64,000 nt of DNA from Escherichia coli (lineage in GTDB: Bacteria > Pseudomonadota > Gammaproteobacteria > Enterobacterales > Enterobacteriaceae), in the NCBI RefSeq assembly GCF_017348835.2, contig NZ_CP071375.1; one strand, written 5' to 3'. The notes below the pieces were generated by a model. The model saw only the letters and a list, made by a program, of their open reading frames with translations. It was not told the DNA's origin and searched no databases. Numbering within the stretch: position 1 is the first letter of the stretch; each line of letters begins with the position of its first letter. Position numbers and translations under genes: made by a program. Below are positions 1-64,000 of the stretch, piece after piece.

Positions 1-779
1 CACCGAATTATCGCCAGTCTTGGCGGTTAGCGGGAGTGTGGCGACGGGCGATTAACCTGATGACGGAAAGCTGCGAACTGTTAACGCTGCATCGTCAGGG
101 TAGTGGTTTCGGCCCCGGAGGATGGGTGCTTCGCCGCGCGCAATTCGATGCGTTATGCGGTGGATTATGCGGCAATGAACGACCACAGGTTGTGGCTCAA
201 GGGATTCGCCTCGGGCGTTTCACGGTTAAACAGCCACAGCGTTATTGTTTGCTGCGTATTACGCCGCCTGCACATCCTCAACCGCTTGCCGCTGCATGGA
301 TGCAACGCGCGGAGGAAACCGGGCTTTTCGGGCCACTGGCGTTGGCGGCAAGCGATCCGCTGCCTGCTGAATTACGCCAGTTTCGTCACTGTTTTCAGGC
401 CGCGCTCAATGGCGTTAAGACCGACTGGCGGCACTGGCTGGGTAAAGGCCCCGGATTAACGCCAAGTCATGATGACACTCTGAGCGGAATGCTGCTGGCG
501 GCCTGGTATTATGGCGCTTTAGATGCGCGCTCTGGTCGCCCGTTTTTTGCCTGTTCCGACAATCTTCAACTCGTTACCACAGCGGTGAGCGTCAGTTATT
601 TACGTTATGCCGCGCAAGGATATTTCGCCTCGCCACTCCTGCACTTTGTTCATGCTCTGAGTTGCCCGAAACGTACCGCTGTTGCGATTGATTCGCTGCT
701 GGCGCTGGGGCATACGTCAGGGGCAGATACGCTGCTGGGGTTCTGGCTTGGCCAACAATTATTACAAGGAAAACCATGA
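1..779 (+). CDS. ylbF: DUF2877-family protein (YlbF-like), 5' end cut by window edge
   Basis: Frame is open from nt 3 with no in-frame stop until TGA 777-779; stop overlaps ATG of next gene (ATGA); position directly upstream of ybcF-purK fits E. coli gene order as recalled. Confidence 0.5.
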
Positions 780-1669
780 AAACACTGGTTGTGGCTCTTG
801 GGGGCAACGCCTTACTCCAGCGCGGTGAGGCGCTGACGGCAGAAAATCAATATCGCAATATCGCCAGTGCTGTACCCGCGCTGGCACGCCTGGCCCGTTC
901 TTATCGGTTGGCGATTGTTCACGGCAACGGGCCGCAGGTGGGGCTGCTGGCATTGCAGAATCTGGCGTGGAAAGAGGTAGAACCGTATCCGCTGGATGTG
1001 CTGGTGGCAGAAAGTCAGGGGATGATTGGCTATATGCTGGCGCAGAGTTTGAGCGCACAGCCGCAGATGCCGCCCGTGACGACGGTGCTGACGCGCATTG
1101 AGGTTTCGCCTGATGATCCGGCGTTTTTGCAGCCAGAGAAATTTATTGGTCCGGTTTATCAGCCAGAAGAACACGAGGCACTGGAAGCGGCTTACGGCTG
1201 GCAGATGAAACGTGATGGTAAATATTTACGCCGGGTGGTGGCGTCTCCGCAACCGCGTAAAATTCTCGACAGCGAAGCCATCGAGTTGTTGCTCAAAGAG
1301 GGGCATGTGGTGATTTGCAGTGGCGGCGGCGGTGTGCCTGTGACGGATGACGGAGCAGGGAGTGAAGCAGTGATTGATAAAGATCTCGCCGCTGCGTTGC
1401 TCGCCGAGCAGATTAATGCAGATGGACTGGTGATCATCACCGATGCTGATGCGGTATATGAAAACTGGGGAACGCCGCAGCAACGTGCCATTCGCCATGC
1501 CACACCGGATGAGTTAGCGCCATTTGCCAAAGCCGATGGTTCGATGGGGCCGAAGGTAACGGCGGTGAGTGGTTATGTCAGAAGCCGTGGTAAACCCGCG
1601 TGGATTGGGGCGTTATCGCGAATTGAAGAGACGCTGGCGGGCGAAGCGGGGACCTGTATTTCGCTGTAG
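776..1669 (+). CDS. ybcF: carbamate kinase-like protein
   Basis: 297-aa ORF; carbamate kinase family motifs ([26 protein letters not shown]); position upstream of purK. Confidence 0.85.
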
Positions 1670-1699
1670 TGATGAGAGCATCCGGCAATCGGTGCACCA

Positions 1700-1795
1700 T
1701 GCCTGATGCGACGCTTGACGCGTCTTATCAGGCCTACAATGGGTACCGGAGCGGTGTAGGCCGGATAAGGCGTTCACGCCGCATCCGGCAATCAA
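1700..1795. repeat. REP/BIME-like palindromic units in ybcF-purK intergenic region
   Basis: Two GC-rich imperfect palindromes (gcctgatgcgacgcttgacgcgtcttatcaggcctaca and gtaggccggataaggcgttcacgccgcatccggca) typical of enterobacterial REP elements. Confidence 0.6.
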
Positions 1796-1807
1796 ATGAG
1801 CACCAGG

Positions 1808-2875
1808 TTAACTGAACTTACTCTGCGCCCACATCACGCCGCTGGCATATTCTGGCGGCAGCAGCGGGATTAAGGCTTCCAGCGTCGCGGTCAGACGCGA
1901 TGTGTCGCTGTCGGTTAAATTCAGATGCCCCACTTTACGCCCCGGACGGACTTCTTTGTCGTACCAGTGCAGATGCACCAGCGGCAATTTCAGCCAGTCA
2001 TAATTCACATCGCTACCAATCAGGTTGATCATCACCGACGGACTATTCACTATCGGTTGCGGTAACGGCAGATCGGTAATCGCCCGCAGATGCAGCTCAA
2101 ACTGGCTGATGCTGGCACCGTTTTGTGTCCAGTGACCGCTGTTATGCACACGCGGTGCCAGTTCGTTGATCAACAGACCTTGCGGGGTGACAAAACACTC
2201 CATTGCCATCACGCCTACATAGCCCAGCTCCTGCATAATCGCCGAAAGCATCTCTTCGGCTTGCGCTTGCTGCTGCGCATTGGCCTGCGGGAAAGCGACG
2301 CTGGTGCGCAAAATACCGTCCTGATGCAGGTTATGCGTCAGCGGATAAAACACGGTGCTGCCATCAAAGCCGCGCGCGCCAACCAGCGACACTTCACCAG
2401 AGAAGTTTATGCCCTGCTCGACAATACATTCGCCGTAGCATTCAGCCGGTAACTGCTCGGTTTCATCGGCGCGTAAACGCCATTGACCGCGTCCGTCATA
2501 GCCACCAGTGCGACGCTTAACAATCGCCAGCTCACCTAAACGATCAAACACCGCAGGCCACTCGTTGCGTCCGGCAAGTAACTGCCACGGTGCAGTCGGC
2601 AGGTGGAGCTTATCGAAAAGCTGCTTCTGAGTCAGACGGTCAGCAATAATCGGGAACACATCGCGGTTCACAAAGGCCGGATGGCGCGCCAGCTCGCGGG
2701 TTAATGCGGTTTCCGGCCAGCGTTCTATCTCAGCGGTAATCACGCTTTGTTGAAAAGGCACCGCCGCCGGTTCAGCGTCCAGCCCGACTGGCCAGACAGC
2801 AATGCCTAACGGTTCGCCTGCCTGACGCAGCATACGGCCTAACTGCCCGTTACCGAGGACGCAAACCTGTTTCAT
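1808..2875 (-). CDS. purK: N5-carboxyaminoimidazole ribonucleotide synthase
   Basis: 355-aa ORF, ATP-grasp fold sequence matching PurK; overlaps purE stop. Confidence 0.95.
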
Positions 2876-3381
2876 GCCGCACCTCGCGGGTCCGGGTTTT
2901 CCAGCACTTCGTCGGTCTGGGCTTTGCGCCAGTCATTCAGACGCTGGTGCAGCTCTTTATCATGAGTCGCAAGAATTTGTGCTGCCAGTAACGCCGCGTT
3001 TGCCGCGCCAGCTTTACCAATCGCCAGCGTACCCACCGGAATGCCGCGCGGCATTTGTACGATGGAGTAGAGGCTATCGATACCGCTCAGTGCGGCGCTC
3101 TGTACTGGCACGCCCAGCACTGGCACCAGCGTTTTGGCGGCAATCATACCCGGCAGGTGCGCTGCGCCGCCTGCGCCCGCAATAATCACCTGATAACCGT
3201 TCTCTTCGGCGCTTTCGGCGAAGCTGAACAGTTTATCGGGGGTGCGGTGAGCAGAAACCACTTCAACGTGGTGCGGGACATTCAGGATTTCGAAGATTTC
3301 GGCGGCGAACTGCATGGTAGCCCAGTCGCTTTTGGACCCCATCACGATGGCGACACGCGCCGGATTATTGCGGGAAGACAT
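2872..3381 (-). CDS. purE: N5-CAIR mutase
   Basis: 169-aa product starting [22 protein letters not shown]-track ORF is longer but the internal ATG at 3379-3381 gives the canonical length. Confidence 0.95.
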
Positions 3382-3498
3382 GCGTCTTAAAACTCCTGTG
3401 GTGCACAACTCTCGGCTTTAGAGGGCACAGAGAATAGCACGGAAAGAGAGCAAGGAAAACGGTTGCGTGGCTGTGAAATCAGCAAAGTTGTGGGTTTT

Positions 3499-4221
3499 TT
3501 AAAACGGAAAATGAATCAGCTCAACGTCATCCGCCGTGACTTTCACCATCGAACCTTCCGTATGCCAGGCACCCAGTACCACGCGTAAAGCAGGTTGCTG
3601 GTTGGCGATAAGTTCATGTACCGCCGGGCGATGGGTATGCCCGTGAATCAGCCATTGCACCTGATGTTTTTCCATCGCACTGACCACCGCGTTTTGGTTA
3701 ACGTCCATGATCGCCAGCGATTTACTGCTGTTGGCTTCTTTACTGTTCGCGCGCATTCGCGCGGCAATGCGTTTGCGCACAAACAACGGCAGAGCGAGGA
3801 ATAGCGTTTGCAGCCAGGGTTTGTGGACTTTGGCGCGAAAAGCCTGATAACCCGCGTCATCGGTGCACAGCGTGTCGCCATGCATAATCAACACCCGACG
3901 ACCATAAAGTTCGAGCACCTTTTCTTCCGGCAATAACGTCATGCCGCTTTCACGGGCAAAGCGTTTGCCGAGCAGAAAATCACGGTTGCCATGAATGAAA
4001 TAACAGGGAACGCCGGAATCGGACACCGCTTTGATCGCTGCCGCCATCTGGCGATGGAGTGGGTTGGGATCGTCGTCGCCAATCCACGCTTCAAACAGAT
4101 CGCCAAGAATATACAGCGCGTCGGCATTGCGGGCTTCCCCCGCTAAAAAACGCAGAAAACCGGCGGTGATCGCCGGTTCTTCCACGCAGAGATGAAGATC
4201 TGCAATAAAGAGTGTCGCCAC
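3499..4221 (-). CDS. lpxH: UDP-2,3-diacylglucosamine pyrophosphatase
   Basis: 240-aa calcineurin-like phosphoesterase (DLHL, GDLFE, GNRD, HGHTH motifs). Confidence 0.9.
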
Positions 4222-4223
4222 GA

Positions 4224-4718
4224 TTACTCGCTAACGGTCACGCTTTCAATGATAACGTCTTCTTTTGGCACGTCCTGGTGCATACCGCTACGACCGGTTG
4301 CAACACCTTTGATTTTGTCTACCACGTCCATGCCTTCAACCACTTCAGCAAACACGCAGTAGCCCCAACCTTGCAGGCTTTCGCCAGAGAAGTTCAGGAA
4401 GTCGTTATCAACCACGTTGATGAAGAACTGTGCAGTTGCAGAGTGCGGAGCCTGAGTACGGGCCATTGCCAGCGTACCACGGGTATTTTTCAGGCCGTTG
4501 TTGGCTTCGTTTTTGATCGGTTCTTTGGTGGCTTTTTGTTTCATGCCCGGTTCAAAACCGCCGCCCTGAATCATAAAGCCGTTGATAACACGGTGGAAAA
4601 TGGTGTTGTTGTAAAAACCTTCGCGGCAGTAGTCCAGGAAGTTTTTAACTGTTTCAGGTGCTTTATCGTCAAAAGTTTTGATGACAATATCGCCGTGATT
4701 GGTGTGGAAAGTAACCAT
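4224..4718 (-). CDS. ppiB: peptidyl-prolyl cis-trans isomerase B (cyclophilin)
   Basis: 164-aa cyclophilin sequence ([27 protein letters not shown]...). Confidence 0.95.
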
Positions 4719-4891
4719 TTTTGCATCCTGTTCCGTTTGATTGGTGCTTCAACCCGGTTCGGGTCATATATAGGGTGGTGTTATAGCATAACCGCACGAT
4801 CGGATCATCACGCAATGTATGCTGATTCGCGCGGGAAATATGGGTATTATACGCAACTCAATTACCCACACATGTCTAAACGGAATCTTCG

Positions 4892-6277
4892 ATGCTAAAA
4901 ATCTTCAATACTCTGACACGCCAAAAAGAGGAATTTAAGCCTATTCACGCCGGGGAAGTCGGCATGTACGTGTGTGGAATCACCGTTTACGATCTCTGTC
5001 ATATCGGTCACGGGCGTACCTTTGTTGCTTTTGACGTGGTTGCGCGCTATCTGCGTTTCCTCGGCTATAAACTGAAGTATGTGCGCAACATTACCGATAT
5101 CGACGACAAAATCATCAAACGCGCCAATGAAAATGGCGAAAGCTTTGTGGCGCTGGTGGATCGCATGATCGCCGAAATGCACAAAGATTTTGATGCTTTG
5201 AACATTTTGCGCCCGGATATGGAGCCGCGCGCGACGCACCATATCGCAGAAATTATTGAACTCACTGAACAACTGATCGCCAAAGGTCACGCTTATGTGG
5301 CGGACAACGGCGACGTGATGTTCGACGTCCCGACCGATCCGACTTATGGCGTGCTGTCGCGCCAGGATCTCGACCAGCTGCAGGCAGGCGCGCGCGTTGA
5401 CGTGGTCGATGACAAACGCAACCCGATGGACTTCGTTCTGTGGAAGATGTCGAAAGAGGGCGAACCGAGCTGGCCGTCTCCGTGGGGCGCGGGCCGTCCT
5501 GGCTGGCACATTGAATGTTCGGCAATGAACTGCAAGCAGCTGGGTAACCACTTTGATATCCACGGCGGCGGTTCTGACCTGATGTTCCCACACCACGAAA
5601 ACGAAATCGCTCAGTCCACCTGTGCCCATGATGGTCAGTATGTGAACTACTGGATGCACTCCGGGATGGTGATGGTTGATCGCGAGAAGATGTCCAAATC
5701 GCTGGGTAACTTCTTCACCGTGCGTGATGTGCTGAAATACTACGACGCGGAAACCGTGCGTTACTTCCTGATGTCGGGACACTATCGCAGCCAGCTGAAC
5801 TACAGCGAAGAGAACCTGAAGCAGGCGCGTGCGGCGCTGGAGCGTCTCTACACTGCCCTGCGCGGCACAGACAAAACCGTTGCGCCTGCCGGTGGCGAAG
5901 CGTTTGAAGCGCGCTTTATTGAAGCGATGGACGACGATTTCAACACCCCGGAAGCCTATTCCGTACTGTTTGATATGGCGCGTGAAGTAAACCGTCTGAA
6001 AGCAGAAGATATGGCAGCGGCGAATGCAATGGCATCTCACCTGCGTAAACTTTCCGCTGTACTGGGCCTGCTGGAGCAAGAGCCGGAAGCGTTCCTGCAA
6101 AGCGGTGCGCAGGCAGACGACAGCGAAGTGGCTGAGATTGAAGCGTTAATTCAACAGCGTCTGGATGCCCGTAAAGCGAAAGACTGGGCGGCGGCAGATG
6201 CGGCGCGTGACCGTCTTAACGAGATGGGGATCGTGCTGGAAGATGGCCCGCAAGGGACCACCTGGCGTCGTAAGTAA
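4892..6277 (+). CDS. cysS: cysteine--tRNA ligase
   Basis: 461-aa class I aaRS with HIGH (CHIGHGR) and KMSKS motifs. Confidence 0.95.
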
Positions 6278-6288
6278 TTGCGCTGTTG

Positions 6289-6312
6289 CCGGATGCGAGT
6301 TTTCGCATCCGG
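6289..6312. terminator. hairpin between convergent cysS and ybcI (possible bidirectional terminator)
   Basis: Stem ccggatgcg / cgcatccgg with 6-nt loop, right after the cysS stop; no strong U-tract. Confidence 0.35.
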
Positions 6313-6834
6313 TTATCGCCTGCGCCACCACAATATTCCCATCAGCACCATCCCCGGCAACCACACCCACATCAATTCAGAAATAATCACCTGATGCCCG
6401 TACGGCGTGCTGTAACGAGACAATGCAAACGGCGCGACTTTGATCACCTGCCAGGGAGCGAAAAAGCGTTCATCTGACCACGGCCACAGCCAGCCAACGC
6501 CTTTACCGCCAGTGGTTACCGAATCCAGCAAGCTGTGCGATAGCAACGAGACGGTTAAAAACAGCCAGCAGCGAATCAGCCCAGCCCTGAACCATCGACG
6601 TCCAATCAGCACACATAACAGCGGGACAACAAACGCAAACACCAGCGAATGGGTAAACCCGCGATGACCAAAAACATTGCCGTAAGCAACGCCAAATTTA
6701 AACGACAATACGTCGGCATCGGGCAGCATCGCCAGGACGATTCCGGCAAATAACAGACGCGGCGGGATGATTATCGAACCCAACCCTAAACCAATGCATA
6801 GGGGAACGGCGGCGTGCGTAATAACGGTTGGCAT
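6313..6834 (-). CDS. ybcI: inner membrane protein, DUF457 family
   Basis: 173-aa hydrophobic ORF; position between cysS and ybcJ. Confidence 0.8.
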   Translation of the reverse strand: MPTVITHAAVPLCIGLGLGSIIIPPRLLFAGIVLAMLPDADVLSFKFGVAYGNVFGHRGFTHSLVFAFVVPLLCVLIGRRWFRAGLIRCWLFLTVSLLSHSLLDSVTTGGKGVGWLWPWSDERFFAPWQVIKVAPFALSRYSTPYGHQVIISELMWVWLPGMVLMGILWWRRR

Positions 6835-6941
6835 GATGGTCGCTTCGGCAAAATGTCGATGCTATCAGCATGGCTGAATGGGGCGTAGAGGGCAAAAGTC
6901 TGAAAAGAGAACCGGCCTGTTGATACAGGCCGGGAAAGGGA

Positions 6942-7154
6942 TCAGGCAACAACCTGTACGCTGTGACCTGCAAAACTCACTGTCTGCCCGGCGACGATTT
7001 TGCAGCGTTTGCGCGTTTCAACCGCACCGTCGACTTTCACCTGGCCTTCGGCAATCGCGATTTTCGCCTGCGCGCCGCTTTCGCTCCAGCCTTCCAGTTT
7101 CAGCAAGTCGCACAGCTCAACGTGCGGATGTTTACCTAAAGAAAATGTCGCCAT
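6942..7154 (-). CDS. ybcJ: S4-like RNA-binding protein
   Basis: 70-aa product from internal ATG (MATFSLGKHPHVELCDLLKLEGW...); ORF-track ORF is N-terminally extended. Confidence 0.8.
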   Translation of the reverse strand: MATFSLGKHPHVELCDLLKLEGWSESGAQAKIAIAEGQVKVDGAVETRKRCKIVAGQTVSFAGHSVQVVA

Positions 7155-7155
7155 G

Positions 7156-8022
7156 TTACTCACCCTGTGGATCATGATATTCAACGCACGCCTGAAGCGT
7201 GTTTTCAATCAGCGTGGCAACCGTCATCGGGCCAACGCCGCCCGGAACAGGCGTAATGTATGAGGCGCGTTTAGCCGCGTCTTCAAACACGACGTCGCCC
7301 ACAACTTTGCCATTTTCCAGACGGTTGATGCCGACATCAATCACAATTGCGCCTTCTTTGATCCAGTCACCAGGAATAAAGCCCGGCTTGCCGACGGCAA
7401 CGATCAGTAGATCGGCATTTTCTACGTGGTGACGCAGATTTTTAGTGAAGCGGTGAGTCACGGTAGTGGTGCAACCTGCGAGCAACAGTTCCATGCTCAT
7501 TGGACGACCGACGATATTCGATGCGCCAATCACCACGGCGTTGAGGCCGAAGGTATCAATGTTGTAACGCTCAAGCAGCGTGACGATACCGCGAGGGGTG
7601 CAGGGGCGCAGACGCGGCGCGCGCTGGCACAGGCGACCGACGTTATAAGGATGGAAACCGTCCACGTCTTTGTCCGGGTGAATACGTTCCAGCACTTTGA
7701 CGTTATCAATACCCGCCGGTAACGGCAGTTGAACCAGAATGCCATCGATGGTGTTGTCGGCATTCAGCGCATCGATAAGCTCCAGCAGCTCCGCTTCGCT
7801 GGTGGTTTCCGGGAGGTCATAAGAGCGGGAGACGAACCCGACTTCTTCACAAGCCTTACGTTTGCTTGCGACATAAATTTGCGATGCAGGGTTACTACCC
7901 ACCAGCACAACGGCCAGTCCTGGTGCCCGCAGTCCGGCTGCAATACGCGCCTGAACTTTTTGAGCAACTTCAGAGCGCACCTGCTGCGCAATCGTTTTAC
8001 CGTCAATAATCTTTGCTGCCAT
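7156..8022 (-). CDS. folD: bifunctional methylenetetrahydrofolate dehydrogenase/cyclohydrolase
   Basis: 288-aa ORF with FolD sequence. Confidence 0.95.
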
Positions 8023-8492
8023 CAGAGAGAGGATTCCATCTGTTACGTAGGTCGAAGGGGATGCGCCTATTTTGTCAGAAGCGGGGCGCGCTGTCAGGTT
8101 TCGTTTCAGATTTATCGCGTGAAGCGACCTCTTGCGAAGGTGAGGCGCACTGTCGCTGAGATTGAAAGCTTCATTTTTCGTCCATGATGGCGTTGTAAAT
8201 CTGGAACTGATTTATTTCCTTGTCTAAGGATTAAGATAATTTAAGAAATACCTGACAATATAAAAAGAATTTTCAGCCTGGTAATTTACCGCTTCAGGTC
8301 TATATTTGTGTTGAATATATTTTGCGCGGAAGTATTCATCTAACGGGGCTCTCTATTTTTTAGAATAGAGTGCATATTTTCAATTAAGACATTCTTAGAG
8401 GATAAAAAGGAATTTACTACTATCAGTGTCTTAAATAAAGTAATCGGTTATATACGGATGTGGAGTCGATAAATGAGATTGAAGGAATATAT

Positions 8493-9035
8493 ATGAAATT
8501 AAGATTTATTTCGTCTGCGCTGGCTGCCGCACTATTCGCCGCTACGGGTAGTTATGCTGCCGTTGTAGATGGCGGTACAATTCACTTTGAAGGCGAACTG
8601 GTGAATGCTGCCTGTTCAGTGAATACTGACTCGGCAGACCAGGTTGTCACACTCGGTCAATATCGTACCGATATTTTCAATGCTGTTGGTAATACCTCTG
8701 CATTAATTCCATTCACTATACAGTTGAACGACTGCGATCCTGTTGTTGCCGCTAATGCTGCCGTTGCATTTTCTGGTCAGGCTGATGCAATCAATGATAA
8801 TTTATTGGCCATTGCATCCAGTACCAATACAACAACAGCAACGGGTGTCGGTATTGAAATACTTGATAATACATCCGCAATTCTCAAACCTGATGGGAAT
8901 AGCTTCTCAACCAACCAGAACTTGATCCCCGGGACCAACGTTCTTCATTTTTCTGCACGTTATAAAGGCACCGGTACAAGTGCATCAGCAGGGCAAGCAA
9001 ATGCTGACGCGACTTTTATTATTAGATATGAATAA
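8493..9035 (+). CDS. sfmA: type 1-like fimbrial major subunit
   Basis: 180-aa fimbrillin with signal peptide, starts at ATG 8493 ([16 protein letters not shown]); first gene of chaperone-usher operon. Confidence 0.9.
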
Positions 9036-9254
9036 TCAAAACCACGTTGTTTTGAATTATATATCACGTCTTATAACAAAGTAATGTACCGGTTGTCTGA
9101 AGCGGTATGGTGGCAATGTAAATCGAAATCATGTTCACTTTGTATCATGCCGCTTTATTAAATGAAAAGGGAATGATGTGTTGTAAGAAACCAAAGCAAT
9201 CATTTCTTTATATTCCTTATTTTTGCCGTCAGGAATACACAAGGCGTATTAACT

Positions 9255-9947
9255 ATGATGACTAAAATAAAGTTATTGATGCTCATTATATTTTATTTAA
9301 TTATTTCGGCCAGCGCCCATGCTGCCGGAGGGATCGCATTAGGTGCCACGCGTATTATTTATCCCGCTGATGCTAAACAGACTGCGGTATGGATTAGAAA
9401 TAGCCATACCAATGAGCGCTTTCTGGTCAATTCGTGGATTGAAAACAGCAGCGGTGTAAAAGAAAAGTCATTCATCATTACACCGCCACTGTTTGTCAGT
9501 GAACCCAAAAGCGAAAATACTTTGCGTATTATTTACACCGGTCCACCGCTGGCAGCAGATCGTGAGTCTCTGTTCTGGATGAATGTTAAGACGATCCCTT
9601 CGGTAGATAAAAATGCATTGAACGGCAGGAATGTTTTGCAACTGGCGATTTTATCGCGCATGAAGTTATTTCTCCGTCCAATTCAATTACAAGAATTACC
9701 CGCAGAAGCACCGGACACACTCAAGTTTTCGCGATCCGGTAACTATATCAATGTTCATAATCCATCACCTTTTTATGTCACCCTGGTTAACTTACAAGTG
9801 GGCAGCCAAAAGTTGGGGAATGCTATGGCTGCACCCAGAGTTAATTCACAAATTCCCTTACCCTCAGGAGTGCAGGGAAAACTGAAATTTCAGACCGTTA
9901 ATGATTATGGTTCAGTAACCCCGGTCAGAGAAGTGAACTTAAACTAA
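9255..9947 (+). CDS. sfmC: fimbrial periplasmic chaperone
   Basis: 230-aa PapD-like chaperone. Confidence 0.9.
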
Positions 9948-9977
9948 CCGAATCATCTGACAATATCAGAGCTAATT

Positions 9978-12587
9978 ATGAAAATACCCACTACTACGGA
10001 TATTCCGCAGAGGTATACCTGGTGTCTGGCCGGAATTTGTTATTCATCTCTTGCCATTTTACCCTCCTTTTTAAGCTATGCGGAAAGTTATTTCAACCCG
10101 GCATTTTTATTAGAGAATGGCACATCCGTTGCTGATTTATCGCGCTTTGAGAGAGGTAATCATCAACCTGCGGGCGTGTATCGGGTGGATCTCTGGCGTA
10201 ATGATGAGTTCATTGGTTCGCAGGATATCGTATTTGAATCGACAACAGAAAATACTGGTGATAAATCAGGTGGGTTAATGCCCTGTTTTAACCAGGTACT
10301 TCTTGAACGAATTGGCCTTAATAGCAGTGCATTTCCCGAGTTAGCCCAGCAGCAAAACAATAAATGCATCAATTTACTGAAAGCTGTACCTGATGCCACA
10401 ATTAACTTTGATTTTGCAGCGATGCGCCTGAACATCACTATTCCTCAGATAGCGTTGTTGAGTAGCGCTCACGGTTACATTCCGCCTGAAGAGTGGGATG
10501 AAGGTATTCCTGCTTTACTCCTGAATTATAATTTCACCGGTAACAGAGGTAATGGTAACGATAGCTATTTTTTTAGTGAGCTCAGCGGGATTAATATTGG
10601 CCCGTGGCGTTTACGCAACAATGGTTCCTGGAACTATTTTCGCGGAAATGGATATCATTCAGAACAGTGGAATAATATTGGCACCTGGGTACAGCGCGCC
10701 ATTATTCCGCTGAAAAGTGAACTGGTAATGGGAGACGGCAATACAGGAAGTGATATTTTCGATGGTGTTGGATTTCGTGGTGTACGGCTTTATTCTTCCG
10801 ATAATATGTATCCTGATAGCCAGCAAGGGTTTGCCCCAACGGTACGTGGGATTGCCCGTACGGCGGCCCAGCTAACGATTCGGCAAAATGGTTTTATTAT
10901 CTATCAAAGCTATGTTTCCCCCGGCGCTTTTGAAATTACAGATTTGCACCCGACATCTTCAAATGGCGATCTGGATGTCACCATCGACGAGCGCGATGGC
11001 AATCAGCAGAATTACACAATTCCGTATTCAACAGTGCCAATTTTACAACGCGAAGGGCGTTTCAAATTTGACCTGACGGCGGGCGATTTTCGTAGCGGTA
11101 ATAGTCAGCAATCATCGCCTTTCTTTTTTCAGGGCACGGCACTCGGCGGTTTACCACAGGAATTTACTGCCTACGGCGGGACGCAATTATCTGCCAATTA
11201 CACCGCCTTTTTATTAGGGCTGGGGCGCAATCTCGGAAACTGGGGGGCAGTATCTCTGGATGTGACCCATGCGCGCAGTCAGTTAGCCGACGACAGTCGT
11301 CATGAGGGGGATTCTATTCGCTTCCTCTATGCGAAATCGATGAACACCTTCGGCACCAATTTTCAGTTAATGGGTTACCGCTATTCGACACAAGGTTTTT
11401 ATACCCTTGATGATGTTGCGTATCGTCGAATGGAGGGGTACGAATATGATTACGATTACGACGGTGAGCATCGCGATGAACCGATAATCGTGAATTACCA
11501 CAATTTACGCTTTAGCCGTAAAGACCGTTTGCAGTTAAATATTTCACAATCACTTAATGACTTTGGCTCGCTTTATATTTCTGGTACCCATCAAAAATAC
11601 TGGAATACTTCGGATTCAGATACGTGGTATCAGGTGGGGTATACCAGCAGCTGGGTTGGCATCAGTTATTCGCTCTCATTTTCGTGGAATGAATCTGTAG
11701 GGATCCCCGATAACGAACGTATTGTCGGACTTAATGTTTCAGTGCCTTTCAATGTTCTGACCAAACGTCGCTACACCCGGGAAAATGCGCTCGACCGCGC
11801 TTATGCCTCCTTGAACGCCAACCGTAACAGCAACGGGCAAAATAGCTGGCTGGCAGGTGTAGGTGGGACCTTACTGGAAGGCCACAACCTGAGTTATCAC
11901 GTAAGCCAGGGCGATACTTCGAATAATGGGTACACGGGCAGCGCCACGGCAAACTGGCAGGCCGCTTACGGTACGCTGGGGGTCGGGTATAACTACGACC
12001 GCGAGCAACATGACGTTAACTGGCAGCTGTCTGGCGGTGTGGTCGGACATGAAAATGGCATAACGCTGAGCCAGCCTTTAGGGGATACCAATGTTTTGAT
12101 TAAAGCGCCTGGCGCAGGCGGTGTACGCATTGAAAATCAAACTGGCATTTTAACCGACTGGCGCGGCTATGCGGTGATGCCGTATGCCACGGTTTATCGG
12201 TATAACCGTATCGCGCTTGATACCAATACGATGGGGAATTCCATCGATGTTGAAAAAAATATTAGCAGCGTTGTGCCGACGCAAGGCGCGTTGGTTCGTG
12301 CCAATTTTGATACCCGCATAGGCGTGCGGGCGCTCATTACCGTTACCCAGGGCGGAAAACCGGTGCCGTTTGGATCACTGGTACGGGAAAACAGTACCGG
12401 AATAACCAGTATGGTGGGTGATGACGGGCAAGTTTATTTAAGTGGTGCGCCATTGTCTGGTGAATTACTGGTTCAGTGGGGAGACGGCGCGAACTCACGC
12501 TGCATTGCGCACTATGTATTGCCGAAGCAAAGCTTACAGCAAGCCGTCACAGTTATTTCGGCAGTTTGCACACATCCTGGCTCATAA
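9978..12587 (+). CDS. sfmD: fimbrial outer membrane usher
   Basis: 869-aa usher. Confidence 0.9.
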
Positions 12588-12599
12588 AGGAAATTATCA

Positions 12600-13607
12600 A
12601 TGAAGATAATCTGCAGATTATTATTGGCGATGGCATGTTTGTGTCTGGCAAACATATCCTGGGCTACTGTTTGTGCAAATAGTACTGGCGTAGCAGAAGA
12701 TGAACACTATGATCTCTCAAATGTCTTTAATAGCACCAATAACCAGCCAGGGCAGATTGTTGTTTTACCTGAAAAATCCGGCTGGGTAGGTGTATCAGCA
12801 ATTTGTCCACCCGGCACGCTGGTGAATTATACATACCGTAGTTATGTCACCAACTTTATTGTTCAGGAAACTATCGATAATTATAAATATATGCAATTAA
12901 ATGATTATCTATTAGGTGCGATGAGTCTGGTTGATAGCGTGATGGATATTCAATTCCCCCCGCAAAATTATATTCGTATGGGAACAGATCCTAACGTTTC
13001 GCAAAACCTTCCGTTCGGGGTGATGGATTCTCGTTTGATATTTCGTTTAAAGGTTATTCGGCCCTTTATTAACATGGTGGAGATCCCCAGACAGGTGATG
13101 TTTACCGTGTATGTGACATCAACGCCTTACGATCCGTTGGTTACACCTGTTTATACCATTAGTTTTGGTGGCCGGGTTGAAGTACCGCAAAACTGCGAAT
13201 TAAATGCCGGGCAGATTGTTGAATTTGATTTTGGTGATATCGGCGCATCGTTATTTAGTGCGGCAGGGCCGGGTAATCGGCCTGCTGGTGTCATGCCGCA
13301 AACCAAGAGCATTGCGGTCAAATGTACGAATGTTGCTGCGCAGGCTTATTTAACAATGCGTCTGGAAGCCAGTGCCGTTTCTGGTCAGGCGATGGTGTCG
13401 GACAATCAGGATTTAGGTTTTATTGTCGCCGATCAGAACGATACGCCGATCACGCCTAACGATCTCAATAGCGTTATTCCTTTCCGTCTGGATGCAGCTG
13501 CGGCAGCCAATGTCACACTTCGCGCCTGGACTATCAGTATTACCGGTCAAAAACCGACCGAAGGGCCGTTTAGCGCGCTGGGGTATTTACGCGTCGATTA
13601 TCAATGA
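12600..13607 (+). CDS. sfmH: fimbrial adhesin-like subunit
   Basis: 335-aa ORF after the usher; true start may be a few codons downstream. Confidence 0.8.
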   Translation: MKIICRLLLAMACLCLANISWATVCANSTGVAEDEHYDLSNVFNSTNNQPGQIVVLPEKSGWVGVSAICPPGTLVNYTYRSYVTNFIVQETIDNYKYMQLNDYLLGAMSLVDSVMDIQFPPQNYIRMGTDPNVSQNLPFGVMDSRLIFRLKVIRPFINMVEIPRQVMFTVYVTSTPYDPLVTPVYTISFGGRVEVPQNCELNAGQIVEFDFGDIGASLFSAAGPGNRPAGVMPQTKSIAVKCTNVAAQAYLTMRLEASAVSGQAMVSDNQDLGFIVADQNDTPITPNDLNSVIPFRLDAAAAANVTLRAWTISITGQKPTEGPFSALGYLRVDYQ

Positions 13608-13617
13608 GGTACGGAGA

Positions 13618-14133
13618 ATGAGAAGAGTATTCTTTAGCTGTTTCTGCGGGTTACTGTGGAGTTCCAGTGGATGGGCAGTTGACCCTTTAGGAACGATTAA
13701 TATCAATTTGCACGGTAACGTTGTTGATTTCTCCTGTACCGTAAACACAGCGGATATTGATAAGACGGTAGATTTAGGCAGATGGCCTACGACACAACTA
13801 CTGACCGCTGGTGATACCACGGCACTCGTCCCTTTTAGCCTGCGGCTGGAGGGATGTCCTCCGGGTTCAGTTGCGATTTTATTTACGGGAACGCCGGCAT
13901 CTGATGCCAACCTGCTGGCTCTGGATGATCCCGCAATGGCACAAACCGTCGCCATCGAATTACGTAATAGCGATCGCTCCCGGCTCGCACTGGGGGAGGC
14001 GAGCCCGACTGAGGAAGTAGATGCAAATGGCAATGTCACACTAAACTTTTTTGCCAATTATCGAGCGTTAGCCAGCGGTGTTCGGCCAGGTGTGGCGAAA
14101 GCGGATGCGATATTTATGATCAATTATAATTAA
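13618..14133 (+). CDS. sfmF: fimbrial minor subunit
   Basis: 171-aa product from ATG 13618 (MRRVFFSCFCGLLWSSSGWA signal peptide). Confidence 0.85.
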   Translation: MRRVFFSCFCGLLWSSSGWAVDPLGTININLHGNVVDFSCTVNTADIDKTVDLGRWPTTQLLTAGDTTALVPFSLRLEGCPPGSVAILFTGTPASDANLLALDDPAMAQTVAIELRNSDRSRLALGEASPTEEVDANGNVTLNFFANYRALASGVRPGVAKADAIFMINYN

Positions 14134-14135
14134 TA

Positions 14136-14768
14136 TTATATTAATTCGTATAATTTGGCGTAGTCGATAAGCTCTACAATTGAATGCAAACCTAGCTTGC
14201 CATAAATATTAGATTTATGCGCACTAACTGTTTTATTGCTAAGTAATAACTTATCGGCAATTTCTTTATTAGATAATCCGCTGACCAGATAACGTAATAT
14301 CGTCACTTCACGATTAGATAGCACAGTGATCGTTGAACTATTCGTACTACATTTATTGCTTTTTATATAGTTGAGCGTTTCGCTGGGAAAAAAAGTGTAT
14401 CCGGAGAGGATCATCTGAACGGCATGAAAAATATCATTCTGATCATTGCATTTACTGACAAAACCGTTAGCACCAGCTTGTATTGCTCTGCCAGCATAAA
14501 AGCATTCTGATTTCGATGATAAAAATAACACTTTCACTGTGCTCTGGATTTGTTTGATCCTTTTCAGGAAGGTAAAACCGTCTGTTCCGGGCAAGTCTAT
14601 ATCCATAATGATTAAATCAACAGGACGGGTTCGGAGATAATCGATGGTTATGCGGTAATCATCCGTTTTCAGGACAATCTGCAATTCACTGTTTTTTTGC
14701 AACAGAACTTCAATAGACATTCTGATGATAGGATGAGTGTCCATAATGATCACCGACGTTGGTTTCAT
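14136..14768 (-). CDS. fimZ: LuxR-family response regulator of fimbrial expression
   Basis: 210-aa product from internal ATG (MKPTSVIIMDTHP...); receiver domain plus C-terminal LuxR HTH. Confidence 0.9.
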   Translation of the reverse strand: MKPTSVIIMDTHPIIRMSIEVLLQKNSELQIVLKTDDYRITIDYLRTRPVDLIIMDIDLPGTDGFTFLKRIKQIQSTVKVLFLSSKSECFYAGRAIQAGANGFVSKCNDQNDIFHAVQMILSGYTFFPSETLNYIKSNKCSTNSSTITVLSNREVTILRYLVSGLSNKEIADKLLLSNKTVSAHKSNIYGKLGLHSIVELIDYAKLYELI

Positions 14769-14951
14769 AGTTACCAGTCTCATAGGAGCGGACAATTTTC
14801 CGTTAGGGCGGTAAATTGTACTTTGATACATGAAAATACGGGTTTTCTTGATTCAGACGCGCAGCGGTGTGCATTTGTTTGCCGCTTTAGCGAAATAAAT
14901 CAGAAAATCAGACGCGGTCGTTCACTTGTTCAGCAACCAGATCAAAAGCCA

Positions 14952-14979
14952 TTGACTCAGCAAGGGTTGACCGTATAAT
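14952..14979 (+). promoter_or_regulatory. probable sigma-70 promoter of argU
   Basis: TTGACT (14952-14957), 16-nt spacer, TATAAT (14974-14979), about 30 nt upstream of the tRNA. Confidence 0.45.
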
Positions 14980-15010
14980 TCACGCGATTACACCGCATTG
15001 CGGTATCAAC

Positions 15011-15087
15011 GCGCCCTTAGCTCAGTTGGATAGAGCAACGACCTTCTAAGTCGTGGGCCGCAGGTTCGAATCCTGCAGGGCGCGCCA
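15011..15087 (+). tRNA. argU: tRNA-Arg (anticodon UCU)
   Basis: 77-nt sequence gcgcccttagctcagttggatagagcaacgaccttctaagtcgtgggccgcaggttcgaatcctgcagggcgcgcca with TCT anticodon and GTTCGAATC T-loop. Confidence 0.95.
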
Positions 15088-15089
15088 TT
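15043..15089. repeat. attL core (3' part of argU)
   Basis: cttctaagtcgtgggccgcaggttcgaatcctgcagggcgcgcca(tt) is repeated exactly at 58302-58348. Confidence 0.8.
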
Positions 15090-15102
15090 ACAATTCAATC
15101 AG

Positions 15103-16265
15103 TTACGCCTTCTTTATATCCTCCATAATTCCACAGTGGGACATATTTGGGACATGATCACCAAAAATGTCGTCTATTTTCCTTGCATGCTCTGTCAAAT
15201 GATTAGGCGCAAGGTGAGCATACCTACGAACCATTTCTATGGACTCCCATCCGCCCATTTCCTGAAGCACAGATAATGGGACGCCTGACTGGATCAGCCA
15301 GCTTGCCCAGGTGTGTCTGAGGTCATGGAAACGGAAATCTTCAATTCCTGCACGACGACAAGCTGATAGCCATGATGTCTTGCTGTCGATGCGCATCTTC
15401 CTGACCGCAGGCGTTGATGTTCCATCTGCTCGCTTAGCCGCCTTGGTATGTACAAACACCCATTTGTGATGCTTGCCTATTTGATCACGCAACACTTTAC
15501 AGGCGGTATCGTTCAGCGCCACACCAATGGCGCGGTTTGATTTGCTCTCTTCTGGATTCACCCAGGCAACTCGTCGCTGCATGTCGATTTGTTGCCATTC
15601 CAGATTTATGATGTTCGACTTTCTCAGACCAGTTGCCAGCGCAAACTTGACGACAGATTTCAGTGGTTCGGGGCACTCATCAATAAGGCGTTTTGCTTCC
15701 TCCTTTTCCAGCCATCTGACTCGCTTGTTTCTGACCGCTGGTATCTTGATGACAGGCGCTTTTTCCAGCCACTTCCAGTCGCGTTCTGCAGCACGGAGAA
15801 TGGCCTTTATCATGGCAAGATGCTTTGCCTTTGTCTGAGTTGATACTGGCTTTGGTTCATAAACAGGCGGTTCTTTACCTTTCCTGATGGCGGCCTGAAC
15901 TTTCTGTTTCCATATTTCTTTCGTCTTTCTGTTATGCATTCTGCTTACAGCAGAGTAAATCTTTGCCTCCGAGATATCTTTAAGCCTTATACCCTCAAAA
16001 TGTTCAAGCCAGAACTCAATCCGGCTTTTATCTGAATCGAGAGATTTTTATCAGCTTTTTCCTCAAGCCATCTTAGGCAGGCCTCTTCAAAAGTGACATC
16101 AGGTAAATCCCCTAGCTTTTCTACTCGCCAGAGTTCTGCTTTTCGCTTGTCGTGCAACTCCTGAGCTTGCCGCTTGTCCTTTGTGCCAAGAGATTCCTTA
16201 ATTCGTTTCCCGCCCGGGAGCGAATACGAGGCATACCATATTTCATTTCTGCGGAAGAGTGACAT
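15103..16265 (-). pseudogene. int: tyrosine integrase disrupted by a 1-nt frameshift
   Basis: N-terminal ORF (16265 to 15987) and catalytic C-terminal ORF (15939 to 15103, with R..HxxR..Y motifs) are in different frames; C-terminal frame is open upstream to a TAA at 16048-16050; frames meet at T5 homopolymer 16045-16049. Confidence 0.8.
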
Positions 16266-16492
16266 TTTCTTTCCTCTGTTATGCCATCACCCGCGCTCAC
16301 CTGGACAGTATGCAGCGGAGACTGAAGCGCCGCAATGCAAGCTTGCCGTGTTGTGAGGTAAGGAGATTTTGGCTTGGTTGGATCTTTACGTGTTGCCTGT
16401 AGGCGGCCTGTTCGTATCCAGTTGGTGGCGGTTGGTCTGGATATCTTAAGAAACTGACAGGCCTCATCGAGTGTGAGGCTGTATGGCTCCAT
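16121..16492 (-). CDS. xis: excisionase-like HTH protein (AlpA/Xis family)
   Basis: Starts [31 protein letters not shown] (HTH); stop of upstream gene overlaps its ATG; 3' end overlaps the int start; true length uncertain. Confidence 0.5.
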
Positions 16493-16797
16493 TATTTCAC
16501 CTCTTGCTGTGTCATTGTTGAAAAATGGATACCAGCTCGTTGCTGCCAGACGATCCAACCGAGAGTCATATCCCATGCCATGTATTCGTTATCGCCGTTT
16601 TTTGCTCTCCGACGATCTACTAAGTCACCGAAACGCTTTTCCATGAATAATTCATAGGCTTCGCGTTCATCTGGCTCTACTTCCAGAGATACGAGTGCGA
16701 TTTCATAAGCACGGCGCTCAATATCGTCTCGAACCTCTAGGCTGCTGATTCGTTCTTTGATTTCTTTAATCAGTTCTTTATTGGTAAATGTGGTCAT
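16492..16797 (-). CDS. prophage protein, YfdT-like
   Basis: 101-aa ORF, translationally coupled in the leftward early operon; size and order match CPS-53 yfdT as recalled. Confidence 0.55.
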   Translation of the reverse strand: MTTFTNKELIKEIKERISSLEVRDDIERRAYEIALVSLEVEPDEREAYELFMEKRFGDLVDRRRAKNGDNEYMAWDMTLGWIVWQQRAGIHFSTMTQQEVK

Positions 16798-17159
16798 TAT
16801 GCTCCAGCCTCCGGTGCTTTTGGCATTACTGCCCAGTGAGTGATATTGACGTTTTCAAGGTCCCCGACCTGAAATGTCCACTGCCATTCTCCGGTTTCTT
16901 TTTGTCCCCAGTTGTACCAGAGAGAACGCCAGCCAATCAGCCAGCCTTCTCCATTAGCATCAAATAACAGAACACTTTCATTTGCTGGTGGCAGTTCAGC
17001 TGACACTGGTATTATTTTGTTTTCCAGTGCCGCACATTTAGCTTCAAGCGCGTCGAATTTACGTAACAGGTACTCAGCATTTGTTTCGTTCACTTTCAGA
17101 TCTCGCGGTACACATTTCCCGCGAAGAAACCCTTCCATTTCGAAAACATTCATGCGCAT
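16797..17159 (-). CDS. prophage protein, YfdS-like
   Basis: 120-aa ORF with Trp-rich C-terminus; ATGA overlap with neighbours. Confidence 0.55.
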   Translation of the reverse strand: MRMNVFEMEGFLRGKCVPRDLKVNETNAEYLLRKFDALEAKCAALENKIIPVSAELPPANESVLLFDANGEGWLIGWRSLWYNWGQKETGEWQWTFQVGDLENVNITHWAVMPKAPEAGA

Positions 17160-17686
17160 TTGCGTAACTCCGATAAATCGTTAAAACGTTCCATAAACAT
17201 CCCGTAGGCATGACCCGGTGCCAGTGGAATCACGTTGAACATCTCTGTTGCCGGGATGCCTTCCAGTACAGGCCAGAAAGAGCCATCATCAAGCCCGAGA
17301 TCGCGGCGTTCGGTTGCCAGCATGATGAGATCGGCATATTTCACGGGTGTACTCATAACTAGGGGTAACCCGTATTTCTCACGGATTACGGCGTCTATTT
17401 TTTCTTCCATTTGTTTATAGTCAGGAAGAAGGCGTTTCAGTGGTGCGGGAATGTCCTGGCAATACGCTTCTGTTGCATCATGCATTAACGCTTCAAAAGC
17501 AAATTCCTGCGGCACCAGCTGGCTGCAAAGAACCGCATGTTGGGCGACGCTGTAGAAGTGCGAAAGATGACCGGCAAAGCGACAGATATTTGAAAGGGAA
17601 ACCGCGATATCGTTAATATCGATGTCGTCTTTATTTATCTTGTCATAATAAAAATGCTTCCCGGAAAAAGTTTTAATAAATGACAT
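17150..17686 (-). CDS. HD-domain phosphohydrolase, YfdR-like 5'-deoxynucleotidase
   Basis: 178-aa product from ATG 17684-17686; HD-domain motifs (H..HD.E.Y..D). Confidence 0.7.
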   Translation of the reverse strand: MSFIKTFSGKHFYYDKINKDDIDINDIAVSLSNICRFAGHLSHFYSVAQHAVLCSQLVPQEFAFEALMHDATEAYCQDIPAPLKRLLPDYKQMEEKIDAVIREKYGLPLVMSTPVKYADLIMLATERRDLGLDDGSFWPVLEGIPATEMFNVIPLAPGHAYGMFMERFNDLSELRKCA

Positions 17687-17813
17687 TTTGTTCTCCACGT
17701 ATATGCACTGCACCGCGCTGAATTCTGGTAAAAGGAAGCCCTCACCATCCGGTGATTATTGAGTTAATTACGTTTCCATAAATGCCCCCGCAGGGGCATT
17801 TGCAGTAATGAAA

Positions 17814-18638
17814 TCAGGCGGTGAAAGTACCAATAAAGGTTTCTACTTTGCTGTCTTTGAATTTCTCAACAAGCAGATCACGAAATTCGTTAGCCATTTC
17901 TTCCTGCACCGCTTCCAGCTGAATAATGCGCAGAACCAGTACAGGACGATCGCCAGTGATAATGCTGAGGCGTAATTTAAACGGACGTTCTTTCAGGCCT
18001 TCAAACGGAACGCATTTAAATTCAAATGCCACTGGCATAATGTCTTTGGTCTTCGCTTCGACAGACTCCATCAGGGAGCGTTTGCCGCTGAAGTCATTAT
18101 CTTCAAAATCAGCGGTCTGGTTTGCTTCAATCGTGATTTTACGGACTGCCGCAGCCGCTTTTGTTGCCTGAATGGCGTCACCATTAGCATCAAAGCCCAC
18201 AAGGTAGTCGGCCCAGTCTTCGATCCATTCTGCCAGTGACTTCTGGGAGTTACGCTCGCCGTTAACAGACAACAGAGCAGAGAACGGTGCTGTCTTTTTC
18301 AGTTTGAGAGTGGCAGTGTTATCTGCGTGACCTGGCTCATCAATAGTACCCAGGTTAAGCACACTGACGGCACGCATATTATCGGCATCGATAAAGCAGC
18401 GGGTGCCTTCATCTGCAAGATCTTTAGAATAACGGGTAAAATCATCGATGCAGGCAGTGGAAAGTGCACCACGGAAACGGAAGCGATTTAAATTAAATTT
18501 TTCCAGATCATGAATGCGGAAATTCTCAGGCAATGCCACAGCATCGGCACCAATCTTACTGATAATTTCATTAACACCCTGAGCAGAAATAAGGGCATGG
18601 ATTTGATTAATTGCAGTTGCGTCTAAGTTCTGAGACAT
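17814..18638 (-). CDS. DUF2303-family prophage protein (YfdQ-like)
   Basis: 274-aa ORF; size and position match CPS-53 yfdQ as recalled. Confidence 0.6.
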
Positions 18639-18703
18639 AATAAGTCCTCACTATATAAAGATATTCAGTGATGAGATAAATAATCAGTTTATTACGAACG
18701 ATA

Positions 18704-19066
18704 TTAACGACCTGCTGCGCGGAGTTTTCCGTCAGGTTCACCGGCAAGAGTCAGTAATTGTCCCTGGTCTTCCTGCAGAATAGTCAGGCGACCACCGCGA
18801 TTGACATACATCGGCGTTTCGGTGGTGTCTTCTTCGGAAATTTTCCCGCGGTTAGTCGGGCGAATATATGAGAGTTTGTGTTTGATTTTCACACGGTTCT
18901 CATCAAATGGTTCGATTTCCAGGTTGAGTGAGACCTTACCTTTGGTTTTCGTGTTCATCACACCGGAAGCGACTTCACTGAGAACTGCGCCGATTTTGGT
19001 TTCAAATACGCCGCCGTCCAGCTCCCCGATAAATGCCTGCACATCAGTACTGCGTTCGCTAGCCAT
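18704..19066 (-). CDS. prophage protein, YfdP-like
   Basis: 120-aa product from ATG 19064-19066 (MASERSTDVQAFIGELDGG...); first gene of the leftward operon. Confidence 0.55.
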   Translation of the reverse strand: MASERSTDVQAFIGELDGGVFETKIGAVLSEVASGVMNTKTKGKVSLNLEIEPFDENRVKIKHKLSYIRPTNRGKISEEDTTETPMYVNRGGRLTILQEDQGQLLTLAGEPDGKLRAAGR

Positions 19067-19114
19067 TTTGCTGCTCCTCATCATATCGACCCTGCAAGGC
19101 CGATTAGTTTCTCC

Positions 19115-19247
19115 ACAAAACAGAGAAGAACACCTGTGGTGGCCGCCGCCCGGATGGATTGGGTTATGAGCCCGTCGTCCGGTGATGCTCTTCTCTGTTT
19201 TGTAAAAAGGACGGTACCAGCCGGAAGCAAGGGTACAAGCTGGTACC
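19115..19247. promoter_or_regulatory. structured leader: 15-bp perfect inverted repeat plus leftward hairpin/U-tract
   Basis: acaaaacagagaaga (19115-19129) and its exact reverse complement (19189-19203) with 59-nt spacer; stem ggtaccagc/gctggtacc (19213-19247) followed on the minus strand by TTTTT (19204-19208). Confidence 0.4.
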
Positions 19248-19468
19248 GCCAGGACTACACACAGCATAAAGTTGTGGTGCCGGGTGCCCTCCCGGTGCCT
19301 GGCGAAGGTTGCACACCAGGCGGGTGGGTATCCACAGAAGGTCGACTGTCAGCCTCAACCTTAACCCGCGTGCGCTGAGCCGCATTCACCACAACGCTAA
19401 GGATTCTCTCTGGTTGAAAATACTTAGCTGTTATGTGCCTGCTTTTAGCCACATCAGGCGAGGTGGAC

Positions 19469-19522
19469 CTGGTTATTCCCCAACAACAAGGATTCGGTTA
19501 ATCTGGATATCCCCAACAACAA
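19469..19522 (+). repeat. two tandem ~20-nt direct repeats just upstream of the 19537 ORF
   Basis: ctggttattccccaacaacaa (19469-19489) and ctggatatccccaacaacaa (19503-19522), period about 33 nt. Confidence 0.6.
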
Positions 19523-19536
19523 TAAGAGTATTCAAT

Positions 19537-20052
19537 GTGATCGCTGAATTAACGGCAGCAATGACGGCTATTCGTGAAACAGCCCAGATTGCAAAACTAA
19601 TGAACGAGGCAAAAACTCAAGCTGAAGTAAATGCGGCTATTGGTGAGCTGAACTCAAAGCTTGCGTCTATTCAGCGCGAATGCGTGTCTCTCGTTGAACT
19701 GGTGGGCTCTTATCAAGAAATAAATGCTTCTCTCAAAGCTAAAATTGCAGAATTCGAAAACTTTGAGGCTCAGACGGAAGGCTATATCCTTAACCAACTT
19801 GAGTCGGGTACTTTTGTATACTCGAAGGAGGTAATCGTGAACGGTGGCAGCATAACCATGCATCTTTGCCCAAAATGTTTTGGACAAAAGATAGTATCGA
19901 TACTTCAACCATTCCCGGTTAGCGAAGATGAGCTTTTTCATAAAAGCAGGTGCCTCCACTGTGAAAATAAGTTTCTGATGAATAAAAATCCGGATTACGT
20001 ATCGCCTCCATCCATTGAGGAGTTGTCCAGAAAACTTAACGGCAATCTGTAG
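19537..20052 (+). CDS. hypothetical protein: N-terminal coiled-coil, C-terminal CxxC...CxxC zinc ribbon
   Basis: ORF frame open from 19309; plausible starts GTG 19537 or ATG 19561; heptad-like N-terminus (IAKLMNEAKTQAEVNAAIGELNSKLASIQREC), C-terminal HLCPKCFGQK...SRCLHCENKF; own hairpin terminator downstream. Confidence 0.6.
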   Translation: MIAELTAAMTAIRETAQIAKLMNEAKTQAEVNAAIGELNSKLASIQRECVSLVELVGSYQEINASLKAKIAEFENFEAQTEGYILNQLESGTFVYSKEVIVNGGSITMHLCPKCFGQKIVSILQPFPVSEDELFHKSRCLHCENKFLMNKNPDYVSPPSIEELSRKLNGNL

Positions 20053-20090
20053 ATTACTACTGTTGTGGATATCCAGATTGTTAAAGAGCT

Positions 20091-20114
20091 AAGCGTCCTG
20101 TAGGGCGCTTTTTT
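20091..20114 (+). terminator. rho-independent terminator of the 19537-20052 gene
   Basis: Stem aagcgtcc/gggcgctt with tgta loop, then T6. Confidence 0.6.
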
Positions 20115-20280
20115 GTTGCTAACGAATCATCCTGGACTTCATATGCCCCAGGCGGCTACTTCGTGGGCGTCCTGCCTGTTCGTTTTTGACATTTACTGAC
20201 TGCTTACGACACATGCACCGTGTTGCAACCAGATTTTGTTGTAATCCTGTAGTTGGTCTGGAACAAAAGATAAAATTAAA

Positions 20281-20317
20281 TTGCGAGATATGCAAGCGAT
20301 ATTTGCGAGGTATGCAA
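20281..20317. promoter_or_regulatory. OL-like operator pair with candidate leftward promoter
   Basis: 15-mers TTGCGAGATATGCAA (20281-20295) and TTGCGAGGTATGCAA (20303-20317) share TTGC-N7-GCAA with sites in the cI-cro intergenic region; minus strand carries TTGCAT / 17 nt / TATCTT. Confidence 0.5.
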
Positions 20318-20330
20318 ATTTATAGGTAGT

Positions 20331-20351
20331 AAAAAGCCACCTTTCGGTGGC
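20331..20351 (-). terminator. rho-independent terminator after the cI-like gene
   Basis: Hairpin gccacc-tttc-ggtggc (20336-20351) followed on the minus strand by TTTTT (20331-20335). Confidence 0.6.
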
Positions 20352-20371
20352 CGATGGATGGGATATTGAGG

Positions 20372-21064
20372 TTAATTATGTCTCTTAAGGGTTTGCGACT
20401 GACTGATTAAGACCTTTCCAAAGACCATGAATCGGTGTTCGTTTTCGCTAGTAATTCCCCATTCACGGTAAATCTGGTTATCAGAAATCACCAGCAGTTT
20501 GTCAGGAATCATTTGAAGTCTTTTAACGTATATTTTGTCATCAAAACCAAAGACATATATACCATCACCATCAAACTGATTGATGCTGACATCAACGAAG
20601 ATGAGATCTCCTGGCTCAATGGTTGGACACATACTGTCCCCACGAACGTTGATAACTTTGATGTGATTGGCTGGTCGTCCGCCGAACATTGATACAGCAT
20701 TATCAGTTCTGTATTCGATGGCATGAATCACATCAATGACATCACCGCCCTGGATAAGGCCATTTCCCGCACTGGCACTGATATCCAGCATTTCAATACG
20801 GAACACATCCTTCACCTGCGCAACATCCTCATTATTACTGTTTTTATATACAGTATTACTTTTGTGGGCAGAGGTAAAGAGATCAGCAATATCAACACCT
20901 AAGCTCTTGGCAATATTACTCAGTGTTTGTTCGGTAAATTGTTTTTGCTTACCCGTTTCTAAGCGCGAGATGTTCGCCGCATCTACTCCTATTGCTTCAG
21001 CGAGATCGGCGATTTTCATGTTCTTCGCTTGGCGAAGTTGTCTGACTCGGTTTCCTATGTTCAT
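20372..21064 (-). CDS. cI: CI-like phage repressor (HTH_XRE plus S24 LexA-like peptidase domain)
   Basis: 230-aa; N-terminal HTH (RVRQLRQAKNMKIADLAEAIGVDAANISRLETGK), C-terminal GDSM serine and VKR lysine; divergent from a cro-like gene. Confidence 0.85.
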   Translation of the reverse strand: MNIGNRVRQLRQAKNMKIADLAEAIGVDAANISRLETGKQKQFTEQTLSNIAKSLGVDIADLFTSAHKSNTVYKNSNNEDVAQVKDVFRIEMLDISASAGNGLIQGGDVIDVIHAIEYRTDNAVSMFGGRPANHIKVINVRGDSMCPTIEPGDLIFVDVSINQFDGDGIYVFGFDDKIYVKRLQMIPDKLLVISDNQIYREWGITSENEHRFMVFGKVLISQSQTLKRHN

Positions 21065-21161
21065 GCGTTTATTACATTTCTTTATTGCGTGATAAGCAAA
21101 TCAACTTGCGCAAAATAATTGCGTGAAATAACATGCATAACGCGCAATATTTGGAGGGCAT
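21065..21161. promoter_or_regulatory. OR-like operator/promoter region between cI and cro
   Basis: Repeated TTGCG/CGCAA half-sites; 15-mers TTGCGTGATAAGCAA (21085-21099) and ATGCATAACGCGCAA (21133-21147); RBS ggaggg before cro. Confidence 0.55.
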
Positions 21162-21422
21162 ATGCAATCACCATTACGAAATGTGCGTAAGGCGCATGGT
21201 TTCACTTTGCAGCATGTTGCTGCGGGTGTTCAAGTCAATCCAGCGACGTTGAGTCGTATTGAGAGGCTGGAGCAGATTCCATCTATCGAGCTTGCAGAAC
21301 GTTTAGCCAATTTTTTTAAGGGTGAAGTCAGCGAAATGCAGATTCTTTATCCGGCACGTTTTCAATCTAGCCAAAACCAGAATGGGTTTAAACCACAGGA
21401 ACAGGAGGTGAACCGTGGGTAA
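21162..21422 (+). CDS. cro: Cro-like HTH regulator
   Basis: 86-aa HTH_XRE protein (FTLQHVAAGVQVNPATLSRIER) divergent from cI. Confidence 0.75.
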   Translation: MQSPLRNVRKAHGFTLQHVAAGVQVNPATLSRIERLEQIPSIELAERLANFFKGEVSEMQILYPARFQSSQNQNGFKPQEQEVNRG

Positions 21423-21966
21423 GCATCACTGGAAAGTAGAAAAACAGCCTGAGTGTTACGTGAAAGCTGTCAGAAAAACTATCGCAGCGTTGCCGGGGGG
21501 GTACGCTGAAGCTGCTGACTGGCTGGATGTAACAGAGAACGCATTATTTAACCGCCTTCGTGCCGATGGCGATCAGATTTTCCCGCTGGGATGGGCAATG
21601 ATTTTGCAACGTGCTGGTGGAACTCACTTCATTGCTGACGCTGTGGCGCAGTCTGCAAATGGCGTCTTTGTGTCTCTTCCTGATGTCGAGGATGTGGACA
21701 ACGCCGATATCAACCAACGCCTGCTGGAAGTCATTGAACAGATCGGCAGTTATTCAAAACAGATTCGTTCAGCAATTGAAGACGGTGTAGTGGAACCGCA
21801 TGAGAAGACAGCAATTAACGATGAGCTGTACCTCTCAATTTCGAAGCTGCAGGAGCATGCAGCACTGGTCTACAAAATCTTTTGCGTTTCAGAAAGTAGT
21901 GACGCCCGCGAGTGTGCAGCTCCGGGCGCCGTGGCGTGTCGTGACTGTGGAGAAACTAACGCATGA
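21415..21966 (+). CDS. phage regulatory protein, possibly CII (CP76)-like
   Basis: 183-aa ORF directly after cro with overlapping start; family assignment from position and recalled similarity only. Confidence 0.4.
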
Positions 21967-22301
21967 ACAGTTTAACAACACACTACCGTCGCTCGCAACT
22001 GATTGCGCTTCCTGTACCGGGTGGAAAAGCGAAGGTGGAGTATTGCTATGCAGTAAATGTACCAGGTGACAGGGAAATTGTAACCCACAGCTTTGCAGAG
22101 TGGGCTGTGGGTGATTTCAACCGGCAGAAGGAGACAGTCCTTTGCGACAAGTTAACCGCTGGTTCAAAGATCACTACGGAGTGCCCGTCAGAGTCATTCG
22201 TTGGGAGCCGGAAACACAACGGGTTATCTACCTCCGTGAAGGCTATGAGCATGAGTGCTTCAGCCCGCTCGAACAGTTTCGTCGTAAATTCAGGGAAATA
22301 G
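21963..22301 (+). CDS. hypothetical ORF in a region with three overlapping protein-like frames
   Basis: ATGA coupling to upstream gene; C-terminal half looks non-coding while frame +2 carries protein-like sequence with no ATG; see findings. Confidence 0.3.
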
Positions 22302-22310
22302 AGGTCGGTC

Positions 22311-23252
22311 ATGAGCACTAAATTAACCGGCTATGTATGGGATGGTTGCGCTGCGTCAGGCATGAAATTATCCAGCGTGGCAATTATGGCCCGCCTGGCT
22401 GATTTCAGTAATGACGAAGGTGTGTGCTGGCCATCAATTGAAACCATTGCCCGTCAGATTGGCGCGGGGATGAGTACCGTCAGAACGGCTATCGCACGGC
22501 TGGAAGCAGAAGGCTGGTTAACGCGTAAGGCGCGTCGCCAGGGTAACCGCAATGCGTCGAATGTTTATCAGCTTAACGTTGCGAAGCTTCAGGCAGCGGC
22601 ATTTTCTCAACTGTCAGATTCTGACCCGTCAAAATCTGACGCATCAAAATCTGACCCGTCAAAATTTGATGCGTCGAAATCTGGCAAAAAAGCGGGTTTT
22701 CACCCGTCAGAATCTGGCGGGGATCCGTCAGTAAAATCAAAACATGATCCGTCAGATAAAAAAACTTCTCGTCCGGACGCTTCGCAACCGGACACGCAGA
22801 AGGCTGAACAGGAGTTTTTAACTCGCCATCCTGATGCGGTTGTATTCAGCCCTAAAAAGCGCCAGTGGGGAACGCAGGATGATTTGACCTGCGCACAGTG
22901 GCTCTGGAAAAAAATCATCGCCCTGTACGAGCAGGCCGCCGAATGTGACGGCGAGGTGGTTCGTCCCAAAGAACCGAACTGGACAGCCTGGGCAAACGAA
23001 ATTCGCCTGATGTGTGTGCAGGATGGTCGTACTCACAAACAAATCTGCGAGATGTACAGCCGCGTCAGCCGCGATCCGTTCTGGTGCCGTAACGTGCTCA
23101 GCCCGTCGAAGCTGCGGGAAAAATGGGATGAGCTTTCCCTGCGCTTATCGCCGTCCGTCAGCACGTACACCGAAAAACGCGAAGACCCGTACTTCAAAGC
23201 CAGTTACGACAACGTGGACTACAGCCAGATCCCGGCAGGATTCAGGGGGTGA
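22311..23252 (+). CDS. phage replication initiator (O-like, N-terminal HTH)
   Basis: 313-aa; N-terminal winged-helix/HTH_36-like region (MSTVRTAIARLEAEGWL), internal iteron-encoded linker; follows cro/cII. Confidence 0.7.
   Translation: MSTKLTGYVWDGCAASGMKLSSVAIMARLADFSNDEGVCWPSIETIARQIGAGMSTVRTAIARLEAEGWLTRKARRQGNRNASNVYQLNVAKLQAAAFSQLSDSDPSKSDASKSDPSKFDASKSGKKAGFHPSESGGDPSVKSKHDPSDKKTSRPDASQPDTQKAEQEFLTRHPDAVVFSPKKRQWGTQDDLTCAQWLWKKIIALYEQAAECDGEVVRPKEPNWTAWANEIRLMCVQDGRTHKQICEMYSRVSRDPFWCRNVLSPSKLREKWDELSLRLSPSVSTYTEKREDPYFKASYDNVDYSQIPAGFRG
22606..22760. repeat. iteron-like direct repeats inside the replication gene (candidate ori)
   Basis: Four tandem 15-nt units tgacccgtcaaaatc / tgacgcatcaaaatc / tgacccgtcaaaatt / tgatgcgtcgaaatc (22622-22681), then degenerate ccgtcag units and an A-rich tract. 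Confidence 0.5.
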
Positions 23253-23743
23253 TCATGAGTCTTTTGAATGACGTTCAGAAATTCATTGAAGCCCATCCGG
23301 GCTGTACTTCCGGAGACATTGCGGATGCTTTTGCAGGTTACTCACGGCAGCGCGTTCTGCAGTCAGCAAGCAAGTTACGTCAGAGTGGGCGTGTGGCTCA
23401 CCGTTGTGAAGGAGATACACACAGACATTTCCCGCGCCTGACTGAGAGAGCGCAGGATCCGGAACCACAACCAGTTCGTGAAACCAGACCTGTGCGCAAT
23501 TTCTATGTCGGCACTAACGACCCGCGGGTGATTTTGTGCCTGACCCGCCAGGCGGAAGAACTGGAGTCCAGGGGCTTATACCGTCGTGCTGCAACGGTGT
23601 GGATGGCGGCATTCCGTGAAAGCCACTCCCAGCAAGAGCGAAACAATTTTCTTGCGCGTCGTGAGCGGTGTTTACGGAAAAGCAGCAAGCGCGCTGTATC
23701 GGGTGAAGAGTGGTATCTGTCAGGGAATTACGTGGGGGCTTAA
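23249..23743 (+). CDS. hypothetical prophage protein with PerC-like motif
   Basis: 164-aa ORF, ATGA-coupled to the replication gene; segment EELESRGLYRRAATVWMAAF resembles PerC-family activators (recalled). Confidence 0.4.
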   Translation: MIMSLLNDVQKFIEAHPGCTSGDIADAFAGYSRQRVLQSASKLRQSGRVAHRCEGDTHRHFPRLTERAQDPEPQPVRETRPVRNFYVGTNDPRVILCLTRQAEELESRGLYRRAATVWMAAFRESHSQQERNNFLARRERCLRKSSKRAVSGEEWYLSGNYVGA

Positions 23744-24069
23744 TGACGACGTTAACTCAATGCCAGCAGCAGGTGCTGGATATGCTGATTTCTTACCAGA
23801 AAGAACGTGGCTTCCCGCCAACCAATCAGGAGGTGGCTACCATGCTGGGATACCGTTCAGTGAATGCAGCGGTGGAGCATCTTCGCGCACTGGAGAAAAA
23901 AGGCGTCATCACGATAAAGCGTGGCGTGGCCCGGGGCATCACGCTTCATACCGCGGTGAAGGACGACGACAGCGAGGTGGCCGGGATTATCCGCGCACTG
24001 CTTGCTGGTGAGGAAAACGCCAGGCTGCGTGCAACCCACTGGTTACATGAGAGGGGCCTGAAAGTATGA
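23743..24069 (+). CDS. LexA N-terminal DNA-binding-domain-like protein (no peptidase domain)
   Basis: 108-aa product from ATG 23743; winged-helix similarity to LexA DBD (LTQCQQQVLDMLISYQKERGFPPTNQEVATMLGYRSVNAAVEHLRALEKKGVI). Confidence 0.55.
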   Translation: MTTLTQCQQQVLDMLISYQKERGFPPTNQEVATMLGYRSVNAAVEHLRALEKKGVITIKRGVARGITLHTAVKDDDSEVAGIIRALLAGEENARLRATHWLHERGLKV

Positions 24070-24455
24070 AGCTGATCCTGCCTTTTCCGCCCAGCGTGAA
24101 CACGTACTGGCGACACCCCAACAAAGGGGCGTTTGCTGGTAAGAGCCTGATAAGCGCGGCGGGGCGAAAATTCCAGAGCGCGGCGTGCGCAGCAATAGTT
24201 GAGCAGTTACGTCGTCTGCCGAAACCAACGTCGGCACCTGCTTCAGTGGAGATCGTGTTGTTTCCTCCGGATAACAGGATCCGCGATCTGGACAACTATA
24301 ACAAGGCGCTGTTTGACGCCCTGACCCACGCGGGGGTGTGGGAAGACGACAGTCAGGTGAAAAGAATGCTGGTGGAGTGGGGACCGGTTATCCCGGAAGG
24401 GAAGGTCGAGATCACTATCAGTAAGTACGAGAAAACGGCGGGTGCAGCTGCCTGA
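24066..24455 (+). CDS. rusA: RusA-family Holliday junction resolvase
   Basis: 129-aa; RusA motifs including DLDN and acidic catalytic residues. Confidence 0.8.
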   Translation: MKLILPFPPSVNTYWRHPNKGAFAGKSLISAAGRKFQSAACAAIVEQLRRLPKPTSAPASVEIVLFPPDNRIRDLDNYNKALFDALTHAGVWEDDSQVKRMLVEWGPVIPEGKVEITISKYEKTAGAAA

Positions 24456-24474
24456 TCAAGAGGAGAAACGAAGT

Positions 24475-25284
24475 ATGAATAATCTGATGGTCATTGATGG
24501 TATTGAAGTTCGTCGTGATGCTTATGGGCGTTACAGCCTGAACGATCTGCATCGCGCAGCAGTAGCATCTGGTGCAAATGCCAGAACCAAGGAGCCAGGA
24601 AAGTTTCTTTCCAGCCAACAAACTGTTGAGCTTGTTCATGAATTAACCAACACCCAGAATTTGGGTGTTGACCCGGTGAGTGTGATTCATGGGGGAAATG
24701 AACGGGGAACGTATGTCTGTAAGGAACTGGTGTATGCCTATGCAATGTGGATCAGCCCGTCATTCCATCTGAAGGTGATCCGTACTTTCGATATGGTAAC
24801 CAGCGCGCCGGAAAAGTTATCCGGACAGGTTGCTGACAAGATGCAGGCTGGCGTGATTCTGCTGGACTTTATGCGCCGGGAGTTAAATCTGTCTAACTCA
24901 TCTGTGCTTGGGGCCTGTCAGAAACTCCAGGAGGCTGTTGGCTTACCGAATCTGGCACCGCGCTATGCCATTGATGCACCTGCTGACGCGCCTGATGGCT
25001 CAAGCCGCCCGACGCTGTCGCTGAGTGCACTGCTGAAGCAGTATGGTATCCGCCTGACGGCTAATCAGGCATATCACCAGATGGCGAAGCTGGGGATCGT
25101 TGAACAACGCGAACGATACAGCCGTACCGCGATTAACAACATCAAAAAATTCTGGTCGCTGACAGCGAAAGGTTGCATGTTCGGCAAGAACATCACCAGT
25201 CCCGCAAATCCGCGCGAGACGCAGCCGCATTTCTTCGAATCCCGATTCCCTGAGCTGTTAAAGCTGCTCGATACCGTTCATTGA
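24475..25284 (+). CDS. KilA-N domain protein (antirepressor-like)
   Basis: 269-aa from ATG 24475 with RBS aggag; N-terminal KilA-N/APSES-like domain. Confidence 0.65.
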   Translation: MNNLMVIDGIEVRRDAYGRYSLNDLHRAAVASGANARTKEPGKFLSSQQTVELVHELTNTQNLGVDPVSVIHGGNERGTYVCKELVYAYAMWISPSFHLKVIRTFDMVTSAPEKLSGQVADKMQAGVILLDFMRRELNLSNSSVLGACQKLQEAVGLPNLAPRYAIDAPADAPDGSSRPTLSLSALLKQYGIRLTANQAYHQMAKLGIVEQRERYSRTAINNIKKFWSLTAKGCMFGKNITSPANPRETQPHFFESRFPELLKLLDTVH

Positions 25285-25285
25285 G

Positions 25286-26281
25286 GTGAACGTGAGAGCG
25301 CTACTGACCCCCGAGATTGCCCCGCGTATGGGGATCGTATTGTTCAGACCCGGTTCAGAGCTGATGCCCCTGTTTATGCAGGGGCGTGTCCTGCTGGAGC
25401 CTGAGCCGGAACGTTATTCATCTTTTGCCAGTGGTGCCGTTCCGGCTGCATCACAACCGCTGGCGGATGATCCTGCCGTTCGGGCCGTGTTCCGCAATGA
25501 GGCAGTGATCCGTCGTGCTGGTGGCGTGGAATGTCTTGAAAGCTGGTTACTTCGTGAAAAAGGCTGCCAGTGGCCTCATTCCGACTGGCACAGCGAGAAC
25601 ATGACCACAATGCGACACGCGCCGGGCGCAATCCGTCTGTGCTGGCACTGCGATAACCAACTGCGCGATCAGTTCACGGAACGGCTGGAATCAATGGCAA
25701 CGGATAACTGTGCCCGCTGGGTGTTGTCTGTTGTGCGTCGGGATCTCGGTTTTGATGACAGTCACGTTGTGACAATGCCGGAACTGTGCTGGTGGCTGAT
25801 TCGTAATGATCTGGCGGATACCTTACCGGAAAGTGCAGCCCGTAAGGCACTGAGATTACCGAAGCCTTTTGTGCCGTCTGTCACCCGGGAAAGTGACCTG
25901 GTGCCTTCGGTTCCTGCCACCAGCATCATCCAGAATAAAGCGAAAAAGGTGCTGGCGCTGAAAGTGGATCCGGAGTCGCCGGACTCTTTTATGTTACGCC
26001 CAAAACGTCGCCGCTGGGTTAATGAAAAGTACACGCGATGGGTTAAGACGCAGCCGTGCGCATGTTGTGGAAAACCTGCTGATGATCCCCACCACCTGAT
26101 AGGCCACGGTCAGGGTGGAATGGGGACAAAAGCGCATGACCTCTTTGTGTTGCCTTTGTGCAGAAAGCATCACGACGAGCTGCATGCGGATACTGTGGCA
26201 TTCGAAGAGAAGTATGGCTCCCAGCTGGAGCTGATATTTCGTTTTATCGATCGTGCGCTGGCGATTGGTGTGCTGGCCTGA
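25286..26281 (+). CDS. DUF968-like prophage protein with C-terminal Cys/His (HNH-like) cluster
   Basis: 331-aa; C-terminus [18 protein letters not shown]...CRKHHDELH. Confidence 0.55.
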
Positions 26282-26298
26282 TTTTGTGGAGAAAGTTG

Positions 26299-26682
26299 AT
26301 GCGTGATATTCAGATGGTTCTTGAGCGTTGGGGAGCGTGGGCGGCTAATAATCATGAAGATGTGACTTGGTCGTCCATTGCCGCCGGTTTTAAGGGATTA
26401 ATTCCTTCAAAAGTAAAATCTCGCCCACAATGTTGTGACGATGACGCGATGATCATTTGCGGGTGCATGGCCCGTCTGAAAAAGAACAACAGCGACTTGC
26501 ACGATTTATTAGTAGATTATTATGTAGTCGGTATGACATTCATGTCACTGGCAGGTAAGCATTGCTGCTCTGATGGTTATATCGGGAAAAGGTTACAGAA
26601 GGCTGAGGGCATAATTGAAGGGATGTTAATGGCATTAGATATCCGGTTAGAGATGGATATCGTTGTTAATAACTCTAATTAA
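26299..26682 (+). CDS. quuD: late-gene antiterminator Q (DLP12 quuD-like)
   Basis: 127-aa product from ATG 26299 ([22 protein letters not shown]...); position before the lysis cassette. Confidence 0.75.
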
Positions 26683-26715
26683 TATGCCAATTGTTTACTA
26701 AAAATTATTAAAAAT

Positions 26716-26733
26716 GGGGCGTTGCAACGCCCC
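26716..26733. terminator. 18-bp perfect palindrome hairpin between Q and nmpC
   Basis: ggggcgttg/caacgcccc; T-rich tract on the minus-strand side. Confidence 0.4.
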
Positions 26734-26829
26734 CAAAAATAAAGGGTAATATATAACAGAAGGTTTATATAGTTAGAAGCAAGGTTGTGCTCCTAAAGGA
26801 AGTGGCTTGAGGGAGCCACTTATATGTTG

Positions 26830-26860
26830 GGGAGGCAAAGCCTCCCGCAACATATCTTTT
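26830..26860 (+). terminator. candidate tR'-like terminator downstream of Q
   Basis: Stem ggaggc/gcctcc (26830-26846) followed by TTTT at 26857-26860. Confidence 0.35.
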
Positions 26861-26870
26861 AGTAATCAAA

Positions 26871-27953
26871 TTAGAACTGGTAAACCATACCTACAGCAAC
26901 GATATCATCGGTAGCAACGCCAGATGCTTTCGTGAAATCGCTCTTATCAATCAGGTTGATTTTGTAATCAACAAAAGTGGACATATTTTTGTTGAAGTAA
27001 TAGGTTGCACCTACATCAATATATTCAACCAGGTCCTGATCACCCCACGCACCCAAGTCTTTTCCTTTAGATTGCAGGTAAGCAACGGACGGACGCAGAC
27101 CGAAGTCGAACTGATATTGTGCAACTACTTCGAAGTTTTGTGCTTTGTTGGCAATATGGTTATTACCAAAAACAGTCATGTTCTGGGTTTCAGAATAGGT
27201 GGTAGCCAGATAGATGTTGTTCGCATCATATTTCAGACCAGCTGCCCATACTTCAGCATTTTGACCAGATGCATTCAGGCTGTTGTTACCGTAGATAACC
27301 TGATTATTAGTGCGGTCAGATTTAGCATAGGTTGCACCTACACCGAATCCTTCATACTCATACGTAGTGGAGAAACCGAAACCATCACCATTAGCTTCAG
27401 TTACGTCAGTGCGGTCATTTTTACCCTGATACTGAGCAGCAAAGTTCAGACCATCAACCAGACCAAAGAAGTCGTTGTTACGATAAGTTGCAACACCAGT
27501 GGTGCGACCAGTCATGAACACATCTGTTTGGGTCCAGGTATCGCCACCGAATTCTGGCAGAACGTCAGTCCACGCACCGATGTCATATGCTACACCGTAG
27601 TTACGGCCGTAATCGATTGAGCCGTAGTCCCCGAATTTCAGGCCTGCAAATGCAAGACGGGTTTTGTCTTTGGAGGAGCCTTGAGATTCAGCGCGGTTGC
27701 CTTTGAATTCATATTCCCACTGACCGAAACCAGTCAGTTGATCGTTGATTTGGGTTTCACCTTTGAAGCCAAGACGGGCATAAGTAGTATCACCATCATC
27801 TGCATCATTAGAGGAGAAGTAGTGCTTGGCATTAACTTTCCCATATAGATCCAGCTTGTTACTGTCTTTATTATAAATTTCAGCTGCCTGAGCAGACATC
27901 GCCATCAGTACTGATGCGGCTACAGCAGAAATTGCCACTGTTAATTTTTTCAT
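26871..27953 (-). CDS. nmpC: outer membrane general porin (NmpC/OmpD-like), intact
   Basis: 360-aa 16-strand porin with signal peptide and C-terminal ...VGMVYQF. Confidence 0.9.
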
Positions 27954-28541
27954 CGTGAGCCCTTTTTTTTGAACTATTATTAAAAAATGATGTCACTGCG
28001 CGATAAATATTCATCTAATCAATGTGATTATTTCAAGATGTAAGTTTTAGTTTCTCATTTAATTTGTGAGGTAGATCTCTATTTTTATCTGAACTTTTTC
28101 TATCGAAACCTATTTATGGCTCTTATTTGAACAAAAATAAACCTATTAGCTAATTTATATTAATGGCTGTTATTTATGGAGGTTCTATAATTCGGCGGTT
28201 TAATTTAAATCAACTAAAAATAACGGCGGAAATTATTTGTAGGATATTTGTTGAGGTTTTCTTATGTATTTGTGGTGGTGTTTTGAACACTCGGTAGCAT
28301 TCTCATAAATATCATTCAGTGGTTTACGTACGTAAAAAATTGGTTATGCTGTTAAGAGTGGTTACTTCGTCACACAGCTTAAACCCGCCGTCGAGCTGGT
28401 TTTTCCATTTTTTGAGTCTCGATATTAGCTGATAACTCAATACCTGAGTTATTCACTGACTCCGAGTCTGTTACGTTTCTGCTTTTTTGCGATACGTTGT
28501 ATTCCCTCAATTTACACCCGCTTTGTCTGCGAGGTGGGGTT

Positions 28542-28757
28542 ATGAAATCCATGGATAAGTTAACAACGGGTGTCGCCTATGGCACCTCAGCAGGTAGTGC
28601 CGGTTACTGGTTTTTACAGCTGCTCGATAAAGTTACGCCCTCACAGTGGGCAGCAATAGGTGTGCTGGGTAGCCTGGTATTTGGCCTGCTGACGTACCTG
28701 ACAAACCTTTATTTCAAGATTAAAGAAGATAAGCGCAAGGCTGCGAGAGGTGAATAA
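28542..28757 (+). CDS. essD: pinholin (phage 21 S-like) with dual start
   Basis: 71-aa with MKSMDK dual-start motif (ATG 28542 and 28551), RBS gaggtgggg, two TM segments. Confidence 0.85.
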
Positions 28758-29254
28758 TGCCTCCATCATTACGAAAAGCCGTTGCTGCTGCTATTGGTGG
28801 CGGAGCAATTGCTATAGCATCAGTGTTAATCACTGGCCCAAGTGGTAACGATGGTCTGGAAGGTGTCAGCTACATACCATACAAAGATATTGTTGGTGTA
28901 TGGACTGTATGTCACGGGCATACAGGAAAAGACATCATGCTCGGTAAAACGTATACCAAAGCAGAATGCAAAGCACTCTTGAATAAAGACCTTGCCACTG
29001 TCGCCAGACAAATTAACCCGTACATCGAAGTCGATATACCGGAAACAACGCGCGGCGCTCTTTACTCATTCGTTTACAACGTGGGTGCTGGCAATTTCAG
29101 AACATCGACGCTTCTTCGCAAAATAAACCAGGGCGATATCAAAGGCGCATGTGATCAGCTACGTCGCTGGACATACGCTGGCGGTAAGCAATGGAAAGGC
29201 CTGATGACTCGCCGTGAGATTGAGCGTGAAATCTGTTTGTGGGGTCAGCAATGA
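28757..29254 (+). CDS. rrrD: SAR endolysin (lysozyme)
   Basis: 165-aa; N-terminal signal-anchor-release segment, T4-lysozyme-like catalytic region. Confidence 0.85.
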
Positions 29255-29712
29255 ACAGAGTAACCGCGATTATCTCCGCTCTGGTTATCTGCATCATCGT
29301 CTGCCTGTCATGGGCTGTTAATCATTACCGTGATAACGCCATTACCTACAAAGCCCAGCGCGACAAAAATGCCAGAGAACTGAAGCTGGCGAACGCCACC
29401 ATTACTGACATGCAGCAGCGCCAGCGTGATGTTGCTGCACTGGATGAAAAATACACGAAGGAGTTAGCTAATGCGAAAGCTGAAAATGATGCTCTGCGTG
29501 ATGATGTTGCCGCTGGTCGTCGTCGGTTGCACATCAAAGCAGTCTGTCAGTCAGTGCGTGAAGCCACCACCGCCTCCGGCGTGGATAATGCAGCCTCCCC
29601 CCGACTGGCAGACACCGCTGAACGGGATTATTTCACCCTCAGAGAGAGGCTGATCACTATGCAAAAACAACTGGAAGGAACCCAGAAGTATATTAATGAG
29701 CAGTGCAGATAG
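29251..29712 (+). CDS. rzpD: spanin inner-membrane subunit (Rz)
   Basis: 153-aa from ATG 29251 overlapping the endolysin stop; N-terminal TM plus coiled-coil. Confidence 0.8.
29471..29653 (+). CDS. rzoD: spanin outer-membrane lipoprotein (Rz1) embedded in Rz in +1 frame
   Basis: 60-aa with lipobox (LVVVGC) and Pro-rich segment, wholly inside Rz. Confidence 0.75.
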
Positions 29713-29743
29713 AGCTGCCCATATCGATGGGCAACTCATGCAA

Positions 29744-30037
29744 TTATTGTGAGCAATACACACGCGCTTCCAGCGGAGTATAAATGCCTAAAGTAATAAA
29801 ACCGAGCAATCCATTTACGAATGTTTGCTGGGTTTCTGTTTTAACAACATTTTCTGCGCCGCCACAAATTTTGGCTGCATCAACAGTTTTCTCCTGTCCA
29901 ATTCCCGAAACGAAGAAGTGATGGGTGATGGTTTCCTTTGGTGTTACTGCTGTCGGTTTGTTTCCAACAGTAAACGTCTGTTGAGCACATCCTGTAATAA
30001 GCATTGCCAGAGCGGCAGAAAACAACATTTTTTTCAT
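29744..30037 (-). CDS. bor: Bor lipoprotein
   Basis: 97-aa from ATG 30035-30037 (MKKMLFSAALAMLITGC lipobox). Confidence 0.85.
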   Translation of the reverse strand: MKKMLFSAALAMLITGCAQQTFTVGNKPTAVTPKETITHHFFVSGIGQEKTVDAAKICGGAENVVKTETQQTFVNGLLGFITLGIYTPLEARVYCSQ

Positions 30038-30399
30038 CTTATTATCCTGCATTGTTAAAAACGGCAGAATCCTATGTGACAACAATTAAACGATAATTAA
30101 ATGGATTGATGAAAATTAAAACTATATAGGTGTACGCTCAGACTATTGGAGGAAGTTGGGGACACTCAGAATCCTGTGGAATGAAATAAACCGGTCTATC
30201 CGTCTATTACCCTTTTAGCTGCGCTGTATCGTCGCCGTATTCCCGCATTAACCATGACCGTAGCCCGACGGGGAATTCCTTCTGCGTGAGTGTGCGGGAA
30301 TAATCAAAAACGATGCACACCGGGTTTTACTGTGCTGACAGACGCAGGGTTACCCTCATAGTCGCTTTTCCGGTGCGATGGTGGAAGAAACCGGGATGT

Positions 30400-30594
30400 T
30401 TATTCATCATCACTTTGGATTGATGTATATGCTCTCTTTTCTGACGTTAGTCTCCGACGGCAGGCTTCAATGACCCAGGCTGAGAAATTCCCGGACCCTT
30501 TTTGCTCAAGAGCGATGTTAATTTGTTCAATCATTTGGTTAGGAAAGCGGATGTTGCGGGTTGTTGTTCTGCGGGTTCTGTTCTTAGTTGACAT
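30400..30594 (-). CDS. DUF3950-family small protein (YlcI-like)
   Basis: 64-aa basic N-terminus; between bor and cos. Confidence 0.55.
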   Translation of the reverse strand: MSTKNRTRRTTTRNIRFPNQMIEQINIALEQKGSGNFSAWVIEACRRRLTSEKRAYTSIQSDDE

Positions 30595-30793
30595 GAGGTT
30601 GCCCCGTATTCAGTGTCGCTGATTTGTATTGTCTGAAGTTGTTTTTACGTTAAGTTGATGCAGATCAATTAATACGATACCTGCGTCATAATTGATTATT
30701 TGACGTGGTTTGATGGCGTAGATGCACGTTGTGACATGTAGATGATAATTATTATCATTTTGCGGGTCCTTTCCGGCGATCCGACAGGTTACG

Positions 30794-30805
30794 GGGCGGC
30801 GACCT
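30794..30805. other. cosN cohesive-end site
   Basis: ...ccgacaggttacg | GGGCGGCGACCT cgcgggttttcgctatttatgaaaattttccgg matches the lambda genome ends as recalled; terminase genes follow. Confidence 0.85.
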
Positions 30806-30982
30806 CGCGGGTTTTCGCTATTTATGAAAATTTTCCGGTTTAAGGCGTTTCCGTTCTTCTTCGTCGTAACTTAATGTTTTTATTTAAAACACCCTCTGAA
30901 AAGAAAGGAAACGACAGGTGCTGAAAACGAGCTTTTTGGCCTCTGTCGTTTCCTTTCTCTGTTTTTGTCCGTGGAATGAACA

Positions 30983-31502
30983 ATGGAAGTCAACAAAAAG
31001 CAGCTGGCTGACATTTTCGGCGCGAGTATCCGTACCATTCAGAACTGGCAGGAGCAGGGAATGCCCGTTCTGCGGGGTGGTGGCAAGGGTAATGAAGTGC
31101 TTTATGACTCTGCCGCCGCCATAAAATGGTATGCCGAAAGGGATGCTGAAATTGAGAACGAAAAGCTGCGCCGGGAAGTTGAAGAACTGCGGCAGGCCAG
31201 CGAGACAGATCTCCAGCCAGGGACTATTGAGTACGAACGCCATCGACTTACGCGTGCGCAGGCCGACGCACAGGAGCTGAAAAATGCCAGAGACTCCGCT
31301 GAAGTGGTGGAAACCGCATTCTGTACTTTCGTGCTGTCGCGGATCGCAGGTGAAATTGCCAGTATTCTCGACGGGATCCCCCTGTCGGTGCAGCGGCGTT
31401 TTCCGGAACTGGAAAACCGACATGTTGATTTCCTGAAACGGGATATCATCAAAGCCATGAACAAAGCAGCCGCGCTGGATGAACTGATACCGGGGTTGCT
31501 GA

Positions 31503-31528
<26 letters not shown>
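30983..31528 (+). CDS. nu1: terminase small subunit (Nu1)
   Basis: 181-aa, near-identical to lambda Nu1 as recalled. Confidence 0.9.
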
Positions 31529-35209
<3,681 letters not shown>

Positions 35210-35229
<20 letters not shown>

Positions 35230-36529
35230 TCTCCCGCATATTGCCAGCATGGCTTTTAATGAGCCGCTGATGCTTGAACCCGCCTATGCGCGGGTTTTCT
35301 TTTGTGCGCTTGCAGGCCAGCTTGGGATCAGCCGCCTGACGGATGCAGTATCCGGCGACAGCCTGACTGCCGGAGAGGCACCCGCGGCGCTGGCGTTATC
35401 CGGTGATGATGACGGACCACGACAGGCCCGGAGTTATCAGGTCATGAACGGCATCGCCGTGCTGCCGGTGTCCGGTACGCTGGTCAGCCGGACGCGGGCG
35501 CTGCAGCCGTATTCGGGGATGACCGGTTACAACGGCATTATCGCCCGTCTGCAACAGGCTGCCAGCGACCCGATGGTGGACGGCATTCTGCTCGATATGG
35601 ACACACCGGGCGGAATGGTGGCGGGAGCATTTGACTGTGCTGACATCATCGCCCGTGTGCGTGACATAAAACCGGTATGGGCGCTGGCCAACGACATGAA
35701 CTGCAGTGCAGGTCAGCTGCTTGCCAGCGCCGCCTCCCGGCGTCTGGTCACGCAGACCGCCCGGACAGGCTCCATCGGCGTCATGATGGCTCACAGTAAT
35801 TACGGTGCTGCCCTGGAGAAACAGGGCGTGGAAATCACGCTGATTTACAGCGGCAGCCATAAGGTGGATGGCAACCCCTACAGCCATCTACCGGGTGATG
35901 TCCGGGAAACACTGCAGTCCCGGATGGATGCAACCCGCCGGATGTTTGCGCAGAAGGTGTCGGCATATACCGGCCTGTCCGTGCAGGCTGTGCTGGATAC
36001 CGAGGCTGCAGTGTACAGCGGTCAGGAGGCCATTGATGCCGGACTGGCTGATGAACTTGTCAACAGCACCGATGCGATCACCGTTATGCGTGATGCACTG
36101 GATGCACGTAAATCCCGTCTCTCAGGAGGGCGAATGACCAAAGAGACTCAATCAACAACTGTTTCAGCCACTGCTTCGCAGGCTGACGTTACTGGCGTGG
36201 TGCCAGCGATGGAGGGCGAAAACGCCAGCGCGGCGCAGCCGGACGTGAACGCGCAGATCACCGCTGCGGTTGCGGCAGAAAACAGCCGCATTATGGGGAT
36301 CCTCAACTGTGAGGAGGCTCACGGACGCGAAGAACAGGCCCGCGTGCTGGCAGAAACCCCCGGTATGACCGTGGAAACGGCCCGCCGCATTCTGGCCGCA
36401 GCACCACAGAGTGCACAGGCGCGCAGTGATACTGCGCTGGATCGTCTGATGCAGGGGGCACCGGCACCGCTGGCTGCAGGTAACCCGGCATCTGATGCCG
36501 TTAACGATTTGCTGAACACACCAGTGTAA
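35210..36529 (+). CDS. C: head protease/scaffold (gpC, Nu3 in-frame C-terminal part)
   Basis: 439-aa from GTG 35210 (VTAELRNLPHIASMAFNEP...); S49 peptidase-like. Confidence 0.85.
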
Positions 36530-36538
36530 GGGATGTTT

Positions 36539-36871
36539 ATGACGAGCAAAGAAACCTTTACCCATTACCAGCCGCTGGGCAACAGTGACCCGGCTCATAC
36601 CGCAACCGCGCCCGGCGGATTGAGTGCGAAAGCGCCTGCAATGACCCCGCTGATGCTGGACACCGCCACCCGTAAGCTGGTTGCGTGGGATGGCACCACC
36701 GACGGTGCTGCCGTTGGCATTCTGGCGGTTGCTGCTGACCAGACCAGCACCACGCTGACGTTCTACAAGTCCGGCACGTTCCGTTATGAGGATGTGCTCT
36801 GGCCGGAGGCTGCCAGCGATGAGACGAAAAAACGGACCGCGTTTGCCGGAACGGCAATCAGCATCGTTTAA
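36539..36871 (+). CDS. D: head decoration protein D
   Basis: 110-aa [27 protein letters not shown]... Confidence 0.9.
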
Positions 36872-36926
36872 CCTTACCCTTCATCACTAAAGGCCGCCTG
36901 TGCGGCTTTTTTTACGGGATTTTTTT

Positions 36927-37952
36927 ATGTCGATGTACACAACCGCCCAGCTGCTGGCGGCAAATGAGCAGAAATTTAAGTTTGATCCGCTGTTTCTGCG
37001 TCTCTTTTTCCGTGAGAGCTATCCCTTCACCACGGAGAAAGTCTATCTCTCACAAATTCCGGGACTGGTAAACATGGCGCTGTACGTTTCGCCGATTGTT
37101 TCCGGTGAGGTTATCCGCTCCCGTGGCGGCTCCACCTCTGAATTTACGCCGGGATATGTCAAACCCAAGCATGAAGTGAATCCGCAGATGACCCTGCGTC
37201 GCCTGCCGGATGAAGATCCACAGAATCTGGCGGACCCGGCTTACCGCCGCCGTCGCATCATCCTGCAGAACATGCGAGACGAAGAGCTGGCCATTGCTCA
37301 GGTCGAAGAGATGCAGGCAGTTTCTGCCGTGCTTAAGGGCAAATACACCATGACCGGTGAAGCCTTCGATCCGGTTGAAGTGGATATGGGCCGCAGTGTG
37401 GCGAACAACATCACGCAGTCCGGCGGTACGGAGTGGAGCAAGCGTGACAAGTCCACGTATGACCCGACCGACGATATCGAAGCCTACGCGCTGAACGCCA
37501 GCGGTGTGGTGAATATCATCGTGTTTGATCCGAAAGGCTGGGCGCTGTTCCGTTCCTTCAAAGCCGTCAAGGAGAAGCTGGATACCCGTCGCGGCTCTCA
37601 TTCCGAGCTGGAGACAGCGGTAAAAGACCTGGGCGAAGCGGTGTCCTATAAGGGGATGTATGGCGATACGGCGATCGTCGTGTATTCCGGACAGTACGTG
37701 GAAAACGACGTCAAAAAGAACTTCCTTCCGGACAACACGATGGTGCTGGGGAACACTCAGGCACGCGGTCTGCGCACCTATGGCTGCATTCAGGATGCGG
37801 ACGCACAGCGCGAAGGTATTAACGCCTCTGCCCGCTACCCGAAAAACTGGGTGACCACCGGCGATCCGGCGCGTGAGTTCACCATGATTCAGTCAGCACC
37901 GCTGATGCTGCTGGCTGACCCTGATGCGTTCGTGTCCGTACAACTGGCGTAA
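36927..37952 (+). CDS. E: major capsid protein E
   Basis: 341-aa from ATG 36927 (MSMYTTAQLLAANEQKF...). Confidence 0.95.
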   Translation: MSMYTTAQLLAANEQKFKFDPLFLRLFFRESYPFTTEKVYLSQIPGLVNMALYVSPIVSGEVIRSRGGSTSEFTPGYVKPKHEVNPQMTLRRLPDEDPQNLADPAYRRRRIILQNMRDEELAIAQVEEMQAVSAVLKGKYTMTGEAFDPVEVDMGRSVANNITQSGGTEWSKRDKSTYDPTDDIEAYALNASGVVNIIVFDPKGWALFRSFKAVKEKLDTRRGSHSELETAVKDLGEAVSYKGMYGDTAIVVYSGQYVENDVKKNFLPDNTMVLGNTQARGLRTYGCIQDADAQREGINASARYPKNWVTTGDPAREFTMIQSAPLMLLADPDAFVSVQLA

Positions 37953-37993
37953 TCATGGCCCTTCGGGGCCATTTTCTCTCTGTGGAGGAGTCC

Positions 37994-38389
37994 ATGACGA
38001 AAGATGAACTGATTGCCCGTCTTCAGGTGCTGGGTGAGCAACTGAACCGTGATGTCAGCCTGACGGGGACGAAAGAAGAACTGGCACTCCGTGTGGCAGA
38101 GCTGGAAGAGGAGCTTGATGACACGGATGACGCTGCCGGTCAGGACACATCTGTCAGCCCGGAAAATGCGCTGACCGGACATGAAAATGAGGTTGTATCA
38201 GCGCAGCCGGATACCGTGACTGATACGGCTGATCTGGTCACGGTTGTGGCACTGGTGACGCTGCATACTGATGCACTTCACGCCACGCGGGATGAGGCTG
38301 TGGCATTTGTGCTGCCGGGAACGGCGTTCCGTGTCTCTGCCGGTGTGGCAGCTGAAATGACAGAGCGCGGCCTGGCCAGAATGCAATAA
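37994..38389 (+). CDS. FI: DNA packaging protein FI
   Basis: 131-aa from ATG 37994 with RBS ggaggag. Confidence 0.8.
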   Translation: MTKDELIARLQVLGEQLNRDVSLTGTKEELALRVAELEEELDDTDDAAGQDTSVSPENALTGHENEVVSAQPDTVTDTADLVTVVALVTLHTDALHATRDEAVAFVLPGTAFRVSAGVAAEMTERGLARMQ

Positions 38390-38400
38390 CGGGAGGCGCT

Positions 38401-38775
38401 GTGGCTGATTTCGATAACCTGTTCGATGCTGCCATTGCCTGCGCCGATGAAACGATACGCGGGTACATGGGAACGTCAGCCACCATGACATCCGGTGAGC
38501 AGTCCGGTGCTGTGATACGTGGTGTTTTTGATGACCCTGAAAATATCAGCTATGCCGGACAGGGCGTGCGCGTTGAAGGCTCCAGCCCGTCCCTGTTTGT
38601 CCGGACTGATGATGTGCGGCAGCTGCGGCGCGGCGACACGCTGACCATCGGTGAGGAAAACTTCTGGATAGACCGGATTTCGCCGGATGATGGCGGAAGC
38701 TGTCATCTCTGGCTTGGGCGGGGCGTACCGCCTGCCGTTAACCGTCGCCGCTGGAAGGGGGATGTATGGCCATAA
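38401..38775 (+). CDS. FII: head-tail connector FII
   Basis: 124-aa, GTG start. Confidence 0.85.
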   Translation: MADFDNLFDAAIACADETIRGYMGTSATMTSGEQSGAVIRGVFDDPENISYAGQGVRVEGSSPSLFVRTDDVRQLRRGDTLTIGEENFWIDRISPDDGGSCHLWLGRGVPPAVNRRRWKGDVWP

Positions 38776-39344
38776 AAGGTCTTGAGCAGGCCGTTGAAAA
38801 CCTCAGCCGTATCAGCAGAACGGCGGTGCCCGGTGCCGCCGCAATGGCCATTAACCGCGTTGCTTCATCCGCGATATCGCAGTCGGTGTCACAGGTTGCC
38901 CGTGAGACAAAGGTACGCCGGAAACTGGTAAAGGAAAGGGCCAGGCTGAAAAGGGCCACGGTCAAAAATCCGCAGGCCAGAATCAAGGTTAACCGGGGGG
39001 ATTTGCCCGTAATCAAGCTGGGTAATGCGCGGGTTGTCCTTTCGCGCCGCAGGCGTCGTAAAAAGGGGCAGCGTTCATCCCTGAAAGGTGGCGGCAGCGT
39101 GCTTGTGGTGGGTAACCGTCGTATTCCCGGCGCGTTTATTCAGCAACTGAAAAATGGCCGGTGGCATGTTATGCAGCGTGTGGCCGGGAAAAACCGTTAC
39201 CCCATTGATGTGGTGAAAATCCCGATGGCGGTGCCGCTGACCACGGCGTTTAAACAAAATATTGAGCGGATACGGCGTGAACGTCTTCCGAAAGAGCTGG
39301 GCTATGCGCTGCAGCATCAACTGAGGATGGTAATAAAGCGATGA
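38766..39344 (+). CDS. Z: tail completion protein Z
   Basis: 192-aa lambda Z-like. Confidence 0.85.
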   Translation: MAIKGLEQAVENLSRISRTAVPGAAAMAINRVASSAISQSVSQVARETKVRRKLVKERARLKRATVKNPQARIKVNRGDLPVIKLGNARVVLSRRRRRKKGQRSSLKGGGSVLVVGNRRIPGAFIQQLKNGRWHVMQRVAGKNRYPIDVVKIPMAVPLTTAFKQNIERIRRERLPKELGYALQHQLRMVIKR

Positions 39345-39736
39345 AACATACTGAACTCCGTGCAGCCGTACTGGATGCACTGGAGAAGCATGACACCGGG
39401 GCGACGTTTTTTGATGGTCGCCCCGCTGTTTTTGATGAGGCGGATTTTCCGGCAGTTGCCGTTTATCTCACCGGCGCTGAATACACGGGCGAAGAGCTGG
39501 ACAGCGATACCTGGCAGGCGGAGCTGCATATCGAAGTTTTCCTGCCTGCTCAGGTGCCGGATTCAGAGCTGGATGCGTGGATGGAGTCCCGGATTTATCC
39601 GGTGATGAGCGATATCCCGGCACTGTCAGAGTTGATCACCAGTATGGTGGCCAGTGGCTATGACTACCGACGCGACGATGATGCGGGCCTGTGGAGTTCA
39701 GCCGATCTGACTTATGTCATTACCTATGAAATGTGA
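39341..39736 (+). CDS. U: tail terminator protein U
   Basis: 131-aa lambda U-like. Confidence 0.85.
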
Positions 39737-39743
39737 GGACGCT

Positions 39744-40484
39744 ATGCCTGTACCAAATCCTGTAATGCCGGTGAAAGGTGCCGGGACCACCCTGTGGGTT
39801 TATAAGGGGAGCGGTGACCCTTATGCGAATCCGCTTTCAGACGTTGACTGGTCGCGTCTGGCAAAAGTTAAAGACCTGACGCCCGGCGAACTGACCGCTG
39901 AGTCCTATGACGACAGCTATCTCGATGATGAAGATGCGGACTGGACTGCGACCGGGCAGGGGCAGAAATCAGCCGGAGATACCAGCTTCACGCTGGCGTG
40001 GATGCCCGGAGAGCAGGGGCAGCAGGCGCTGCTGGCGTGGTTTAATGAAGGTGATACCCGTGCCTATAAAATCCGCTTCCCGAACGGCACGGTCGATGTG
40101 TTCCGTGGCTGGGTCAGCAGTATCGGTAAAGCGGTGACGGCGAAGGAAGTGATCACCCGCACGGTGAAGGTCACCAATGTGGGACGTCCGTCGATGGCAG
40201 AAGATCGCAGCACGGTCACAGCGGCAACCGGCATGACCGTGACGCCTGCCAGCACCTCGGTGGTGAAAGGGCAGAGCACCACGCTGACCGTGGCATTCCA
40301 GCCGGAAGGCGCAACCGACAAGAGCTTCCGTGCGGTGTCTGCGGATAAAACAAAAGCCACCGTGTCGGTCAGTGGTATGACCATCACCGTGAAAGGTGTT
40401 GCTGCAGGCAAGGTCAACATTCCGGTCGTATCCGGTAATGGTGAACTTGCTGCGGTTGCAGAAATCACTGTCACCGACAGTTAA
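39744..40484 (+). CDS. V: major tail tube protein V
   Basis: 246-aa from ATG 39744; C-terminal Ig-like domain. Confidence 0.9.
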
Positions 40485-40499
40485 TCCGGAGAGTCAGCG

Positions 40500-40922
40500 A
40501 TGTTCCTGAAAACCGAATCATTTGAACATAACGGCGTGACCGTCACGCTTTCTGAACTTTCAGCCCTGCAGCGTATTGAGCATCTCGCCCTGATGAAACG
40601 GCAGGCAGAACAGGCGGAGTCAGACAGCAACCGGAAGTTTACAGTGGAAGACGCCATCAGAACCGGTGCTTTTGTGGTGGCGATGTCCCTGTGGCATAAC
40701 CATCCGCAGAAGACAAAGCAGCCTTCCATGAATGAAGCCGTTAAACAGATTGAGCAGGAAGTGCTTACCACCTGGCCCACAGAGGCAATTTCTCATGCTG
40801 AAAACGTGGTGTACCGGCTGTCCGGTATGTATGAGTTTGTGGTGAATGATGCCCCTGAACAGGCAGAGGACGCCGGGCCTGCAGAGCCTGTTTCTGCGGG
40901 AAAGTGTTCGACGGTGAGCTGA
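40500..40922 (+). CDS. G: tail assembly chaperone G
   Basis: 140-aa lambda G-like. Confidence 0.85.
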   Translation: MFLKTESFEHNGVTVTLSELSALQRIEHLALMKRQAEQAESDSNRKFTVEDAIRTGAFVVAMSLWHNHPQKTKQPSMNEAVKQIEQEVLTTWPTEAISHAENVVYRLSGMYEFVVNDAPEQAEDAGPAEPVSAGKCSTVS

Positions 40923-41338
40923 GTTTTGCCCTGAAACTGGCGCGCGAGATGGGGCGACCCGACTGGCGTGCCATGCTTGCCGGGATGTCATCCACGGAGT
41001 ATGCCGACTGGCACCGCTTTTACAGTACCCATTATTTTCATGATGTTCTGCTGGATATGCACTTTTCCGGGCTGACGTACACCGTGCTCAGCCTGTTTTT
41101 CAGCGATCCGGATATGCATCCGCTGGATTTCAGTCTGCTGAACCGGCGTGAGGCTGACGAAGAGCCTGAAGATGATGTGCTGATGCAGAAAGCGGCAGGG
41201 CTTGCCGGAGGCGTCCGCTTTGGCCCGGACGGGAATGAAGTTATCCCCGCTTCCCCGGATGTGGCGGACATGACGGAGGATGACGTAATGCTGATGACAG
41301 TATCAGAAGGGATCGCAGGAGGAGTCCGGTATGGCTGA
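40500..41338 (+). CDS. T: G-T fusion product made by programmed -1 ribosomal frameshift
   Basis: Slippery heptamer G GGA AAG at 40898-40904 near the end of G; the T frame lacks its own start context and continues to 41338. Confidence 0.75.
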
Positions 41339-43892
41339 ACCGGTAGGCGATCTGGTCGTTGATTTAAGTCTGGATGCGGCCAGATTTGACGAGCAGATGG
41401 CCAGAGTCAGGCGTCATTTTTCCGGTACGGAAAGTGATGCGAAAAAAACAGCGGCAGTCGTTGAACAGTCGCTGAGCCGACAGGCGCTGGCTGCACAGAA
41501 AGCGGGGATTTCCGTCGGGCAGTATAAAGCCGCCATGCGTATGCTGCCTGCACAGTTCACCGACGTGGCCACGCAGCTTGCAGGCGGGCAAAGTCCGTGG
41601 CTGATCCTGCTGCAACAGGGGGGGCAGGTGAAGGACTCCTTCGGCGGGATGATCCCCATGTTCAGGGGGCTTGCCGGTGCGATCACCCTGCCGATGGTGG
41701 GGGCCACCTCGCTGGCGGTGGCGACCGGTGCGCTGGCGTATGCCTGGTATCAGGGCAACTCAACCCTGTCCGATTTCAACAAAACGCTGGTCCTTTCCGG
41801 CAATCAGGCGGGACTGACGGCAGATCGTATGCTGGTCCTGTCCAGAGCCGGGCAGGCGGCAGGGCTGACGTTTAACCAGACCAGCGAGTCACTCAGCGCA
41901 CTGGTTAAGGCGGGGGTAAGCGGTGAGGCTCAGATTGCGTCCATCAGCCAGAGTGTGGCGCGTTTCTCCTCTGCATCCGGCGTGGAGGTGGACAAGGTCG
42001 CTGAAGCCTTCGGGAAGCTGACCACAGACCCGACGTCGGGGCTGACGGCGATGGCACGCCAGTTCCATAACGTGACGGCGGAGCAGATTGCGTATGTTGC
42101 TCAGTTGCAGCGTTCCGGCGATGAAGCCGGGGCATTGCAGGCGGCGAACGAGGCCGCAACGAAAGGGTTTGATGACCAGACCCGCCGCCTGAAAGAGAAC
42201 ATGGGCACGCTGGAGACCTGGGCAGACAGGACTGCGCGGGCCTTCAAATCCATGTGGGATGCGGTGCTGGATATTGGTCGTCCTGATACCGCGCAGGAGA
42301 TGCTGATTAAGGCAGAGGCTGCGTTTAAGAAAGCAGACGACATCTGGAATCTGCGCAAGGATGATTATTTTGTTAACGATGAAGCGCGGGCGCGTTACTG
42401 GGATGATCGTGAAAAGGCCCGTCTTGCGCTTGAAGCCGCCCGAAAGAAGGCTGAGCAGCAGACTCAACAGGACAAAAATGCGCAGCAGCAGAGCGATACC
42501 GAAGCGTCACGGCTGAAATATACCGAAGAGGCGCAGAAGGCTTACAAACGGCTGCAGACGCCGCTGGAGAAATATACCGCCCGTCAGGAAGAACTGAACA
42601 AGGCACTGAAAGACGGGAAAATCCTGCAGGCGGATTACAACACGCTGATGGCGGCGGCGAAAAAGGATTATGAAGCGACGCTGAAAAAGCCGAAACAGTC
42701 CGGCGTGAAGGTGTCTGCGGGCGATCGTCAGGAAGACAGTGCTCATGCTGCCCTGCTGACGCTTCAGGCAGAACTCCGGACGCTGGAGAAGCATGCCGGA
42801 GCGAATGAGAAAATCAGCCAGCAGCGCCGGGATTTGTGGAAGGCAGAAAGTCAGTTCGCGGTACTGGAGGAGGCGGCACAACGTCGCCAGCTGTCCGCAC
42901 AGGAGAAATCCCTGCTGGCGCATAAAGATGAGACGCTGGAGTACAAACGCCAGCTGGCTGCACTTGGCGACAAGGTTACGTATCAGGAGCGCCTGAACGC
43001 GCTGGCGCAGCAGGCGGATAAATTCGCACAGCAGCAACGGGCAAAACGGGCCGCCATTGATGCGAAAAGCCGGGGGCTGACTGACCGGCAGGCAGAACGG
43101 GAAGCCACGGAACAGCGCCTGAAGGAACAGTATGGCGATAATCCGCTGGCGCTGAATAACGTCATGTCAGAGCAGAAAAAGACCTGGGCGGCTGAAGACC
43201 AGCTTCGCGGGAGCTGGATGGCAGGCCTGAAGTCCGGCTGGAGTGAGTGGGAAGAGAGCGCCACGGACAGTATGTCGCAGGTAAAAAGTGCAGCCACGCA
43301 GACCTTTGATGGTATTGCACAGAATATGGCAGCGATGCTGACCGGCAGTGAGCAGAACTGGCGCAGCTTCACCCGTTCCGTGCTGTCCATGATGACAGAA
43401 ATTCTGCTTAAGCAGGCAATGGTGGGGATTGTCGGGAGTATCGGCAGCGCCATTGGCGGGGCTGTTGGTGGCGGCGCATCCGCGTCAGGCGGTACAGCCA
43501 TTCAGGCCGCTGCGGCGAAATTCCATTTTGCAACCGGAGGATTTACGGGAACCGGCGGCAAATATGAGCCAGCGGGGATTGTTCACCGTGGTGAATTTGT
43601 CTTCACGAAGGAGGCAACCAGCCGGATTGGCGTGGGGAATCTCTACCGGCTGATGCGCGGCTATGCCACCGGTGGTTATGTCGGTACACCGGGCAGTCTG
43701 GCTGACAGCCGGTCGCAGGCGTCCGGGACGTTTGAGCAGAATAACCATGTGGTGATTAACAACGACGGCACGAACGGGCAGATAGGTCCGGCTGCTCTGA
43801 AGGCGGTGTATGACATGGCCCGCAAGGGTGCCCGTGATGAAATTCAGACACAGATGCGTGATGGTGGCCTGTTCTCCGGAGGTGGACGATGA
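41331..43892 (+). CDS. H: tail tape measure protein H
   Basis: 853-aa lambda H-like. Confidence 0.9.
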   Translation: MAEPVGDLVVDLSLDAARFDEQMARVRRHFSGTESDAKKTAAVVEQSLSRQALAAQKAGISVGQYKAAMRMLPAQFTDVATQLAGGQSPWLILLQQGGQVKDSFGGMIPMFRGLAGAITLPMVGATSLAVATGALAYAWYQGNSTLSDFNKTLVLSGNQAGLTADRMLVLSRAGQAAGLTFNQTSESLSALVKAGVSGEAQIASISQSVARFSSASGVEVDKVAEAFGKLTTDPTSGLTAMARQFHNVTAEQIAYVAQLQRSGDEAGALQAANEAATKGFDDQTRRLKENMGTLETWADRTARAFKSMWDAVLDIGRPDTAQEMLIKAEAAFKKADDIWNLRKDDYFVNDEARARYWDDREKARLALEAARKKAEQQTQQDKNAQQQSDTEASRLKYTEEAQKAYKRLQTPLEKYTARQEELNKALKDGKILQADYNTLMAAAKKDYEATLKKPKQSGVKVSAGDRQEDSAHAALLTLQAELRTLEKHAGANEKISQQRRDLWKAESQFAVLEEAAQRRQLSAQEKSLLAHKDETLEYKRQLAALGDKVTYQERLNALAQQADKFAQQQRAKRAAIDAKSRGLTDRQAEREATEQRLKEQYGDNPLALNNVMSEQKKTWAAEDQLRGSWMAGLKSGWSEWEESATDSMSQVKSAATQTFDGIAQNMAAMLTGSEQNWRSFTRSVLSMMTEILLKQAMVGIVGSIGSAIGGAVGGGASASGGTAIQAAAAKFHFATGGFTGTGGKYEPAGIVHRGEFVFTKEATSRIGVGNLYRLMRGYATGGYVGTPGSLADSRSQASGTFEQNNHVVINNDGTNGQIGPAALKAVYDMARKGARDEIQTQMRDGGLFSGGGR

Positions 43893-44218
43893 AAACCTTC
43901 CGCTGGAAAGTGAAACCCGGTATGGATGTGGCTTCGGCCCCTTCTGTAAGAAAGGTGCGCTTTGGTGATGGCTATTCCCAGCGAGCGCCTGCCGGGCTGA
44001 ATGCCAACCTGAAAACGTACAGCGTGACGCTTTCTGTCCCCCGTGAGGAGGCCACGGTACTGGAGTCGTTTCTGGAAGAGCACGGGGGCTGGAAATCCTT
44101 TCTGTGGACGCCGCCTTATGAGTGGCGGCAGATAAAGGTGACCTGCGCAAAATGGTCGTCGCGGGTCAGTATGCTGCGTGTTGAGTTCAGCGCAGAGTTT
44201 GAACAGGTGGTGAACTGA
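43889..44218 (+). CDS. M: tail tip protein M
   Basis: 109-aa. Confidence 0.85.
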   Translation: MKTFRWKVKPGMDVASAPSVRKVRFGDGYSQRAPAGLNANLKTYSVTLSVPREEATVLESFLEEHGGWKSFLWTPPYEWRQIKVTCAKWSSRVSMLRVEFSAEFEQVVN

Positions 44219-44916
44219 TGCAGGATATCCGGCAGGAAACACTGAATGAATGCACCCGTGCGGAGCAGTCGGCCAGCGTGGTGCTCTGGGAAATCGACCT
44301 GACAGAGGTCGGTGGAGAACGTTATTTTTTCTGTAATGAGCAGAACGAAAAAGGTGAGCCGGTCACCTGGCAGGGGCGACAGTATCAGCCGTATCCCATT
44401 CAGGGGAGCGGTTTTGAACTGAATGGCAAAGGCACCAGTACGCGCCCCACGCTGACGGTTTCTAACCTGTACGGTATGGTCACCGGGATGGCGGAAGATC
44501 TGCAGAGTCTGGTCGGCGGAACGGTGGTCCGGCGTAAGGTTTACGCCCGTTTTCTGGATGCGGTGAACTTCGTCAACGGAAACAGTGACGCCGATCCGGA
44601 GCAGGAGGTGATCAGCCGCTGGCGCATCGAGCAGTGCAGCGAACTGAGCGCGGTGAGTGCCTCCTTTGTACTGTCCACGCCGACGGAAACGGATGGCGCT
44701 GTTTTTCCGGGACGTATCATGCTGGCCAACACCTGCACCTGGACCTATCGCGGTGACGAGTGCGGTTATAGCGGTCCGGCTGTCGCGGATGAATATGACC
44801 AGCCAACGTCCGATATCACGAAGGATAAATGCAGCAAATGCCTGAGCGGTTGTAAGTTCCGCAATAACGTCGGCAACTTTGGCGGCTTCCTTTCCATTAA
44901 CAAACTTTCGCAGTAA
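44218..44916 (+). CDS. L: tail tip protein L
   Basis: 232-aa. Confidence 0.9.
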   Translation: MQDIRQETLNECTRAEQSASVVLWEIDLTEVGGERYFFCNEQNEKGEPVTWQGRQYQPYPIQGSGFELNGKGTSTRPTLTVSNLYGMVTGMAEDLQSLVGGTVVRRKVYARFLDAVNFVNGNSDADPEQEVISRWRIEQCSELSAVSASFVLSTPTETDGAVFPGRIMLANTCTWTYRGDECGYSGPAVADEYDQPTSDITKDKCSKCLSGCKFRNNVGNFGGFLSINKLSQ

Positions 44917-44921
44917 ATCCC

Positions 44922-45665
44922 ATGACACAGACAGAATCAGCGATTCTGGCGCACGCCCGGCGATGTGCGCCAGCGGAGTCGTGCGGCTTTGTGGTAAGCA
45001 CGCCGGAGGGGGAAAGATATTTCCCCTGCGTGAATATCTCCGGTGAGCCGGAGGCGTATTTCCGTATGTCGCCGGAAGACTGGCTGCAGGCAGAAATGCA
45101 GGGTGAGATTGTGGCGCTGGTCCACAGCCACCCCGGTGGTCTGCCCTGGCTGAGTGAGGCCGACCGGCGGCTGCAGGTGCAGAGTGATTTGCCGTGGTGG
45201 CTGGTCTGCCGGGGGACGATTCATAAGTTCCGCTGTGTGCCGCATCTCACCGGGCGGCGCTTTGAGCACGGTGTGACGGACTGTTACACACTGTTCCGGG
45301 ATGCTTATCATCTGGCGGGGATTGAGATGCCGGACTTTCATCGTGAGGATGACTGGTGGCGTAACGGCCAGAATCTCTATCTGGATAATCTGGAGGCGAC
45401 GGGGCTGTATCAGGTGCCGTTGTCAGCGGCACAGCCGGGCGATGTGCTGCTGTGCTGTTTTGGTTCATCGGTGCCGAATCACGCCGCAATTTACTGCGGC
45501 GACGGCGAGCTGCTGCACCATATTCCTGAACAACTGAGCAAACGAGAGAGGTACACCGACAAATGGCAGCGACGCACACACTCCCTCTGGCGTCACCGGG
45601 CATGGCGCGCATCTGCCTTTACGGGGATTTACAACGATTTGGTCGCCGCATCGACCTTCGTGTGA
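44922..45665 (+). CDS. K: tail tip assembly protein K (JAMM/MPN plus NlpC/P60-like)
   Basis: Open frame from 44922; HSHPGGLPWLSEAD JAMM-type motif; classical lambda K start corresponds to ATG 45066. Confidence 0.8.
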   Translation: MTQTESAILAHARRCAPAESCGFVVSTPEGERYFPCVNISGEPEAYFRMSPEDWLQAEMQGEIVALVHSHPGGLPWLSEADRRLQVQSDLPWWLVCRGTIHKFRCVPHLTGRRFEHGVTDCYTLFRDAYHLAGIEMPDFHREDDWWRNGQNLYLDNLEATGLYQVPLSAAQPGDVLLCCFGSSVPNHAAIYCGDGELLHHIPEQLSKRERYTDKWQRRTHSLWRHRAWRASAFTGIYNDLVAASTFV

Positions 45666-46234
45666 AAACGGGGGCTGAAGCCATCCGGGCACTGGCCACA
45701 CAGCTCCCGGCGTTTCGTCAGAAACTGAGCGACGGCTGGTATCAGGTACGGATTGCCGGGCGGGACGTCAGCACGTCCGGGTTAACGGCGCAGTTACATG
45801 AGACTCTGCCTGATGGCGCTGTGATTCATATTGTTCCCAGAGTCGCCGGGGCCAAGTCAGGTGGCGTATTCCAGATTGTCCTGGGGGCTGCCGCCATTGC
45901 CGGATCATTCTTTACCGCCGGAGCCACCCTTGCAGCATGGGGGGCAGCCATTGGGGCCGGTGGTATGACCGGCATCCTGTTTTCTCTCGGTGCCAGTATG
46001 GTGCTCGGTGGTGTGGCGCAGATGCTGGCACCGAAAGCCAGAACTCCCCGTACACAGACAACGGATAACGGTAAGCAGAACACCTATTTCTCCTCACTGG
46101 ATAACATGGTTGCCCAGGGCAATGTTCTGCCTGTTCTGTACGGGGAAATGCGCGTGGGGTCACGCGTGGTTTCTCAGGAGATCAGCACGGCAGACGAAGG
46201 GGATGGTGGTCAGGTTGTGGTGATTGGTCGCTGA
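45563..46234 (+). CDS. I: tail tip assembly protein I
   Basis: 223-aa, overlaps K as in lambda. Confidence 0.85.
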   Translation: MAATHTLPLASPGMARICLYGDLQRFGRRIDLRVKTGAEAIRALATQLPAFRQKLSDGWYQVRIAGRDVSTSGLTAQLHETLPDGAVIHIVPRVAGAKSGGVFQIVLGAAAIAGSFFTAGATLAAWGAAIGAGGMTGILFSLGASMVLGGVAQMLAPKARTPRTQTTDNGKQNTYFSSLDNMVAQGNVLPVLYGEMRVGSRVVSQEISTADEGDGGQVVVIGR

Positions 46235-46294
46235 TGAAAAACGTTTTATGTGAAACCGCCTCCGGGCGGTTTTGTCGTTTATGGAGCGTGAGGA

Positions 46295-49200
46295 ATGGGT
46301 AAAGGCAGCAGTAAGGGGCATACTCCGCGCGAAGCGAAGGACAACCTGAAGTCCACGCAGTTGCTGAGTGTGATCGATGCCATCAGCGAAGGGCCGGTTG
46401 AAGGTCCGGTGGATGGATTAAAAAGCGTGCTGCTGAACAGTACGCCAGTGCTGGACACTGAGGGGAATACCAACATCTCCGGCGTCACGGTGGTGTTCCG
46501 GCCCGGTGAGCAGGAGCAGACACCGCCGGAGGGATTTGAATCCTCCGGCTCCGAGGCGGTGCTGGGTACGGAAGTGAAATACGACACGCCGATTACCCGG
46601 ACCATCACGTCGGCAAACATCGACCGTCTGCGCTTTACCTTCGGTGTGCAGGCACTGGTGGAAACCACCTCAAAGGGGGACCGGAATCCGTCGGAAGTCC
46701 GCCTGCTGGTTCAGATACAGCGTAACGGTGGCTGGGTGACGGAAAAAGACATCACCATTAAAGGCAAAACCACCTCACAGTATCTGGCCTCGGTGGTGGT
46801 GGATAACCTGCCGCCGCGCCCGTTTAATATCCGGATGCGCAGGATGACGCCGGACAGCACCACAGACCAGCTGCAGAACAAAACGCTCTGGTCGTCATAC
46901 ACCGAAATCATCGATGTGAAACAGTGCTACCCGAACACGGCACTGGTCGGCGTACAGGTGGATTCGGAGCAGTTCGGCAGCCAGCAGGTGAGCCGTAATT
47001 ATCATCTTCGCGGGCGCATTCTGCAGGTGCCGTCGAACTATAACCCGCAGACGCGACAATACAGCGGTATCTGGGACGGAACGTTAAAACCGGCATACAG
47101 CAACAACATGGCCTGGTGTCTGTGGGATATGCTGACCCATCCGCGCTGCGGCATGGGGAAACGTCTTGGTGCGGCGGATGTGGATAAATGGGCGCTGTAT
47201 GTCATCGGCCAGAATTGCGACCAGTCGGTGCCGGATGGCTTTGGTGGCACGGAACCGCGTATCACCTGTAATGCGTACCTGACCACGCAGCGCAAGGCGT
47301 GGGATGTGCTCAGTGATTTCTGCTCGGCGATGCGCTGTATGCCGGTATGGAACGGGCAGACGCTGACGTTCGTGCAGGACCGGCCATCGGATAAGGTGTG
47401 GACCTATAACCGCAGTAATGTGGTGATGCCGGATGATGGCGCGCCGTTCCGCTACAGCTTCAGCGCCCTGAAGGACCGTCATAATGCCGTTGAGGTGAAC
47501 TGGATTGACCCGAATAACGGCTGGGAGACGGCGACAGAGCTTGTGGAGGATACGCAGGCCATTGTCCGTTACGGTCGTAACGTCACGAAGATGGATGCCT
47601 TTGGCTGTACCAGCCGGGGGCAGGCACACCGCGCCGGGCTGTGGCTGATTAAAACGGAGCTGCTGGAGACGCAGACCGTGGACTTCAGCGTGGGCGCAGA
47701 AGGGCTTCGCCATGTACCGGGCGATGTCATTGAAATCTGTGATGATGACTATGCCGGTATCAGCACCGGCGGGCGTGTGCTGGCGGTGAACAGCCAGACC
47801 CGGACGCTGACGCTCGACCGTGAAATCACGCTGCCATCCTCCGGTACCACGCTGATAAGCCTGGTTGACGGAAGTGGCAATCCGGTCAGCGTGGAGGTTC
47901 AGTCCGTCACCGACGGCGTGAAGGTGAAAGTGAGCCGTGTTCCTGACGGCGTTGCCGGATACAGCGTGTGGGGGCTGAAGCTGCCGACGCTGCGCCAGCG
48001 CCTGTTCCGCTGTGTGAGTATCCGTGAGAACGACGACGGCACGTATGCCATCACTGCCGTGCAGCATGTACCGGAAAAAGAGGCCATCGTGGATAACGGA
48101 GCGCACTTTGACGGCGACCAGAGCGGCACGGTGAATGGTGTCACGCCGCCAGCGGTGCAGCACCTGACCGCAGAAGTCACCGCAGACAGTGGGGAGTATC
48201 AGGTGCTGGCGCGCTGGGACACGCCGAAGGTAGTGAAGGGTGTGAGCTTTATGCTTCGCCTGACCGTGGCCGCCGATGACGGCAGTGAGCGGCTGGTCAG
48301 CACGGCCCGGACGACGGAAACCACTTACCGCTTCAGGCAGCTGGCGCTGGGGCGTTACACGCTGACGGTCCGGGCGGTAAATGCCCGGGGACAGCAGGGC
48401 GATCCGGCGTCGGTATCGTTCCGGATTGCCGCCCCGGCAGCGCCGTCGCGGATTGAGCTGACGCCGGGCTATTTTCAGATAACTGCCACGCCGCATCTTG
48501 CCGTTTATGATCCGACGGTACAGTTTGAGTTCTGGTTCTCGGAAACGCGGATTACCGATATCAGGCAGGTTGAAACCACAGCCCGCTACCTTGGCACGGG
48601 GCTGTACTGGATAGCCGCCAGTATCAATATCAAACCGGGCCATGATTATTACTTTTATATCCGCAGTGTGAACACCGTTGGCAAATCGGCATTCGTGGAG
48701 GCCGTCGGTCGGGCGAGCGATGATGCGGAAGGTTACCTGGATTTTTTCAAAGGCAAGATAACCGAATCCCATCTCGGTAAAGAGCTGCTGGAAAAAGTTG
48801 ATCTGACGGAGGATAACGCCAGCAGACTGGATGAGTTTTCGAAAGAGTGGAAGGACGCTAACGATAAATGGAATGCCATGTGGGGCGTCAAAATTGAGCA
48901 GACCAAAGACGGCAAACATTATGTCGCGGGTATTGGCCTCAGCATGGAGGACACGGAGGAAGGCAAGCTGAGCCAGTTTCTGGTTGCTGCTAACCGTATC
49001 GCGTTTATTGACCCGGCAAACGGGAATGAAACGCCGATGTTTGTGGCGCAGGGCAACCAGATATTCATGAACGACGTGTTCCTGAAACGCCTGACGGCAC
49101 CCACCATTACCAGCGGTGGCAGTCCTCCGGTATTTTCCCTGACATCAGACGGAAAGCTGACCGCTAAAAATGCGGATATCAGTGGCAGTGTGAATGCGAA

Positions 49201-49708
49201 CTCAGGGACGCTCAACAATGTCACGGTAAATGAAAACTGTACGATTAAGGGCATGCTGGAGGCGACTCAGGTCAGAGGTGACTTCGTTAAAGCTGTATCC
49301 AAATCATTTCCGAAACAGGCTGGTACGTGGGGTAACACGGAAACACCAAACGGGACGGTTACAGTCACCATCAGCGATGATCATAACTTTGACCGTCAAA
49401 TCATTATTCCGCCCATTATCTTTAACGGAATAGCGTATAGCGATCCGGGAAGTGGTAATAACCCGGGAGGTACAAGATACACGGGTTATGGTTTTGAAGT
49501 TCGCAAAAACGGTGTATTAATCGCATCCAGAGAAACTAAAGGGGCCATTCCCGGTAGCTACAGTGCGGTTATTGATATGCCGAGTGGCAGGGGAAGCGTC
49601 ACTCTGGAGTTTAAGGTTTTCCATAAAGGCAATCAGTGGGCAGGTAATATCACCGACTGTACGGTGATTGTGACCAAAAAAGCCGCTTCCGGCATCAGTA
49701 TTCGTTGA
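46295..49708 (+). CDS. J: central tail fibre / host specificity protein J
   Basis: 1137-aa lambda J-like. Confidence 0.95.
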
Positions 49709-49777
49709 AATTGTTATAACCCATATAAGGGCACCAGAAATGGTGCCTTTTTTATTGCAGAAAAGCGAGAGGTAATT

Positions 49778-50377
49778 ATGCGTAAACTTTATGCCGCCAT
49801 TTTGTCCGCAGCCATTTGTCTGGCCGTATCCGGTGCGCCTGCATGGGCATCTGAACATCAGTCCACGCTGAGCGCGGGGTATCTTCATGCCTCGACGAAC
49901 GTTCCCGGCAGCGATGATCTTAACGGGATTAACGTGAAATACCGTTATGAGTTTACGGACACACTGGGGCTGGTGACGTCATTCAGCTATGCAGGAGACA
50001 AGAATCGCCAGCTTACCCGTTACAGCGATACCCGCTGGCATGAAGATTCCGTGCGTAACCGCTGGTTCAGCGTGATGGTGGGGCCGTCTGTGCGCGTGAA
50101 TGAATGGTTCAGCGCGTATGCGATGGCGGGTATGGCTTACAGCCGTGTGTCGACTTTCTCCGGGGATTATCTCCGCGTAACTGACAACAAGGGGAAAACG
50201 CACGACGTGCTGACCGGAAGTGATGACGGTCGCCACAGCAACACGTCTCTGGCGTGGGGAGCTGGCGTGCAGTTTAACCCGACCGAATCCGTGGCCATTG
50301 ATATTGCTTATGAAGGCTCCGGCAGTGGCGACTGGCGCACTGACGGTTTCATCGTGGGTGTCGGTTATAAATTCTGA
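49778..50377 (+). CDS. lom: Lom outer membrane protein (Ail/Lom/PagC family)
   Basis: 199-aa beta-barrel OMP with signal peptide, C-terminal ...GVGYKF. Confidence 0.85.
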
Positions 50378-50441
50378 TTAGCCAGGTAACACAGTGTTAT
50401 GACAGCCCGCCGGTTCTGGCGGGCTTTTTTGTGGGGGGAAT

Positions 50442-53402
50442 ATGGCAGTAAAGATTTCAGGTGTACTGAAAGACGGCACAGGAAAACCGGTACAGAACTG
50501 CATAATCCAGCTGAAAGCAAAACGTAACAGCACCACGGTGGTGGTGAACACGCTGGCCTCAGAAAATCCGGATGAAGCCGGGCGTTACAGCATGGACGTT
50601 GAGTACGGTCAGTACAGCGTTATTCTGTTGGTGGAGGGATTCCCGCCGTCACATGCCGGGACCATCACCGTGTATGAAGATTCTCAACCCGGTACGCTGA
50701 ATGATTTTCTCGGTGCCATGACGGAGGATGATGCCCGTCCGGAGGCACTGCGTCGTTTTGAACTGATGGTGGAAGAGGTGGCGCGTAACGCGTCCGTGGT
50801 GGCACAGAACACGGCAGCCGCAAAGAAGTCAGCCAGTGATGCCAGCACATCTGCCAGTGAGGCGGCAACCCGTGCGACTGATGCTGCAGATTCAGCACGT
50901 GCAGCCAGCACGTCAGCCGGACAGGCCGCGTCGTCGGCTCAGTCAGCGTCTTCCAGCGCAGGAACGGCATCAGCAAAAGCCTCTGAGGCATCAAAAAGTG
51001 CTGCCGCTGCAGAGTCCTCAAAAAGCGCGGCGGCTACCAGTGCCGGTGCGGCGAAAACGTCAGAAACGAATGCGGCAGCGTCAGAACAATCAGCCGCCAC
51101 TTCTGCATCCACCGCGACCACGAAAGCGTCAGAAGCTGCCACCTCAGCCCGGGATGCGGCGGCCTCAAAAGAGGCGGCAAAATCATCAGAAACGAGCGCA
51201 GCCTCGAGCGCCAGTAATGCCGCTTCCTCGGCAACGGCGGCAGGAAATTCCGCGAAGGCGGCAAAGACGTCTGAGACAAACGCTAAGTCCTCTGAAACGG
51301 CAGCAGCACAGAGTGCCTCCGCAGGCGCAGACTCAAAAACAGCGGCTGCATCATCTGCCAGCGCCGCGTCAACAAGTGCCGGGCAGGCCTCAGCCAGTGC
51401 CACCGCTGCCGGAAAGTCGGCAGAAAGTGCCGCATCGTCTGCTTCAACAGCCACAACGAAGGCTGGCGAAGCCACTGAACAGGCCAGCGCAGCAGCGAGT
51501 TCTGCTTCCGCAGCGAAGACATCCGAAACGAACGCGAAAGCGTCGGAAACCAGCGCAGAATCCTCAAAAACTGCTGCCGCATCGTCAGCCAGTTCGGCGG
51601 CGTCATCGGCATCATCTGCGTCTGCTTCAAAAGATGAGGCGACCAGACAAGCGTCAGCAGCGAAGAGCAGCGCCACGACGGCATCCACGAAGGCGACAGA
51701 GGCAGCTGGCAGTGCGACGGCGGCAGCTCAGAGCAAAAGTACGGCGGAATCCGCGGCAACGCGCGCCGAGACAGCGGCAAAACGGGCAGAGGATATTGCA
51801 TCCGCCGTGGCGCTTGAAGATGCGAGCACGACGAAAAAGGGGATAGTACAGCTCAGCAGTGCGACTAACAGCACTTCCGAGTCACTGGCGGCAACGCCAA
51901 AAGCAGTTAAGTCCGCGTATGACCTGGCTAACGGGAAATACACCGCACAGGATGCAACGACAGCACAGAAAGGGATAGTTCAGCTCAGCAGCGCGACCAA
52001 CAGCACATCTGAAATGCTGGCGGCAACGCCAAAGTCGGTAAAGGCAGCCTATGACCTTGCTAACGGGAAATATACCGCTCAGGACGCTACGACAGCACAA
52101 AAAGGAATTATCCAGCTCAGTAGTGCAACCAACAGCGCATCTGAAACGCTTGCCGCGACACCGAAAGCAGTGAAAGCAGCTAATGATAATGCGAATGGTC
52201 GGGTACCTTCTGCCCGTAAGGTGAATGGTAAGGCGCTTTCAGCGGATATAACACTGACGCCGAAAGATATTGGTACGCTTAACTCAACAACAATGTCATT
52301 CAGCGGTGGTGCTGGTTGGTTCAAATTAGCAACGGTAACCATGCCACAGGCGAGTTCTGTTGTTTCAATTACGTTGATTGGTGGCGCGGGATTTAACGTG
52401 GGGTCACCTCAACAGGCAGGTATATCTGAACTTGTTTTGCGTGCAGGTAATGGTAATCCGAAGGGGATTACTGGTGCTTTATGGCAGCGCACATCGACAG
52501 GGTTTACAAATTTTGCCTGGGTCAATACATCTGGTGATACTTACGATATTTACGTTGCAATCGGAAATTATGCGACTGGTGTAAATATTCAATGGGATTA
52601 TACCAGTAATGCCAGCGTGACTATTCATACGTCACCAGCATATTCTGCTAATAAGCCGGAAGGGTTAACGGACGGTACAGTTTATTCACTCTATACGCCA
52701 TCAGAGCAGTTTTATCCGCCTGGCGCACCAATCCCGTGGCCATCAGATACCGTTCCGTCTGGTTATGCCCTGATGCAGGGGCAGACTTTTGACAAATCTG
52801 CATACCCGAAACTTGCAGCCGCTTATCCGTCAGGCGTGATCCCTGATATGCGTGGCTGGACGATTAAGGGCAAACCCGCCAGTGGTCGTGCCGTATTGTC
52901 TCAGGAACAGGACGGCATTAAATCGCACACCCACAGCGCCAGCGCATCCAGTACGGATTTGGGGACGAAAACCACATCGTCGTTTGATTACGGCACTAAA
53001 TCCACGAATAACACCGGGGCTCATACGCACAGTCTGAGCGGCTCTACAAGCTCGGCCGGAGCACACTCGCACGTTGATGGTCGCAGGTTTAATACAAGCA
53101 CTTTTAAAGACACCTATCAGTATGGTTCTACAGCTGTCGGAAGTAACTCATACCAGGTACAAGGGGCGGTTGGTCTGGGCATTGGCACGATGGCGAATAC
53201 GAACTCTGCTGGCGCGCATACCCACTCACTGTCCGGCACTGCTGCAAGCGCAGGTGCACACGCACATACTGTCGGTATTGGTGCTCATACGCACTCCGTT
53301 GCGATTGGCTCACATGGACACACCATCACCGTTAACGCTGCTGGTAACGCGGAAAACACCGTCAAAAACATCGCATTTAACTATATTGTGAGGCTTGCAT
53401 AA
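50442..53402 (+). CDS. stf: side tail fibre protein (Stf)
   Basis: 986-aa; conserved N-terminus, long Ala/Ser-rich low-complexity region, three tandem 40-aa repeats, C-terminal HxH repeats. Confidence 0.85.
51835..52194 (+). repeat. 3 x 120-nt tandem in-frame repeats within stf
   Basis: Repeat protein unit [15 protein letters not shown](S/M)LAATPK(A/S)VK(S/A)[18 protein letters not shown]. Confidence 0.7.
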
Positions 53403-53986
53403 TGGCATTCAGAATGAGTGAACAAGCACGGACCATAAAAATTTATAATCTGCTGGCCGGAACTAATGAATTTATTGGTGAAGGTGATGCATATATTCCG
53501 CCTCATACAGGTCTGCCAGCAAACAGTACCGATATTGCACCACCAGATATTCCTGCTGGCTTTGTGGCTGTTTTCAACAGTGATGAGGCATCGTGGCATC
53601 TCGTTGAAGACCATCTGGGTAAAACGGTTTATGACGTAGCGTCAGGGGACGAGTTATTTATTTCTGAACTCGGTCCGTTACCGGAAAATGTTACCTGGTT
53701 ATCGCCGGAAGGGGAGTTTCAGAAGTGGAACGGCACAGCCTGGGTGAAAGATGCAGAAGCAGAAAAACTGTTCCGGATCCGAGAGGCGGAAGAAATAAAA
53801 AACAGCCTGATGCAGGTAGCCAGTGAGCATATTGCGCCACTTCAGGATGCTGTAGATCTGGAAATCGCAACGGAGGAAGAAACCTCATTGTTGGAAGCCT
53901 GGAAAAAGTATCGGGTGTTGCTGAACCGTGTTGATACATCAACTGCACCTGATATTGAGTGGCCTACGAATCCTGTCAGGGAGTAA
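53402..53986 (+). CDS. tfa: tail fibre assembly protein (Tfa)
   Basis: 194-aa, start overlaps the stf stop. Confidence 0.85.
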
Positions 53987-54040
53987 TCATTGGGATTATG
54001 CCGCAGCACGTCTTAAGCAAGAACGTGCTGCGGTTGGATG

Positions 54041-54709
54041 CTATTTTTTCCCTGAAGCGGAAAACATTACTACAGTACCTTGAACCTTGGTTTTAACATT
54101 CTCGAAATGCTCTGAGAGTATATGTGTTAAGCCTTCTTCGGAATCTTTTGTGTTTGAAAAGATGCCTTTCTGATTGTAAATGCGCATCAGTTTTTGACCG
54201 AAGCTATTGTGCACAACTCCATCGCCAAGAATTGTGGCTCCGTATAGAGTTCCATCGTCAGTTAAGGCCTGCGCCGCATTGCGTATTACACAGCTTTTTG
54301 TAGATATATTTCCAGGCAGGCAGTGAAGAAGGTAAAACATGGAAATGGAATCAAATTGACCATGTAACGCCGCGGGATAAGGTTCAAAAACATCATGGCT
54401 AATTTTATGTTTAATTTTTGATTCCCCAGCCCTTGTAGATGCCGCGTTCAGGCTAGCTTCGTTCAAATCCATTAAAGATATCAGACTACTCTCAGGTACG
54501 TGAGTAAGGTAAAACCCAGTTCCAACACCAATATCCAGATGGTTGTTACCTAAATGTTCCAGAAAGTGTGGAAGAAGGTGTTCCTTTGTAGGACATCCCC
54601 ATGCAAGCCGATTTGATACTCCCAAAACCCACCAGTCATAAAGCTTTAGGGTAAGTGGTGTGTAAATTTTAGCCCCATCATCTGTGTTTTTTTTCATTAA
54701 TTTCACCAT
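54041..54709 (-). CDS. class I SAM-dependent methyltransferase (YbcY-like)
   Basis: 222-aa; LDIGVGTGF SAM-binding motif I; convergent with tfa. Confidence 0.65.
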   Translation of the reverse strand: MVKLMKKNTDDGAKIYTPLTLKLYDWWVLGVSNRLAWGCPTKEHLLPHFLEHLGNNHLDIGVGTGFYLTHVPESSLISLMDLNEASLNAASTRAGESKIKHKISHDVFEPYPAALHGQFDSISMFYLLHCLPGNISTKSCVIRNAAQALTDDGTLYGATILGDGVVHNSFGQKLMRIYNQKGIFSNTKDSEEGLTHILSEHFENVKTKVQGTVVMFSASGKK

Positions 54710-54765
54710 GTTATAGTTTTATTTGTGAATTAAATCAATTATGGCGATGAATTACAAGGGGTTAA

Positions 54766-55071
54766 ATGCTGCCGCAGCATAGCGATATTGAAATAGCCTG
54801 GTATGCTTCGATACAACAGGAGCCGAATGGCTGGAAGACCGTCACCACACAGTTCTACATCCAGGAATTCAGTGAGTATATTGCGCCACTGCAGGATGCT
54901 GTAGATCTGGAAATCGCAACGGAGGAAGAAAGATCGTTGCTGGAGGCATGGAATAAATATCGGGTATTGTTGAATCGAGTTGATACATCAGTAGCTCTGG
55001 GTATGAAGCTGTTTGTAACTCATGTTACAGTAACAGTCATTACTATCTCGAAGGTGCAAAATGTATATTGA
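54766..55071 (+). pseudogene. tail fibre assembly gene remnant (tfaX-like)
   Basis: 101-aa ORF whose residues 39-75 repeat the C-terminal Tfa segment [35 protein letters not shown], then diverges. Confidence 0.6.
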
Positions 55072-55254
55072 TTTGATATTTTATAAATTTACTTCGAATC
55101 TGGCACGTCAACTTTTGATTAAAGTAATATCAGTTTTCGGCGAAAAAAGGACCGTGTACATGAGACGATTTCATACAATAATAACAAAAATATGAATATG
55201 CTCCCAATGCAATATATGTTTTGCATTGGGAGCAAATAGCGGAATATTTTGAAA

Positions 55255-56739
55255 TTATTGTATTTCTGCTTCAGAATTTCCTGGGCAGTATATATTTTCT
55301 ATTTTTTGTGGAGTGATCAGGTGATGTACAACTGCTTTATCTACACATAAATTAACTCCGGTGAGAGCTAATGTATGCCCATCACCATTTATTGTTAGTA
55401 ACGGGCTGGAAAATTTCTCTGCCATCTTACGGGCATTAATCCAGGGCGTTGTTGGGTCGTATTTGTGTGCTATAAACAGTAAACCAGAGGGCAGAACAGT
55501 ATTTTTCAGGCGAGTTTTGTTCAGGTCGCTATGTATTGGCCATAATTCACAAAAATCAGGTGAATCGGAACGTCCATTGTCAAAGTTAATAGCCGGGAAG
55601 GCATTCGCAAGAGCGTCTTTTCGGGATTTTCGCTCTTCTGGTGTTAATTGCTCATCCCCCTGATCTACACAGAGGATTACCCCCGAAGCATCGCTTGACT
55701 CTTCTGAGGCTATCGGAGCACTGAGCGCAGTTTCAATTTCATTACTGACAATCCCCTGAGAGAACTGGCGTATGGCAGTTGCAAGGGTTGGCCATGATGA
55801 ACGCCATAGCAGAAGGTCTGTTGTTAATGATATGAGTTCATCTGAAGATATATTTTCTCTCTTACTGTCTAATAAAGGTTTGTGATGTAATTTTGATAAT
55901 AGCTCATGGAACTGAGTTATTGCCTTATCTCTGTCTGAAGAAAGCGGGCAACTTTTTGTACGCGCACACCAGGATGCAAAGCGATCAAACGTTTCCTGAT
56001 AACTCTGTGCCTGTTTGAGTTGCCATGTGAAGTTGTCCTCCAGGTCATCGATATCGACGACTCCATCAAGAACGATAGATCTTACGTTGTAGGGAAAACG
56101 TTCTGCATATAAGGCTGCAATTTGAGTTCCATACGAATACGCCACGGCTGTCAGTTGTTTATCCCCCAAGGCTTGCCTAATACGATCAATATCGTATACA
56201 GCCTCGTTAGAGCCGATATGGCGAATGACTTCGGCTCCGGTATTATGGATACAGGCATTAATTTTATTTAATACTTGTTGCTTTTCGGTTATGTTTTCCT
56301 GAGTCTCTGTATCTGATTGCCGGCAGTTTATTGTCGGAGTGGACTGTCCGACGCCTCGAGGATCAAATCCAATAATATCCCATGACTCACGAAGATTTGT
56401 GACTGGCCAGTCAAAGTTAATATAAGGATTTATGCCTGGTAACCCGGGACCACCACTTATTATCAGGATACTTCCTTTATGCTTGCTTTTTGCCGGCAAT
56501 TTTGTCAACGCTAGTTTGACTTGTGATTTTTTTTCATAAGAAGCATCTCCGCCTGTGTCTGTATATTTTAATGGAACAGACAAATAACCACATAGTAAGT
56601 CAGGAGACGGTTTTTCCTCACCAAACCAGTGGTTGAATTGACTGGCCATACAGGATTGCCACTGTATCTGCTGGGCAGATACGGTTACTGGTAGAAGTAA
56701 CGTTAAAACAACTTTGAAATGAGTAATTATTTTTCGCAT
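55255..56739 (-). CDS. secreted alpha/beta-hydrolase-fold protein, probably S33-type peptidase/esterase
   Basis: 494-aa; signal-peptide-like N-terminus (MRKIITHFKVVLTLLLPVTVSAQQ), GGPG segment, nucleophile-elbow-like AYSYG; AT-rich; hairpin ctcccaatgca...tgcattgggag downstream. Confidence 0.65.
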   Translation of the reverse strand: MRKIITHFKVVLTLLLPVTVSAQQIQWQSCMASQFNHWFGEEKPSPDLLCGYLSVPLKYTDTGGDASYEKKSQVKLALTKLPAKSKHKGSILIISGGPGLPGINPYINFDWPVTNLRESWDIIGFDPRGVGQSTPTINCRQSDTETQENITEKQQVLNKINACIHNTGAEVIRHIGSNEAVYDIDRIRQALGDKQLTAVAYSYGTQIAALYAERFPYNVRSIVLDGVVDIDDLEDNFTWQLKQAQSYQETFDRFASWCARTKSCPLSSDRDKAITQFHELLSKLHHKPLLDSKRENISSDELISLTTDLLLWRSSWPTLATAIRQFSQGIVSNEIETALSAPIASEESSDASGVILCVDQGDEQLTPEERKSRKDALANAFPAINFDNGRSDSPDFCELWPIHSDLNKTRLKNTVLPSGLLFIAHKYDPTTPWINARKMAEKFSSPLLTINGDGHTLALTGVNLCVDKAVVHHLITPQKIENIYCPGNSEAEIQ

Positions 56740-56925
56740 TGTGTCTCTGAATATCGGAATAAAGATAAGATTTGAATATATTGAGGTCTTGTGTTGCGGT
56801 AAGAGATTACACGTTATGACATAGGTTAAATGCTTACAAAATTAGTGGATATTGCCTACTTGTAACTGTAAACAAATTCCCCGGGGTTATACAATACCAC
56901 CGGGGAGAAAATCTGGTTAACTTCG

Positions 56926-57879
56926 TTAAAAGGTGTACTTAAGACCAGCAGTAGTGATGAAGTTATAGTTTTCTATGCCTGCACCATTTTTGCTGTAGTC
57001 TGAAGTGTTATCATTGTGATCATAAAGTGAAGTATTACCTTTTTTATTCGTAACCCGATTCCATGCGCCTTCAACATAAACTTTTGCGTTAGGTGTTACG
57101 TAATAACCTGCATTGACTGCAACAGAATAGTAATTTTGGTCTTTGACTTTACTGCGATAAGTGATTCTTTTTCCTGGGTCATAGTGCTCATCGTTATCAG
57201 ATGCTTCCACCCAGCCGCTGTATTTAAATGTGCCACCTAGCTCAAAATCTTCATAACGATAACTTCCAGTCAAGCCAATGTAGGGCATTTTAAAACGTTG
57301 TTTGTAGCCGATTGCTCTTTCTCCATTCGGGAAGGAGCCGATATCATCTCTGAATCCCTCCTCAGAACTGTAGATATAGGAACCACCTCTGGCTGTAAAG
57401 CTATAACGGCTTTCCTGATATCCGGCCATGAGTCCCAGGCGGTAATTGGGTTCGTTGAGGAGCCAGCCTTTGATATTCAGATCAAATTCGTTGGCATAAT
57501 TGAGTTGTGTATCAGGGTGCCTACTTTCATCTGTCCAGGTTCCGGGGTTACTGGAATCCATCCAGTCCTGATCGACCATATTGCCACCTCGGCTGCCGAG
57601 AGTAGTCCAGCCCGCAGCCCCAATAGATATCTGGGGCATCAAATCCCAATTAATTGCACCTTTAATAATTGCAGCGTTATTGAATTTCCAGTCGAGTTGA
57701 CTGACTTTTCGGCCTCCTTCTTCAGCTAGATAAACGCGCTCTTTTGTTTTTCCGCTCAGAGTTCCAAGACTAATGTCCGCATTTATGTTGTCAGGAGTAA
57801 ACGATATAGTCTCGGTAGAAGCAAAAGAGCTGATCGCAATAGGGGTTGTCAGAACTATTCCCAGAAGTTTCGCCCGCAT
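56926..57879 (-). CDS. ompT: omptin outer membrane protease
   Basis: 317-aa matching E. coli OmpT as recalled (MRAKLLGIVLTTPIAISSFA ... TAGLKYTF). Confidence 0.95.
   Translation of the reverse strand: MRAKLLGIVLTTPIAISSFASTETISFTPDNINADISLGTLSGKTKERVYLAEEGGRKVSQLDWKFNNAAIIKGAINWDLMPQISIGAAGWTTLGSRGGNMVDQDWMDSSNPGTWTDESRHPDTQLNYANEFDLNIKGWLLNEPNYRLGLMAGYQESRYSFTARGGSYIYSSEEGFRDDIGSFPNGERAIGYKQRFKMPYIGLTGSYRYEDFELGGTFKYSGWVEASDNDEHYDPGKRITYRSKVKDQNYYSVAVNAGYYVTPNAKVYVEGAWNRVTNKKGNTSLYDHNDNTSDYSKNGAGIENYNFITTAGLKYTF

Positions 57880-64000: not shown

Follow-up and report, generated by a model that had tools for sequence, protein, structure and literature searches.

The locus studied here, in a window of 64,000 nucleotides of Escherichia coli DNA, raises the question of what is encoded between a tail-fibre remnant and the omptin gene ompT, and how that gene came to lie there. 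A first-pass annotation had placed a 494-residue open reading frame in this interval, and the ORF listing confirms it to be present and intact. The span 55072-56925 comprises this frame together with both intergenic spacers; it starts past the stop codon of the tail-fibre-assembly (tfa) remnant at 55071 and stops short of that of ompT at 56926 (Table 1). Two shorter frames that overlap the gene (55361-55663, + strand, 100 aa; 55917-56069, - strand, 50 aa) were considered and set aside as unsupported.

Table 1. Features of the hydrolase locus and of the prophage ends, with coordinates in the window
Feature	Coordinates	Strand	Basis or remark
attL	15043..15089	+	Within/just after tRNA-Arg(TCT) argU 15011-15087 (ARAGORN); 47-bp exact repeat
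Class I SAM-dependent methyltransferase ybcY, intact	54041..54709	-	ORF, annotation, GC3 0.359; same low-GC cargo block
Tail-fibre-assembly remnant (tfaX-like)	54766..55071	+	Incomplete tfa in identical locus; homologous to K-12 tfaX
1969-bp stretch deleted in B2-type locus	54796..56764		blastn of Nissle locus against the window; Nissle 1917, GN06098
1956-bp segment in place of the 1602-bp appY segment of K-12	54966..56921		blastn against MG1655: homology stops at 54965, resumes at 56922
14-bp perfect hairpin, likely terminator of hydrolase gene	55199..55234	-	21 nt past stop; terminator scan
Hydrolase CDS, 494 aa	55255..56739	-	ORF listing; ATG start; orthologue of EDL933 Z1930, RefSeq WP_001226384.1
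Catalytic His455, in GDGHT	55375..55377	-	Equivalent to Hip1 H490
Codons 428-431, D-P-T-T: catalytic Asp428 and Thr431	55447..55458	-	Equivalent to Hip1 D463...T466
Ser202 (nucleophile, in AYSYGT) and Tyr203 (second oxyanion-hole residue)	56131..56136	-	Equivalent to Hip1 S228-Y229
GGPG motif, codons 96-99	56443..56454	-	G97 aligns with oxyanion-hole Gly110 of Hip1
Predicted Sec signal peptide MRKIITHFKVVLTLLLPVTVSA, codons 1-22	56674..56739	-	Cleavage before Q23; n/h/c-region inspection and hydropathy
ompT-hydrolase spacer, 186 bp	56740..56925	-	GC hairpin 56877-56907 directly after ompT
ompT, omptin outer-membrane protease, upstream partner	56926..57879	-	ORF and annotation of identical locus
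attR, 47-bp exact copy of argU 3' part	58302..58348	+	Repeat of 15043-15089

Prophage carriage and distribution

Both the hydrolase gene and ompT are cargo of a lambda-like prophage integrated in argU. Both ends of the prophage are spanned by the attP region of phage 2G7b, and eleven isolated temperate coliphages carry the hydrolase at at least 99% identity, with ompT, att and int following it in that order. The cargo is ordered tail fibre, tfa, methyltransferase, tfa remnant, hydrolase, ompT, att, int, so that the initial placing of the hydrolase near the right end of the prophage, beside ompT, stands for the hydrolase but must be amended for ompT, which also lies inside the element, attR falling beyond it. 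The lower GC content that had been remarked upon is borne out by calculation, the hydrolase gene having 42% GC compared with 55-59% in the tail genes. More precisely, its GC/GC3 is 0.422/0.352, against 0.564/0.669 for J (GC3 of the J and H genes being 0.66-0.67), 0.547/0.492 for the tail fibre and a GC of 0.528 for the whole prophage. Low GC is, however, common to the hydrolase, ompT (0.435/0.406) and the SAM methyltransferase (0.408/0.359), and hence marks a three-gene block rather than the hydrolase alone; the methyltransferase gene ybcY, intact in the window, is a pseudogene in K-12.

The attributes of a moron are accordingly found together here, i.e. the gene is bounded by att sites, occurs in isolated phages, has a GC3 unlike that of the backbone and has an expressed orthologue. 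In lambda-like phages that integrate in argU, the hydrolase would then be cargo of the low-GC 'b-region', and not a structural or replication gene. Like lom, bor and the appY gene of DLP12, it occupies the interval from the tail-fibre genes to att, departs from backbone GC, is followed by a likely terminator and is expressed in the lysogen, and, as with those genes, the cargo varies between related prophages. Unlike lom and bor (outer-membrane or lipoprotein factors) and appY (a regulator), it encodes an enzyme and forms a two-gene cassette with ompT.

The implied novelty of this cargo is not upheld, as the gene is a long-catalogued and common accessory gene of E. coli, present in 1253 of 5426 complete genomes (23%). 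Identical RefSeq sequences, including the annotation of an identical locus, are named 'alpha/beta hydrolase', EDL933 Z1930 is catalogued as a putative protease, and the corresponding PHROGs family (20134) is listed with function not given. The earlier proviso that this might be a common core gene at its position is thus only half triggered, since the gene is common but accessory. With ompT present in 3094 of the 5426 genomes, 40% of ompT-bearing genomes carry the hydrolase, an ORF at least 99% identical occurs in 1212 records, and 1233 of approximately 1253 hydrolase-bearing genomes keep the junction with ompT intact. The earlier statement that appY occupies this slot in K-12 was correct, in that the hydrolase segment replaces the appY segment of MG1655; the latter is found in 852 genomes, compared with 1253 for the hydrolase segment. 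The B2-type deletion takes out the tfa remnant and the entire hydrolase gene and leaves approximately 160 bp of the ompT-hydrolase spacer. Of the forms of this locus, the one with the hydrolase is apparently older, the B2 form being a deletion and the K-12 form a replacement by appY, and loss of the gene is seen only in such cryptic remnants (K-12, B2).

The gene is expressed in lysogens, as shown for the O157 orthologue and not for the strain of the window. Z1930, which is 99.5% identical, was detected by mass spectrometry in all listed lysate samples of O157:H7 strain 86-24 (PMC3210124, Tables S2 and S7), and was recovered from the low-Mr soluble SEC fraction F3 in 11 of 11 replicates and from the high-Mr fraction in none (PMC3210124). 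Our literature search found no paper text on Z1930 in O157, its locus tag being confirmed via the proteomics supplement, and in the RpoS-regulon and rumen-proteome papers CP-933X genes are mentioned, Z1930 not being among them. The same search found no functional study of the hydrolase or of any Gram-negative Tap/Hip1 member. One paper on ompT contexts gives the name ymcE to a gene '186 bp downstream of ompT'; this distance is exactly the ompT-hydrolase spacing in the window.

Family, catalytic residues and predicted export

The encoded protein is an alpha/beta-hydrolase of the Tap/Hip1 branch of MEROPS family S33. The S33-type assignment of the first-pass annotation is upheld by Pfam matches to PF00561 (Abhydrolase_1; 9.3e-34, residues 91-460) and PF08386 (TAP-like/Abhydrolase_4; 1.2e-13, residues 386-479), by full-length alignment to Mycobacterium tuberculosis Hip1 and by a match to the Hip1 fold. 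Hip1 (Rv2224c, CaeA; PDB 5UGQ, 7SFM, 8E5W, 9MD7) aligns with an E-value of 4e-51 (hydrolase residues 21-475 against Hip1 chain residues 5-468) and is 26-27% identical in structural alignment. An AF2 model of the hydrolase (pLDDT 88.7, pTM 0.89), with alternating strands and helices, gives more than 600 PDB alpha/beta-hydrolase matches at E<=1e-3, of which Hip1 is the best (TM 0.77-0.80, Foldseek E 3e-33), followed by TnmK1 and TnmK2, with esterases among the lower ranks.

The two proteins share a fold with a helical lid, a Ser-Asp-His triad, a GGPG/Tyr oxyanion hole and a Thr after the Asp. On alignment the triad is intact, S202/D428/H455 corresponding to Hip1 S228/D463/H490, and it is invariant in 33 homologues; G97 and Y203, equivalent to Hip1 G110 and Y229, are likewise invariant. 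The GGPG and AYSYG motifs picked out at first reading lie at residues 96-99 and 200-204, and across this set of homologues, in which identity falls as low as 27%, S202, Y203, G204, T205, D428, T431, H455 and G97-P98-G99 are invariant or nearly so. Ten cysteines (30, 50, 139, 163, 258, 264, 357, 397, 465 and 485) are invariant or at least 90% conserved in this set, and at least nine of them match Hip1 cysteines in the alignment. The triad, protease activity and five predicted disulfides of Hip1 have been described (PMC4022732), as have its oxyanion hole and the role of Gly110 (PMC13041806). By homology with Hip1, His455 and Asp428 would activate Ser202 as the nucleophile, the oxyanion hole would be formed by two backbone NH groups, those of Gly97 (in GGPG) and Tyr203, and a large helical lid (approximately residues 230-410) would shape the substrate cleft. 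Hip1 has an established substrate, GroEL2, unlike the hydrolase, and differences in the pocket (Hip1 R232 = Q206, A465 = T430, K469 = I434) mean that specificity is not transferable from one to the other.

Other relatives define the branch further. The hydrolase shares the combination of a PF08386 domain and an Abhydrolase_1 core with the Streptomyces lividans tripeptidyl aminopeptidases Tap, SlpD and SlpE (MEROPS S33, the source of PF08386); as Hip1 is 30-38% identical to these three proteins (PMC4022732), all can be placed in one clade, the hydrolase via Hip1. TnmK1 and TnmK2 of tiancimycin biosynthesis (PDB 8E18, 8G5T) resemble it in fold (TM 0.73-0.77), and 8E18 was deposited as 'Secreted hydrolase', but identity is 18-22% and theirs is an actinomycete biosynthetic gene cluster, of which there is none here. 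Similarity to prolyl aminopeptidase (TIGR01249, the type enzyme of S33) is local (E 5e-9), spanning residues 170-263 around the nucleophile elbow, with PDB entries 1QTR and 1AZW matching the hydrolase at E of approximately 1e-3; unlike that enzyme, the hydrolase is approximately 180 residues longer and has another lid (TM 0.34). Identity as a proline iminopeptidase was rejected, the NCBIfam TIGR01249 score being 35.7 bits against a cut-off of 259.75 and the match limited to the same residues. No NCBIfam equivalog was found for the hydrolase, prolyl-aminopeptidase matches falling below threshold.

Rule-based inspection of the N-terminus, MRKIITHFKVVLTLLLPVTVSA|QQ, agrees with the earlier description of it as signal-peptide-like, and a plain Sec signal peptide is predicted, with n-, h- and c-regions that comprise two basic residues, a hydrophobic core (Kyte-Doolittle hydropathy reaching 2.6 across 11 residues) and a V-S-A sequence occupying positions -3 to -1. 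The AF2 pLDDT of residues 1-20 is 48-55, and an equivalent cleavage site, TVSA|(Q/R)Q, is retained in four diverged paralogues. One RefSeq phage record uses an alternative start at M31; the long start is favoured by the near-invariance of W27 and C30 among homologues. No lipobox is present in the hydrolase, which distinguishes it from the mycelium-associated SlpD and SlpE. Of the original description of the protein as secreted, export across the inner membrane is supported and nothing beyond that step. The cysteines would make up five pairs, as they do in Hip1, which points to a compartment that is oxidising, and the proteome study predicted the location of Z1930 as 'PP or Ex' (PMC3210124). 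Our best guess is that the protein resides in the soluble periplasm. Like Hip1 it is predicted from its sequence to be exported to the envelope; unlike the envelope-associated Hip1, its orthologue was recovered in a soluble low-Mr fraction, and it comes from a Gram-negative host, is phage- or plasmid-borne and has a plain Sec signal peptide.

The omptin-hydrolase cassette

An omptin gene followed by a hydrolase gene is seen in five diverged forms, one of which has ompP and lies on the F plasmid, and the hydrolase would be the second gene of an old cassette of this kind that is also found on F and other IncF plasmids. Across the five cassettes the omptin and hydrolase identities correlate (r = 0.85), and the catalytic residues, motifs and ten cysteines are all retained. 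Each of the studied E. coli omptin types that were checked, i.e. all but arlC, has a hydrolase gene beside it. The ompP-side hydrolase on F/IncF plasmids (WP_072145210.1, WP_001263868.1) is a paralogue of 76-78% identity that lies directly after its omptin gene in the same orientation, with the same hairpin, motifs and cysteines; it differs in its shorter spacer (92 bp compared with 186 bp), better Shine-Dalgarno sequence (GGAG) and other signal peptide sequence, and in its plasmid context near RepFIB and autotransporter genes. An association of ompP itself with isolates from cattle has been reported (PMC10088187). Comparison of the hydrolase with the ompP-linked plasmid copy gives a dN/dS of 0.13 at a dS of 1.1, and, judged from such substitution rates, the gene is under purifying selection.

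More distant homologues, at approximately 50% identity, were found in a Tn7-like context in Salmonella, on a plasmid between IS elements in Serratia and chromosomally in Budvicia; none of these, nor the homologue on a metagenome contig, has an omptin neighbour. The link with omptins may therefore reflect shared descent of one cassette rather than functional need, and we do not claim an obligate partnership.

The strong hairpin beyond the hydrolase stop codon folds at -24.3 kcal/mol (z = -6.8, with none of 200 shuffles as low), and its U-tract, UAUUCAUAU, is weak. In the spacer on the other side, the hairpin directly after ompT folds at -19.8 kcal/mol (z = -2.1), and this CCCCGG...CCGGGG element is retained in all five omptin-hydrolase cassettes. 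A promoter scan found no consensus sigma-70 promoter in the 186-bp spacer and the ribosome-binding site of the hydrolase gene is weak; read-through from ompT into the hydrolase may occur. Neither spacer contains an Rfam RNA element: a 'mir-450' match corresponds to the terminator hairpin itself, and the rest are IS009 matches inside tfa copies together with chance-level matches.

Proposed function and alternatives

Taken together, these data lead us to propose, with a probability of roughly 0.78, that the gene product is a serine hydrolase of the Tap/Hip1 clade, exported via Sec, stabilised by disulfides and soluble in the periplasm, that it is most likely a peptidase, and that its gene is phage cargo and a member of an omptin cassette. 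Its activity would be that of a peptidase on peptides or unfolded N-termini, in the style of a tripeptidyl-aminopeptidase or of Hip1, with a side activity on esters. On our analysis peptidase activity is most likely to prevail over esterase activity, within a Tap/Hip1 family that is catalytically versatile, given that Hip1 cleaves esters too and TnmK1 and TnmK2 are biosynthetic. Cooperation with OmpT can be envisaged, e.g. in finishing antimicrobial-peptide fragments made by OmpT. The putative two-protease envelope locus put forward in the first-pass annotation draws comparative support from the conservation and co-divergence of the cassette. In its fullest form, which we regard as speculative and rather improbable at present, the cassette would be a two-compartment proteolytic module, in which the omptin (OmpT, OmpP or plasmid OmpT), an endoprotease of the outer membrane, cuts cationic antimicrobial peptides of the host or another surface substrate and the periplasmic peptidase degrades fragments that pass through or processes an envelope protein on which this depends.

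The same fold and export signal could instead serve an envelope esterase, lipase or lactonase acting upon a lipid, a lactone, an acylated sugar or a lipoprotein acyl group. The 2G7b and ev243 records describe a 'putative lactone hydrolase, alpha/beta fold family', many esterases occur among alpha/beta-hydrolases with the same triad, and Hip1 was itself first named a carboxylesterase, bears the name 'Carboxylesterase A' in its deposition and hydrolyses p-nitrophenyl butyrate (PMC4022732). Against this, the closest characterised relatives are proteases (Hip1 and, via Hip1, the Streptomyces tripeptidyl peptidases), the TAP-like C-terminal domain is present, and G97, Y203 and T431, whose equivalents contact the peptide backbone of Hip1 inhibitors (PMC13041806), are invariant; we thus consider an esterase to be unlikely.

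A prophage anti-phage or superinfection-exclusion factor, e.g. one that degrades incoming phage proteins in the periplasm, is a still weaker candidate, to which we attach very little probability. A PADLOC-DB 'TAP-like protein' model, PDLC01094 (C3a206), matches residues 21-487 (3e-55, 186 bits), a score at about the level of the Hip1 match that points to superfamily similarity and not to an orthologue. The hydrolase does lie in the region between tail fibre and att, where temperate phages often carry defence genes, and the adjoining methyltransferase has a very weak mad2 match (E 0.003); nevertheless its neighbours are ompT and this methyltransferase, with no partner defence genes adjacent, it adjoins ompT variants studied for cleavage of host antimicrobial peptides, and it is equally conserved on non-phage IncF plasmids. 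That the gene is instead a functionless hitch-hiker, retained through linkage to ompT alone, might be suggested by its loss without obvious cost (by deletion in B2 and by appY replacement in K-12-like strains) and by the lack of a known phenotype. The evidence for selection and expression, i.e. the low dN/dS at a dS above 1, the catalytic residues and cysteines kept in all five cassettes, the near-identical ORF in more than a thousand records and the protein made in O157, largely refutes this reading, which is barely tenable.

The history of the locus is of use when comparing OmpT activity between pathotypes, and O157:H7 makes a protein closely related in structure to Hip1, a virulence protease of M. 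tuberculosis. Were the two-compartment module to be correct, the hydrolase would make a measurable contribution to peptide resistance or to colonisation of the host in EHEC, in ExPEC and in carriers of F plasmids; in a variant of this proposal the hydrolase, like Hip1, would modify a protein of the bacterium through which innate responses of the host are shaped.

The hydrolase gene and its prophage setting

The six-frame ORF list gives a single long ORF for 55072-56925, an interval that comprises this ORF and both its spacers. The encoded protein (here the hydrolase; orthologue of EDL933 Z1930) lies between a tail-fibre-assembly (tfa) remnant and ompT, as the first-pass annotation had it, and the GGPG and AYSYG motifs that it reported fall at residues 96-99 and 200-204. 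The signal-peptide-like N-terminus was likewise borne out: it reads MRKIITHFKVVLTLLLPVTVSA, followed past the predicted cleavage site by QQ, with two basic residues, a hydrophobic core and V-S-A ahead of that site. The RefSeq record of temperate phage 2G7b (NC_049954.1, 8091-9485) and the PHROG 20134 profile place the start at Met31 (464 aa), a choice that would cut off the signal peptide along with W27 and C30; in other records the protein has 494 aa. Since W27 and C30 are kept across the family (alignment of 33 homologues) and a signal-like N-terminus ending TVSA is present in four diverged paralogues, the sequences indicate that the long form is correct.

Features of the hydrolase locus and prophage (positions in the window)
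Feature	Coordinates	Strand	Remarks
argU, tRNA-Arg(TCT)	15011-15087		only tRNA found within the window
integrase (int)	15103-16265	minus	
side tail fibre	50442-53402	plus	986 aa
SAM-dependent methyltransferase, class I (ybcY)	54041-54709	minus	flanking cargo gene
tfa remnant	54766-55071	plus	101 codons, left neighbour
hydrolase ORF	55255..56739	minus	ATG start, 494 aa
ompT	56926-57879	minus	right neighbour
IS3-family element	58674-59981		IS629/IS1203-like

The composition check agreed with the lower GC initially noted relative to the lambda genes: the hydrolase gene has GC 0.422 and GC3 0.352, against 0.564 and 0.669 for gene J, 0.547 and 0.492 for the tail fibre and a GC of 0.514 for the whole window. 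Low GC is common to both flanking cargo genes, i.e. ompT (0.435, GC3 0.406) and the methyltransferase gene (0.408, GC3 0.359). The latter, sharing the low GC3 (0.36) of the cargo block, is intact here, whereas K-12 has a pseudogene; its PHROG family is 2132 (unknown function), and its only PADLOC match, to mad2, is very weak (E 0.003).

A 47-bp exact repeat of the 3' part of argU occurs at 15043-15089 and 58302-58348, and the attP region of 2G7b maps across both copies; by these sequence matches the prophage spans about 15.04-58.35 kb, with the hydrolase gene and ompT both inside. Protein search of deposited phage genomes found the hydrolase at 99.2-99.8% identity in eleven records (PhiR26_1, PhiR30_1, Turner, 2G7b (twice), ev243 (twice), PhiR49_1 and its star variant, PhiR29_1 and PhiR29_2), several of which list K-12, E. 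coli C or ECOR13 as host. PhiR26_1 and 2G7b share the order tail fibre, tfa, methyltransferase, tfa remnant, hydrolase, ompT, att, int. Because isolated phage genomes carry it in conserved order, the gene is true phage cargo, as its place near the prophage right end had suggested; it sits where lambda has its b region and behaves, as a genetic element, like a lambda-type moron.

A 14-bp perfect hairpin (-24.3 kcal/mol, z = -6.8) lies 21 nt past the hydrolase stop, and a GC hairpin 3' of ompT occupies 56877-56907 (-19.8 kcal/mol). As the 186-bp ompT-hydrolase spacer yielded no consensus promoter and the Shine-Dalgarno sequence of the hydrolase gene is weak, transcription by read-through from ompT is possible.

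Elsewhere in the region, the integrase gene is 99.5% identical to 2G7b int and lacks one A at int nucleotide 217 (near 16049), shifting the frame after about 72 codons, so that the prophage probably cannot excise by its own integrase. The IS3-family element (orfA 58726-59052, orfB 59052-59939, inverted repeats TGAACCGCCCCGG) has inserted into envY, duplicating a 3-bp TAA target; K-12 and strain E2865 both have an intact envY. In the side tail fibre, a very long low-complexity tract rich in Ala, Ser and Thr takes up about residues 120-470, and three near-identical 'KGI(V/I)QLSSATNS...' repeats come after it; the fibre gene shows strong AT skew (0.3-0.4) at 50750-52250. Rfam IS009 (RF02111) matches inside the tfa 3' part (53745-53943, plus; 225 bits, above the gathering score) and the tfa remnant (54789-54992, plus; 107 bits, below it) reflect duplicated tfa 3' ends and do not point to a separate RNA gene.

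Family, active site and predicted fold

Pfam matches comprise Abhydrolase_1 (9e-34, residues 91-460) and the TAP-like C-terminal Abhydrolase_4 (1e-13, residues 386-479). No NCBIfam equivalog was found for the hydrolase, prolyl-aminopeptidase models alone matching, far under their cut-offs, and identity as a proline iminopeptidase was rejected (35.7 bits against a cut-off of 259.75). The best solved-structure matches were to Hip1, the exported serine protease Rv2224c of M. tuberculosis (also deposited as Carboxylesterase A; E 4e-51, query residues 21-475). This alignment pairs AYSYGT with GYSYGT, YDPTTP with HDPATP and GDGHT with GTQHT, making S202, D428 and H455 the equivalents of the Hip1 triad S228, D463 and H490 (PMC4022732); G97 (of GGPG) and Y203 match G110 and Y229 of the Hip1 oxyanion hole, and T431 matches T466 (PMC13041806). 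Across 33 homologues, some with as little as 27% identity and with Nocardia and Mycobacterium represented, S202, Y203, G204, T205, D428, T431, H455 and G97-P98-G99 are invariant, and the alignment thus supplies the catalytic triad that the first-pass annotation had proposed to look for. In the same set each of the ten cysteines is either invariant or conserved to at least 90%, and nine align with cysteines of Hip1, in which five disulfides are predicted (PMC4022732); such a pattern would need an oxidising compartment.

An AlphaFold2 model built from the 33-homologue alignment (mean pLDDT 88.7, pTM 0.89) is of low confidence only at residues 1-20 and the C-terminal tip. Its top six PDB matches are all Hip1 entries (E about 1e-33, TM 0.72-0.80), followed by TnmK1/TnmK2 and, much lower, by prolyl aminopeptidases (TM about 0.35). 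Taken together, the Pfam matches, Hip1 alignment, conservation and fold match place the hydrolase, as judged from sequence and model, in the Tap/Hip1 clade of S33 alpha/beta-hydrolases, with a predicted intact active site and an export signal; every clade feature of sequence and fold that computation could address was found. Hip1 is the closest characterised relative and, through it, the Streptomyces peptidases Tap, SlpD and SlpE.

The omptin-hydrolase cassette and the history of the slot

Tblastn of plasmids identified about 170 E. coli plasmids with a hydrolase copy at 76-80% identity, those examined being IncF. In plasmid ZYB62-2 and the classical F plasmid the copy directly follows ompP in the same orientation, the latter encoding a 495-aa paralogue (NC_002483.1, record 32322-34861; locus L021, 2323-4862). 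Since F carries both genes, F+/F' laboratory strains such as XL1-Blue would carry a hydrolase paralogue despite their K-12 chromosomal appY. The IncF plasmid pCys-11 (iro genes) has a block of about 91% DNA identity, with an OmpT homologue (about 90% identity) and then a hydrolase (94.9%), and two further assembly variants (82% and 78%) each directly follow a 315-aa omptin.

Among these five cassettes, pairwise omptin and hydrolase identities are correlated (r = 0.85, n = 10 pairs), and SGGPG, AYSYGT, YDPTTP, GDGHT, at least ten cysteines and a CCCCGG...CCGGGG hairpin 3' of the omptin gene are kept in all five. Between the phage and ompP-linked hydrolase copies dN/dS is 0.13 (dS 1.1), and for ompT versus ompP it is 0.07. 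The homologues of about 50% identity in Salmonella (Tn7-like context), on a Serratia plasmid (between IS elements), in the Budvicia chromosome and on a metagenome contig all lack an adjacent omptin gene, which argues that the cassette is, on sequence grounds, one lineage inherited as a unit under purifying selection. Its conservation fits a functional omptin-hydrolase link without proving one. The Salmonella enterica homologue (contigs L006/L007, 5001-6449; 52% identical) adjoins a Tn7-like TniQ/TniB/transposase module, with a serralysin-type metalloprotease gene a few kb away, and represents another mobile context. No description of the recurrent cassette, including that on F, was found in the searchable literature.

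Of 5426 complete E. coli genomes, 1253 contain the 1854-bp interval (at least 99% identity in 1212 records), O157:H7, O55:H7, O145 and O111 strains among them, and every annotation of the gene reads 'alpha/beta hydrolase'; the entire neighbourhood in strain E2865 is identical to the window. OmpT is encoded in 3094 of the 5426, and the hydrolase-ompT junction is intact in 1233, so that hydrolase and ompT occur almost always together. In K-12 MG1655 a 1602-bp segment carrying appY stands in place of 54966-56921, as initially stated, with homology resuming four bases before the ompT stop codon; the appY segment occurs in 852 genomes. In a third type, known from Nissle 1917 and one bloodstream isolate, ompT directly adjoins the methyltransferase gene; this locus aligns as a 1969-bp deletion of 54796-56764, retaining about 160 bp of spacer that ends 25 bp before the hydrolase start codon. 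This remnant indicates that the 'empty' B2-type locus derives from a hydrolase-type ancestor. The gene is common but accessory, and not the common core gene at this position that would have spoken against the initial reading.

These three contexts of ompT were also reported from UPEC by Desloges et al. (PMC6854850), who in isolate cystitis 6 place 'ymcE', described as a putative cold shock gene, 186 bp downstream of ompT (section 3.5). As that distance equals the ompT-hydrolase spacer exactly, the gene so named is probably the hydrolase gene, mislabelled.

Expression and proposed function

In the shotgun proteome of O157:H7 strain 86-24 the hydrolase was present in all listed lysate samples (PMC3210124, Tables S2, S7), at roughly a tenth of the abundance of OmpT. 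On size exclusion it appeared in the soluble low-Mr fraction in 11 of 11 replicates, in the middle fraction in a few and in the high-Mr fraction in no replicate (PMC3210124), as a soluble monomer of about 53 kDa would. The gene is intact, selected and expressed, encoding a Hip1/Tap-type protein with an export signal, and is phage and plasmid cargo beside an omptin gene. Selection (dN/dS 0.13) and expression contradict the view of it as a functionless passenger.

By homology, the protein would be exported by Sec, cleaved at Ala22 and folded in the periplasm with five disulfides. Ser202 would attack the scissile carbonyl, relayed by His455 and Asp428, with the oxyanion stabilised by the NH groups of Gly97 and Tyr203, in a substrate cleft that the model suggests is formed by a helical lid (about residues 230-410). 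By analogy, our best guess is a peptidase with some esterase activity; pocket residues differ from Hip1 (Q206 for R232, I434 for K469), so Hip1 specificity is not transferable. A role as esterase or lactonase instead would agree with the name in phage records and with family history. An anti-phage function, the weaker alternative, would rest on a PADLOC match (PDLC01094, 'TAP-like protein', 3e-55) at superfamily level. For the peptidase reading, we speculate that the hydrolase may act downstream of the omptin on peptides reaching the periplasm, the grounds being only the conserved linkage and the cleavage of antimicrobial peptides by OmpT, OmpP and ArlC.

The first-pass reading was right, yet the gene is not new: RefSeq and the EDL933 annotation list it, and its PHROG entry is 20134 (unknown function); no experiment on the protein was found in the searchable literature. 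Nevertheless, whilst no surprise, the presence of an expressed homologue of Hip1 in EHEC, and on plasmids of the F type, constitutes a modest but well-defined and testable lead.
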